Positions 1 to 64,000 of a stretch of 64,000 nt of DNA are shown here, piece by piece; positions within the stretch are counted from its first letter, which is position 1, and each line of letters starts with the position of its first letter. Both the position numbers and the translations under genes were made by a program. The notes under the pieces are model-generated. The model did no database searches, was not told the DNA's origin, and saw only the letters and a list, made by a program, of their open reading frames with translations. The stretch covers positions 134,418,001 through 134,482,000 of the forward strand of contig NC_086097.1 in NCBI RefSeq assembly GCF_963921235.1, written 5' to 3'. The DNA comes from Mobula hypostoma. Its lineage: Eukaryota.

Positions 1-1387
1 ATGAAGTGCTTTGAAAGGTTGGTCATGGCCAGGATTAACTCCTGTCTAAGCATGGACCTGGGCCCGCTGCAATTTTCCTGTCGCTGCAATAGGTCTATAA
101 TGAACGCAATCTCACTGGCTTTCCACTCGGCCTTAGATCACCTGGATAATAATAATACCTACCTCAGGCTTTTGTATGTTGATTACAGCTCAGCGTTCAA
201 CACCACCATACCTTCAATACTAATCAACATGCTCCAAAACCTGGGCCTCTATATCTCCCTCTGCAGGAGACCACAGTAAGTGCAAGATCAAAAATAACAT
301 CTCATTGAAATCAACACTTGCACACCTCAAGCTTATGTAGTTAGTCCACTGTTCCACTCTCTACACACACATCTGTGTGGCTAGGCACATTCAAACAGCA
401 TCTATAAATTAGCCAATGACACAACAATTGTTGACAGAATTCTAGATGGCGACGAGGAGCCAAACAGGAGGGAGAGAGATCAGCTGGCTGATTCGTGTCG
501 CAACAGCAACCTTGCATTCAACGTCAGTTAGACCAAGGAATTGATTGTGGACTTCAGGAAGGGGAAGTCAAGTGAACACACACCAGTCCTCCTCGAGGGA
601 TCAGCAGTGGAAAGGGTGAGCAGTTTCAATTTCCTGGGTGTTAACTTCTCTGAAGCTCTAACCTGGCCCCAACATTTTGATGCAATTATGAAGAAGACAT
701 GTTAGCAGCTATATTTCATGAGGAGTTTGGTATGACATCAAAAACTCCTGCAAATTTCTACAGATGTACCGTGGATAGCATTGTAACTGGTTACATGACA
801 GTCTCATATGGAGGGGCAACTGCACAGAATCAGAAAAAGCTGAAAAAAATTCCAAACTCAGCCAGCTCCATTATGGGTATTAGCCTCCCCAACATCCAAG
901 ACACTTAAAAAAGACGATCACTAAGAACCCCATCACCCAGGACATGCCCTCTTCTCATTGCTACCATAAAGGAGGAGGTACAGGACCCTAAATGAACAAT
1001 AAAGCCATGAACACCACCTCAAACAAGAGAAAATCTGCAGATGCTGGAAATGACAAAATGCTGGAGGAACTCAGCAGGCAAGGGAGCATCGAAGGAAAGG
1101 AGTAAACAGTCAACCCTTCATCAGGACGGATGGAGGGTCTCAGGCCAAATCATCAACTGTTTACTTTTTTCCATAAGTGCTGCCTGGCCTGCTGAGTTCC
1201 TCCAGCATTTTGTGTGTTTTGCACCACCTCCATATTTTTGTTCTCTTTTTGCACTACTTACTAAATTAATTTTTTAAAACTGCTGAAACTTATATATATT
1301 TTAAAATATTATGTATTGCACTGTAAAGCTGCCACAAAACAAATTTCACACATACGCCAGTGATATTAAACATGATTGTGATTCTGA
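1..1387 (+). mobile_element. Rex1/Babar-type LINE, decayed 3' part (RT and C-terminal region), running off the window start
   Basis: MKCFERLVMARINSCL..LQF..NRS..AISLA.H..LDHLD..RLLYVDYSSAFNT and NFYRCTVDSIVTG motifs; many stops and frameshifts; GATTCTGA-type tail near 1387. Interrupted by the mini-element at 1021-1221. Confidence 0.8.
1021..1221. mobile_element. Penelope-derived fold-back mini-element with decayed hammerhead motifs
   Basis: Inverted arms acaaaatgctggaggaactcagcagg / cctgctgagttcctccagcattttgt; 9-bp TSD CACCACCTC at 1012-1020 and 1222-1230; resembles the 3' end of the GIY-YIG elements at 47-50 kb. Confidence 0.8.
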
Positions 1388-2445
1388 AACTCCAGGTTAC
1401 ACAGTGCGCCTGACAATGAACCGCAAGTAAAAATTTATACACAAGGCGAATGGCCACTCATTTTGTAAAATGTTCTGCTGAAATACTATAATACAAATTG
1501 AAACAGCTGCAAAACAAAGCTCTCCCTCAAGGTTTTACAATTCAAGAATAAAGATTATGGTGAAAAGAATGCGCTCCAAAAAGCATGTAACAAGTTCCTT
1601 CTTAAATGTCCAATAACTTTTCTCATTTTACATTCAATTTGTAACATTCACATGGACACACACAAAATACACTTTAATTACCAGGGTTTCAGACTGAAGC
1701 TGTTACTAAATCCCTCTATGTAACTGGAATAAATATTCACAGACAGTATACTTTGTGCAGCTAAAATAAATTTAAGTCAATATCTTTGCAAAGTCAATTT
1801 CAGAAGTCAATCAGTACATCTGAATTCACTAAATTAGAATTGAAATAATTTTATGCTATAAAAGGATATGTAACAGAAGTATAATTTTTTCAATTACATA
1901 TAATTTGTGAATATGTCAGTAAGAATATGTCAGACTATGATGAAGAAATGATGTGTATATTAATCTTTGCTGACCTATGGAAATATTTTGATTTTCCATC
2001 CCACAAAAGTTTTAAAACTCAGTGAGTACATTTTGAGCTTTTACGTACAGTAGGATCTGGCTAACTAGGACACATCGGGACCAGTACATTTTGGCCCAAT
2101 TAAGCAGCGACCCCACTCAGAGAAATTTCATGGATAATAGTATATTTCATGGATAATCATATATAATAATAGACAAACTACCATTAACTGAGTAACAAAT
2201 TATGTACTTAAATGAATTACAGAACAAATTAGAATACTAACAATATTACTACAGTACTATAAAACTGTAGTCCCTAACAGTTAATGGCAGAAGAATTCAT
2301 CCACAGTTATGCTAGGTGTTCTTTTGATAGACTGTAAACACATCAGTGCAGACACCTAGTGCAGATAATGGACTGCCTTCATACAGTATATTCAACGACT
2401 GCATCCTCCAAATCTTCATTTTCATTTAAACATTCAAGATGATTG

Positions 2446-5289
2446 TTGAAGTGCAGATTGTTATTATTGAATATAATATAGTTGGGATCACAGAGACATG
2501 GCTCCAGGGTGACCAAGGATGGGAGCTCAACATTCAGGGATATTCAATACTCAGGAGGGAGAGACATGAAAGAAAAGGAGGTGAGGTAGCATTGCTGATT
2601 AGAGAGGATATTAACGCAATAGAAAGGAAGGACATTAGTCGGGAGGATGTGGAATCGATATGGATAGAGCTGTATAACACTAAGGGGCAGAAAATGCTGG
2701 TGGGAGTTGTGTACAGGCCGCCTAACAGTAGTAGTGAGGTTGGGGATGGTATTAAACAGGAAATTAGAAATGTGTGCAATAAAAGAACAGCAGTTGTAAT
2801 GGGTGACTTCAATCTACATATAGATTGGGTGAACCAAATTGGTAAGGGTGCTGAGGAAGAGGATTTCTTGGAATGTATGCGGGATGGTTTTTTGAACCAA
2901 CACATCGAGGAACCAACTAGAGAGCAGGCTATTCTAGACTGGGTTTTGAGCAATGAGGAAGGGTTAATTAGCAATCTTGTCGTGAGAGGCCCCTTGGGTA
3001 AGAGCGACCATAATATGGTGGAATTCTTCATTAAGATGGAGAATGACATAGTTAATTCAGAAACAAAGGTTCTGAACTTAAAGAAAGGTAACTTTGAAGG
3101 TATGAGACGTGAATTAGCTAAGATAGACTGGCAAATGACACTTAAAGGATTGACGGTGGATATGCAATGGCAAGCATTTAAAGATCACATGGATGAACTA
3201 CAACAATTGTTCATCTCAGTTTGGCAAAAGAATAAATCAAGGAAGGTAGTGCACCCGTGGCTGACAAGGGAAATTAGGGATAGTATCAATTCCAAAGAAG
3301 AAGCATACAAATTAGCCAGAAAAAGTGGCTCACCTGAGGACTGGGAGAAATTCAGAGTTCAGCAGAGGAGGACAAAGGGCTTAATAAGGAAGGGGAAAAA
3401 AGATTATGAGAGAAAACTGGCAGGGAACATAAAAACTGACTGTAAAAGCTTTTATAGATATGTGAAAAGAGAAAGATTGGTTAAGACAAATGTAGGTCCC
3501 CTACAGACAGAAACAGGTGAATTGATTATGGGGACCAAGGACATGGCAGGCCAATTGAATAATTACTTTGGTTCTGTCTTCACTAAGGAGGACATAAATA
3601 ATCTTCTGGAAATAGTAGAGGACAGAAGGTCCAGTGAGATGGAGGAACTGAGGGAAATACATGTTAGTAGGGAAGTGGTGTTAGGTAAATTGAAGGGATT
3701 AAAGGCAGATAAATCCCCAGGGCCAGATGGTCTGCATTCCAGACTGCTTAAGGAAGTAGCCCAAGAAATAGCGGATTCATCAGTGATAATTTTTCAAAAC
3801 TCTTTAGATTCTGGACTAGTTCCTGAGGATTGGAAGGTGGCTAATGTAACCCCACTTTTTAAAAAAGGAGGGAGAGAAACCGGGGAATTATAGACCAGTT
3901 AGCCTAACATCGGTGGTGGGGAAACTGCTAGAGTCAGTTATCAAAGATGTGATAACAGCATATTTGGAAAGCGGTGAAATCATCGGACAAAGTCAGCATG
4001 GATTTGTGAAAGGAAAATCATGTCTGACGAATCTCATAGAATTTTTTGAGGATGTAACTAGTAGAGTGGATAGGGAAGAACCAGCGGATCTGGTATATTT
4101 GGATTTTCAAAAGGCTTTTGACAAGATCCCACACAGGAGATTAGTGTGCAAACTTAAAGCACTCGGTATTGGGGGTAAGGTATTGATGTGGATAGAGAAT
4201 TGGTTGGCAGACAGGAAGCAAAGAGTGGGAATAAACAGGACCTTTTCAGAATGGCAGGCAGTGATTAGTGGGGTACCACAAGGCTCAGTGCTGGGACCCC
4301 AGTTGTTTACAATATATATTAATGACTTAGATGAGGGAATTAAATGCAGCATCTCCAAGTTTGCGGATGACACGAAGCTGGGCGGCAGTGTTAGCTGTGA
4401 GGAGGATGCTAAGAGGATGCAGGGTGCCTTCGATAGGTTAGGTGAGTGGGCAAATTCATGGCAGATGCAATTTAATGTGGATAAATGTGAGGTTATTCAC
4501 TTTGGTGGCAAAAACAGGAAAACAGATTATTATCTGAATGGTGGCCAATTAGGAAAAGGGGAGGTGCAACGAGACCTGGGTGTCATTATACACCAGTCAT
4601 TGAAAGCGGGCACGCAGGTACAGCAGGCAGTGAAAAAGGCAAATGGTATGCTGGCATTTATAACAAGAGGATTCGAGTACAGGAGCAGGGAGGTACTACT
4701 GCAGTTGTACAAAGCCTTGGTGAGACCACACCTGGAGTATTGTGTGCAGTTTTGGTCCCCTAATCTGAGGAAAGACATCCTTGCCATAGAGGGAGTACAA
4801 AGAAGGTTCACCAGATTGACTCCTGGGCTGGCAGGACTTTCATATGATGAAAGACTGGATCGACTAGGCTTATACTTGTTGGAATTTAGAAGATTGAGGG
4901 GGGATCTTATTGAAACGTATAAAATCCTAAAGGGATTGGACAGGCTAGATGCAGGAAGATTGTTCCCGATGTTGGGGAAGTCCAGAACGAGGGGTCACAG
5001 TTTGAGGATAAAGGGGAAGCCTTTTAGGACCGAGATTAGGAAAAACTTCTTCAGACAGCGAGTGGTGAATCTGTGGAATTCTCTGCCACAGGAAACAGTT
5101 GAGGCCAGTTCATTGGCTATATTTAAGAGGGAGTTAGATATGGCCCTTGTGGCTAAAGAGATCAGGGGGTATGGAGGGAAGGCTGGTGCAGGGTTCTGAG
5201 TTGGATGATCAGCCATGATCATACTGAATGGCGGTGCAGGCTCGAAGGAGCCGAATGGCCTACTCCTGCACCTATTTTCTATGTTTCTA
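2446..5289 (+). mobile_element. CR1-clade LINE, 5'-truncated inside the endonuclease domain, young
   Basis: APE motifs (VGITETW, GVVYRPP, MGDFN, LDWVL, KSDHN), RT motifs (QHGF, YLDFQKAFD, GVPQGSVLGP, KFADD), CR1 C-terminus (RTRGH, RVVNLWNSLP), 3' UTR ending TTTCTATGTTTCTA. Confidence 0.95.
2448..5199 (+). pseudogene. CR1 ORF2 (APE endonuclease plus reverse transcriptase) with a single frameshift near 3871-3879
   Basis: ORFs 2439-3893 and 3913-5199 join as KKGGR|EKPGNYRPVSLTS if one GA dinucleotide is restored; no other stops; the extreme N-terminus is missing. Confidence 0.92.
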
Positions 5290-6039
5290 AGGCTGCAAAT
5301 TCCTCATGGTTCCTAACATGTTGAAATAGTGACATCGTTTCATTTTCACCTCTGGCCATTTCTCGCATCTCCAATCCTGAATGCTGGAAACCGCAGTATC
5401 AAAACAGTTCCTTAGAGTTTCACCACTTCTTTCTCACCAGTGACAAAAAAATCACTCCTTTTTGAACACAAACACACATAACTGACGCGATTTAAAAAGT
5501 GCTTGCTCTAAGCATGGTATAGTGTTTAGCAGCCATACAAGAGAATGCAATTGACACTAGTTAAAAACTTATGCAACTGGCTCCTGGCCAAATTAAGCGG
5601 TAGAGTGTCCCAAATTAGACAAAGGAAACACCGGCTATTTTTTCAGCCACATAAGTGGCTTCACTGATTAACCAGAATTCACTGTATTTACAGGTATATA
5701 TGTGAGTAAAATCAGACAGCCATAGAAATGCTGAGCAGATCCAAGGGTACTTGGAAAAAAAATCATTGTTTTTGATATGACATGCGACAGAACTAAAGAC
5801 TGGAAGAAAAGCAAAACACTGACACTACCTGTACCTATAAAACATTTATTACAAAGCAAAAACTCCATGTTGTCTCCCAGGTAACTTGACCTTAATATCT
5901 TCTCAAGTAATTTGATACAAGACCAAAAACCTTCATGACAGAGGTGGATATTAAATAGCAGCTTCAAAGGGAGAAGGAATAAAGGAGATAGTCACATTTA
6001 GGGCCTCTGTTGCTGAAGACAAGATTTCTACAGAACCTC

Positions 6040-6545
6040 CATTTTTGGTCCATAGTTTTGCTCATCCTGTTATAGGCAAGATGTGGTTAAACTGAAAAGG
6101 ATGCAGAAAAGATTTATGAAAACGTTTCCAGGACCAGGGAGCCTGAGTTACGGGATGAGGTTGGCCAGGCTAGGTCACTACTGTTTGGAGCACAGGACAA
6201 TAAAGGGTAGCCTTTTAGAGGTTTATAAAATTATGAGGGGCGTTCATTTAGGGTGAGAGGGGAAAGAGTTTTCCCCAGCGGAATCCCAAATTAGGGGTCA
6301 TAGACATCGGATGAGGGGAAAAGATTTAAAGGGGACTTGAGGGATAACTTTTTGATGCAGAGGGTGGTGAGTACATGGAATGATCTACCAGAGGAGCATT
6401 ATTTAAGAAGCACTTGGATAGGTACATGCAGGACATAGAAGAATATGGACTAGATGTAGGAAATTCAATCTAGATAGATAGATAGATAGACACTATGATC
6501 AGCATGGACCAAAGGGCCAGTATCGCGGTGGATTGCTCTATTCCT
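6040..6545 (+). mobile_element. Old CR1 3' fragment
   Basis: Degenerate match to the CR1 C-terminal region (cagaaaagattta, gaggtttataaaattatgaggggc, cagagggtggtg); includes (TAGA)n at about 6471-6490. Confidence 0.65.
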
Positions 6546-7084
6546 CTACTTTAAATCATGTACAATGGGGTGCATGAAATGATGTAGACAATTGAAAATG
6601 AAAGGTATGTGAAAATGACTTGGTGGCATTGATAATTCAGACAGCAGGATTTTGAATGAGTTTCTCTCTGAGGCACAAAGAGGCCAAGAAGGGGACAATG
6701 GAACAACTATAAGGTTTATTGGTTTGGAGAAGGTAACTTTAAGGGCTGTCACTGACAAAAGAGAACAGAAGGTACCAGACAATGGTCCTTACTGACTTAC
6801 ACAGTTATACGAGCCCTCTAGTGGGGCTACTATCCATTGCACACTAGGTAGTTCTAAAGTGTTTGGAATCCACATCTCCTTTCCTTTACCTTTACTTGTG
6901 CAATCCCTTCATAGTTATATTGATTCAGCTACTTGCTCTTTCTTTTAAGGGCACTTCACTGTTTGCAGAGATGATCCTTCTTTATGATCCAATAATTTCA
7001 CCTCTTTAAGCCTCGTATACATCTTCCTTGCCGAAATCCTATTATAAGCTACCTGTGCTCCCCTTTCCCAAATATTTTCAGCAG

Positions 7085-7660
7085 TAGAAACAAACATAGT
7101 AGGTGGTCACATGGCTCAAAGCACCTGCTCTGCCATTCAGCAAGATCAAAGTTGTTCTTATCTTGTTATTAGATCCACTTTCTTGCTTGGCCACATAACC
7201 CTTGACTATTCTATTGACCAAAAATCTCAGCCACTAATATGTATATTCAATGACGCAGTCACTGTTGTAAAAAATTTTAGTGATTAACTGCCTCCTGTGA
7301 AGTAGTTCTTCTCAACTCAGTCCTGAATCGTCATCTTATTATTTTAAAATCTGATCTCTACCTCATCATCCCCAAATCTAGCCCATTAAGCCTTGACAGA
7401 ACACCAATCATTCATCTAAATTCAAAACTGCTGTCTGCTTAATCAGTCCTCAGATGACAAACCCCAACTGTTGGAATCAATCTGATGATCCTTCATTGCA
7501 GCCACTAAATGACCTCTATATCCTTCCTTCGGTAGGGAGTCCAGATCAGCACATCATATTCCAGATGAGGTCACACCAGGGCCCTACAGAGTTGTAACAG
7601 GACCAGTCTGCTCTGGTCCTCAAATCCTCTTGCAATAAAGGCCACAGTAAAATTAGCCGT
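7085..7660 (-). mobile_element. Very old CR1 3' fragment
   Basis: Degenerate reverse-complement similarity to the CR1 3' end and the ALVRPHLEY region (ccagatgaggtcacaccagggccc). Confidence 0.5.
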
Positions 7661-8434
7661 TCTGACTTCCAGAACCTTGATATGTTATAAGACCAAAAAT
7701 TACAACACCAAAATTATGTTACTGTCTTTTCTTTTATCCAGTTGCTGAATATCTTCAGCCTTCATTGTCTGTATTTGTAATTTCCAAAATCTTTCAATCC
7801 CCCATCACTTTTTTCTGTTTTTTCTACCAAACCAAGCAATCTGGGATTATACTATGATTGGTAGCCTTAACTAAGTCATTGATACAGACTGAGATCAGCT
7901 TGAGCCAGTGACAAGGCCAATGCCATCCCTCTAGTCTCAACCTCGCAATCCGGAAATGACCACTTCAATCCCATTTTCTCTGCAATAACCACATCTTATT
8001 CCACACTTCCAATCTCATGGTGCTTGCACTCTATTTAATAATGATTTATGCGACACTTTATAAAAGACCTTCAAAAAGACAAATACATAAAATATACTGA
8101 TTTCTCTTACTCATTCCCTGATTACAACCTCCAAAAATTAACAGATTTATCAAACACTACTTTCCTTTCATAAATCCATGTTGACTCCACCCAACCCACT
8201 ATCACTTGTTTAATATCCTATTGGGAATATTAGTAATAGATTCCAGAATTTTTCCTTCTACTGGTGGCAAGCTAACATTTTCCCTCTCCATCCTTTCTGA
8301 AATAGTAAGGTTTCATTTGCTGCCTTTCAATGAGGCAACTGAAACTTGGAACCGCTTTGGAATCAATGGAATTTTGAGAGAGAATCAAATCTTCTCACTT
8401 GTGTGTTGATTAGTTCCATTGAACATATGCCAGA

Positions 8435-8825
8435 AAGTCAAGTCAAGTCAAGTCAACTCACTTTTTATTGTCATTTCAATCATAACTGCTGATACAGAAC
8501 ATAGTAAAAATGAGACAATGTTTTCCAGGACCATAGTGCTACATGAAACAACACAAAAACTACACTGAACTACGTAAGAAAAAACACAAAAACTACACTA
8601 GACTACAAACCTATCCAGGACTGCATAAAGTGCACAAAACATTGCAGGCATTACAATAAATAATAAACAAGACAGTAGGCACAGTAGAGGGCAGTAGGTT
8701 GGTGTCAGTCCAGGCTCTGGGTATTGAGGAGTCTGATGGCTTGGGGGAAGAAACTGTTACATAGTCTGGTCGTGAGAGCCCGAATGCTTTGGTGCCCTTT
8801 TCCAGATGGCAGGAAGGAGAAGAGA
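8435..8825 (-). mobile_element. Rex1/Babar LINE 3' fragment with (GACTT)n tail
   Basis: (AAGTC)n at 8436-8455 followed by tttattgtc; the minus strand reads LLPSGKG...NSFFPQAIRLLN, a Rex-type C-terminus. Confidence 0.75.
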
Positions 8826-8839
8826 CTACAAAGAGAAAG

Positions 8840-9573
8840 GGACTACAAAAAGGGTAAGACGAGAGAACACAAAATAATCCTCATAGAGGGATCAGAAGTG
8901 GAGAGAGTGAGCAATTTCAGGTTCCTGGATATAAATATCTGTGAGGACCTAACCTAGATGCAACATATTAATGCAGCTATAAAGAAGGCAAGACAGTGGC
9001 TATATTTCATTCACAGTTTGAGGAGATTTGGTTTGTCAACTAAAACACCTGATAACTTCTACACATGTACCGTGGAGAGCATTCTGACGGTCTAGTATGG
9101 TGGGGGTGGGTGTGTGGGAGCTTACTGCACAGGCTCGAAATACAGTAAGTTGCAGAAACTTGTAAAATTAGTCAGCTCCATCACGGGTACTAGCCTGTGT
9201 AGTATCCAAGATATCTTCAAGGAGCTGAGGCTTAGGAAGGCGGCATTAATCATTAAGGACCCCCAACACCCACATACCCTCTTCTCATTGTTACCATCAG
9301 GAAGCAGGTACAGAAGCCTGAAGGCACACACTCAGCGATTCAGGAACATCTTCTTCACTTCTGCCATGTGATTTCTAAATGGACCCGTGAGCACTACCTC
9401 ACCACTTTTTTTTTGCACTATCTATTTTAACATAATTATTTAATAGATATACATATACTTACTGTAATTCAGATTTTTATAAATATTTATCATGTATTTC
9501 ATTATACTGCTGCCATAAAGTTAACAAATTTCACAACATATGCCTGTGATATGAAACCTGATTCTGATTCTGA
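8840..9573 (+). mobile_element. Rex1/Babar LINE 3' fragment
   Basis: GSEVERVSNFRFL, FYTCTVESIL and IIKDPQHPHTLFSLLPSGSRYRSL motifs; tail CCTGATTCTGATTCTGA. Confidence 0.8.
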
Positions 9574-11041
9574 AGGCTTGCTGCATCTCCAATATCCAGT
9601 TCGATAAAACATTTACCCTAAAAATGTTACTTTTTTTCTTTTTCCAGATACTAAATATCATCAGCCTTAATTTCCATCATTTAAAGCACGCTTTCCCATT
9701 TCTAACCAAAGTTACGTTCTATGTCCCCAAAGGCCGCCCCTTGCCAAAGCACTTTAAAGGAACACTTTTCTTTTTTACTCACACTCAAAATATAGTACCC
9801 ATATTAATGAGCAATTTTATTTCACTGACTTATTATAAACATCTTTGCCAGCTTTTTAAATCCAAGATAACAATGTTAACATTTTTCAACTGAAACCGAT
9901 GTACCCATTCCCTCTCACTTGGGGAAATAAAATCATAACACAAGTAGAAAAATGAACAAAGAAAATCATTCGGTGCATCACTCAATTTATGCTATCCCTT
10001 CACTGGAGTTATCAAATTAATTGTATTCTCCTTGTTCTTTCCACACAATTCCACAATTTTTTCCCTTAATCTCTTCCTCAGGTTTTTAAATCTAATTCCT
10101 TTTAAAAATATATCTGCATCCATCTCCCTTATTCAACACATTCCAAAGTGCAACAACCCCTTCAATTCCCCTTTGCCAATGCTCTTAGGCTAACTTAGCA
10201 AAATAATTTTCTTCACATCTGCTCCATCAAAATTACTTTTGAAACACACCAGTGAAGCCCTTTGTCTCATTCAAGGAGAATTCTCTGTACTTCTCTGGTT
10301 AACTGAGCCAAATTGGGATCAGAAATGTTATCAACATTCTCAAAACAATGTACTAAATTTTCAAAAATAGTTAGCAGTTGCACATTAAATGCATTGCAGT
10401 AAATCTTAACTTCTGCTTTAAGTGAAGCATGCTTCTCAAATGGCAATGGACTCAATATTAAAAATGGAAGATTATCCAAAATAAAAGTAGAAACATAGAA
10501 GAAATTGAAAAAGAGAGATTCAGTGGGAATGTTTGAGATCTGAAATTAATGCAGAAATTTAGAAATGGAAAATAGATCAAGTAGCATCAGATTAACATTT
10601 TGCTAATCTTCAGACAGTATTGAGTAAAACTTACCAGAGTTTTAATTTAATTGTTTGTTTACTAAAACTATCCATTTGATCAGTTTGGAGCAAATATATC
10701 AAGTAACCAACAACTTCCTCAAATTAAGTGTAACCACTCCTATATTTAAGAAAGACATTTCTCTTGTTATCCTTCCATAATTAAACATCTGATTTTGACA
10801 AGCAATTAAAAAAATGTATCCTGAAATTTCTTCGGCATGCAAATAATGAAATTAAACAAGACATGATCTGGATTGCCAAACACCCTTAAAAATGCAATCT
10901 TTGAGGAATTTAATTCCTAATTAGATATGTAATTACTGATGCTGGTTATGTACTTAAATGGCAATGTATTTTTAATTTGAACAAACCTTTTCTCATCACC
11001 TTTAATCTTTTTCACATCAAATGGCATCTAATGAACTGTTA

Positions 11042-11227
<186 letters not shown>

Positions 11228-11809
11228 TTAAAAAAAAACTTTACTACAAAAGATTTAATTTCAGAAGCATTTACCCATTGACCGAGTTGAAGAGCTATTG
11301 TATATACTTTATTTTTGTAAGTGTTCACAATCTGAAAAGTCTGATACTTATATTATAAGGTGTAATGTTTTAAAAGTCACAGATTGCATATTTTTGCATC
11401 TTTCACCATAATAATGTACCAGCTCTCAATTAAATGGTCACGACTGGATTAACCTTTTCAGTCGTGAACATAATGTTTAGCATTTTTAAATGAACAGATT
11501 TCAATGGAAGGCAGAGCTACCTTTATAAAGGATATCAAGATACTGAAGAGTTTAGTAGGTGGCTAGTTTTCATTTGGTGGCTTGTCTTTGCTACTCTTTA
11601 GCAGACTTCATAATAAATAGAGAAACAGTGAATGGGGAGGAAAGAGCCAAACCAGCTTCCTTGACATAAATTTGATGCCTTGAGCATCACAACATGCATT
11701 TTCCAATCCACTCTAAATAATATGATGTCTTAAGAGAGCTAAAACATAGAAAATCTGGCCATATAGGTATCAGGTAAGTAGAAGCAAGAGTCGGAAACCT
11801 GGCCCTTTC

Positions 11810-12005
11810 AGTCTGTAAAAACAGCTTCTTTCCTGGTGTCATAAGACTATTGAATGTTTCCCTGGCACAATTAGATGACTCTTGAGCTCACAATCTACCT
11901 TGTAATCTTGCACCTTCTTGTCTATCTGCACTGTACTGTGTCTATACTGCAAATGAATTGATCTGTATGGAGAACATGCAAGACAGGTTTCCCACTGTCC
12001 CAGTT
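11810..12005 (+). mobile_element. Rex1/Babar LINE 3' end
   Basis: aacagcttctttcctggtgtcataagactattgaa (NSFFPGVIRLL) followed by a 3' UTR shared with 39355-39771. Confidence 0.6.
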
Positions 12006-14539
12006 TTGCTGTGCCATTCATGAAGACCCTGGGTATCTTTTACCACAGCACTACCTGCTAAGCCTTGATCCCCTAACATAGAGAGATCTATCAAACTCCA
12101 TTAGAATATCAATGACTGTGCCTTTATAGTCTTGAATAAAGAAATGTCTACTCATTTTAAATTCTGATACTGTAACCCTTATAATTCCTCCCTGCATCCA
12201 TCCTTGCAGGCCCTGTTTGAACATTGTAAACATCAATGAGATCAGTTTTCATTTATTCAAACCTGGAGGTGACAAGATTAATAGACAATCCCTATTCATA
12301 CAGTAAACCCATCATCTCAGAAACTACTTGAGTAAATATTTTTACTATTTTAACTGTATACTTTTTTTAGATAAGGAAGCAAAAACTTCACAATATTCCA
12401 GCTGTGGTCTCTCCATGTCCCTGTATAACTGTAGTATGAAAAACTGGGAAATTACTTTTTTAACCTCCTTGAGCAGTGAAAACTAATCCAGGCCAAAACC
12501 TTGAAGCTGGTCGTTGTGAGTGATACAGTGATTCTGCTAACTGAAACTAGTTTGGATTCAAGTTTAGCAATCTTTTTGCCCTTATTTTACAGGAAAGGAA
12601 ACTGGATTATTCAGCTTATGTGTGCTGAAACTACACTGGATGGATGGCAAACTGCTTATGCAAGAGCAACTGGGTTACAGCCTACTTCACAGTCACTCTG
12701 CTGAGAACTTCAATCCATTATTTTCAGGCTGTGGACCAGTGGCTCTGACTGGATATAGACCAGGAGGTTGTATTACATGACCTAAGGTCTCCCACTGTAC
12801 ATACATCAATGTAATGCCCTACCTGTGTAGAACCAACTAAGTGCAAATGGTCCAATTCAGTATCTAATTGGATGATTTTTACCTCAAGCCAAGCACCTTA
12901 GCCTCTCAGCTCTTATTTAAAAAAACCATTAAGCAAAGTTGTTTAAAAGCTATTTTTCAAAAAACATAGTTTTTTTAAATCAAAAGAGAGGATACTGGAA
13001 ATACACAACTTGTCAAGCATTATCTGTGAATAAACAACTTGAGACAATGTTTCAGGTCATTAAGCTTTTATGAGAAGAGATTTCCATTTCACTATCCAGT
13101 GAAGCTGCCTAACCTACTGAGTGCTTCAGATAACCTCTGTTTAATTTTTAGATTTCCAACATCTGCAAGATTTTTCCTTCAGATTACAGTTCTCTTTAAA
13201 TAATTGCTGTATTTGTCAACTGCACACTGGACTTTAGTTAGCAAGGCAGATATTCCTGAACCACTGGCATCATGGGGGGGGATGGAGGTGGCTCAATTGG
13301 GGGGAGAGGGATAATGGAACAAGTCATGATAATGATGTTCAGTTCATCCTGCTTCACCACTTACACCAAGATCTGTTAAGGTTTGATATGGCCAGCGAAA
13401 TATATTCAAGTACTAGTCCAGAGACTTGAAATCTTAACTGACACTTGAGTGCAGCATTGAGCAACCACTTCAAGGATGAGAGTGAAATCTTTTGGCTAAG
13501 ATGCTGAACTGAGGCAGAGATGAAATAAATGCCAGAGCAAAGAAGGAGCTGAGGTAAATTTTTGATGTCTTGGGTTGGGTGAACATTCACCTCCTAGCCA
13601 AATGATGAGCAGGAGCCTCCTGTGATCTAATTTCACACTGTGTTCTCTCCAATATAACAGTGCTACTCTGCCTGTAAAATGCTTTGTGATGACTGGAACC
13701 TGTGAAAGCATTGAATATTATTAAATACTTTGATAATAAATTTACTTTGATCTTTGAACACGGGCCAATGGGACTGGCTGAGATAGGTATCCTGGTCAGC
13801 ACAAATGAGTTGGCCTGTTTCCGTGCTGTGAAGTTCGGATAACTGGTGTTTGGCAGAACAGATGGATGTGCTGAAGAAATGCAGAATTTACATTAACCCA
13901 GCAGCACAAAGATACACACTAAGAACTGTGCTTGCCAATATAATGAACTGATAAACCAGGCTTTGGGACTACTCCGGAGTTCAGATCTGAGGACTCAATT
14001 TTGGTTTGGAATGCTGTTGTTGTTCGCTTCAATTGCTTGCCTGATTTTTTTTTTCTTTCTGTTGTGCATCGAGTGTTGGCCTTTTATTTTTCATTTCTAT
14101 TCTATTTTTCTTTAATTGGGTTCTTTCGGGTTTCTTGCTTTGTGGCTACTTGTCAGCAAGCAAATCTCAAGGTTGTACAATTTATACATTCTTTGATAAT
14201 AAATGATTCTTGAAACTTGAAACATAGCTCAGGAAATATCACTGGAAATTATACTGTGTCATTGAACAACCTGTTGCAGTTTTGCAATGTTACAAACCAA
14301 ACAGCATTAGATGTTTGCATGTAGCTGAAAAGCTGAGCAGGTACAACCCGACTCCGGGAACACAGGAGCAGGAGTAGACCACTCGGCCCTACAAGCCTAT
14401 CCCACCATTCAATGTTATCATGGCTGATATGCCCCAGTACTGACCTCCTCATCTGTGCCATTTCCCCAGAGTCTTCTACAATTACATCCCCCCCTCACCA
14501 ATATATCTAATGATATATTTAAGGATATAAGAAAGCGTG

Positions 14540-15215
14540 GCCGTGACACTACTTGCTTTGGAGATTGCAAAGATTCAGCATGTCATCAAAAATTTTGACA
14601 AACATCTTGTTGCATCACAGCCTAGTATGGAAACACCAATGCCCTTGAATGGAAAATCCTACAAAAAGTAGTGTATATGCCCAGCCCATCTCAGGAAAAC
14701 CATCTTCCACCGCGCCCCCCCCCCCCCCATTGAGCACATCTACACAGAGTGCTGTCACAGGAAAGTAGGACCCCCACCACCCAGGACATACTCTCTTCTC
14801 GCTGTTGAAATCGGGAAGAAGATAAAGGACCCATAGGACCTACAATACCAGGTTCAGGAAGTTATTACCCTTCAACCATTAGGTTTTGAACCAGTGGGGA
14901 TAACTTCACTAAACTTCACTCACCCCATCACTAAACTGTTCCAAAAATCTATGGACTCATTTTCAAGGACTCTTCATCTCATGTTCTTGATATTTATTGC
15001 TTATTTATTAATTATTATTTCTTTTTTTCTTTTGTATTTGCACAATTTGTTGTCTTTTGCACAGTAGTTGTTCGTCTATCCTGTTGGGTACAGTCTTTCA
15101 TTGAGTTTGTCACGTTTCTTGGATTTGAATATTTCTGCAAGAAAATTAATCTGAGGATTGTATATGGTGACGTATATGTACTTTGACAATAAATTAATTT
15201 TGAATTTGCACTTTG
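14540..15215 (+). mobile_element. Rex1/Babar LINE 3' fragment
   Basis: Decayed C-terminal region (tatggaaacaccaatgcc, ggacccccaccacccaggacat) and 3' UTR ending aataaattaattttgaa; same family as 17618-18355. Confidence 0.75.
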
Positions 15216-15850
15216 AGATAATTGAAATACTTCCCTTCTTCTAGCTAGTCTGTAGTCAGTGTATAATCAAGGGAGATGTGAAAACTAAGTGGGATTCCAT
15301 ACCCTCACAAAGACAAAAAAATGAGCTACACCTGAAACAAGGTGTCATATAACTTTTTCCAGGAATACCATAATTAGGATTGTGCACAGGAAAATACTCC
15401 AATATTTGCTTTATGTTACGGTGCCCATGTTGCTTTTCAACAGGGTTTGTGTTCCTGCAGAGTATCATTTAATGAGGATATGAAAATCGCTGAAGAATTG
15501 GTTTGTGTACTAAAATCTGGGTATATAAATGGGTTACACCTCCATTAAGTTTATTACAGGATTACCCATGCTCCTGTCACAGGCTGCTACAGAACAATTT
15601 CAGTATTAATACATTACTCTAGATTTAAAAGGAGGATTTTCCTATCAGCTATTTTCTCTTTACATATAAATCATACGCATAGTGTATATACCACAAATCA
15701 TTTATTATGCCAATAACTTTGCACTGAAGCAATTAGCAGTCTGACTGTGCAGAAAACGCTCTTTTTTTCTTCCAGGGTAGGTCACAATTATAATTTTACA
15801 TTTTTTCGATGATAAGTATTAGCCTAAAGAAGTGGATGACTTGAACTGAC

Positions 15851-15934
15851 CTGTGTGCTGTCGCCGGTGTTTGGTGAGAGCATGGCGAGTTCCACCGGCA
15901 AATCTGCAGAGGTCACACAGAAATGACTTCTCCC
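15851..15934 (-). CDS. ZNF407: ZNF407 internal coding exon (84 nt, phase 1 to 1): (G)EKSFLCDLCRFAGGTRHALTKHRRQHT(G)
   Basis: Acceptor ttattactgcaacAG, donor GTcagt; exactly one C2H2 finger; in frame with both neighbouring exons; peptide recognised as ZNF407. Confidence 0.93.
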
Positions 15935-17617
15935 CTGTTGCAGTAATAAACAGATAAGAAGAGCGTGGAGGTCACAGATCATTAAAACATATCTATCAAG
16001 ACTCTCAGGGTTGCTAATTCCTCCAATCAAATGTTTCCATGTAAATATGTCAAATGGGAATGAAATTACCACTGCAGTTTATTGACTGAGATAAAATCTG
16101 AAAAGCACCACTGAACATAATTACATACTTGTCAGACCCATAAAAATTAGCTTTAATATCAATGGAATGGTTTTGTACAACTTCATTTCAGCTAGATGTC
16201 TTCCAGATGGGGCTGCTTTATGCACTTGAACAATTTTTATGTGCATCCTGCCTCTTTACCCCTTAATTCCCACAGACCCAGTCACTCAATGTTGATTTGC
16301 CCATTTACAATGGCAGCTGGAAGTCACTAAAAGGTTCCTTGAGCACCAGCTATTGGATGCACAACCTCACTGGAACAATGCTTTAACTTAACTAGACACA
16401 TAGATATATCTCAGTAGGTCAATATAAAAGGAGTTAACTTTTGTGAAGTCACAATCTAAAATTGGAATGAGTGTTGTACCTTTAATGCATTAATAACATG
16501 ATGCAACAAGAGACTGCATATCAAAAGCACTTATCAATATTATCCATTGATCTATAAATCGAATTGTCTTCTCTTCGTAATAGGAGCAGGTAACAGATAC
16601 AGCATTCGAAACTCTTGCTGTTCTCCAATATTTGTTTTTTTTTAACTATGCTAATGACATTAAGTTCATTTCAAACATAATAGAAATAACAGATTGACAA
16701 ATTCAGGCAGTTTCCTTCTAACCAACACCTTGGATAGTTTTCAAATGTTAAAAATTCTCAAAATCATCAAACCAGTGAAAGGAGAACAATTCAAGTTTTT
16801 TTTGGCAAATGGTGTGAATTAATCTCAAAATAAAATTCCTTCATTTCCAATGCTTAAAACAATGATTGACAGAATCCCTGAATAAAACACAATAGCTGCA
16901 AGATTTCAATCAATTTCTGCAAGAGCCTACTAACCAGCACTTTCCTTTTCCAAGTGGGGAAGTTGAAAAGAACGTGCCATTTATGCACATTTCTGGCAAA
17001 AACGTTTCAGCTCCAGTAAGGTTAAAACAAGAAAATGCTTTTATATTTCTGAGAATAATTTAAATTTAAAATGTTATTTTTATGTTGTTGTATTCATTGA
17101 ACTTGATGCAATATTATCTCCCAGCAACACAGAATTGGTCTATTTTCTGTTTGCAAAATTCTGTAACGCAAGCAGAAAATGATTGCAAACAAAAGACAAG
17201 GTTTAGATAGGCAAACACATGTAAAAATGCAGTAAGTTAACAAGTCTTTCCAATAAGTCTGCACTCACTGTCGTATTATAGTTATCAATCCAGCAAGAGC
17301 ATGCACATGTTTGCAGAACATTCACTATCTCACATCACACCCAATATCACCCCCCACCCCCCATCCTCTCAACAGCATACATTAGCTGATGTCTCTGAAT
17401 TCCTCCAGTTCTGGGACCACGTTGATTCCTGATTTCCATTAATCCTCCATTACCAGCCATAACTTCAATTATCCCAGATTTAAGCAACAGAATCCTTCTT
17501 CACAACTTTCCACCTTCCTTGCTTTAAAAAAATTCTTTATAATGAATCCCTTAAACCACCTGCCCTAACATCTTCTTCTATAATTCTGCACCCTGTTTTA
17601 TTTGAACATGCTCCTGT

Positions 17618-18355
17618 CAGCAAGACCAAGGAACTATTTAGACTTCAAGAGAGGGAAAACAGAGGTCCATGAGCCGTCCTCATCAGAGGATCAGAGGTGG
17701 AGAGGGTAGTAACTTTAAATTGTTGGATGTTACTATTTCAGAGGACCAGTCCTTAGGAGTCTGCGCAGATTCAACATGAGATCTAAAACGTTGACAAACT
17801 TCTATTGACTGGCTGTATTACAGCCTGGTATGGAAACACCAATGCATTTGAATGGAAAATCCTACAAAATCTAGTGGATTCGGTCCAGTACATCACAGGT
17901 AAAACTCTCCCAACCATTGAGCACATCTACCTAAAACACTGTCGTAGGAAAGCAGCCTGCATCATTAGAGATCCCCCATCACTCAAGTCATGCTCTCTTC
18001 GCACTGCTGCCATCAGAGACAATGTACAAGACCCTCAGGACACGCACCACCAGGTTCAAGAATAGTTACTACCTCTCAACCGTCAAGATCTTAAATAAAA
18101 CGGGATAACTACACTCACTTGCCCCATCATTGAAGTGTTCCCACAACCAATGATCTGACTTTTAAGAACTCTTTATTTCATGTGCTCGGTTATTTATTGC
18201 TATTTAATTATATTTGCATTTGCTCAGTTTGTTGGTTTGAACTCTGGCTGATCTTTCATTGCTCCTGTTATAGTTACTATTCTATAGATTTGCTGAGTAT
18301 GCCCACAAGAAAATGAATCTCAGGTGTATATGTACTTTGAACTATTTGAACTTTG
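17618..18355 (+). mobile_element. Rex1/Babar LINE 3' fragment
   Basis: TGCITAWYGN..LQNLVDSVQYITG..LPTIEHIY..CRRKAACIIRDP in ORF 17805-18065; tail ctttgaactatttgaacttt. Confidence 0.8.
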
Positions 18356-19350
18356 TGAAGTGCTTAGGACATTTGACTATTGCCTTTTGTAAATGCAGAT
18401 CATTTTCTATGCTATTTATTCATTTAGTTCCTCCTGTAAGTCCTAAAAAAAGATCATAGTTCTACAATGAACACATCAGAAGTTGTTATCAGGGTTTGTT
18501 TTAGTAACTTGAAGGCATGTTGCAGCCTTTTGGGCTTACTATAGCAGATTCTACAACTTCAGATGGGTTAATTTTCTGTCTTTATCAGTCAACCATCTAT
18601 AATATATGATCAGTTTGTTTCTTTATCCATCTTTTCCTTGTTCTGAAGGAGTGGGGGACATGTCCAGTTTGACCTGCCAGACATGTAGTCCTGCTTTGTA
18701 TTTTGCAAATCCACACACTTGTTCTTGATTTGCTGCCATTCACTTATTGACCAGATGACCTTGCTTACAGCTCATCTCCATGGTCATCACAGTTTCACCC
18801 TATCGGGGACATTCCATTCCCTCACCATCTCCAAAGTTTAACAGGTTTTTATTTGTTTCTTTCCAAGTTCTGACAAAGGGGCTTCAACCTAAAACATTGG
18901 CTCTGTTTTCCTTCACTCAAATGTAGTCATTATGTATAATTGTTAATCATGCAATTAATAACACATGGAATTCCTACGCCATCATCATCGAATACCAAAT
19001 CCATCACCCACAAAATGAGTGAAAATAAATTCTTTCTCAGCCTTCCCAGATAAATGATAAAAAATAATAAGTAAATGGAAGTGATTATCAGGGAGTAATC
19101 TAATTTCAGGCTTCAGAACACCATCATTTATGGGAATGATGTGAACCCTTTGATCAATATTACTAAGAATAATTCCTGGGTGTCTATTATTTGCTATTTA
19201 AATCAATTTACTGAATAAAAAATATTGAGAGGTTATTTTCATTTCAACTGATTGGTTGTTGACCACACGGTACAATTTTATCAACACAAATGACAAAGGC
19301 TGGACTGTACTGAGGGAAATAATCGTTATCGGCAACAGTCCAGTTTCATT

Positions 19351-19410
19351 CAACACACATCAAAGTTACTGCTGAACGCAGCAGGCCAGGCACCATCTCT
19401 AGGAAAAGGT
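19351..19410 (-). mobile_element. 60-bp Penelope-derived insert matching the sequence 3' of the hammerhead cleavage site
   Basis: 16-bp direct repeat ACAGTCCAGTTTCATT at 19335-19350 and 19411-19426; the insert is the reverse complement of the segment following GAAACGTC at 48785-48851. Confidence 0.85.
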
Positions 19411-19836
19411 ACAGTCCAGTTTCATTGTCGGTTTTCCTGATCTGCTCATAGAACAAAAATCTATTGGACTAATTAAACAATTCTATAATGCAAGTTTAAT
19501 AAATAATTTAGATATACTTCTCTCTGATTTTAGGTTTTAATGCATCTTACTATTAATCATTTCAGCTCTTCAGGATTGTTTCCAGACTAACATCATTCAA
19601 TATTATTCAAAGAATAAACTTGAACAGGGTTTCAATGTTATTAACCATAAATAACTTGTCTTAAATGGAATGCCAAAGGTTACATCACTCTTATAAAAAT
19701 CTGGCCTGTTTAATCTGCATTTATTGCAGCTCTTCATGCATCTTGTGGTGAAAGGACTATTGACCAATCTACTCTTTCACCTTCTTCACTCTGGAGACAA
19801 GGAGAGCAAACTAATCTCTTAACAATCACCAAATTT

Positions 19837-21705
19837 TCAGAAACAGAATCAAGTTCAATATCACTAACCTATGTTGTGAAATTTGTTGTTTTGTGACAAC
19901 ATACATTGTAATACATAATAATAAAAGCTATAAATTACAATAAGTATATATAAAAATAAATTAAATAATTAGTGCAAAAAGAGAGGGAAAAATACTGAGG
20001 TAATGATTCATGGGTTCATTATCTATTCAGAAAGCTGATGGTAGAGGGGAATAAGCTGTTTTTAAAATGTTGTGTGTGTGTCTTCAGGCTCCTGTAGCTC
20101 CTTCCTGGTGGTAACATTGAGAAGAGATCATGTCCTGGGTAGTGGGGGTACTTAATAATGGATGCTACCTTTTCGAAGCATCGTCTTTTGAAGACATTCT
20201 GGATGCTGAGGAGGCTAGTGCCCACAATGGAATCTGCAGAGTCTGCAATCCTTTGCAGCTTTTTCTGATCCTGTGCAGTGGTCCCTCCGTAACAGATGAT
20301 GATGCAATCAGTTAGAATGTTCTTCACTTATCTGTAGAAACTAACAACTGTCTTTGGTGTTATACCAATTCTTCTCAAACTCCTAATGAAATATAGCGGC
20401 TGACGTGCCTTTTTTGTAATTGTATCAGTACGTCGGGCCCAGGATAGGTCTTCAGAGATGTTGACATCCGGGAACTTGAAACCGTTTACTCTTTCCACTT
20501 CTGATCCCTTAACTTACCCTTCCTGAGGTCCACAATCAATTCCTTGGTCTTACTGATGTTGAGTGCAAGGTTGTTGTGATACCAATCAGCCAGATAATCT
20601 ATCTCCTTCCTGTTTGTCTTCTCATCGCCATCTAGAATTCTGCCAACAATAGTTGTGTCATCGATTAATTTATAGATGCCGTTTGTGCATGCCTACCCAC
20701 ACAGTCATGGGCGTAGACAGAGTGGAGCAGTGGGCTTAGTATGCATCCTTGAGGTGTGTCCGTGTTGCTTGTCAGTGAGAAGATGTTATTTCTGATCCAC
20801 ACAGACTGCGGTCTCCCAGTGAGGAAGCCAACGATCCAGCTGCAAAGGGAGGTACAGAGGCCCAGGTTTGGAAGCTTGTTGATTAGAACTGAGGGTATGA
20901 TTGTGTCAAATGCTCAGCTATAATCAATAAACACTAATTTTCATAGATACACCATAGAAAGCATTCTTCTAGGGTGCATCACAACCTGATATGGAAGTTG
21001 TCCAGTCAAAGACCGGAAGAAGCTGCAGAAGGTCGTGAACACAGCCCAGCACATCACACAAACCAATCTTCCGTCCTTGGACTCACTTTACACCGCATGC
21101 TGTCAGAGCAGTGCTGCCAGGATAATCAAGGACACGACCCACCCAGCCAACACACTTTTCGTCCCTCTTCCCTCCAAGAGAAGGCTCAGGAGCTTGAAGA
21201 CTCGTACGGCCAGATTTGGGAAGAGCTTCTTTCCAACTGTGATAAGACTGCTGAACGGATCCTGACCTGGATTTGGGCCGTACCCTCCAAATATCCGGAC
21301 CTGCCGCTCGTTTTTTTTGCACTATCTTACTTTCCCTTCTCTATTTATGATTTATAATTTAAATTTTTAATATTTACTATCGATTTGTACTCCAGGGAAC
21401 GCAAAGCACAGAATCAAATAACGCTGTGATGATTGTGCACTCTAGTATCAATTGTTTGACGACAATAAAGTAAAGTAAACAGCAGCCTGAGGTATTGCCA
21501 ACTGGAGAGTTAATGAGATTGCATCTGCTGTAGAACTATTGCAGTGATAGGCAAAGTGCAGTGAGTCTAGATCCTGGCTTAGGCACGAGTTGATTCTAGC
21601 CATGACCAACCTCACAAAGCACTTCATCACGGCAGATGTGAGTGGCACAGGATTACAGTCATTGAGGCAGCTCACTATGCTCTTCCTGGGCACTAGTATG
21701 ATTTC
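19837..21705 (-). mobile_element. Rex1/Babar LINE (RT and 3' end), interrupted at 20934-21475
   Basis: ORF 21448-21744 (PVPLTSAVMKCFVRLVMARINSCL) and ORF 20019-20327 (C-terminal region) are collinear; tail at about 19837. Confidence 0.8.
20934..21475 (+). mobile_element. Younger Rex1/Babar 3' fragment nested in an older copy
   Basis: IIKDTTHPANTLFVPLPSKRRLRSL..SFFPTVIRLLN; tail AATAAAGTAAAG; apparent 6-bp TSD TAAACA at 20928-20933 and 21476-21481. Confidence 0.8.
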
Positions 21706-23394
21706 TCTGAGATCTGTCTGGAAGTCACAGTTCGAAGTGGTCAAACTGTACTAGCTCACCTGCAAATCTCAGGTGATATTTTAAGTCCTTAGTTTACTGA
21801 GGAATCAGGAGTCGTGTAATAACAGTAGTGACTATTTTTAAGAGTTAAAATTGGATTAAAATAAGTGCTTTCTTATGGAATGCTTTTATATTAATGCAAT
21901 ACAAACTATAAGCACTCTCCTCTCAAACATTTTCTAATTTAGAATTAAAATGTACAGTGACGTGGAAACAAATCCTTTATTTTCTATTAGGAAATAGACA
22001 CTGTCCCCCATCTGTCATTATGGCGCAGACTACAAAATCTAACAACGAGAATCCATAATATTGATTGGACCAAGTCTCCACAATTATTCTTTAAAAGGAA
22101 ACACTGACGATAAATTACATCTCCACAGGCTTTTCATCTGGTGTTCAATGTAAGTGATCTCAGAGGACATTCTTGAGATCTGAAATCGTCAACACCCTTT
22201 TCAATGAAGCTAAGGAGGTTTTAGCTTCCCAGACACAAAGCCAAAGAAACTCACATTACCTTTGCTATAAGCACATTCACCATTCAAGAACTATGAAATT
22301 CTAGCTCTTGCTACAAAATACACGTCACATACTCTATTACTATTCCCCAGTTAAAATTTGGTTAGAAAGGACTGAACACAGCTGATATCCCTGCATGCGC
22401 CCCATGTGACAGTCATTCTTGCTGGTCCTTTGAAGCCTCCAGTGAGGTGGCAAGGTTGGGATGGTCACCTGGCTCCTGCACTGGAACTACCCGACAGCAA
22501 ACAAAGCTGAAACTCTGCTTAGTCATCTGTCAAACTAAGCAAAAATGTTAAATTTTTAATGTGTCTGGTAGTCAGAAACATCAAAAATCTATTAAAATTT
22601 AAAAAAACATTTAAGTGATTTAAAACTTTAAAAATGAAAACAATAAACAAAACATAAAGTATCTACTTAATGATAAACAAAAGTAAAATTAAAATAAAAA
22701 CTTAACCTACGTAACATGGACCTTGTTATTTCTTTCTGTTTTGCACTATTTATTTTGTAATTTATAATAATGTCTTTGCACTGTACTGCTACTGCAAAAT
22801 AAACAAATTTCACATCATCTAAGTCAGTGATTATAAATTAAATTCTCATTTCAATGAAGGGGTTTTAAAACTATGGGGTCTCTTAATCGTTTCCCCAATG
22901 TAAAAGCAGAGGTGATCCCAGTAACTTTAGCAAGACTGCTCCTAAACCATTCCCTCAAGTAGAGTCCAGTGTTGGAGCACTGTGATAAATGTAAAACCTG
23001 TGAACATCTGTCTTCTATGGGTGGTGGGCATAAGTTAGAAGTTTGATAAAGTTTAAACTGAATACAGGGTATTCTAATTAGAAACAATGATCTCAGCCAG
23101 TGAGCTTCAATTCGACATACCATGAACCAGGACATTGCTTAATCATTTTCCAGCTTGATTACTTGCTCTGCGTTGTCCTGTGATTACTTGCACTGCTTGG
23201 GAGGTTGGGGCCAGCACTTAATATAATGTACAATGCTGTGCATATTTAAAGAACATTCTCCATTTTTATTATTGACCATACAGCTGAAATCACGGTTGTT
23301 AGTGGTGGAGCAGTTAAATTCAGCAACAATCAAAATAAGCGTGGTTATCTCAGAGCAGTTGAAGCTGGAGTTTGCAGGGATTTAAAAGCATTAA

Positions 23395-23895
23395 CCGTAC
23401 TTGGAATACTGTTTACAGTTTTGGTCATCCTGATACAGGAAAGAGTGCAGGATGATTTTACGAGGATATTGGCCCATGCTATAGGGAGAAGTTGGCCAGG
23501 TTAGGTCTTTATTCCTTGCAACATTGGAGAATGAGGGGTGACCTTATAGAAGTGTTTCAAATTATGAAAAGCATAGATAAACTTGGTAGTAGCAGTCTTT
23601 TCTCCTGAGTAGGGCTGTCCAAAACCAGGAGGGGTCAGGGTGAGAGAGGAAAGATTTAAGATGGGCCTGAAAGGTATTTATTTATCAGAAGGCAATACGT
23701 ATATGAAATAGGCTGCCAGAAGAAGTGGTTAAAACAGTATGATTTATGAAGCACATAAATAGGCAGATGGAGGAGTAGGACTCAGAGGGATAATGGCTGA
23801 ATACAGGAAATTGGTACTAGCTGGGTGGAATCCTTGCTCAACATGGACAGTTGAGCCAGCAGGCCAGCATCCATGTTCTTTTGCTCTATGTCTCA
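23395..23895 (+). mobile_element. Old CR1 3' fragment
   Basis: cacttggaatactgt-like start, gaatgaggggtgaccttatagaag (RMRGDLIE), tail tgctctatg. Confidence 0.65.
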
Positions 23896-24518
23896 GAACT
23901 TAAAGTTGAGGTGTTGCTGATGGTAGCAAGTAAAATACCTATGTATTCAAAAATGCTTTCTGCACATTAAGATGATATGATGACCTGATTTTATTGTCAT
24001 CTTTGAGCAAATACGCTTTCCACCAACCGCAAAAACTACACAAAGATCTAGTAATCTTTAAGGCTGGCAGCACCATGGAAAACAAATTGTTGTTTTGTGT
24101 TATCACTTCTAGGGAAGTGTCAAATTAACATCATTCTATCAATTACACTGAACAGCAAACCACATTAAAGAATTGTTGCAGACTACAAATCCGGAAGGCA
24201 AAAACGGTCATAATTTTAAACTTAACTAAATACTTTAGAAAAATGTGAAATGCATTATTAACATAGATATTCAAATATCATAAATGCATTGTAATTTTTA
24301 AGGGCAAGTTTTCCAAACAGTAATTATGATTTAGTATGTCCATTACAGCACTCTGCAACATTTAAGGTACGAGTAAAGCTAGTTTGTACGTTGGATTTCT
24401 CCCGAGTCCTTTAGAGAAGGCTGTAAAGGATGCATCCCGTGTACAGCAACTTTGAGATTTCTGTGTTGTAAAAGGTACATAAGAAATCCTACAATTGTTG
24501 GGTTTTTTTAGTGCGATA

Positions 24519-25528
24519 CACTCAGACCCCTCGTAACACTACCCCGCATAGTGCTGATTCATTACAACGCAGTTATTCAATTCTTTATTGAATTATTTTT
24601 AATTACAAAACTTCTTTCTAAGCAACACTTAAAACTTCTCAAGTGTGGCCGCCATTACAGTAAACATTCAATCAGCCACAGAGAGCGCTTTACATACGCT
24701 CTGAGCCACTCACAGCCAATCACGTATTAGTTCATGCTCTGCCACATGTGTAAACATTTTTGCTCCCTCACCAATTTATTCCTTTTTTTCACCCATAACA
24801 TCTGGAAAACGGCCTGCAACGTCCAGTGACGGTAGTGTATCCAAGATGTCTAGAAAAAGTATTAGCAAGTGAAACTGAAAGTGATACGGCATGAGGATGT
24901 TAATGATGGCGATGTTGAAGAGTTACTGCATTCTCATTCTGAGAGCCTAGTAACAAAGAGCTTTGAGAATTGGCAGAGCAACACATCTTGGGTGAATCTG
25001 AAGACATGTATGGAGAAGAGAAAACACCAGCAAGAAACCTCACCGCAAAACTCCTCGGCACTAGCACCATCACGATCACACATATCATGGACCAGTTCAC
25101 TGATAATGACCTTGACTAGGAGCAAAGCAAAAAGGCAAGGAGGGGCGTTCTTGACATGATTTCCTGCTAGTGAGAACTGCAGCATGAGAGAAAACTTAAG
25201 AAAAGGCAGTCAAATCTCGACACCAACTTGGAGAAGAAGCCAACGTTAGAGGCGGACTCACAGCCTGGTCCCTCCTCTAAGATGTAACCACCACCTGATT
25301 CCCTCCGCTGCCGCTGCACTGAAGTATGGGTTAGGTCTATTTGCGTGTTTGTTACTCCACAAATTACTGTGTATACATAAAATAAAATATCATACATCTT
25401 GGGTTTGAATTTTTTAAAATCAGGCATAGAGGTCTATTTAAGTAATATTATAATAACTCTGCATAGTGCTGGTTTACATTGTGCTCCACCTCTGAGGAAG
25501 GCAACTCAGCGTTAAGGGTGTCTGACTG
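24519..25528 (+). mobile_element. Tigger/pogo-type internal-deletion derivative
   Basis: TA-flanked TIRs CACTCAGACCCC..TAAC / GTTAAGGGTGTCTGACTG; an N-terminal SRKSIS..KLKVI piece is fused directly to a Tigger-like C-terminal EDV..GDVEELLHSHSESL piece. Confidence 0.7.
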
Positions 25529-26957
25529 TAATGGCAAACACCAACAGCTATGTCATCCTTATATCCGAAAAATGAAAAACAAAATGCATAAACTTGATTA
25601 AAAGATGGCATTATACACCCTAAAGGTCACATGGTCCTAACGCTTCAAATAAACATAGGTTAGAATTTTCAACTCTTCAGGACTGGCCAAGGATTTCTTG
25701 GAGCTGAAAACTAATCTTCAGGATAGAGGTACAAGAAATAGAAATTGAAGTGGAAGTTGAGAAAAAGATTGGAGATGGGTAAATGGGTATTTTGATTGGA
25801 GAGGGCAGCTGGAAGTCATCTTGGAAGTTGTTGTTTTTCACATGAAGGAATGTGCATCTCCTTGAAACACTTGGCAGATCGAAGAGTTTAAATCTGTATT
25901 TAGTGCAAGGATTACTTTTAGAGCTTGCTAACTGGCTGGGATTTTCAGACTCCAGGTTAAAAGCTTTCATTCCTTGGAAGTCTAGTCATGCACTTAAATC
26001 AAGCATGTTTCTTCCCAGACCATTATAATGCAAACAACAAAGGGTAGCTCCATAAACAGTGCCACCATGAGTCTCTAAAGTTGGACTGATTTCTTTTTTG
26101 ATAATGGGCACATTCTTTCATACATAGTTTGCAAAAACAAGACAGTGTCTTTATTTCAAGGCAACTGGTAGCTCCAGATTCCAGCATGTGAGAAAATCAT
26201 GGTCAATTTCAAGCAAGTCTCAAGCACAGCGCTTTCAATCTGTTCACAGAATGGGAGTCTGAATTTCTTTCCAATAGTTTAACTCAAGACTGTATAATAA
26301 GTTGTGATGTGAGATTCCAATGTAACTGCATGCAAATGACAATGCATTAAATTGGCAGTAGTGTTTTATATTAATTGATAATCTACCTGTAATATTTATT
26401 AAGTGCATGTGCTTTCCTTCTTCAAATAAGTTAGAGAGGTCTGCAGTCCGAGGTGTGTTCCTGTACAGATACTGTTAGATGGAACAGATGATCTTCAGGT
26501 CAAAGGAAGGATAGTGTCCAATTCTGGGATCAGGAAGAGTGTAAAGAATGGCAAAGCATGGAAGGAAAGCAGGGGAGATTTGTTGGAATGACAATGTCAC
26601 TGAAAAGTGACAAGATCAGAGGAAAAGAGTGTTTGAGAGCAAAAACTTAAAGTGAAGGTTTAAAAGAAATGGTTCAAATTATGATGGATTTTATTTAACA
26701 TCTTTTCTGAAAAGTTGGTATCTCTAGCAGTGTAGCATGGATTGTTTGGATGCTAAAGGCATGCACATTGTCTGGTTCAATTATTACATGGGAAGCTCTC
26801 TGCTGGGAGGGATATGGTTTAAAATAGATCATTCCAGAAAAACACAGAGACTCCGGACTGTTTGCAACGTAGTTACGCTAAGAACTCCAGGCTTTCATTG
26901 TTCTTAATATAAAAAGTTGATGAGGTCTCTGGTTAGTTCTAAATAGTAAATCAAGTG

Positions 26958-27139
26958 TGTTATGTTTGTGGTACTGGGAAGCCGGGTGGCCATGAATAAC
27001 ACACACGAGAGACGGAGAGGCGTGGAACAAACAAGCTGCTGTTTGTTTTGCTTGTGCCCTCACACTATGTTCAGCACGTAATGCACAGGGAAGCTTTACA
27101 GCAACACATAATGGTCAAGATATACATGAATACATAACG
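26958..27139 (-). repeat. 3' LTR of the Gypsy remnant
   Basis: tgttatgtttgtggtactgggaagcc...aatacataac aligns with 29332-29495. Confidence 0.8.
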
Positions 27140-28821
27140 TATCCTTCCGCCCTTATTTTAAAGGTTTTGCCCCCTTCCTATACACAGATCAGCTGCTGAA
27201 CTATTCAATTCAATGGAGTAATCATCAAATTCAACCAACAACAAAAAATATTTTTTTCTAAACTAGGGAAAGAGAGTGGACTGCCTCTATTCCCAGAAAT
27301 AACCCAGGGGATTATTCTGCCCCATCTGCTGAGGGATGGTCACTAAACCTGAAAATGGTCAATGTATCTGGAGGCCACCTGATTCTGTGAAGCTACCAAC
27401 TACGTATGGAGGACACCAAAGTAATTTTATCTCTTGGTGGTGTGTGTATAGACCTTGACTTGGGTATTGCATTGTCAGTATGGGTCACCTCAGAAAGCAT
27501 AGCTGAAGGGAAGCACTGGCTGTGTCATTTGATCATAACAGGGGTTCTGCAGTCGTCTCAGAATACTGTCCCATTTCTACATCCGGATATGGATTGGAAA
27601 GCTTATTTTGGTTTTCAGTTGCCTCGGAAGTGGGCAACAGCTGATCAACATGTAAAGTAAACATGCCTTCTCCAGATGTTGTGGTAACTAGTTTCCACTG
27701 TGTACAACACAGGACTAGTTTGTGCCACACTGTCACAGGTATCCGTTTTGTTTCAGAGATGTAATTACGAGCAAGTACTCTCTCTCCTGCTGTGAAACTT
27801 CTGTACTTCACTTTGGCACGTTTCTCTGTTTGGGGTTTCTGTTCATTTAGCACAATCTGTTTTGTGTTTGGGGTCAAAGTAGGTCAAGACAGATCTGCAG
27901 CTGCCTTTTCATCAGTGCAGTGGCTGGAGCCATTTTGGTGATGGCACGAGGTGTGTTCCTATGTCAGCAAGAAAGTGTGAGGACGCTGTTTGAAGGATCC
28001 ACCTCCTGCTGAAGTATTGAGGGCTTGTTTCATTGTATGAATTGTTCAGCAAGGTCATTAGTGGCTGAATGAAATGGTGCTGACTGGATGTGCTGAATAC
28101 TGTTTGTTTCCATAAATGCCTTGAACTCTTCAGACAGGAGTTGTGGGCCATTATCATTTACAAGCTGTTGAGGAAGCGCAAAACAGCTAGATGGAATGAT
28201 ACTCCTCAATGCCTATTTCAGATGTAGTGCTCTTCATGCTGGCAACCTCAGGTCCTTTGTGTCCATTATGACCAAGAACATATGGCTTCTACAGATCCTG
28301 TAAAATCTATGTGAATCCTCTGCCGTGGTTCCTCAGGCCATTCCCATGGATGCAAAGGAGTAAGCTGAGGAATATTTCTCACGCAGACAATGTGTGCCTG
28401 CTATGGTCTTCTCTTCAATGGTTATATCCAGTCCTGGCCACCAGAAATAGCTGTGTGTGATTTCTTTCATGCACACTATGCCACAGTGTCCAGCATGTGG
28501 CTCATCAAGCACTTGTGTTCTTAACGGTGGAGGAATGACAACACGGTAGCCCCATTGTAAACTTCCTGCTTGGACTGTGAGCTCCTTCCATCGTGCCTGG
28601 TAAGGTTTTAATTCTGTGGTTGACTCTCTTTTCCATTCATGTCCACCGCTTTAGCTAGAACAGTGTCAGTACGTGTGTGCTTCCAGACTTGCACCTCAGT
28701 TTTCAGTGTAGGTATTTCCTTGAAGTAAAAGATCTCTTTCGAGGATGGCTCTGGCTCTGTAACAGCTAACAGAAGTCTGGATAATCTATCAGTATTCGAA
28801 TGATGACCAGAGCTCGTGTAT

Positions 28822-29001
28822 AAATAAACTCTTCTTGGGCTTCCAGCTGTGTACAGGTATCGATTATAACTGACGTTTCGATGACAAACTCCGCCATCTT
28901 CATCACATCAAGACTACGGTTATAATTGATACCTGTACCCAGCTGGAAGCCTGAGAAGAGGTTATTCGTCATAAACACCGGGAAAGCACTAGATCCTTTT
29001 T
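28822..29001. mobile_element. Second-family fold-back mini-element with a hammerhead-like motif, inserted in the Gypsy pol remnant
   Basis: About 50-bp inverted arms (28823-28872 / 28917-28966); 14-bp TSD CAGAGCTCGTGTAT / CAGACCTCATGTAT with 2 mismatches; minus strand reads (g)TGATGA-AGATGGCGGAGTTTGTCATC-GAAA-CGTC. Confidence 0.8.
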
Positions 29002-29152
29002 CAGACCTCATGTATTTTATATCTTACTGATGTACAGATAGCAACAGAGCCCAACATTGCATTTGATAAGCAGCCATGGAAGGAATACCCACATGTGGAC
29101 CAAAAACTGAATTCAAGGGGTGATCATCTGTCAGTAGTGTAAATCATCGACC

Positions 29153-29331
29153 TTTTGCATTAAAATACACACATTTCAACCCATCTAACTGACTGCAATT
29201 TTGTCCTGTCCACTGCCTATCCTTTCTCAGTCTCTCCATACACTGCATCTACCTTTACTGTAATTGTCCCATCCTCTGTGCTATCGCTCTGGTTCCCAGT
29301 CCCATGGCAACTAGTTTAAACCCTCCCTGAC
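29153..29331 (-). mobile_element. Internal CR1 segment (ORF1 end, spacer, ORF2 start) inside the LTR element
   Basis: Minus strand reads agggagggtttaaactag (REGLN*) ... gggttgaaatgtgtgtattttaatgcaaaa (GLKCVYFNAK), typical of a CR1 ORF1/ORF2 junction. Confidence 0.65.
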
Positions 29332-29495
29332 TGTAATGTTCATGGTACTGAGAAGCCAGGTGGACATGATCAACACACACAAGAGACAGAGAGGTGAGGA
29401 ATAAACACGCCATCTCACATTACGTTCAGTACATAACATACAGGGAAGTGTGACAGCAACCCATAAGGGTAAAATATATACATAAATACATAACA
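29332..29495 (-). repeat. 5' LTR of the Gypsy remnant
   Basis: TG...CA ends (tgtaatgttc...tacataaca); aligns with 26958-27139. Confidence 0.8.
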
Positions 29496-30559
29496 AAGGG
29501 TACCTCAATCTGACTTTAGGCTAATTCACCCTTTAATTTGACCTGGGTGACGACCATGTTGCTGCCTGCTACTCGAAGACATTGGAGTTAGCGCACAAAA
29601 GCAGCATGCAGTGTAACCGTGAGTGACTGTCTTGGATGTTTCTCTTGCAATCACAAGACCTTGTTGGACGTTGATAATGTAAGACACCACAGGCCTGTTT
29701 CTCCTGTTTGGTGGCGAGACAGGCGATGAGGCAGCAGGTAACCTCTGTTGTAGCAAAGACTAGGCCTCAAGCCACGGGCTTGTCTGCTGCTGAAGTCCAT
29801 GTGAGATGATGCTGGAAGCAATGTAGCGTGGAGTCCCTGCTCGGTTGGGAGCTGGCCTCTCCTATCAGTGCTGCCCTCCCTGTTTGATCAGTGGAATGAT
29901 AGGCTGGATTGCTGGGAGCTGTACCATCAATTTGCATGTCGCTCAGGGACTTGGACTATACTTGTGGTTTCTTGCGGAACAATATGTTTTTTCTCTCTCT
30001 CTTGTTATTTTGAATGTATGTTGTGCACCATGGCCCCAGAGGAATGCTGTCTTATTCAAATATATCCATGTATAGTCTATTAAGCTTGATTTGATTTGAT
30101 TGACCAGAGTAGGTAAGAAATATGATTTGCAAATTTTAGCTGTTACAATCTGAAATTATATGCTGAAGTTTCTCCTTCCAGGTTTCCAAGCTGCTACAAT
30201 GCAGAAACTGCCCTAACCATAGTTCTATGAGACTATTGTGCATTATCCTTCCTAGAACCTTGTGCAGATTTTTCTACGGTCACCCATTTACTTCCAATAT
30301 CTCTCTTCAGAATGTCTACTATGCAATTCCCTCCAAAGATACTGTTCAACCCGAGCTCCTCCAGCATCTTTCTTGTTGCTTCAGAATCCAGCTAGTGGAC
30401 TATTCTCCACAAGTTGCAATCTTCCACTTATGAGAGCTACAACTCGATACTACTGAATGCTGGTCCCTCCTGATGCACCTGTAGTTCTCGCTTTTATCTT
30501 TATCTCATCTACATCCAGGTCGTACAGTGCCCAGTAAGCTGCCTCCCCATGACTCCAAA

Positions 30560-30825
30560 TGCCACAGTGCTGTCTGTGTGGAAGGTGCACTTTTTCCATG
30601 AGACCCCAGAATGTTCTGGTTTTCTTCAACAACCCATAGATATCTACAAAGGTCGCTAGGCTAATTGGCTACTGTAAATTGTACCTAGTGTGTAGATGAG
30701 TTGTAGAATGTGAGGTGAGATGATGGGTGGAGGATAAGAATGGGATAATGTAAATGGTTGTTTTATGGTTAGTAAGGAATCAGTGAGCTGAAGGACCTGT
30801 TTCTATGCCATATGGCTCTATGACC
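30560..30825 (+). mobile_element. Degenerate V-SINE/HE1-like SINE with CR1-like tail
   Basis: ctgtctgtgtggaagg...gttctggttttcttc...aattggctactgtaaattg...gctgaaggacctgtttctatg...ctctatgac. Confidence 0.55.
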
Positions 30826-31171
30826 TGACCACACCGAGGGAATACTGCACAGTCAGTGCTATTCAGATAAGACCAATCTACCTTTTCAAAGCCTCTTATA
30901 ATTTTGAGCACATAATTACATTCCCCCTCAACCTCAGCTATCAACTGTTGATTTCTCCTTCAGCAACCCTTCATACAGCCCACAGTGTTAGTGAGAAATC
31001 ACCTCAGGGGTTGATCACTGATTCCCAGCTTCCAGAGCAAAGACCCTATATTAGTCTCTTAACCCTGGCCTTACTCCAATTGATCTTCTCCGCACATTTT
31101 GAGAGGCTTTGGGGTATTTGCTAAGGTATAGAAACTGAACTGAACACAAATCTTTGACTCACCTGAATGTA

Positions 31172-32233
31172 CAGTGGATTCTGGACACATCAGGAACAGT
31201 ATATTTTGGCCCACTAAAGCAGCTGCCCCAATTAGCCTAAGTTTCATGGAAATAGCTAAAAAGGTATATAAAAAAAGACAAACTTGCGTATTTAAATTAA
31301 ATACAGAGCATATTAGAATACTACCAATACTATAAAGGAACGGTACGTCACATCCGGTTTCTCCGGTTAGCGGACCATTTCCCTCCACGCCTTTCTGACC
31401 TAGTGGGGAACCGCGTACGAGGCAAGTTACAGCAGTGGTTTGCCATTGCCTTCTGCCGGGTGAATTTCCAAAGAGATCACCAGCTCATAATCCAGCACGG
31501 ATGGAAAGCGTGCAGGGGAGCCAACTGGATTCGAACTCGGGACCCTTCGTCCCGAAGTCTGATGCTGATGCCACTATGCCATCAGCCGGGTCCACCAATA
31601 CTATAAAACTGTGTATTAGTTCCTAATTGTTATTGATGGAAGAATTCACCTGGGTGCATTGCTGTGTTCTTTTGATTGAATGTAAATGAACAAAACAGCC
31701 CGGACACCTAGTGCAAATAATGGACTGCCTTCATACAATGCTTTCGACAACTGCATTCTCCAATTTTCATTGTAATATTCAAGATGATTGTTCATACCTT
31801 CAAATACTTCATCGTTCCTAACTTGCTGAAGTAGTGAAAGTTTAATTTTCACTCTCATCCGTTTCTCACTTCTCCAAGTGTGAATGCTTAAAACTGCAGT
31901 GACCAAAAAGGTTCTAAATTGCCTTACTGCTTATTTCTTTCCAACTATCAATGACAAAAATTACTGCTTTTAAACACAAACACACACAACTAACGCTATT
32001 TAAAAACTGTTCACTCTAAGCATGTTGTAGTGTCTAACGGTCACACAAATGCATACGACTGACGCTAGTAGGAAACTGTTTAGCAACAGTATCCTGGCCC
32101 AATTAAGTGTCATAGTGTCCCAAATAAATGAAGGGAATCCCAGCAATTTTCTCATTTAGTTTTTGCTCTTTGAACTGACCCAAATAAGTGGCTGCCCTGA
32201 TTAACCAATGGCCCAATTAACCAAGATCCGTTG
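31172..32233. mobile_element. Non-autonomous Tigger/pogo-type element, second copy
   Basis: Starts TA|CAGTGGATTCTGG; the minus strand retains DSWKEISSKAI*NLFGHCSF, like a pogo DDE C-terminus (W...TI.NCF.H.GF); collinear with 2048-5684. Confidence 0.75.
31337..31593 (-). mobile_element. tRNA-derived SINE with RTE-type body, young
   Basis: Perfect 14-bp TSD ACCAATACTATAAA (31323-31336, 31594-31607); minus-strand A box TGGCATAGTGG and B box GAGTTCGAATCC; GAAGGCAATGGCAAACCAC motif as in RTE-related SINEs. Confidence 0.85.
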
Positions 32234-32246
32234 AATTCTATTTCCT

Positions 32247-32479
32247 AAGTAACTCACACAAAATGCTGGAGGAACTCAGCAGTCAGGCAGCATCTACGGA
32301 GGGAAATAAACAGTTGACATTTCAGGCTGAGACCCTTCATCAGTCCTAACAAAGGAGACCAGGTGAGGCGCTCAGCTCAAAACATTGACTATTCATTTTC
32401 CTCCATAGATGCTGCCTGACCACTAAATTACTGCAGCAATTGTGTGTGTTACTCAAGATTTCCAGCATCTTAAGATGTC
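32247..32479. mobile_element. Penelope-derived fold-back mini-element
   Basis: Inverted arms; 9-bp TSD CTATTTCCT (32238-32246, 32480-32488); minus-strand CTGATGAAGGGTCTCAGCCTGAAATGTC hammerhead core at about 32312-32346. Confidence 0.8.
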
Positions 32480-32713
32480 CTATTTCCTGTTAGTTTAAAT
32501 GCAAGGGTACACCTGGTATTCATTTGTACCCTTAATGAACAAAACAAATTATTGCTTACAAAAATATCTGATTGTTTAATTGTTTGGCATTGCAACGGCT
32601 CAAACTGCAAACTTCTGATGTAAAATAACCTGTGGGCTCCAGTCAGTTGAAACACCATTTCATGCTTACCTCACCACTGATCATGTCATGTGATCACATC
32701 ACATGAGGCAGCT

Positions 32714-33785
32714 GTTTATTGATTGCGACTCAGCGTTGAACATCATCATCTCCTCATTACTACTCAACAAGCTTAGCCTTTGTACTTCCCTCTGCAAATA
32801 GATCTTTAACTTCCTCCTTGGGAGACTAGAATCAGTGTGGATCAGAGGTAACATCTCCATGATGATGATCAACACTGGAACACCTCATGGGTGTGTGCTT
32901 AGACCACTGCTCTACTCTCTTTACACTCATGACCGTGTGGCTAGGCACAGCTCAAGCGCCATCTATAAATTTGCTGATGACTCAACTGTCATTAGCAGAA
33001 TCTCAGATGGTGATGAGGAAATGTACCGGAATGAGACCGATTGGCTGTTGAGTACTGTCGTGACAACCACCTTGCACTCAGTGTCAGTAAGACCAAGGAA
33101 TTGATTGAGGATTTCAGGAAAGGGAGGGCGAGGGAGCACACATCAGTCCTCACTGAATGATCAGCAGTGAAAGGATGAGCAATTTTAAGCTCCTAGGTGT
33201 CGATATCTATGAAGATCATCCCGGACCCCACATATTGATGCAATTATGAAGAAGGCATGCTGGTGGCTATATTTCATGAGTTTGAGGAGATTTGGTATGT
33301 CACCAAAACTCTAGCACATTTTTACAAATGTACTGTGGAGAGCATTCTAACTAGTTGCAACACGCTCTGGTATAGAGGGGCCCACTGCACAGAATTGGAA
33401 AAAGCTGCAAAGTGTTGCAAACTCAGCCAGCTCTATTATTGGTACTAGCCTCCGTGGCATCCAGGGCATATTCAAAAGGTGATCCCTTAAAAAGGCAGTA
33501 TCCGTCATTAAGGACCCCCACCTCCCAGGACATGCCCCTTTCTCATTCCTACTTTCATGGAGGAAGTACAGGAGCTTGAAGACATACACTCCACATTTCA
33601 GGAACAGCTCCTGCCCCTCCACCATCAGATTTCTGAATGGACAATGAACAAACCCATCAAAACTATCTCAGTACTTTTCCATTCTCTTTAATTAATTTAA
33701 TATTTTAACATATTTCATATTGTAATTGTTTTTTGTATTGTTCTGTATTGCTGCTGCAAAACTACAAATTTCATGACATATGTAA
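32714..33785 (+). mobile_element. Rex1/Babar LINE RT and 3' fragment
   Basis: NTGTPHGCVLRPLLYSLYTHD..IYKFADDSTV and FYKCTVESILT motifs. Confidence 0.85.
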
Positions 33786-34304
33786 AGCAGAGCTTTTGAC
33801 ACTGTAAGAGTGAGATTGATCCCTTTAAAGATGTAGCACTGCCAATCAACTTCTGTGACATTATCATACATTTGGAATCACATGCCTCCTTTATATCCCT
33901 ATGGTTGAAGAATTTTGAAATAAATTTAAAACCAGCATTAGAGTCAGAGAACTGTGTAACGAGCCCTTCGGCCCACCACCTCCATGCTGACCATTTTGCC
34001 TATCTATACCAATCTCATTTGCCCACATTAGATCCACATCCTTCCGTTCCTTGCCTATTCTAGTGATAAAACAAGCATTCTCGAAAACTTTTCCTTTCGA
34101 TCTCTTTTCTCCGAATACAATCTTTCTTTCTCGTACTTCATATAATTCTCTGCACCCATCTTCTGTTTAAGTTCACCCTCTCTGAAACACATGCATTTTC
34201 CCTCCTTGCACCAATTCGCAGCCCTTCTATTTAATTTGTCTTGCAGTTTTCCTTTTGTGATGTCAATAACTTGCCAAAAAATTCAAACGGATAGCAACAC
34301 AGGA

Positions 34305-34695
34305 GCAAATCATAGAGTCATAACATTATTCAGCACAGACACATGCCTTCAGCCCTTCTGGTCCATACTGACCAAGATGGCCCACCCAACCTCGTCCCAT
34401 TTACTGGCAATTGGCTCACAGCCCCCTAATCCATTCAATTGTATGTTAAAAGCTGGTACTATACCTGTCTCAACCACTTCTTCTAGCAGCTAATTCTACA
34501 CATATTCCACCCTTTGTGTATAAAAGTTGCTCCTGAAGATTCTAATATATCTTTTCTCTTTCACTTAAACTCATGCCCTCTCACTGTTGACTCCACAAAC
34601 CTGGGAAAAAGACTGAGCGCATTCATCTTATCTATGTCCCCCAATGATTTTATACATCTCTATAAGATTACCTCTCAATCACCTGTGCTCCAGGT
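34305..34695 (-). mobile_element. Old CR1 3' fragment
   Basis: catagagtcata tail, gcccttctggtcc, ctgggaaaaagact and tataagattacctctca; similar to 56573-57465. Confidence 0.6.
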
Positions 34696-36334
34696 CTGAC
34701 AAATGACAGGTGGATAACAATGCTATTGGGTGACCTGCCACAGGAAACTATGATCCAACAGCACTAAAGGGAAAATGAACTCATATTTATTTATTGCTGA
34801 AATCAATCTATCAGAGTTTGACTGGAGATTATCACTAGAAAAGCTGTACTTGATTATTAAAGAGCCCAATGAATGAGTACAGCACTGCTCCATTTAAAAC
34901 ATATTAAAAACATTTTTAAGATATCTCAAATGTATTATTGTATCAATGAAGATGGAGGACTATTATTTCAGGGCCTCCAGCTTTTTATTTAAGAAAGGTT
35001 TCTCTGAGACTTCAGGAAGTGATTGTAAGTTCAGAGAACACTAATTGTACAGTTACATGAACCCATCAATAAATTACACTGGTGCGGACAAACTGGCAAA
35101 GCTATTCATTAAAACTGCTATCACCCTGGTAGCTCACTGTGCCTATATTTGATTATATGCACAGACATCCTGAACACATCTGTAAGAAAATCACTCTTTA
35201 GATATACAATGATGTGTAAAATTCATCCAGCATCACTCAGCCTGAAAAGTTTAACCAAAAACTTAATTGCCTTTAAGTATTAACATTTTGAAACTAAGAC
35301 TTAATTGAGTCTGAATAAATTAGGGTCATTTGCAAAAAAAGAGCCAGCAAAAAACAACACGGATTCAATTGAAGAACAAACACCACAAATTCTCATTCTA
35401 GGAGTCTGGGGTTTGGGGTACTGAGGCAGTGAGGGTCATTTTACTTCCACGTGGAACAATAGTGGATCCACTGCAAGATTGAATTATGGTCTATCTGACA
35501 GAAACTTCAATCAGGCAGCATATTCCACCAATTACCAGCTGAACAAGGTTAGAACTATTCCCACATTTTCTGAATCTGACTAAAGATTCTAAGTAATAAT
35601 TTTTAACTTCAGCTCCACTGATCTTTGTATTTTCAATTCCTCATCTACTGACTGCTTCTGTGAAAAACTTGTGTCTCATTGAGGAAGGCGCTGGAAATGT
35701 GAGAGTGGTTCACAGTCTGTTCCAGGCTTTGCACGATGTTGGCTTCAGGGGTGTTGTAAAAGAAGTTGTACATATTGCAGATAACTCTCTGTGTAGCTGC
35801 TTACTTTAAGTGAGGTAACCTGCGATATTGATACAAAGTAAAGTTAATCGACATCTAACAATTGTGATCCATTTAACTTACAGTATGGTATTCAAGGCAG
35901 CTTGGGTAATACCAGAACCTTTCAAGCTATGTTGCTAAAACTGCAATTATGCAGTTATTTTGAGATTTCTGGAAGGGTGAAATACCATTTTTCTCCCTAT
36001 TGGTTCATCTTATCTACAACAGCCAACAGTATGCTTTTCCATTGCCTATCTGTTGGCTCAGCTTACATATCCAAACCAACATTGTGCCTTTTGTTGTCTG
36101 TTCATTATTTCAGCTTCTCTACAAGAAATGACACTGTGTCTTCTATTGACTGCCGGCTGGTAAATTATTTTCTTAAGCCACAAGTAAGGAAAGAAGTGTA
36201 TTTAAGAACTCTACAAGTTGAAGACAAGTCTCCAAGTCAGGAACTGAATAACTAGGTGATGTCAGTGTTGCAGAAACGCCCTATTATGTAAAGAAGACAG
36301 ATTTTACAAGGCCGTGGGGATTAGAGAGTCATTG

Positions 36335-36570
36335 GGACTCTTCATCTCATGTTCTCGATATTTAAAGTGTATTCATTTTTCTAATTTATACTTGCAGTTT
36401 GATGCCTTCTGCACATAGGTTGCTTGTTTGTCTATCCTGTTGGGTGTGTTCGTTCATTGATTCTTTTGTCTTTCTTGAATTTATTGTGGATGCCCGCAGA
36501 GAAAACAAATCTCAGGGTTGTATATGGTGACATCTTTGTACTTTGAAAATAAATTTACTTTGATATTTGA
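36335..36570 (+). mobile_element. Rex1/Babar 3' UTR fragment
   Basis: ggactcttcatctcatgttctcgatattt...aatctcagggttgtatatggtgac...aataaatttactttga, shared with 14960-15210. Confidence 0.7.
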
Positions 36571-37341
36571 ATCATACAGCACATCAATTACCCACCTGTA
36601 ACTAAAAGTTTTGTTTTGCTAGGAATCATCTAACAAGGTTTCTCTCCTGTTCTGGAGATTTTGCTGAAGAGAAATTTCTTGCCCGTTCCGTTCCCCATAG
36701 ATTGGAGTTGATCAAAATTCTGCCTCCTGTGTTCTAAATATGCCAGAGTTTGCTGGCTTACACTGGGCCTCAGTCTGGTAATGCCTCAATTTGAAAATTC
36801 TTAACTTTAATTCACACCTGGCTTTTGACCATGCTATTGAATAACCCCCACAAACCTTTGATCTCCATGTTTTTCTTGTAAAGTCCTTTTAATTTACCCC
36901 TAATTTCCAAGATCCTACCATTAATGAGTGTACCTTCAGCTACCTGGGCACTAAACTCTGGAATATCTTCTCCAAGTCCCTCAACTCCTCTCTACCCCTT
37001 CATTTCTAAAAACCTACCTGTATGATCAAGATTCTGATGTCCAAACACACAGCTCAGCATGAAACATTGTTGACAGAGCTCTTTGGGATAAAGATACCGT
37101 ATAAATGTTGGAGGTTTAGCCTTCAAAGGGTTAACTAATGGATTGAGAGAAATTAACACAGGAGAACCGAAATCCAAACTTCATCAGCACTTATTGGTTG
37201 GAGTAGAGTCTTTTATAATAGTGCAATTTCTCTGTGTGTGAATTATTTTGGATACATGAATTTCCGCCAAGTTTCCTTTAGCCAGGCGTACATTGCTAAG
37301 AGACTTAACGATCTCTTTATTCAGACGGTTAAATTGCAAAC

Positions 37342-37508
37342 CTGTGTGGGTCCTGAAGTGATCTCTCATGGCCGATGCTGTGAGGAAAGAATAGTGGCAG
37401 GTCAGCCAAGGGCACTTGAAAGGCTTCTGGCCCATATGCAGCTTCTTGTGGTTGGTCAGGGCCCACTTCTCAATGAATGTTCGGTCACAAATCTCGCACA
37501 CAAATTTC
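37342..37508 (-). CDS. ZNF407: ZNF407 internal coding exon (167 nt, phase 2 to 1): (R)KFVCEICDRTFIEKWALTNHKKLHMGQKPFKCPWLTCHYSFLTASAMRDHFRTHT(G)
   Basis: Acceptor ttcttttaattttgcacaacAG, donor GTttgc; two C2H2 fingers inside ORF 37184-37582; splices in frame to 15934; peptide recognised as ZNF407. Confidence 0.94.
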
Positions 37509-39354
37509 CTGTTGTGCAAAATTAAAAGAAGGAGGTTTAGATATAAGGTGCAGGAAAGGGTACAAAAATTAAAACCACACATACGATCCTAAAACAGCAT
37601 GTTACAAACAAACTGAAGTATCTGCGTGGACTTTGTGCAGACAGAAATGCAGGCTTGTGCCTGTCACATCTATATAACCAGGCATTGATTTTCCTGTCGA
37701 CACCAGGCACTTCAGCCATTTATCCTCTGCTCCACAGTTGGACCCAAAGGGTTTGAAAAATTCTGTTACAGTCCGGTTGCCCCTAAGGCAAATGTGAGAA
37801 TGGATTTCACCTGTATGGTCCTCTCACTTACCCAGGGTGCGTGCTGTCAGAGTAAAGGCTAAACGGAAAATCATCCACGCAAGGTTACTCAACCAATCAC
37901 ACCAGCATGAACTTAACCATTGCCGCGGTGCGCACATTCCTGGATCAGCACACAGACTGAAATCACAGGCGTTGCTGCACCATATCACATTCCCATATTT
38001 TTATGCCCTGTGACTAGACAAATCTCATAAGGCTTGACTCCATGTGGTAAGAGGCATTGATTAACTTGGTTCCGTAGCCAGATAGGCTGCAAATGCCCCA
38101 AGAGATGTAGTGGACTGAAGCAGAAAAAGAAGTAACAACCGGTCTGCTACTGAATACGTTGTGTAAGGATTGAACCTGTGAAATCTTGCATCATTTATAA
38201 CCAGTTTTTAAATGGTGTTTCCCGGTTGCTATTTGAGATATCTACTCCACTTATGTTATTTTAATAAAAATGCACTGTACATAGAACAGAAATACCCATT
38301 TTTTAAAGGAAAAGATATGACATTAAACATATCATAGGCTGAATGCAACCACCATATCCCTTCAGCGTTGACATTAAGACAGATAAACTTACCATTCTGA
38401 CTAAAGATAAATTTACTTAAACTGTTTTGCAAATCATTACTACCATTCACTAAAGTATCATATAAAGGTATAATTTGGATAGCTTGAGCATGTCAAGCTG
38501 AAGTAGAAGCAGCATGGGCCTAGCATTTCTGGCACTGACATTGTCCACTGCTCACAGCTGGGTGTAGTTTATGTCTGGGCACTATGTTAAACATCCTTGT
38601 TGTTGGATGACGAGACTGGTCACAAGCTTTCATGTTACAACGGGTACAGAAGGAAATCATTCAACAGGAACATTGCAGGCAAGTTGGCATCAAACTTCTT
38701 GATTTGCTGAACAGTAGGCCCGCTTTGCTTGCCAATATCCAAGATGCAAGGTTTCCTAAACTTTTCCAAACATTCATGAAAGTGCATCTTAAAATAATCT
38801 GCTTACAAACTTCGCAATACTGCAGATCTAAACCCATCATTATCTAATTATACAAAATAACTGAAAATGTACAACAGATTGGCCATAGGAAAACAAAAGA
38901 CTCCACAGACTTCTGAAGATTCTAGTTCAAAATGTTAACAAATCTCTTTTGTTGCTTATTAGAATGGTACACATTTCCAGCCTTTGCAGTTTTCTCCCTG
39001 GCAATAAGCAATAAAATCCTTAGTTCCTAGAAAGTCTAACCTTAGCATTATCACTGCAACTAAAGTATAGACAAGCATTTTGCCAAGTGCCAAAAATTTC
39101 AACCCAAAGACACAGGATTAGGCACAACATTAATTCATTACAAAACACCACCATACAGCCTTTCAACAGTCCCTTGGAAAAAGCACAAAGATACAACCTC
39201 AGATCTTTGCATCCTGTGGGAAGGTGCCTTAGCATATGACAATGTTGTAGAGATACTATTCACTTCTCACACAGGTAATAATATAAATTAGATTTTCTTT
39301 ATGAAAGGTATTTCATTCCTGAGATGCTGAACTCAGAAAATCACAAAAACTAGC

Positions 39355-39771
39355 CCCTCCTTCATTGACTCTGTCAACACTTCCTGCTCCCTCAGAAAAG
39401 TAGCCAACATAATCAAAGACTCCTTCCCATACTGGATATTCTCTCTTCTCCTCCCTTCTATCAGGCAGAAGATACAAAAGCCTGAAAACACCGAGCTCAA
39501 GGTCAGCCTCTATACCACTGCTGTACGACTACTGAATGGACCTCTTGTACATTAAGATGGACTCTTGGCCTTCACAATTTACCTCATCATTGCCTAGCAT
39601 CTTATTGTCTGCCTGCATTGTGCTTTCTTAGTAACTGTAACACTATGTTCTGCATTTTGTTATTGCTGTTCGCTTGTACAACCATGATGTGAAATGATCT
39701 GTATGGATGGCATGAAAAATACGTTTTTCTTCGTACCTCAGTACATATGACAATAATAAACCAATTACCAA
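39355..39771 (+). mobile_element. Rex1/Babar LINE 3' fragment
   Basis: gccaacataatcaaagac, ctatcaggcagaagatacaaaagcctg; tail aataaaccaattaccaa. Confidence 0.7.
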
Positions 39772-40574
39772 CTGAAAAAGTCCTTGTGCAACCCCTTAGT
39801 TAATCAAAATTAAATTCATGTGGGCCCTAAAGCAGTATGGAATTTTTAAAAGTGTGAACATTCCTGAAGATATTGCAGTAAAAAGGCAAATTAAAAAGAC
39901 AAATAACTGTAGTTAAAAAGCACATTGAAGCAAAAACACATTTGTATTCAAAGGCTCAGAAAATACACAAAGGTTTGTGTGTTACTTATTTTATAGCCTT
40001 GTTTCTATAGCCTCTGTCAAGGTATCACAATTACAAAATTATAGTTTAATGTCTGGAAAATAGCAAAAATATTGTAGACTAAGCATTATGTCTCATTTCC
40101 AACTAAGCAACCAATTATATGTACATACACACACACACAGACACAATATCAATGGTTGATGTCAATAAGCAATAAAACTACCAACCAGTGATGTGACAGC
40201 CGATAGCCTATGGCTTGTTGAAAATGGGTGAAATCTTTCAGATCTTAAAACAAATTGAGTCAACGAGTAAAATAAAATAAATATTGATTACTGCTTTTAA
40301 GCTACAAGCTAAACCAGTGCTACCAAAAGTTACAACAGCAACACTTAAGAGTATAACACCTGGGTGGGGTTTTAAGCAATTTTACGTGCATCTGGTTGAA
40401 ACCTCAGAAAAACTGATGTTTCTTGTTGCTCACTAATTTCATAAAGCTCCCTTATGTAATGCATCATTCTTTCCAGAGGTTGTATATTGCTGGAAACACT
40501 CAGAAAGTCAAGCAGTCACTGTGGGGAGAAATGTGTCTTCAATTTACAGCACGCCTCCCCAGCTATGCCTTCTG

Positions 40575-42245
40575 CAAAAATTAATGGATAAAGCCCAGTC
40601 CATCATGGGCCCATCATTGAGCACATCTACACAAAACCCTGTTGCAGGAAAGCAGTGTCCATCTCAAGGACCCACCACCACCCAGGACATGCTCTCTTCT
40701 TGCTGCTACCATCGGGAAAAGGGTACAGAAGCCTCAGGGCTTCCACCACCTTGTTCAGGAACACACAGAAAATGCTGGAGGAACTCAGCAGATAAGGCAG
40801 CATCTTTGGAAGTGAATAGACAGTCAAGGCCCTTCTTCAGGGCTGAAAAGGAAGGGAGGAAATGCCTGAATAAAGAGGTGGGGGAGGAGAAGGAGGCTAG
40901 CTAGAAGGTAATAGGAGAAACCAGGTGGGTGGGTAAGGTCAAGGGCTGTAGAAAGAGGAATCTGATAGGAGAGGAGTGTGGACCATAGGAGAAAGGAAAG
41001 GAGAAGTGGAAGCAGGGGAAAGAAATGGGCAAGTAAGAGGTGAAGGTCCCGTGAGAGGAACAGAAGAGGGGGGGGAGATATTTTTTAACCAGAAGGAGAA
41101 ATCAATAGTCATGCCATCAGGTAGGAGGGCACCCAGACAGAATATAAGGTGTTGCTCCTCCACCCTGAAGGTGGCTTCATCATGGCACAAGAAGAGGCCG
41201 TGAACCAACATGTCGGAATTATAGTTTTTGGCTACATGGAAGTTCTGCTTTTGGCGAATTGAGCGGAGGTGATTGACAAAGTGGTCCCCCAAGTTACGAC
41301 AGGTCTCACCAGTGTACAGGAGGCCGCATCAGATGCATCAGACACAATAAGTGACCCCAGCAGATTCGCAGGTGAAGCGTTGCCTCACCTGAAAGGACTG
41401 TTTGTGACCCTGAGTGGAGGTAAGGGAGGAGGTGAATAGGCAGATGTAGATCTTAGGTCGCTTGCAGGATTAAGTGGCAGGAAAGAGATTAGTGGGGACG
41501 GAAAATCGGACAAGGGAATCGCGGAGCAAGGGATCCCTATGGAAAGCTTGTGGTGGGTGGAGGAGGTAAAGATATGTTTAATGGCAGGATCCCTTTGGAG
41601 ATGGCAGAAGTTGTGGAGAATGAGGTGTTGCTTGTGGAGGCTCATGGGGTGGTAGGTAAGGACAAGAAGAACTCTATCACAGTGGGAAGATGGGGTGAGC
41701 ATGGATGTTTAGGAAATGGAGGAGATGTAGGTGAGGGCAGTATCAATAGTGGAGGAAGGGAAACCCCATTCTTTGTAGAAGTACATCAATGATGTCCTGA
41801 AACAAAAAGCCATATCCTGGGAACAGATGCGGTGGAGGCGAAGGAACTGAAGAAAGGGAATAGCATTTTACAGTAGATTGGGTGGGAAGAGGTTCAGAAA
41901 TAGTTATTCCCTCTTAACCATAAGATCTTGAACCAAAGGGGGTAATTTCACTTGCCCCATCATTGGAATATTCCCACAATCTATGGACTCACTTTCAAGG
42001 ACTCTTCATTTTGTGTTCTCGATATTTATTGCTTATCTATTTATTATTATTATTTTGTTTTTCTGTACAATTTATTGACTTTTGCACAATGGTTGAACAC
42101 CCAAGTTGGTGTGGTCTTTTACTGATTCTACTTTGATTATTATTCTATGGATTTAATGAGTATGCCCACAAAAAATGAATCTCAAAGTTGCATGTAGTGT
42201 CGTATTTGTACTTTGATAATAACATTACTTTGAACTTCGAGATTT
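40575..42245 (+). mobile_element. Rex1/Babar 3' fragment split by a Penelope insertion
   Basis: 40575-40762 and 41892-42245 join into the family sequence ...ccaggttcaggaa(c)agttatt... Confidence 0.7.
40763..41891 (-). mobile_element. Penelope-like element, 5'-truncated and decayed (RT C-terminus, GIY-YIG, terminal repeat)
   Basis: LVLTYHP, LQRDP, GDHFVNHLRS..VAK..EEQHLIFCLG.L.PDGM..DFS; imperfect TSD GTTCAGGAAC / GTTCAGAAAT. Confidence 0.85.
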
Positions 42246-43030
42246 ACTTTGAGCTTTGCAACTCACTAGTCTTTCAACTGGCACTCACATCATTCAAAAT
42301 CTCCTGACATCTAAGCTGTTACAAACTTTCACGTGTTCTCTCTGATCCTCCTCTACCTTCTTCTTTGAAACCCAGTGCTCGTTTTATTTCTGTCTTCACT
42401 TCACTTTGATGAAAGATCATTGACCTGAATCTTTAACACTGCTTCTCCTTCCACAAATGCTACCTGACCTGCTGAGTGTTTCCAGCATGTTTTGCTTTTC
42501 AGATTTCTAGCATCTGTGGTATTTTGCTTTTAAACTTCTGACTTGATGCCATTTAAGGCTCTTGTTTAGTGCATCATTCTATTACTGCAGAGATGCAAAG
42601 GAATGAATGGATTTTGAACAGGATGCTGCATTCATTTGAGAGCACTGCCAAAGGAAGTCATTGATGGGCCAGCAGTTTCTAAATGAAAGTTGGTAAAGAT
42701 TTTTCTTTCCTTTTACAATAGGATGCTTAATACATCCACTGTGTCCAGGAAGCATAGTCCAAATTGTGCTACAGTAAACATTAGTCAAATTTTCCATTCC
42801 CACCATAACAAGTAAACATATTTCAAATAATTAAGATTTATCGTAAATAGTACTCTTACAAAATAACAGGCATGCAGGCAAGAAAACGATCTCCATTGCT
42901 GCTTTGCTTTTGTTTCCAATTAACTTCAGAAGACGTATTAAACTAAGTTATCAACAGGGAAGAAAAACTCTTAAGCAGAACCTTTCATGCTTCATGAAAC
43001 CACAAAACACTTTAAGTGACTTTGGAGGCA

Positions 43031-43317
43031 GCAAGAAGTGAGGAAGGGGGAGGGGGGCGTAGGGCATGAAAGGGAGAGGGGGACGGGGTAGGGGGAGGTG
43101 GGAGGGGTGGAGGGGAAGGGGAGCTGAGGGGTTGGGAAGGGGCAGGGTGGAAGGAGGGTTGGGGTTGTAGGGGAGGAGAGGGAGTGGGGCAGAGAGTGAG
43201 GGGGAATGAGGGGAGAGGGGTGTAGAGGCAGAAGAGGGGATAAAGGGGAAGGAGGGTGAGAGGGGAGAAGGGTGGGAGGGAGCGAGAGGGAGAATGAAAC
43301 TGAGTGTGAGAGAGAGA
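43031..43317 (+). repeat. About 290-bp G/A-rich low-complexity tract
   Basis: Almost all purines with many G3-G6 runs, ending in (GA)n. Confidence 0.9.
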
Positions 43318-45811
43318 TTCTAAGTTCAATCTTTCGTCTACATTTTGTTGACAATAAAGGGTAACTGCTTAAAATCGAGAAACACACACCAAGAAGCAGA
43401 ACTAAAGTTCAAAAAGTTCAAAGCAAATTTATTATCAAAGTATACATGTAGGATAGACAATCACGAGATTCATTCATTTCTTGCTAGAGAGAGCAGAATA
43501 CAGAGAATGTGTGTACATTTCTCCATTTATGTAATTTCAACCAAACTTTACAAACTAATGAGCTCTCTACTTATTTTTGTAGACAAGTGGCAAAGGCTGA
43601 TAACTCCCAATTCTGAGTCTAACACACCCTACACCTATCATGATGGAAATAACAGCGAGGATTTCCCTTCCTCCTTTTGGTTTGAAATATATTAAAAATT
43701 ATCTGCTCATTGACAAATTTCCATTTGTGAAAAAGATTGCTGTATACCAACTAGCACCTCTCTTAGTACGTTACAGAAGTGACTGCTCTTTAAGAGGTCC
43801 GGAGGGCATAATCACAGCACTCAGGACTTAATACTGCTGAATAATGTCAGACAACCAGCCTTCCCCAGGCATATCAAGGTGGCCATTTCTCGGGAAAAGT
43901 CAATCACCTGCTGCTTGATGACCTACTGAATGTTTCTAACATCCTCTATTTAAAGTTCAGATTTCTATCAACTGCAGCTTTTTGGCTTTTCCAAAAGTAC
44001 CTTACTCAGTATAAAATGTGTTGGGAAGACCCAAACTCACGTAAAGCACTATAGTAATGCAAATTTTTTTTTTTCTTTTGATATGACTGTGCAGGGAATG
44101 CTGGCTCAACTTCAACACTTAAGAGAAGTTTGGATAAGTATGTGAATGGGAGGGAGACAGAGGATCATGGGCCAAGTGCACGTCGATGGGACTAGGCAGA
44201 ATAACTGTTCGGCATGAACTAGACGGGCTGAAGGGCCTGATTCTGTACTGTGTGTTTCATGACCCTATGACAAAAATGGTATAATCAGCAAGCAAAAGGC
44301 CAGTGACACTTTATGCACAATGTTTTTTCATTATTCATAAAGTGACACTGGGCATTTGCTTGCTGATTATGAACTAATTCCACTCAGTAGTTTAACAGAA
44401 GTTATGCAAAAGACATTGCAGTCATTTGAAGATTCTGGAGCATTCTCTCTTCTGAGACTATTATCTGCATGGCTCCATTATAAATTAACACAAAATTAGC
44501 AGAACTAAAACAAACCATAAAATGATCAGCTCAGCAGCACAACAGTCATATGCCAACATTTTCATTTATATTTTTCTCTTTGCCTTAGAGTGAGTATATT
44601 CATAGACTACAGTGACATACTTCTGCATTCTGTCAACGGTTTATTCTACTAAGTGATGTTATCGGTCTAACTAAAGAAAATAGCAAAATTATTACAGTGA
44701 CTGTTGGAAACTAAACATCTGGACATTTTGGGGACAGATTTACACGCTGTCTGTCAGATAAAACACTGCCTGCTGTTTATGGAACAAGGATATGCCTGGC
44801 AGCTTTTCCCAGCTCTGCTATCAGACTTCTTCAGTAACCATTATTCCACCCTTACTGAAGAATGACATCCTGTCTTGGCTTATGGAGTTATTTCCATCAG
44901 TGGCAGTACCTCAGACAGCCTCTGATTGTAATCATTTTTCTGGGTAAAAATGTAAGTCAATTTACATTTCATAGTCCATTGGATCTTGGGGAAATATTGT
45001 GCTCAACCAACATATGTGAACTGATTATTGTATCAAAGTGCAACAACAACAATTTCTATTTATTTAGCACCTTTAATGCTGCAAAACATTTCACAGAAAC
45101 CTCATCAAGCATAATTCAGGGCAGATGACCAAAACCTTGGAAAAAGTGGTGGGTTTTAAGCAGCATCTCAAAAGAAGAGAGGCAAAAGCTCTAAAGACCG
45201 CCGAGTGCCATTTTAAAGAACCTCTTTAAAGTGGGGTGGTAGAATAGAGGTTTAGGGGGAATTCCAAAGGGGCCCTTGGCAGCTGAAGGTATGAGTGTCA
45301 GTAACAGAGCTGTTAAATTTCTGGAAGAGAAGATTTTGATAAGTTGTAGAGGTTATATGCAAAAATGTGCAAGGAATTTGATGAGAATTTTTAAATCAAC
45401 ATAAATGATTCAAAATTACTCATCGATTTGCTTGTGCATTGGAAGATCTATTATGCATTCTTCAGTTCACTTTACCAATGTCTCACTCAAAAGGGTTAAG
45501 AATGGCATCTTAGAATATCAGTGTGGTTCATTCCTGCTGAATTTGGCTTGGAGGATGTTTACTGCAACTCTACAGTTGCATGGAGCACAGAGCAAAAGTA
45601 GAAGCTTAAAGCAAAACACAGTGAAACACCGCGAAACATTACAAGCAATCCTGTATGTAGTGTGATTTTACTCTTGAACTGCGAAAAAGGAAAGAAATAA
45701 GCCATAGGAGCAGAATTAGGCCATTCAGCCCATCAAGTCTGTTCTGCCATTTGATCACAGCCGAATTATTTTCCCTCACAACCTCATTCTCCTGCCTTCC
45801 CCATTACCTAT

Positions 45812-46997
45812 AATTGGATTAGATTAGATTCAACTTTATTGTCATTGTGCCAAGTACAGATACAAAGACAATGAAATGCAGTTAGCATCTGACCAGAAAT
45901 GCAAAGAATATTGTTATTTACAAAAATAACTGCAAATAAAAAGTAAATGCTACAGCACACAAATATAAAAATACTGAGACAGTATAATATGGGTGTAATA
46001 CTGATTAGTGCTGTGATGTGAGGTTCAGCAAGGTCACAGCCTCAGGGAAGAAGCTCTTCCTGTGCCTGCTGGTGCGGGAGCGGAGGCTCCTGTAGCACCT
46101 ATCGGATGGGAGGAGAGTAAAAAGTCCATGGTTAGGGTTTGATGCATCCCTGAGAATGCTTTTCGCCCTGCCCAGGCAGCGTTTATGGTAGATGTTCTCA
46201 ATGGTGGGCAATTGGGTGCGATAATCCACTGGGCAGTTTTCACCATACGCTGGAGTGCTTTGCAGTCAGATACGGGACAATTGCCATACCACACTGAGAT
46301 GCAGTTGGTGAGTATGCTCTCAATGGTACAGCGCTAAAAGTCCATCAGTATCCTGGGACAGAGGTGAGCTTTCTTGATGTTCTGCAGGAAATAAAGGTGC
46401 TGTTGCGTCATTTTGATCAGGATGGAGAAGTTCAGGGACCAGGTGAGATCCTCGGAAATGTGGACACCAAGGAATTTGAAGCTTGATACATCCTCCACTA
46501 CAGCTCCGTTGATGTAGATGGGGACATGAGTGTGGCTCCTAGCATGCCTGAAGTCCACAATGATCTCCTTGGTCTTCTAGGTGATAAGGGCCAGGTTGTT
46601 GTCGGCACACCACGCGGTCTGGTGCTGGACCTTGTCCCTGTAGGCCGTCTCATCATCCCTTCTGATCAGGCCAACCACCGTGGTGTCGTCTGCGAACATG
46701 ATTATGGAGTTCGAACCATGTACAGGAACGCAGTCATAGGTGAAAAGGGAGTACAGAAGAGGGCTCAGCACACAGCCTTGAGGCACACCGGTGTTCAGGG
46801 TGAGAGTGGAGAACGAGAGGTCATCTAACTTAACTGATTAGGGTCTGTTAGTCAGAAAGTCCAAGGTTCAATTGTAGAGGGATGAGCTGATACCAAGCTG
46901 GCAAAGTTTGGCAATCAGCTTGGAGCGGATCACAGTATTGAATGCCAAACTAAAGTCAATGAACAGCATTCTGACGTAAGAGTTGGTGAGTTGGTGC
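45812..46997 (-). mobile_element. Rex1/Babar LINE (RT and 3' end), relatively young
   Basis: [72 protein letters not shown]; (AATCT)n tail. Confidence 0.88.
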
Positions 46998-47465
46998 TTA
47001 TTAATCAAGAATCTATCAACCTCTGTTTTAAACATACTTAATGACTTGACCTCCACAGCAGTCTGTGGCACTGAATACCACAGATTCACCACTCTCTGGC
47101 TAAAGAAATTCCTCCTCATTTTTGCTGTAAACAGTCATCCTTCTTATTCTTAGGCTGTGCCCTCTGGACCTGGACTCTCTCACTACTCAAAATAAATTCT
47201 CTCTACATCCTTCTATCTAGGCCTTTCTAAATTTCAAAAGGAAATATAAGCAAGTACATGTCCAGAACTATCAAACGCTCCTCATATGTAAACCTTTCAT
47301 TCCTGTTATCATTCCCCTACTCTCCTCCGGAGCCTCTCCAATACCAGCACATCCTATCCTTGATATGAGACCCAAAAACCGTTCACAATACTCCAAATAT
47401 GGGCAACATACATAAAAGTTGCTGGTGAACGCAGCAGGCCAGGCAGCATCTCTAGGAAGAGGTGC

Positions 47466-47501
47466 AGTCGACGTTTCAGGCCAAGACCCTTCGTCAGGAC
47501 T
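47466..47501 (-). ncRNA. Minimal type I hammerhead ribozyme motif
   Basis: AGTC-CTGACGA-AGGGTCTTGGCCT-GAAA-CGTC^GACT on the minus strand: intact core, helix I AGUC/GACU, palindromic ACGU in place of helix III. Confidence 0.75.
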
Positions 47502-48032
47502 AACTGAAGGAAGAGTGAGTAAGGGATTTGAAAGCTGGAGGGGGAGATCCAAAATGATAGGAGAAGACAGGAGGGGGAGGGATGGAGCCAAGAGCTGGAC
47601 GGGTGATAGGCAAAAGGGATACGAGAGGATCATGGGACAGGAGGTCCGGGAAGAAAGACGGGGGGGGGGGGACCCAGAGGATGGGCAAGGGGTATATTCA
47701 GAGGGACAGAGGGAGAAAGAGGAGAGTGAGAGAAAAATGTGTGCATAAAAATAAGTAACAGATGGGGTACAAGGGGGAGGTGGGGCATTAGCGGAAGTTA
47801 GAGAAGTCGATGTTCATGCCATCAAGTTGGAGGCTACCCAGACGGAATATAAGGTGTTGTTCCTCCAACCTGAGTGTGGCTTCATCTTTACAGTAGAGGA
47901 GGCCGTGGATAGACATGTCAGAATGGGAATGGGATGTGGAATTAACATGTGTGGCCACTGGGAGATCCTGCTTTCTCTGGCAGACAGAGCGTAGATGTTT
48001 AGCAAAGTGGTCTCCCAGTCTGTGTCGGGTCT

Positions 48033-48257
48033 CGATGTGGCCTTTTATATATTGGCGAGACCCAACGCAGCTCCCGATGTGGCCTTTTATATATTGGCGA
48101 GACCCGACGCAGCTCCCGATGTGGCCTTTTATATATTGGCGAGACCCGACGCAGACTGGGAGACCGCTTTGCTGAACATCTACGGCTCCCGATGTGGCCT
48201 TTTATATATTGGCGAGACCAGATGCAGACTGGGAGACCGCTTTGCTGAACATCTACG
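48033..48257 (+). repeat. Tandem repeat of the YIG-coding segment (37, 42 and 73 nt, then the full copy)
   Basis: GCTCCCGATGTGGCCTTTTATATATTGGCGAGACC restarts at 48070, 48112 and 48185, with a partial copy from 48033. Confidence 0.92.
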
Positions 48258-48752
48258 CTCTGTCTGCCAGAGAAAGCAGGATCTCCCAGTGGCCACACAT
48301 TTTAATTCCACATCCCATTCCCATTCTGACATGTCTATCCACGGCCTCCTCCACTGTAAAGATGAAGCCACACTCAGGTTGGAGGAACAACACCTTATAT
48401 TCCGTCTGGGTAGCCTCCAACCTGATGGCATGAACATCGACTTCTCTAACTTCCGCTAATGCCCCACCTCCCCCTCGTACCCCATCTGTTACTTATTTTA
48501 ATACACACATTCTTTCTCTCACTCTCCTTTTTCTCCCTCTGTCCCTCTGAATATACCTCTTGCCCATCCTCTGGGTCCCCCCCCCTTGTCTTTCTTCCCG
48601 GACCTCCTGTCCCATGATCCTCTCGTATCCCCTTTTGCCTATCACCTGTCCAGCTCTTGGCTCCATCCCTCCCCCTCCTGTCTTCTCCTATCATTTTGGA
48701 TCTCCCCCTCCCCCTCCAACTTTCAAATCCCTTACTCACTCTTCCTTCAGTT

Positions 48753-48788
48753 AGTCCTGACGAAGGGTCTTGGCCTGAAACGTCGACT
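48753..48788 (+). ncRNA. Minimal type I hammerhead ribozyme motif
   Basis: AGTC CTGACGA AGGGTCTTGGCCT GAAA CGTC^GACT; predicted cleavage after 48784. Confidence 0.75.
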
Positions 48789-49820
48789 GCACCTTCTTCC
48801 TAGAGATGCTGCCTGGCCTGCTGCGTTCACCAGCAACTTTTATGTGTGTTGCTTGAATTTCCATCATCTGCAGAATTCCTGTTGTTTGACTCCAAATATG
48901 GTCTGCCTGAAGCCTTGTAAGCTGCAGTATTAATTCTTGCTTTTATATTCTAGTCTTACCAGTCAAGATGGTACCTGTGTGCAATGGTCCCACGTTTGTT
49001 TTTCATCCTGATTGTGATTCTGGAACTGTTGGAGGCTGTAATTTGAAGTTTGGAGATCGTTTGCTTGTTTCACCACTCTGCAGTCTCCGAGAGGATTCTG
49101 GGAGGCTGAGGCGCCAAGCATGCTGAGCTCGTTGACTTCATTAACTTTGCCTCCAACTTTCACCCTGCCCTCAAGTTTACCTGGTCCATTTCCGACACCT
49201 CCCTCCCCTTCTAGATCTTTCTGCCTCTATCTCTGGAGCCAGCTTATCTACTGATGTCTACTATAAGCCTACTGACTCTCACAGCTATCTGGACTATTCC
49301 TCTCCAGTTCTCACCCTGTCTCTTGCAAAAATGCCACCTTCTCGCAATTCCTCCATCTCTGCCGCATCTGCTCTCAGGATGAGGCTTTTCATTCCAGGAC
49401 GAGGGAGATGTCCTCCTTTTTTAATGAAAGGGGATTCCCTTCCTCCACCATCAACTCTGCTCTCAAATGCATCTCCCCCATTTCACACACATCTGTTTTC
49501 ACTCCGTCCTCCTGCCACCCCACTAGGAATAGGGTTCCCCTTGTCCTCACCTACCACCCCACCAGCCTCCGGGTCCAACATACAATTCTCTGTAATTTCC
49601 GCCATCTCCAATGGGATCCCACCACTAAGCACATCTTTCCCTCCCCCCCTCTGCTTTCCGCAGGGATCGCTCCCTACGCAGCTCCCTTGTCCATTCATCC
49701 CCCCAATCCCTCCCCACTGATCTCCCTCCTGGCACTTATCCTTGTAAGCGGAACAAGTGCTACACATGCCCTTACACTTCCTCCCTTACCACCATTCAGG
49801 GCCCCAAACAGTCCTTCCAG

Positions 49821-50147
49821 GTGAGGCGACACTTCACCTGTGAGTCGGTTGGGGTGATATACTGCATCCAGTGCTCCCGATGTGGCCTTCTATATATTGG
49901 CGAGACCCGATGCAGACCGGGAGATCGTTTCACTGAACACCTACGCTCTGTTCACCAGAGAAAGCAGGATCTCCCAGTGGCCACACATTTTAATTCCACG
50001 TCCCATCCCCATTCTGATATGTCTATCCACGGCCTCCTCTACTGTAAAGATGAAGCCACTCTCAAGTTGGAGGAACAACACCTTATATTCTGTCTGGGTA
50101 GCCTCCAACCTGATGGCATGAACATTGACTTCTCAAACTTCCGCTAA
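49821..50147 (+). pseudogene. GIY-YIG endonuclease domain of the Penelope-like element (domain open, upstream ORF broken)
   Basis: VIY..CxxC..YIGET, R..EH, E and terminal G.N motifs. Confidence 0.88.
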
Positions 50148-50452
50148 TGCCCCACCTCCCCCCATACCCCATCTGTTATTTATTTATATACACACATTCT
50201 TTCTTTCTCTCTCTCTCTCTCTCTCTCCTTTTTCTCCCTCTGTCCCTCTGACTATACCCCTTGCCCATCCTCTGGGTTTTCCCCCCCTCCCCTTTTTCTT
50301 TCTCCCTGGGCCTCCTGTCCTATGATCCTCTCGTATCCCTTTTGCCAATCACCTGTCCAGCTCTTGGCTCCATCCCTCCTCCTCCTGTCTTCTCCTATCA
50401 TTTTGGATCACCCCTCCCCCTCTCAAATCTCTTACTAGCTCTTCTTTCAGTT

Positions 50453-50488
50453 AGTCCTGACGAAGGGTCTCGGCCCGAAACGTCAATT
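50453..50488 (+). ncRNA. Minimal hammerhead motif with weakened helix I
   Basis: AGTC CTGACGA AGGGTCTCGGCCC GAAA CGTC^AATT. Confidence 0.65.
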
Positions 50489-52024
50489 GTACCTCTTCCT
50501 AGAGATGCAGCCTGGCCTGCTGTGTTCACCAGCAACTTTGATCTGTGTTGCTTGAATTTCCAGCATCTGCAGATTTCCTCATGATAGCAGGCTCTGCAGC
50601 TGCTCTACCACCATCTTACACAAAGATAGGAAAACTGCATTCCTAACAGCACAAACAGCACTTCAGGGTAAGTTTTGCCTGTGACAGGACTGGTGACAAA
50701 ATGAGCACTGATTTCTTCAGAACATCCAGTAATACAATCTTCCTGCAACACCAAGTTTCCTGGCTCTTTTCACCCAGTTTCTTCTGTTCGTAAGATAATG
50801 TGAATTTTGGGGAAGAATGTAGCATGACTGAAGTTAGTTTGATCCCACCCAATGACAACCTACTAACCAAGCATCAATGATAAATCAGCCTTAAAAACAG
50901 AAACCAGCACATGCCAACTACGCAACTAAGGTTTAAAGAGGCATCAATATTTCCCAGGCCTGGAATATCACCTCAAGGTTGGACACATCAGAGATTAGAC
51001 TAGCTGAAAACTAACAAAGCTCATCAGAGACACAAATTGGTTAATCAGCATCTAGACTTGATTCTGCAATCAACGTGCCATGAAATGAATGCACTAACCT
51101 CTATGCCACAAGCTAATTTATGTTGAAGATGCATTTTTATATAAAAAATTGTCGCACAAGCTCCATTTGTGACATTTATTTTACTGCCATGTTTTTAAAA
51201 AGGAACAATACCCAGTAAATGGAGGACAATCTATTTTAGAATCAGTATAAGCCCTTCAGTTAAAATTAATTTAAAAAAAATCTATGATTAACTCTTGTAT
51301 TATACTGTATGAGTTCAACCTCAAAACTGTGTGCTGGAACAATCAAAATGAAAAATGTTTCTTTAGGCCTGCTGTGACATTTGTTTCTGAAATATTCACA
51401 TTGTTGCCTTCATTTATTTTAACTGACAGCATTTTATTTACTCAAAGCAACTATGGGTGGTGTACTATAATTGGATATTGATATCTCATATTGATACAGG
51501 CCACCAATAAATTGCATGGCAACAACTTCAAATATCAGTTGCCATCTACAATGCTAAAAAATGAAATAGTATAAGTGCTTGATATCAGAAGCACATAGTG
51601 TGACCAAGAAACAGTTCCTCTAAATTTTACATTAAGAACCACAGAACTATAACACCATTTTCTAAGTTAATATGTAAAATCACTTTTTACACAGTTTTTT
51701 TATCTACGCCAGACTTTTTATTAATGAAAATTTTAAAAAGCATAAATGCTTCAAGCAAGCTCTGAATGCTGCAATAATTGCATGCAAACAACATATCGGA
51801 AAGATCTTACAGAGAATCATTCTAACCAGGTACTTAGGAGTTTAATAATTAGATTTTGCTTGGTAGTTGCTGGCAGTTCTATTGGGAATTCCCCTCATTC
51901 AAACCCGAAAATACCAGCAAGTTCAGAGCTTGGGCAAGTCGTTACCAAATCCTGGGAGTCGCAAATTTGCGAATAAATGCCATATAGCCAGCAAAATCTG
52001 CCTATTGGCAATGCTCTTGAACTC

Positions 52025-52410
52025 TGCTTACCTAATTACCGCCCATTATGGCACTGGCACTTAGGGCCGCAATGAAGGTTCTCCATCTCTGTCTGTCCTT
52101 GTCAGAGCTTCCCTTTGGTTTGCACTACTGTTAGCCTTGTAAATTCCAGGTGGAGGTGGAGGCTCAGGAATACCGTCACACACCGATGTAGAAGGATTCT
52201 TCGTTGCTGTTTCCATAACAGTTTTGTTTGACCAGCCACAGTTGAAGCCCTGAGCTGAACCCCTGAACCAGAAGGACCATTGGACCACTCTTAGTCTGGC
52301 CTCTACTCTTTAACCTGCATGGTGACCCTACAAAGAGCCAAAGCATAAGGCTCTGACTCCAACCAGCATAGCCCTCCGGGTCATTGAAGTTGTGCTCCTC
52401 TTGAAAGTCT
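52025..52410 (-). mobile_element. Probable non-autonomous RTE-related retroelement
   Basis: tagggccgcaatgaaggttctccatctc end and gccctgagctgaacccctgaacc..gaaggacca motif resemble RTE-type termini; no ORF. Confidence 0.4.
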
Positions 52411-52494
52411 TGAACTCTGCATAGGGTGCAAATTTCTGAGGCACCGCAGCACTTATATTGGGGAATCTCTACAAGCATCTACATGAGGTGAAGC

Positions 52495-53552
52495 TGCTGC
52501 TTATTGGTTACAGATCAGAATTCAACACCATCATCTTCACAGTACAACCTTCAAAACCTGGCCCTCTATACCTCTCTTTGCAACTGGATCCTTGAGTTCC
52601 TTATCAGGAGACTAGAGTCAGAATGATTTAAAATAACATCTCTTCCTCGCTGACAATCAACACAGTGCACCTCAAGGATACATGCTTCGTCCACTGCCAC
52701 ACTCTCTCTACACCCATGACTGTGGCTAGGCACAGCTCAAAGGTCATCAATAAATTTCCGAATGACAGAACTGGTGTAGACAGAATCTCATATGGTGATG
52801 AAGAAGCATACAGAGGTGAGACAATTTGACTGGCTGAATGGCCTCACAACAACCTTTCATGCAAGAAACACCAAGGGATTGATTGAGGACTTTGGGAAGG
52901 GGAAGTCAGGGAACACACATCAGTCCTCCTTGAGGGATCAGCAGTGCAAAAGATGAGCTGCTTCAAGCTCCTGGGTGCCAACCTCTTCCTGGTAACCCAA
53001 CATTTTGATACAAATATGAAGAAGGCGCACCAGCAGCTATATTTAATTAGAAGTTTGAGAAGATTTGGCTTGTACCTAAAGAACCTAGCAAATTTCTACA
53101 GATGTACCATGGAAAGTATTCTGACTTATTAACTCAACAGGAGGCGCCAATGCAGAGGATCAGAAAAAGCTGCAGATCTTTGTGAACTCAGCCAGGTCCA
53201 TCATGGGCACTAGGCTCCATACCATCAAAGATATCTTGAAATGGTGACACCTCAAGAAAGCAGCATCCATCATTAAGGACCTCATCATCCAGGACATGCC
53301 CTCTTCTCATTACTACTTCAGAAAAGAGTTACAGGACACAAATGTAACACTTTAGGAACACCTTCCACTCTCTCTGAATGGTTCAGGAACCCATGAACAC
53401 TACCTTACTTCATTGCTCTCTTTTTGCATTACTTATTTTTAAAATGTATTTGTTATTGTAACATAGTATTTTATGTATTTCATTGTACTACTGCCACAAA
53501 ACAGCAAATTTCATGACCTATGTCAGTGACAATAAACCAGATTCTGATTCTC
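52495..53552 (+). mobile_element. Rex1/Babar LINE RT and 3' fragment
   Basis: KKAHQQLYLIRSLRRFGL..NLANFYRCTMESILT; tail aataaaccagattctgattc; same family as 1-1387. Confidence 0.8.
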
Positions 53553-54591
53553 AACTCATTTACTTCACAGGAGACTGGAGAGCTGTATTTTTAGTAATGC
53601 ATTTTTCTTAATTATATACAGCTAATTCAAACTATTTTGTTACGTTTCTAAATAACAACTTTTAAGAAGCATTTTCCTCATTTTAAATGCAGATTGAAAC
53701 TCTCTAGTCTGACATTCTTGGGACGACACTGATGTCTGGTCACTGAAAACCACTGCCATAGAAATTGCCCCTGATCATCATTCTCTGAGCAGGGAAATCA
53801 TTCTTTTTAGGTATAGCCATTGAAAGTCAAGTCAATTGTCACCTGCGCAAGTGCAATGAAAAACCTCTGTTGTCAATGATCCTCACCATCAGGACTATGC
53901 CATCTTGTTGTAGCTACCATTAGGCAAGAGAAACAGAAGCTTTAAGTCCCAATGCCATCAAAATCAGTTACAAACCTTCAACCAATGAGTTCTTGAACTA
54001 ATCTGCACGACCTTAATCACAACCTTAGAACAGCAACATTATAACCACTTTGCATTAAGTCACACAAGGATTCTGAAGTCAGAAGCACTGTCAGCTGAGC
54101 TCCCCAAAGTTGTATTGGTAGGTTAATTAGCTACAGATTAGTACAGATCTTAGTTAATTATAAATCTCAGAATTAGTTAATTAGTACAAATCTACGCTTC
54201 AGATCCAAAACATGCCAGACCACACAAGTTGCCAGACGATGAAATGCTGGACCAGAGTTTCAACCAGTAGCTTTAAATGTTGCTGAATTCTGACAGCTTT
54301 GAGAAGAGCTCCACCATGAGTTGAAGATAATTTCAGTCATTTCATGGGAAAGCTTGTCCATGTGACCCACTTGCATGTCTGAAGGCTCAGGCACCATACA
54401 GATAATCATATCCAGAGTACTCCAGGCCAGCAAGTTTGGCCTCCAGGTTCAGCCAAGTCAGTGCAATGCAATGTGAAATCAAAACACTGTCCGAGTGGTG
54501 AGACAACAGATAGGGGCCTATTTTTAAGACTGTAGACCTTGGAATACCACAAGTTCTTTTATAGCTCCGTAAATCTTCATTAATCAATATA

Positions 54592-55139
54592 CACTCAGTG
54601 GCCAGATTTTTCTTTTAGGTACACCTGTACACCTGCTTGTTAATACAAACATCCAATCAGCCAATCATGTGGCAGCAATTCAATCTATAAAAGCATGCAA
54701 ACATGGTCAAGAACTTTGGTTGTTGTTCAGACCAAACATCAGAACAGGAAATAAATGTGATCTAAGTGACTTTCATGATGGAATGATTGTTGGAGCCAGA
54801 CAGGGTGGTATAGCATCTTAGAACTGCTGATATCCTGGGATTGTCATGCACTAGTCTCTTAAGTTTACGGATAGTGGCGTGAAAAAAATCCAATGAATAG
54901 CAGTTCTGTGAGCAAAACATCTTCTTGATGAGACAGGTTAAAGGAGAATTGCCAGATTGGTTCAAGCTGACAGGAACTCAATAACCATGTGTTAAAACAG
55001 TTTTGTGCAGGAGCACCTCTGAACGCACAGCATGCCGAACCTTGAAGTGGATGGGCTACAGCAGCAGAAGACCATGAACATACTCTCAGTAGCCACTTTA
55101 TTAGGTAAAGGAGGTAACTAATAAAGTGCCCACTGAGTG
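54592..55139 (+). mobile_element. Tc1-like non-autonomous DNA transposon with a third, internal TIR
   Basis: TA|CACTCAGTGGCCA ... TGCCCACTGAGTG|TA; interior reads DLSDFHDGMIVGARQGG...TADILG (Tc1 N-terminal HTH); extra left-type TIR at about 55083. Confidence 0.8.
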
Positions 55140-56572
55140 TAGAACACTGCTTTTTTTTTAAATATAAATTCTATATTTGAAATATATACAATGGAGATAA
55201 AAACACAACAGCTTCACTGCGAGCTCTGAGTGGACTAAATTATAATAATATCAAGGCCATCTTTCTGGAAGTTCTTTCACAAGCATATGAGAATAATAAA
55301 TCGTATTGTGCAGTGTTTTTATTTTACATTGTGGGATTTAATATTTTTGCTTGCCCTCTTCCTCCTCATCTCAGAGGCATAGGGCCACAATCTTAAGTCA
55401 GCCAGAGCCATCTGAGATCTTAAATATCCATTTATCATCCTTGTGCCTGGCTGAAGGCTATTTCGCTCCAGAAGAAATCACAGTCAAGATTAGTCAAATG
55501 CTCATCTGACACCTGTTGTGCACTAAATTTGCAGGGTTTCTTCACTGGGTTGCAAATCCATCCACCCATTGTTCAACCAGGGTCACCAAAATTGCTTACA
55601 GAAGAGCTCTGTTAATTCAACAGAGACCTAATTATTTGGTAGTGAAGACTTGAACCCACTACTTTTTAAACTCAGACTAAGCCAATACTTAAAAGACTGA
55701 GATATGTGAACAAGAATAAGTGACTGAATTTAAAACATGTCCACACACTTTATGTGCATCTGCAGACAAACTGTAGGCAGACTGAATGGAAGCAGCTCAT
55801 TATGAATAATTAATGATGGACAAACCCAGGAGAATCTGTTGGAGACACAAGAGACCACAGATAATGGAATCTAGAGCAATTCACAATCTGTTGGAGAAAC
55901 TCAGTGGGTCAAGCAGCATTAATAGGAGGAAAGAATTTTTCTATCTTTCAGGTTGAATGAAACCCTGCATTAAGCTTGAAAGTGGAGAGGCGAAATAGCC
56001 AGCATAGAGAGGAGAAGGGGAGTAGCAATACAGGATTATGGGGTGATTGGTGGACTGAGGAGGGATGTAAGATGACAGGCAGATAGTGCTAGGCAGGGAA
56101 GGTGAGCGGGGTGGAGTTGGGAGACTGTGGCAGGTGAATGATAGATGGAAGCAGAAGAAGAGTGGAGAAAGGAAAAACAACAGAGCCTTCCTTGCTCAGC
56201 ATTGGTCTGGTCCTAAAATCAGCTAGAACACGACATCTCTTATTTGCTTTTTATTTGGGTTATTGAGAAAGCAAATAATGTTAGGTGTGACTCTCCCCAA
56301 TAGAAACATCATAGCTCCAAATTAATATTATGGGTAACAAGTCTGTCTTTGGTCATTACTCTTAAATGCTTACAAGAAAACTGGCTTCTAGTTACATTCT
56401 CTTCCTGACATACTATTCGATCAAAGTGAATGGTTCCAAAGTCAGTGTATTAGGAAGAGGTGTTATTGCCCCTATTTAAATCTAATAACCAGAGATAACT
56501 TTCTCTTCCTAATATTTTAAATCATTCTCTTTAGATTGTAAATGCTACCAGATAAACAAAACAGAAGTACAT

Positions 56573-57465
56573 TAGAAACACAGAAATCTGCAGCACATTA
56601 CAGGCCCTTCAGCTGACAATGTTGTGCCGATCATGTAACCTGCTCTAGAAACCACTAGGATTTCCCTAACGCATTGCCCTCTATTTTTCTAAGCTCCATG
56701 TATCTATCTAAGAGTCTCTTAAAAGACCCTATTGTATCCACCTCTACCACCGTCACTGGCAGTGCATTCCACGCACCCACCGCTCTCTGTGTGAAAAATT
56801 TACCTCTGACATCCCCCTTGTACCTACTTCCAAGCATCTTAAAACTACACCTCCTCATGTTAGCTATTTCGGCCCTGGGAAAAAGCCTCTGACTATCGAT
56901 ACGATCAATGCCTCTCATCATCTTATACACCTCTATCAGGTCACCTCTCATCCTCCGTCGCTCCAAGGAAAAAAGACCAAGTCCACTCAATCTATTCTCA
57001 TAAGGCATGCTTTCCAATCCAGGTAACATCCATGTAAATCTCCTCTGCACTCTCTCTATAGTATCCAGATCCTTCCTATAATGAGGTGACCAAAACTGAA
57101 CACAATTCTCGAAGTGGGGTCTAACTCAGGTCTTATATAGCTTTAACATCACCTCACGGCTCTTAAACTCAATCCCACAGTTAATGAAGGCCAACACACC
57201 ATATGCTTTCTTACCAACACTGTCAACCTGTGCAGCAGCTTTGAGTGTCCTATGGACACTGACTCTAAGATCTCGCTGATCCTCCACACTGCCAAGAGTC
57301 TTACCACTAATATTATATTCTGCCTTTAAATTTGACCAACTGAAATGAACCACTTCATACTTATCTGGGTTGAACTCCATCTGCCAATTCTCAGCCCAGT
57401 TCTGCAGCCTATCGATGTCATGCTGTAACCTCTGATAACTCTCCAGACTATCCACAAGTCCAACT
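56573..57465 (-). mobile_element. CR1 LINE 3' fragment
   Basis: DDTKVG, WAENWQMEFNPDK, RDLRV, KKAYGVLAFI, QRRFTWMLPGL, LERRRMRGDLIEVYK, FFTQR in ORFs 57126-57578 and 56655-57050. Confidence 0.9.
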
Positions 57466-57700
57466 TTTGTGTCATCAACATTCTGTTGTGCCTTGATGCA
57501 AGGTGGGAAAGGAGTGACTTTGAGCTTGTCAAGTGCTGTGAAACCAGAAAAAGGGACTCCACATTCCATTTTATTCATTCATTTTTATTCCAATTTGAGA
57601 CAGCAGGGAGAGATGTAATCCAAGCCGGTATCTCACATTGTGGTCCATCACACAAAGTTAGAATGCTTATTGCTGCTCATGATTTGTAATTCAGGAAATA

Positions 57701-57768
57701 CACTACTGTACAAAAGTCTTAGGCACATATATATAACTAGGGTACCTTTAGAATTTCGCACAGTACTG
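57701..57768. mobile_element. About 68-bp Tc1/mariner-type MITE, essentially two TIRs
   Basis: TA|CACTACTGTACAAAAGTCTTAGGCAC...GCACAGTACTG|TA. Confidence 0.7.
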
Positions 57769-58152
57769 TATTTATCAATGTGGAACAGAAAGTAAGTTTG
57801 TAAATCTGCTGTGAGCAAAGGATGTTGGGAATGGTAAGGGTAGAGGGCCATGGGAGGTGTGTGGGACAGATGAAAGAAGAGTGCCAGGGGTAGGGGATGG
57901 CACGGATGCAGACACACGCAGCCCTGAGACACCAGACAAGGTCATTTGATTCCAAATGACTGGTTTATTGATCATTACAGAGTGAATCTCTGATGCTCCC
58001 CACTCCCTGCTCTCTCTCTTGCCCTTTTCCCAACTATGATTCCACTCTCCCTGACCCCTTCCCACTCTCAGTCATAATAGAGCCCCATATCCAAATCAGA
58101 TTTATCATCACTCACATATGTCATGAGTACAGTGCAATACATACAATTACTA

Positions 58153-58221
58153 CAGCATTGTGCAAAAGTCTTAGGCACCCTAGCTACATATATATGTGCC
58201 CAAGACTTATGCACAGTACTG
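58153..58221. mobile_element. Second copy of the same MITE, opposite orientation
   Basis: TA|CAGCATTGTGCAAAAGTCTTAGGCAC...GTGCCCAAGACTTATGCACAGTACTG; spacer inverted relative to 57701-57768. Confidence 0.7.
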
Positions 58222-58729
58222 CATCTCCTGGTGCCTCTGGATACAATATCCAGTTTCTCCCTCCATAGTCTACTTAAGTACAGCATGATATACACAGGAG
58301 ATGTCACATGAAAAAAAAGTGCCGGCTGATTGCTTTATCCCACTGGCGTTTTTTCAATGCAGTTCACACAGATTTTGACTAGATGAATTTTGACAAATAG
58401 AAGACATGAGCTTCTAACCCTAACGGAGTTACAGCCTATGACAGGAAGATTTTGACTTGATCAATCACTCAAAATGAAGTGAAAGATAAAGTTGTAAAAT
58501 TTCAGAGTTATGGTCTCAAACCCTTTAACAATGCAACCATACATAACATGGGACAGTAAGGTACAATGCATATCATACAGCAATGGGAAAACATGCAAAA
58601 CTACTCGCATTTCAGTAGTCATGAGGTCAGATAAAATTTTGTTAGCTGCACCCTTACAACAAGTTTTATTCATTCATCACCCCTCTGCTTATTGACCTAT
58701 AGTGCTTCAAACCTAGCACTATGATTTTA

Positions 58730-58828
58730 CGAGTCCTGACGAAGGGTCTCGGTCCGAAACGTCAACTGTACCTCTTCCTGGAGATGCTGCCTGACCTGCT
58801 GTGTTCACCAGCAACTTCAATGTGTGTT
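58730..58828 (+). mobile_element. 99-bp Penelope-derived insert: hammerhead motif plus short 3' tail
   Basis: Perfect 12-bp TSD ACTATGATTTTA (58718-58729, 58829-58840); AGTC CTGACGA AGGGTCTCGGTCC GAAA CGTC^AACT at 58732-58767. Confidence 0.87.
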
Positions 58829-58844
58829 ACTATGATTTTAAAGT

Positions 58845-59110
58845 GGGGCCACACAGTATTATACTGTTAGCATAATGCTAATACAGCACCAGCAACATGG
58901 GCTCATTTCCCACTGTTGTCTGACTGGAGTTTGTACATTCTCTCAATGACCGCATGGGTTTCCTCTGGATGCTCCAGATTCCTCTCACATCCCAATGACG
59001 TATAGGTCAGTAGGTCACTTGGTCACATGGATGGAATTGGGCAGGGCGGGCTCATTGGGCCAGAAGGATGTGTTATCACGCTGTATCTCTAAATAACAAT
59101 AAAAATAAAG
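58845..59110 (+). mobile_element. V-SINE/HE1-like tRNA-derived SINE
   Basis: Central ggagtttgtacattctc..catgggtttcctctggatgctccagattcctctcacatccca resembles the V-domain; A-rich tail. Confidence 0.7.
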
Positions 59111-62100
59111 TTCTAAATTGTCTTCACTTCCCTCCATGGTTCACTCAATTCTATATTATCCCAAGACCTCTGTGCTCTGCATTTCTGACCTCATCAGCAG
59201 CCCTGATATCAATTGTCAGCCCTAATTCCCTTTGTAAATACCTTTGCCTTTCCTTCCACCTTTAAGAATACCCTTAAAACCCATCTCACCTGATCTAACA
59301 TTGAACATACTCTGGAGGGAAGTTTTTATATGTGAAAGCACTACATAAATACAAGTTTTGTATAGCAGATGAACTAGGCTAGAGAATTGGGGATGATATC
59401 ATTCAAAAAAATAGTTGCAGAATAGCCTTGCTAACATTATCCAAATGCCTTCCAACACAGCCACCTATCTGCACTCTGCTTTTCTACATTGAAGCTTCTC
59501 ATCAGGAAGAACAGATTATTCTTCAAAGGGGGAAGGGTGGGGTCAATACAGCCCCAATGCCTCAATGTGATTACAATCGTAAAACATGTCAAGGAACCCA
59601 GCCAGGAGCATCAATTATATCACATGAAGTTAAGCAGTGGGCACAGGAGCTTCAGTGTATGCAGAACTGAGCATAACGTCTCAATGATGGAACGTAATTT
59701 AAATATTTCTTTTAAACAAGTCAAGGCAAATAAAAAATTGTAACGGCCTCCATACAACATAACTGGCCTTTAGGAAATCTTACAATTAAAACAGAGAATG
59801 ACTTCAAATTGAGAAAAACAAACCCTTCCTTTTTTGAACACAATACATGTCTGCACCTAAAAGTACTTTCTCTCCTATCCAGAGTGTTTCACCCCATTGG
59901 GTTAATTTATCTTGAACTTGTCCACTTACTGAAATAAAAGACCAGAACTTAAGGTTAGGTTTGAAATGGCATTGGTCTATTTTAAATCACCGTGGTTCAT
60001 GCAGAAAGAAGTTTTTACTTAATTTCATTTCATTGTAGAAGATGGGATGGAATAAAAAGACACAGAATGAGAGGCAAGCTAGTTGTAGAATAAGTGTAGC
60101 ACCAAATTTCAGACATCATTTAAAAATATGAGGGCTTTAGCTTTTATCCAATTAACTTGTGCCTTCTTTCAAATTAAAAAAGAAACACTATATAATTTAG
60201 CCCATGGTTGTTCAGTAATTTGCTTTTGTGGTGTGTAAGCTAAGACAGGGTAGCAGCTCCAGCCTCTTGTTCTTCCTTTCTTATTACTGACTAATAATTC
60301 AATGATTACCTTAGATCACACGCTATTCATAAATCAGGACCTGACATATGATGAAAAATTGTATTAATATATGAAACTTATTATATAGTCCAAAATGCTC
60401 TCTTGATAAATTACATTGTTCAGGCTTGACAATGATTGCATTTAAGATGTTATTTCTGTTTGTAGTTTTATAGACTCAAATATTCTTCACAAAAAAAATC
60501 AAGTACTGTGCTGGGTTCCTGAGTCAGAGGGCACAGTTTGCAAATGACAAAACGCACAGCCTTGGCCAATGGTGGCAACCTGGGACCACAACAAGAAAAA
60601 GAGGATTGATGCACTGAAAAGCTGCCTCTGCAGTATTTCCGTGTGTGGGTTTGATAAACAACATAATCTTGGTTCCAATGATCTTAACAGGCTATGTTCC
60701 TCTACCATACATTGCCACAACTTCAAATAATATGCTTTTCTAACAGCAGAAAACTAAATTGCAAATCTCATGTATGACATTTAATATAAAGAGGTTTTAA
60801 GTTGTTTTAACATAATGTGCATGCTTATCCAGACTTAGTTGAAAGAGTTATTGAGGATTATATGGTATTATTTTCATTATCATGTTAATAGCTAACTCCA
60901 GCATTGGCCAAATATTGATAGGAAGCAAAATTTACCTTAATATTCTACACACAATTCCGATAAAAAGTAAAGCAAACATTTCATCGTCATTCAGCACAAT
61001 TTGAATAGAAGACATGAGGATGTTTTCCACATCCTCATTCCTTTATATTTTTTAAAATAACTCTGATCAAGATTTTAGTTAACTAGCTTAATGTTCCTTT
61101 CTGCTCCTCAATGTGACATTTTATTTGATAGGCACTGTTCGGTACTTTGGACATTTTGCTATATTAAGAACATTATTAAAAAGGCTTGCTCTTATTGGAG
61201 GCCAGTCCAAAATGGCCCATTTCAATATCATCACTCCTGCAAATTGATTGAGGTTGCAATACTTTCGTTAAGGAAACCAGAACTAACCTTTGGACTGCAA
61301 CTTAATCACATCCATCAAAGTACAAAAGCTTACAGCTAACTTTGTTTCTGTGTTTCCCCGAGGAATATAGACCTTTTCACAAAGAAGTGGGGGGGGGGGG
61401 GGAGAAGCGTAAATGCAAAAAAATAGGTAGGAGGTAATTTACCACAGGATGAACTTGTGAACTTTACAGCAAAACAGAGCAGTACCAGTGGAGAGTAGAC
61501 ACAGAGAGTAGTCTCTTGCTTCAGAAACAAAACATGGCATAAGAGACTTTAAAAATACAGGGAACAGCACAAAAATATATTAACTGCTCTGATTCCTCCC
61601 TGTTGCTGAACAAAAGCATCAGCACAGTAAACCTGCATCAATGGATTATTACAGAAAATTAGGCTGACATCTGGAAACAATTTGACCACCCTGTACAGCT
61701 TTTTCTAATACTTTATTAGTTGAGTTAGCAAATAGTGCATGGAACTCATCCCCATACCCCACAATCATTTGATTGCACAGCATCACACAGGAATTCAGTT
61801 AATAGATATGTTGATACTGAAATGTCTTTTAGGAGCAATTCGTAGAAACCGACTTGGTGAAAGCTGATTTATCCTTCTTGACAGCCTTGCAATAAAGGAG
61901 GGGAAGTTGTTTTCTTTGATATTTACCATAATTATTTTAAATATTCAAAGAGTCATTTTTGCTTCCAAAAGATTAACCTATCAGAATGCAGCCTTTGCTA
62001 TTAACATCGTAATTATTATAAATAATACCTTGTCTAAAACTTGCAACACAATTGGCTTCAGCTAAAACACCTATACATGCTAAAATGCTTCAGCTTAAAT

Positions 62101-62119
62101 TAGACAGTATATTAAGTGA

Positions 62120-62482
62120 AGGGGTGACAGGTGGAGATATGTCTCTACCAAAGGTGTAAGGTGCTCCATCCCTCCACTGTCTTGCAGGTTATCCATGGGT
62201 GAGGTGTAGCACCTGCTTAGACCCCCAATTAGGGTCATGTGAAGCCATAGGAGCAGGTGGTGGACGGTAGCTGATGCACATCACAAGTCCTGGTTATGCG
62301 ACCACTGACGCCATGCAGACATTCTCTGAAGAGTATTGATAATGTCTGGTGACACCCATCTTCTAAAGACGCTAGCCAGAAAAGGGCAATGGCAAACCAC
62401 TTCTGTAAAAAAATTGGCCAAGAACAATCATGGTCATAGGCCATGATTGCCCATGCCCATTTCATGATGGTGACAATGATAT
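62120..62482 (+). mobile_element. Non-autonomous RTE-related retroelement
   Basis: gcgaccactg, GGCAATGGCAAACCACTTCTG..GCCAAGAA motif shared with the SINE at 31337-31593; (TGA)-like tail. Confidence 0.55.
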
Positions 62483-64000
62483 TAAGGGGAGGGAGGGAGT
62501 CCACACTCCAATTTGCTCAAGTCTTCCTTCCAAATTATGAGAATGAGTGGAAAAGGAGACTAGGTTAATCCACAACAACAATAAAAGAAAACTAAAAGCA
62601 ACAGAAAGGGCGTTTTACTAAAATACTTTTAATGAGTAAGTTTTATACTGCTTTTAAGAAGCTTATTTTTTATCCTTTAGTATTCTAGTCTGGGAGCAGA
62701 AATAAGTAGGTATTACCAAAACAGCTGAAGAAAGAGTTTTCATAAATTTCAGTGTATTTTTAATGAATCTGTGTACATTGTGGGAAAAGTCTTTTCTGGA
62801 CCTGCTCTTCCATAGACGGAAATGTATGAAGTCGGAGTTTAAAATTTAGCATTCTACCCAATTCCGGAAGTACAATTGGGGAATGGTTTTGTGCAAGGGG
62901 CCTCTGTGCACTTCTGGCTCTTCAAGCAAAGTCCAGTGACCTTGAAACATTGACAGGTTGCCAGATGTTAGGGAAATCACATTAAACTCTGGTCATCACC
63001 ACAAAGGTGTATTTCCAGAAGAGATGATTTAGAAGCAATTAAAACTACTAACTTGGATTACTTACTTCTGAAACTCCATTGTAATTTAACAATGTTCATT
63101 CTAACCCTTTACAGATCAAATTGCATCAAAATGTAAATTGCAATATACTAGTCATGTAAATACTACATCTACAAGGGGCCGGTTACCCTACAGCTAATGA
63201 CTCACTTCTCAACTCCATCATTTATAAGGCACAAGTCAGAAGTGTGACGGAATACTTTCCACTAAATTAGTGCAGCCTCAGCACCACCTTATAGAACAAA
63301 TCCTCATATCCTGGTACTGAATTCACCACCTTTCTTTCTATAATCAAGGCACTATGTTCACAGTGTATGCTTTCAACAAATGCACTGTAGTTACTTGCAA
63401 AGTTTCTTCAACTACCAGACGGATGGGGAGCAATACCACCTGGGAAGATCCCTTGCAAATCAAACACCAAAAGACTAATAAATACATGGCCACTCCTTCA
63501 TTATCAGTCAGCCTAAATCTTGGAACTTCCTTCCCTATGGCAGCATGGGAACATCTTTACCAGAAAGTTTGCAGTGGTTCCAGAAGGAGGCTCACTACCA
63601 GGTTCTCAAGAGAATGGGAAATAAATGCTGGTCTTGCCAGTGACACCACACACAGTTAATTCTACTTTGTTGTCCTTTGTCCCTTCTGTTCATTTCCTGT
63701 ATAAACTGTTCAAATCATGGCTTCATTTGTTATATGTAGCAAACAGTTACTTTACAGCGGGAGGAAGGATCGGGGCTCACTGTGGTTCCTTCAAGGAACA
63801 TTGAGCATAGATCTTCAGGTACCTTGTATGAGCTGTGTCAGCTGCAGTTTTCTTTCCTCCTCCTGAGAAACTAGACATCAATGCTGAAGATAGATTTATC
63901 CAAGTGAAAAGTGATAACTCCACACAGTTCCAACAAAGAGTGTGAGGCTCAACCTGTTACTTAACCATTGACAATGTTTCTATTGTCATTTTCACTTCCA

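Follow-up and report, generated by a model that had tools for sequence, protein, structure and literature searches.

Minimal type I hammerhead ribozymes accompany the Penelope-like elements (PLEs) of metazoans (Cervera and De la Pena 2014, PMC4209133, partial text), and such minimal motifs are described as cleaving in the form of dimers (review PMC6765202, partial text). Whether they cut in vivo, and whether the cut RNA is then copied, is posed as a question in the accessible parts of PMC4209133, PMC8557442, and PMC11167929. For the Anolis Poseidon element PAc (Frangieh et al. 2024, PMC11167929), the accessible text reports that ribozyme mutants insert normally in vitro and that cleavage is dispensable; the uncut RNA is the dominant substrate, and RNA-seq reads starting or ending at the cut were absent. 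Searches of the open-access literature gave no paper in which PLE 5' ends are mapped relative to the cut, and the supplements of PMC11167929 (e.g. Fig. S2) may bear on this point.

The insertion analyzed here, at 19335-19426 of a 64-kb window of the Mobula genome (the whole stretch of DNA that was analyzed), belongs to a family closely resembling these systems. Like the PLEs in the accessible parts of PMC8557442 and PMC3846280, the family shows 5' truncation, adjoining inverted copies, target duplications, and microhomology at the 5' joint, together with two 3' end zones about 36 nt apart plus a putative GIY-YIG-like domain at the C terminus with a CX2-5CxxC linker. The 5' ends were not mapped against the ribozyme in those texts, whereas here a 66-bp copy starts at the predicted cut and the family's 5' ends pile up at -37..-22. 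With PAc, as far as the excerpts of PMC11167929 describe it, the family shares reverse transcription that starts internally and independently of homology, at two sites that bound the tail, as well as priming on both strands and a hammerhead just upstream. The R2 elements (PMC3774820, partial text) offer the same idea of a ribozyme cut recorded as the 5' end of genomic copies. However, the cut of the HDV-like ribozyme is the regular 5' junction in Drosophila R2, while here the share of copies starting there is a fraction of a percent at most, and in the Mobula PLE the ribozyme sits near the 3' end of the element.

The parent element and its hammerhead motif

Judged from its sequence, the parent element appears to be an endonuclease-bearing PLE. 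It is probably of Neptune type; its C-x4-C-x2-C motif fits the CX2-5CxxC linker given in the accessible part of PMC8557442. Two features in the window represent it:

48753..48788, plus strand: intact minimal type I hammerhead motif, used as the reference; cut predicted between 48784 and 48785; GTCGAC palindrome at 48782-48787 centered on the cut (features as in PMC4209133, partial text)
49629..50147, plus strand: C-terminal protein part of the parent element, with the C-x4-C-x2-C linker and a putative GIY-YIG-like endonuclease; the hammerhead copy at 50453 follows downstream (open reading frame; Pfam)

The decayed protein copy matched the Pfam profile PF01541 with an E-value of 5.7e-4 and 20.6 bits, which is under the cut-off of 22.6, and the two broken frames upstream (49145-49821) gave no Pfam match for a telomerase-like reverse transcriptase. 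A pLTR with a hammerhead after the open reading frame and an optional tail of 30-40 bp was recognized. Positions in the family are numbered from the base after the GTC of the intact motif (+1). In the 3.48-Gb assembly, a 23-base anchor covering +14..+36 has 61,915 occurrences, and in 147 copies the 3' ends fall into two clusters, at about +63..+69 and about +100..+105.

The motif at 48753-48788, one of four intact hammerhead motifs in the window, carries the CUGANGA and GAAA boxes, the extra base before stem II, G10.1-C11.1, C17, a palindromic helix III without a loop, and a 4-bp stem I, which are all the descriptor features listed in the accessible part of PMC4209133. Rfam gave no match at the gathering score, and the monomer fold lacked stability (z about 0), which is what a dimer-type motif would show. 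Self-cleavage at the GUC is a prediction from sequence for the Mobula motif, unlike the hammerheads of PMC4209133, and of the ribozyme the 66-base insert retains just the 3' arm of stem I.

A head-to-head pair in the window (47403-48034 vs 48213-48852) has an inverted 5'-truncated copy adjoining the 5' end, an arrangement seen in 50 of the 79 unselected copies that start at -100..+14. The PLE insertion at 47403-48852, which is young and head-to-head, contains internal tandem duplications at its joint (48033-48257; units of 42 and 73 bp). Further self-inverted stretches lie at 1030-1238, 32248-32453, 28823-28966, and 44281-44370, the first two being older palindromic insertions of a related PLE subfamily. 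The window also contains a long LINE at 2430-5199 on the plus strand, which encodes an AP endonuclease and a reverse transcriptase in two frames and has a break near 3850-3893, and a probable exon with C2H2 zinc fingers at 37184-37588 on the minus strand (Pfam PF00096, weak ZN292-like match), so that the window may lie in a zinc-finger gene.

Structure of the insertion and probable capture of its cDNA

The following features make up the locus:

19351..19416, minus strand: inserted PLE fragment, family +1..+66, with 60 unique bases and 6 common to the target duplication (sequence, blastn)
19411..19426, minus strand: target-site duplication, copy 5' of the insert, 16 bp (sequence)
19335..19350, minus strand: target-site duplication, copy 3' of the insert, 16 bp; element homology stops at +66 (sequence, alignment)
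19411..19416, minus strand: 6-nt microhomology between the target and element +1..+6; 5' junction ambiguous over +1..+7 (sequence; about 0.3% by chance over 16 registers)
19419..19424, minus strand: second 6-nt match, between the target and element -9..-4 (the ribozyme GAAAC box), upstream of the predicted cut (blastn, alignment)
19297..19346, plus strand: inverted repeat in the target flank, 12-bp stem, one arm overlapping the target duplication (z = -4.4; 0 of 200 shuffles fold equally well)

Read on the minus strand, the 16-mers at 19426-19411 and 19350-19335 are identical and the bases adjacent to them differ, so the repeat is exactly 16 bp. Between them are 60 unique bases (19410-19351), which together with the common 6 nt give an insert of 66 bases (19416-19351). 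The insert is identical to the family majority sequence +1..+66 at 62 of 66 positions, and its first base corresponds to the base directly 3' of the predicted cut in the intact motif. The description in the earlier note, of a 60-66 bp minus-strand insertion beginning exactly at the predicted cut with the sequence that follows it in the intact motif, set in a 16-bp direct repeat and having its terminal 6 nt in common with the duplication, was correct. The 3' end falls in the first of the two common 3' end zones of the family, and the 3' joint has no homology. The two identical copies suggest that the 16-mer was present at the target before insertion. A search of the flank across the assembly matched only the flank itself, indicating a single-copy site, and found no empty-site paralogue; RNA contigs from four runs on 19100-19700 covered the repeat alone and never bridged the site. 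An 11-base part of the new 5' junction is mirrored in one arm of the hairpin at 19297-19346, a resemblance for which chance accounts poorly.

A point missing from the earlier note is that the target resembles the element upstream of the cut also. The target TGAAAC (19424-19419) is followed by TG standing against GTC and then by GACTGT, so that 12 of 15 columns match the element, and the blastn alignment crosses the predicted cut without a break (19424..19345). Since target homology to the element is present both before and after the cut, this copy proves nothing on its own, and its proposed status as fossil evidence of ribozyme cutting in vivo does not follow from it.

The locus is probably best explained as a 5'-truncated ordinary PLE insertion whose 5' joint was set by annealing to a target already matching the element around the predicted cut. 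The endonuclease of the element would nick the target, and reverse transcription would start internally at about +66 without homology, as it does in vitro for the Anolis PLE. The 6-nt match at +1..+6, aided by the second match at -9..-4, would then allow the other target strand to capture the cDNA, and any cDNA extending past +1 would be trimmed. Homology of 6 nt at the end of a blunt event has a chance of about 0.3%, and because of this rarity annealing was probably used at the joint. The uncut RNA is the main template of the family, because about 95% of unselected copies (140 of 147) reach upstream of the cut and run through the site, and it would yield the same product as that seen here. 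Microhomology is the rule in this family: it amounts to 1-4 nt in 51 of 53 clean inverted junctions at +1, and to at least 1 nt in 8 of 10 unselected truncated copies with duplications of at least 8 bp, one of these 10 copies (L149) being mis-mapped. The duplications in these copies measure 10-15 bp, and the 6 nt of the present copy stands at the top of the family's range of homology.

The same bases could have been laid down from a cut RNA. The template would then be the 3' cleavage product of the ribozyme, copied from +66 to the cut end, with the last six cDNA bases annealing end to end with the target overhang. The maximal match does start exactly at +1, and a cDNA ending there would anneal in this way and give an identical sequence. 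The Anolis ribozyme, moreover, cleaves with its protein present according to the accessible text of PMC11167929. However, the long two-sided homology of this target is just what would capture an uncut cDNA, and the upstream block at -9..-4 favors that course; on balance, copying of a cleaved template appears unlikely at this locus. Far less probable still is an origin of the fragment from a longer copy that once extended to -9 or beyond, or as a repair-templated patch. Element-like bases extending to -9 and the inverted repeat in the flank, whose origin is unexplained, would agree with it, but the two 16-mers have stayed the same down to the TG that is foreign to the element, whereas 4 of 66 bases of the insert have drifted, and the 3' end and the duplication length fit the primary insertions of the family. 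Stalling of the reverse transcriptase at stem I was also considered and rejected, as it would be expected to give ends near +5/+6 and not at +1. A non-LTR retrozyme, which consists of tandem units each with a complete hammerhead (10.64898/2026.07.22.740005, partial text), was rejected as well; the insert is a single fragment without a ribozyme core, and no tandem array of units with complete hammerheads was found in the window. The insertion is real and ordinary, with the structure and mechanism of known PLE insertions.

Family 5' ends around the predicted cut

The unselected sample consisted of 147 copies, taken from the first 100 anchor matches and their neighbors in 9.9-kb stretches, with copies within 900 bases of pattern-selected ones omitted; most came from the first 5 Mb of one contig. 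Their 5' ends lay upstream of -100 in 68 copies, many of which simply run to the end of the reference, at -100..-41 in 18, at -40..-38 in 2, at -37..-22 in 40, at -21..-1 in 12, at +1 in 1, and at +2..+14 in 6. A smaller set of 98 copies gave a distribution of the same shape. The zone -37..-22, which was picked after the data were seen, holds 27% of the unselected copies, or 1.7% per base, and 40 of the 79 ends within -100..+14 (p 1e-14). In the window it corresponds to the following feature:

48747..48763, plus strand: zone where most short copies start, family -38..-22, beginning at TCAGTT, which may be initiator-like or splice-acceptor-like (unselected 5' ends)

The TCAGTT can be read as an initiator, or as a splice acceptor together with the upstream TACTAAC, which is branch-point-like, and the pyrimidine run of the majority sequence. 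In the corresponding region, Drosophila Penelope has an internal promoter and an intron (PMC2377424, PMC4209133, both in part). The simplest reading is that priming occurs in the tail near the 5' end of the RNA and that synthesis runs off at an uncut 5' end near -36, so that the start zone likely marks the real 5' end of the RNA. Comparison by eye of copies starting at -37..-22 revealed no common upstream exon of the kind a spliced RNA would leave. One copy in the window, at 58732, starts at -32. An apparent preference for AATGAAA targets was an artefact of the query and was absent among unselected copies.

Genome-wide junctions were counted with patterns of two non-matching bases followed by 23 family bases at positions -4, -3, -1, and +1 to +5. 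The raw counts over the whole genome were 221 at -4, 190 at -3, 56 at -1, 233 at +1, 65 at +2, 107 at +3, 118 at +4, and 254 at +5. We classified 50, 20, 30, 92, 20, 30, 29, and 48 matches at these positions, respectively; the set at -3 contained only matches not already seen as palindromic pairs, and the 92 at +1 remained from 95 after identical contexts had been merged. The estimated numbers of true junctions, which exclude intact and directly rearranged copies and are comparable only roughly as filter pass rates differ (about 0.3-0.8), were 177 at -4, 171 at -3, 28 at -1, 195 at +1, 55 at +2, 50 at +3, 77 at +4, and 138 at +5. In the +3 set, 6 of 30 copies (L241, L245, L248, L249, L251, and L267) carry GA -> CT at +1/+2. 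This change disrupts stem I and restores the GTCCT present in its other arm; it may reflect either a template switch that recurs or a subfamily.

There is no sharp peak at +1. The raw count of 233 was rejected as one, given the 254, 221, and 190 at control positions, and the +1 junctions make up about 0.3% of the anchor copies, or about double once the filter is corrected for, compared with 1.7% per base at -37..-22, which argues against a cleaved template. The earlier note had named a sharp genome-wide peak of 5' ends at the GUC site as support for its claim, and this test failed: the main pile-up lies at -37..-22 and +1 does not rise above -4, -3, and +5. Nor were the 5' ends uniform, and +1 is used also without long homology, blunt joints included. 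The insertion does not count as an R2-like ribozyme-defined junction, since the family ends do not peak at the cut.

Use of +1 where cleavage could show

The +1 junctions are mostly head-to-head insertions (69 of 92). In these, the longer arm is the informative class, because nothing upstream of the junction was copied there. Hand-curated counts, from which palindromic joints and gaps of less than 3 nt were excluded, were fitted with a Poisson model that took into account the homology length and the zone of the partner. Position +1 ended the longer arm in 18 events against 10.6 expected (RR 3.3, 1.5-7.3), while as the shorter arm, where the partner runs through the site, it was used 32 times against 31.5 expected (RR 1.05, 0.58-1.89). 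This restriction of the excess to the class in which nothing upstream was copied speaks for a cleaved template. Of the 92 junctions sampled at +1, 8 were simple insertions, and these tend in the same direction (RR 2.2, p 0.06).

A filter-free pattern for short head-to-head joints, from which GTCGAC palindromes were excluded by design, gave 139 matches, and the first 100 of these comprised 79 events judged by eye. Among the 79 events listed, 24 fell at +1, 17 at a GTAC palindrome, 12 at -5, and at most 4 at every other position. The model was fitted to 51 events. Set aside were the 17 palindromes, 2 events that could not be placed, and 9 that had inserted bases, were ambiguous, or lay beyond -8. 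It gave an RR at +1 of 2.9 (1.6-5.2), or 2.3 (1.1-4.7) without the commonest joint, and an RR at -5 of 2.4 (p 0.047). The nine copies of the commonest +1 joint have different flanks and are therefore independent events. Five of seven blunt joints were at +1, as were 9 of the 16 whose homology was 0-1 nt, against 11 of 86 possible joints, and +1 had eight distinct partners, compared with at most two at any other position. The excess at +1 would fit a cleaved template. Against this, joints matched by eye for 2-nt homology and a 7-nt gap numbered 12 at +1, 11 at -5, and 3 at -3; the counts are small and partly made by eye, and about 10 loci are common to both analyses.

The excess might instead arise at the DNA level, from the GTCGAC palindrome, whose symmetrical joints would later be opened or deleted at the tip, together with the mirror sequences of stem I. 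This explanation concerns the genome-wide signal rather than the copy at 19335-19426, and we regard it as possible though doubtful. Perfect GTCGAC-centered inversions are indeed common, with 19 pairs among the first 100 of 190 matches at -3 and about 70 events estimated; four of the low-homology joints at +1 are 1-3 nt deletions of the palindrome; the commonest partner of the clean inverted +1 junctions is the other stem I arm (18 of 53); and the GTAC palindrome, which has no ribozyme role, accounts for its 17 events all the same. However, the excess stays when the four possibly decayed palindromes are removed, with 5 of 12 low-homology joints still at +1 (p 0.004-0.012), and the palindrome leaves simple insertions and far-downstream partners (+24 to +52) unexplained. 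The GTCGAC class is also expected from two cleaved ends joined bluntly. Perfect head-to-head insertions are estimated at about 70 centered on GTCGAC and about 30 on GTAC, numbers that fit either 6-nt homology or blunt joining of cleaved ends.

Among the simple insertions that the palindrome does not explain, the copy L313 (minus strand, about 4820-4900 from the locus end) is a clean twin of the present one, with a 66-bp insert starting at +1, a 13-bp duplication, and homology of only 2 nt. It is a better witness for a cleaved template than the 19335-19426 locus. A small minority of templates may thus be cleaved in vivo. The modest over-use of +1, about 2-3 fold, is compatible with the in vivo cutting proposed in the earlier note but is not proof of it. 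As no reads ending at the cut appear in the accessible text on Anolis PAc, a small genomic excess at +1 in the Mobula family would be evidence lacking there.

With about 62,000 copies, the family makes the question of cut-RNA copying countable. The counts place the cut RNA as a minor template at most, and point to another 5' boundary, far stronger, that lies just upstream of the ribozyme. A tentative further reading, which we hold to be rather improbable, is that the genome preserves two fossil RNA 5' ends, a major one at about -36 (a transcription start or splice acceptor just before the ribozyme, which would have given rise to a quarter of the copies as short run-off cDNAs) and a minor one at the cut, with the 19335-19426 insertion as a cleaved-template copy. 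If so, the minimal ribozyme would cut a small fraction of the templates within the retrotransposition complex of the germline.

What the first reader, a model, noticed from the sequence alone, without database searches (positions are those of the whole stretch)
48033..48257. Palindrome centre looks like iterative re-copying from one fixed template end
Seen: three units restart at the identical nucleotide (GCTCCCGATG at 48070, 48112, 48185) but end at different points (42 nt, 73 nt, full length). A fourth partial unit joins the inverted arm through a 2-nt CG overlap. The inverted arm and the neighbouring copy (about 49873) each carry this segment at most once. Inference: the RT reached the RNA 5' end, jumped back and re-copied it three times, then self-primed on its own cDNA to make the inverted arm. 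Established: Penelope RTs are the retroelement group closest to telomerase RT, so repeat-addition-like behaviour would be notable.
Basis: partly seen in the sequence, partly recalled or inferred. Interest (0 to 1): 0.75.

Follow-up and report, generated by a model that had tools for sequence, protein, structure and literature searches.

The report
Stuttered seam inside a Penelope insertion
A Penelope-type jumping gene in a ray-like fish landed as two back-to-back half copies, and the short repeats at their seam most likely record stalled attempts to join the two new DNA ends, a repair-type scar rather than telomerase-like copying of RNA.

Summary
Units start at 48070, 48112 and 48185 and run 42 nt, 73 nt and full length; a partial unit overlaps the inverted arm by CG.

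The whole structure (47403-48888) is one insertion of a Neptune/Nematis-type Penelope-like element, inside a 13-bp target duplication. One arm carries the known 36-nt tail. The other ends at the tail-less boundary shared by five other copies in the window, which fits two separately primed cDNAs rather than a snap-back.

Both short-unit ends fall on the last unpaired base before the two predicted stems of the template (83 of 96 folding settings; noticed post hoc). The inverted arm's last 7 nt overlap the first 7 nt of the right arm (5/7).

Best reading (0.55): the left cDNA primed on the right cDNA's 3' end, stalled at hairpins, let go and re-primed at that same end. This resembles polymerase-theta templated inserts; the enzyme is unknown.

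Limits: this is one locus, no genome was held, the array junctions were not seen in independent data, and ten other family go-back joints show no clear hairpin-foot bias.

The parts
47390..47402 (+). Target-site duplication, left copy (13 bp)
   Evidence: Exact 13-bp word abutting both ends; only two occurrences in the window
47403..48034 (-). Inverted arm: 5'-truncated Penelope-like copy, element positions E29 to E668, without the tail
   Evidence: 95.6% identical to the right arm; 18 substitutions in 630 aligned columns; outer end at the tail-less family boundary
47466..47501 (-). Minimal hammerhead-like motif in the inverted arm
   Evidence: Identical to the right-arm motif; read by eye against the description in PMC4209133; not found by Rfam
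48028..48034 (+). Inversion seam: last 7 nt of the inverted arm, standing in the place of E1-E7 (5 of 7 alike, last 2 exact)
   Evidence: Best of 30 registers tested; nhmmer aligns 48028-48070 to E1-E43
48033..48069 (+). Unit 0, E6/8 to E42, one private G>A change
48070..48111 (+). Unit 1, E1 to E42 (next G fits either side)
48112..48184 (+). Unit 2, E1 to E73; joined to the next unit with no shared base
48185..48888 (+). Right arm: 5'-truncated copy from inside the GIY-YIG coding region (E1) to the end of the tail
   Evidence: 88% identical to the neighbouring copy; frame continuous with the GIY-YIG C-terminus
48228..48290 (.). Predicted outer stem (9-bp perfect inverted repeat, E44-52 with E98-106); its 5' foot is where the 42/43-nt units end
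   Evidence: Pairing probability 0.93-1.0 for E44-59; coordinates
48258..48272 (.). Predicted inner stem (5 bp, E74-78 with E84-88); its 5' foot is where the 73-nt unit ends
   Evidence: Pairing probability 0.74-0.87; coordinates
48753..48788 (+). Minimal hammerhead-like motif of the pseudo-LTR
   Evidence: matches the min-HHR description in PMC4209133 (passages); no Rfam match
48853..48888 (+). 36-nt Penelope 'tail', present on this arm only
   Evidence: a 30-40-bp one-sided tail is described in PMC8557442, PMC3846280, PMC11167929
48889..48901 (+). Target-site duplication, right copy
   Evidence: junction spanned without differences by one X1 contig
46994..47389 (-). Old LINE fragment into which the element inserted
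   Evidence: tblastn pieces at 43-61% identity to the RT-bearing ORF at 3850-5199; the joined flanks match 4694-4753 at 75% across the site
49105..50580 (+). Neighbouring, separate copy of the family (RT C-terminus, Cys linker, GIY-YIG, pseudo-LTR); used as the intact comparator

Best explanation
One retrotransposition event of a Neptune/Nematis-type Penelope-like element. Shown: one insertion in a 13-bp target duplication, two head-to-head truncated arms from one source lineage, a tail on one arm, and an array whose units share one start and end at predicted hairpin feet. Inferred: (1) the endonuclease cut both strands 13 bp apart and each 3' end primed a cDNA, one at each side of the tail; (2) both cDNAs stopped early inside the GIY-YIG region, the left at E29-30 and the right at E1; (3) the left cDNA's 3' end paired weakly with the last 7 nt of the right cDNA and was extended on it; (4) a polymerase poor at opening hairpins stalled before the outer stem (E43), let go and re-primed on the same cDNA end through a single G, and did so again; (5) it then got into the outer stem, stalled before the inner stem (E73), rejoined the end without homology, and finally read through. 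The fixed point is thus a DNA end, not an RNA end. One of the two 42-nt units may be a later slippage copy. The enzyme is not identified: host polymerase theta or the element's own RT working on DNA. The array has no function; it is a scar in a dead copy.
For: TSD and single-event structure. Of 9 family 3' ends in the window, 6 stop at the tail-less boundary, 2 carry the full tail and 1 a part of it; a second small head-to-head insertion at about 1021-1221 has the same one-sided tail and a 9-bp TSD. A purified lizard Penelope protein cuts and extends both strands and starts RT at the two ends of the tail (PMC11167929, main text read). E43 and E73 are the only strict left-hand stem feet in E10-110 and 2 of 6 in the 704-nt arm; chance 4e-4 for two exact hits, 3.5e-3 within 1 nt, 5e-3 given that both ends are G. 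Both are feet in 83 of 96 settings of molecule, temperature, span and threshold, with never more than 3 feet. The seam register is the best of 30 and places the two 3' termini end to end. Snap-back would skip three nearer sites. Single-base priming, priming within 10 bp of the end, and overlapping inserts from one flank (16 of 17 cases) are described for polymerase theta in worms (PMC5068794, passages). Unit divergence matches arm divergence: 3 observed, 3.2 expected.
Against: One locus. The hairpin rule was noticed after looking, rests on two distinct end points and on predicted folds. The same strict test found no foot in the decayed left arm or the neighbour. All 10 go-back joints displayed for the family show no clear bias for hairpin feet: percentiles 0.05-0.94, 1 of 10 in the top 5%. 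Units of 35-73 nt are longer than the mostly <25-bp inserts reported for polymerase theta in worms (PMC5068794). The E73 junction has no shared base. The arms show no sign of two different templates: at 15 polymorphic sites checked they agree at 9, and the 6 differences look like private changes, so a one-cDNA origin is not excluded by sequence. The same stems form in the RNA, and in the intact neighbour E43 is also the 3' foot of a long RNA hairpin, so a structure-guided RT re-entry could give the same ends. An older view ascribes the tail to endonuclease resolution, not to a second priming (PMC8557442).
Confidence: 0.55

Rival explanations
1. One reading: the RT reached a broken RNA 5' end at E1, re-entered the same RNA at E73, E43 and E42/43 (repeat-addition-like), and the inverted arm arose by snap-back on the cDNA or from a second primer.
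For: The same sequence results whichever direction is assumed. Penelope RT starts at internal, structured RNA sites without homology in vitro (PMC11167929). Non-LTR RTs jump templates and snap back in cells (PMC11371274, PMC11331408, passages). The extra G at the E73 junction fits an untemplated base used for a jump (inference). E43 is also the 3' foot of a long RNA hairpin in the intact neighbour. Self-priming was proposed for Penelope palindromes (PMC3846280).
Against: It needs an RNA end at E1, release and refolding of RNA from the hybrid, and a last round that stops at E6-8. No boundary stem lies 5' of E1; E1 is a bulge in a 5' arm. Unit length is not fixed. Snap-back must skip three nearer sites and end at the tail-less boundary.
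Confidence: 0.17
2. Later growth: the insertion had a simpler seam, and the array was added afterwards by breakage and repair at the centre of the 640-bp palindrome or by replication slippage (42-nt period; GCTC at E1-4 and E73-76 for the longer unit).
For: Units 1 and 2 have no private change in 115 nt (P = 0.19 at the arm rate). E72 is the only position in E10-110 with a 4-nt match to the start. Short local duplications are common in this family (10 go-back joints shown).
Against: Slippage from a plain fold-back cannot create E1-5, so at least one restart junction needs another origin. The observed long unit is 73 nt with an extra G, not the 72 nt that the 4-nt match predicts. No derived change is shared between units, and overall divergence equals that of the arms.
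Confidence: 0.18
3. The array was already in the source element or its tandem transcript and was copied passively.
For: Some go-back joints in the family are multi-copy (depth 87-493 against about 12 for this locus in X1), so duplications can be inherited.
Against: The inverted arm, from the same lineage, and the neighbour read through E29-73 without it. Neither array joint is among the best-supported joints in X1 or X5, though counts were saturated, 285 joints were hidden and the joints land on the first base laid. 0 of 21 fetched proteins repeat the YIGET motif, a weak test.
Confidence: 0.06
4. Assembly artefact at a palindrome centre.
For: Penelope tandem/inverted structures trouble assemblies (PMC8557442). 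The array junctions were not seen.
Against: Units differ by private substitutions, two of three at CpG, with no indels. The clean TSD and tail argue for a real insertion. The right junction is in an X1 contig.
Confidence: 0.04

Closest known systems
Head-to-head (inverted pLTR) insertions of endonuclease-bearing Penelope-like elements, e.g. Pen2a_Av (PMC3846280; PMC8557442; passages read)
   Same: Inverted truncated arm, short TSD, 30-40-bp tail on one arm, hammerhead-like motif, short overlap at the seam
   Different: Here the seam holds three extra partial units with a shared start; the passages read describe overlaps and short palindromes at seams, not such arrays
Polymerase-theta templated inserts made by reiterated priming (PMC5068794; PMC2895639; passages read)
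   Same: One-base priming near a DNA end, aborted extension, overlapping inserts all from one flank
   Different: Units here are 35-73 nt rather than mostly under 25; the two ends are retroelement cDNAs; stops sit at predicted hairpins; the enzyme is untested
L1 twin priming (Ostertag and Kazazian 2001, recalled and seen only as a citation; an intermediate is described in bioRxiv 10.1101/2024.12.14.628481, passages)
   Same: Both target ends prime a cDNA and the two are joined internally inside one TSD
   Different: In L1 the two pieces come from different parts of one RNA; here both arms copy the same 3' part from two neighbouring start sites
Telomerase and DRT2/DRT10 repeat addition (PMC12632851, PMC12039810; passages read)
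   Same: Repeated copying that ends at one template position, by a related RT group if the rival reading holds
   Different: No fixed unit, no alignment repeat used at the junctions, no boundary stem 5' of the template, no dedicated RNA; only 2-3 cycles
R2 5'-junction 'snap-back' and 'extra template' classes (PMC11371274, PMC11331408; passages read)
   Same: cDNA 3' end extended on another nucleic acid before joining
   Different: The passages read describe single events, not reiterated returns to one end

Membership tests
Endonuclease-bearing Penelope-like element | C-terminal GIY-YIG endonuclease after the RT, with two cysteines between GIY and YIG | tested here: met
   Neighbour ORF 49629-50147: Pfam GIY-YIG E 5.7e-4, 20.6 bits, below the 22.6 cut-off; CxxC between the motifs; relative P0017 (44% identical) has RVT_1 then GIY-YIG
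Endonuclease-bearing Penelope-like element | Pseudo-LTR with minimal hammerhead motif | tested here: met
   Motif at 48753-48788 and 47466-47501 read by eye against PMC4209133; Rfam gave no match; cleavage untested
Endonuclease-bearing Penelope-like element | Inverted 5'-truncated copy, 30-40-bp tail on one end, TSD | tested here: met
Endonuclease-bearing Penelope-like element | RT core groups with PLE RTs in a tree | not tested
   The window's copies lack the RT core
Neptune/Nematis clades | CX2-5CxxC linker before the endonuclease | tested here: met
   CKRNKCYTC in the neighbour ORF and in P0006, P0007; definition from PMC8557442
Neptune/Nematis clades | Placement in one of the two clades by RT phylogeny | not tested
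   No tree was built
Telomerase-type repeat addition | Fixed repeat unit | tested here: not met
   Units of 35-37, 42 and 73 nt
Telomerase-type repeat addition | Alignment segment repeated at both template ends and used at each cycle | tested here: not met
   1 shared base at E43, 0 at E73; the one 4-nt match (E72) is not the junction observed
Telomerase-type repeat addition | Boundary stem just 5' of the template | tested here: not met
   In the intact neighbour, probability of a 3'-arm base at E-8..E+3 is 0.0 in 6 of 6 folds; the neighbour is another subfamily copy
Telomerase-type repeat addition | Processive re-initiation by the RT on RNA | not testable with these tools
   Needs biochemistry
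Polymerase-theta templated inserts | Priming by one or two bases close to the opposite end | tested here: inconclusive
   Met at the seam (2 exact, 5/7) and at E43 (1 base); not met at E73 (0)
Polymerase-theta templated inserts | Overlapping inserts from one flank | tested here: met
   All three extra units copy the right arm's start
Polymerase-theta templated inserts | Inserts mostly under 25 bp | tested here: not met
   35-73 nt here; size from PMC5068794 (worms)
Polymerase-theta templated inserts | Dependence on POLQ | not testable with these tools
   Needs a transposition assay in POLQ-null cells

The most novel reading that the evidence does not exclude
The Penelope RT itself returns repeatedly to structure-defined points of one 5'-truncated RNA and re-copies it to the same end, a crude form of the repeat addition seen in telomerase and DRT10, and such centres are its genomic footprints. 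A milder novel reading, inside the best explanation, is that the element's RT rather than a host polymerase does the reiterated end joining on DNA.
Probability: 0.17. Interest if true: 0.75.

Novelty: new variant of a known kind. Interest (0 to 1): 0.4.

Why it matters
How Penelope-like elements make their tandem and inverted insertions is still called undefined (PMC8557442), and the steps after first-strand synthesis are unvalidated (PMC11167929). A seam that preserves failed joining attempts gives the direction and order of synthesis. It favours two primed cDNAs joined end to end and makes a testable prediction: variable ends at 5' feet of cDNA hairpins. The family is huge (217,413 contigs laid in one run), so the prediction can be tested by counting. 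As a single locus it is a dead scar with no function, and it is not evidence of telomerase-like activity.

Tried and rejected
No whole genome is held for this window, so fold-back centres could not be tabulated.

Scans for more copies found nothing: hammerhead pattern in viral, genome and metagenome contigs, 0 loci each; protein scan of metagenomes, 600 pattern hits and 0 confirmed.

Protein searches gave 5 and 16 relatives, the named ones from rays, none with a repeated YIGET motif. No solved structure matched. Rfam gave one chance hit.

Contig laying used the right arm and flank only (48185-49080), with 4 of 23 listed runs. X19 and X20 laid 0 reads and are no test. X1 and X5 saturated the counts, so neither the array joints nor the presence of the insertion in organism B could be judged. 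B's word share of 0.59-0.62 is no more than the repeat part of the query could give.

The test for two different RNA templates was negative. The hairpin-foot test on 10 family joints was not clearly positive. The random-flank control for the TSD gave 8 of 20,000, but sampling did not exclude the real site.

Considered and rejected: a coding role for the in-frame 14-codon repeats (no start, truncated dead copy); a cap-derived G at E1 (E1 lies inside the ORF and G is the family base; inference); pure slippage from a plain fold-back (cannot supply E1-5). Look-ups of earlier findings by sequence and by words returned nothing.

Full report
1. Observation. The array is as described. With E1 = 48185, the + strand reads: inverted arm to 48034; unit 0 = E6/8-E42 (48033-48069); unit 1 = E1-E42 (48070-48111); unit 2 = E1-E73 (48112-48184); right arm E1-E704 (48185-48888). 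The tandem scores are 237 and 278, against at most 68 for the other three rows in the window. There are two distinct restart junctions, E42/43 to E1 (twice) and E73 to E1. Once one 42-nt repeat exists, a second can arise by slippage in any phase.

2. What it is. The sequence belongs to a Penelope-like element with a C-terminal GIY-YIG domain (Pfam 20.6 bits, under the cut-off), the Cys linker of Neptune/Nematis (definition in PMC8557442) and a minimal hammerhead-like motif. The closest proteins are from rays: 89% to a Mobula hypostoma model, 73-80% to near-full-length Hypanus sabinus models. The family is very abundant: 217,413 and 182,801 contigs were laid in runs X1 and X5. A 13-bp word flanks the whole structure at 47390-47402 and 48889-48901, and the flanks belong to an older LINE fragment. 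Arms and array therefore lie in one insertion. The right arm ends with 36 nt that the left arm lacks. Of 9 family 3' ends in the window, 6 stop at the tail-less boundary, 2 have the full tail and 1 part of it. Inverted truncated arm, one-sided tail and TSD are the published typical layout (PMC3846280, PMC8557442). For a lizard element, the purified protein cuts and extends both strands, and the two RT start sites bound the tail (PMC11167929).

3. Real, and how old? The arms differ by 18 substitutions in 630 columns. The units carry 3 private substitutions in 223 nt against 3.2 expected, none shared; the family majority confirms that the two changes in the right arm are derived. This fits a real array about as old as the insertion. 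Power is low: units 1 and 2 have none in 115 nt (P = 0.19). One X1 contig spans the right junction with no difference. The array joints were not among the 15 + 12 rows shown; 285 + 273 rows were hidden and counts were saturated. X1 may be the assembly's own sample. Presence in organism B could not be judged.

4. Direction of synthesis. The same text results from an RT moving right to left (variable re-entry, fixed stop) or from a DNA polymerase moving left to right on the single-stranded cDNA (fixed start, variable stop). Four points favour the second. (a) The unit ends E43 and E73 are the last unpaired bases before the 5' arms of two nested stems. They are the only strict feet in E10-110 and 2 of 6 in the arm; chance is 4e-4 exact, 3.5e-3 within 1 nt, 5e-3 given G. 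Both hold in 83 of 96 folding settings. (b) The last 7 nt of the inverted arm match E1-E7 at 5 of 7, the last two exactly, the best of 30 registers. Unit 0 therefore also starts at the same end, by overlap of two 3' termini. (c) A snap-back after the array would bypass three nearer copies of its landing site. (d) The inverted arm's outer end is a family start boundary. This model needs one truncated cDNA end, whereas the rival needs an RNA end reached repeatedly and a last round that stops short.

5. Results against this reading. The hairpin rule is post hoc and rests on two end points. The strict test gave no foot in the decayed left arm or the neighbour. The 10 family go-back joints displayed show no clear bias (percentiles 0.05-0.94); they are multi-copy joints of unknown origin. 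The stems also form in the RNA, and in the intact neighbour E43 closes a long RNA hairpin, so structure could also guide RT re-entry. The arms agree at 9 of 15 polymorphic sites checked, including minority alleles at 48265, 48771 and 48841, and give no sign of two templates. I used 15 of the 40 displayed sites. The E73 junction has no shared base, and a 4-nt match lies one base away. The units are longer than the inserts typical of polymerase theta in worms.

6. Comparison. It works like the reiterated priming described for polymerase theta: single-base priming, about 85% within 10 bp of the end, overlapping inserts from one flank in 16 of 17 cases (PMC5068794). Membership is not shown, because size differs and the enzyme is untested. 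It is not telomerase-type repeat addition by the features tested: no fixed unit, no alignment repeat in use, no boundary stem 5' of E1 (definitions in PMC12632851). The kinship of Penelope RT and telomerase stands. Self-priming for Penelope palindromes is an earlier proposal (PMC3846280). Two unchecked earlier notes on this genome (e1-7808845, e1-7790794) suggest two templates in other head-to-head pairs, one of them only weakly; they are leads, not support.

7. Novelty. The element and the layout are known. I found no description of a multi-unit, same-start array at a Penelope seam in the listings of searches or in the passages read; the library lacks most subscription papers. I read the abstract, main text and start of methods of PMC11167929 (parts 1-2 of 4) and term-matched passages only of PMC8557442, PMC3846280, PMC11371274, PMC2895639, PMC11331408, PMC4209133, PMC5068794, PMC12039810, PMC13580325, PMC12632851, 10.64898/2026.07.22.740005 and 10.1101/2024.12.14.628481. 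No supplements were opened; the product sequencing of PMC11167929 (Figs S1-S2) may bear on re-initiation. L1 twin priming is recalled.

8. Verdict. A real, ordinary Penelope-like head-to-head insertion with an informative scar at its seam. Best reading: reiterated, hairpin-stalled extension of one cDNA on the other's end (0.55). Rivals: later growth (0.18), RT re-copying of RNA (0.17), inheritance (0.06), artefact (0.04). New variant of a known kind; interest 0.4, rising to 0.75 if the RT proves to re-initiate on RNA.

Noticed in passing
window 1012-1230: A second, 200-bp head-to-head Penelope-like insertion with a tail on one arm only and a 9-bp TSD (1012-1020, 1222-1230); both arms start near the hammerhead motif and the seam has no array.
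   Followed up: partly
window 19335-19426 and 58718-58840: Short tail-less copies of the family with 16-bp and 12-bp TSDs; the first begins close to the predicted ribozyme cut, the second at the ribozyme's first stem.
   Followed up: partly
window 48753 (contigs of run X5): Two different go-back joints (from 48827 with G, from 48863 with GG) return to the same base, the start of the hammerhead stem I. This is another same-start, different-end pattern, but not shown to lie in one locus.
   Followed up: no
window 49862-49915: In the intact neighbour, E-11 to E43 folds as one long RNA hairpin; both arms of the main insertion are truncated inside it.
   Followed up: partly
window 2430-5199: A LINE with AP-endonuclease and RT domains in two long overlapping frames (487 and 449 aa), i.e. 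broken by one frameshift; the label CR1-like is recalled.
   Followed up: no
window 44281-44370: Isolated hairpin with 42-nt arms, 88% complementary, 6-nt loop; unexplained.
   Followed up: no
window 40757-41894: An older, about 70% identical Penelope-like copy on the - strand, ending at the tail-less boundary.
   Followed up: partly
P0002, P0005, P0008, P0009, P0014, P0021: Pieces of this endonuclease appear inside annotated ray proteins (ATP synthase subunit, VKORC1-like, mucin-2 and others), probably exonised repeats or annotation errors.
   Followed up: no
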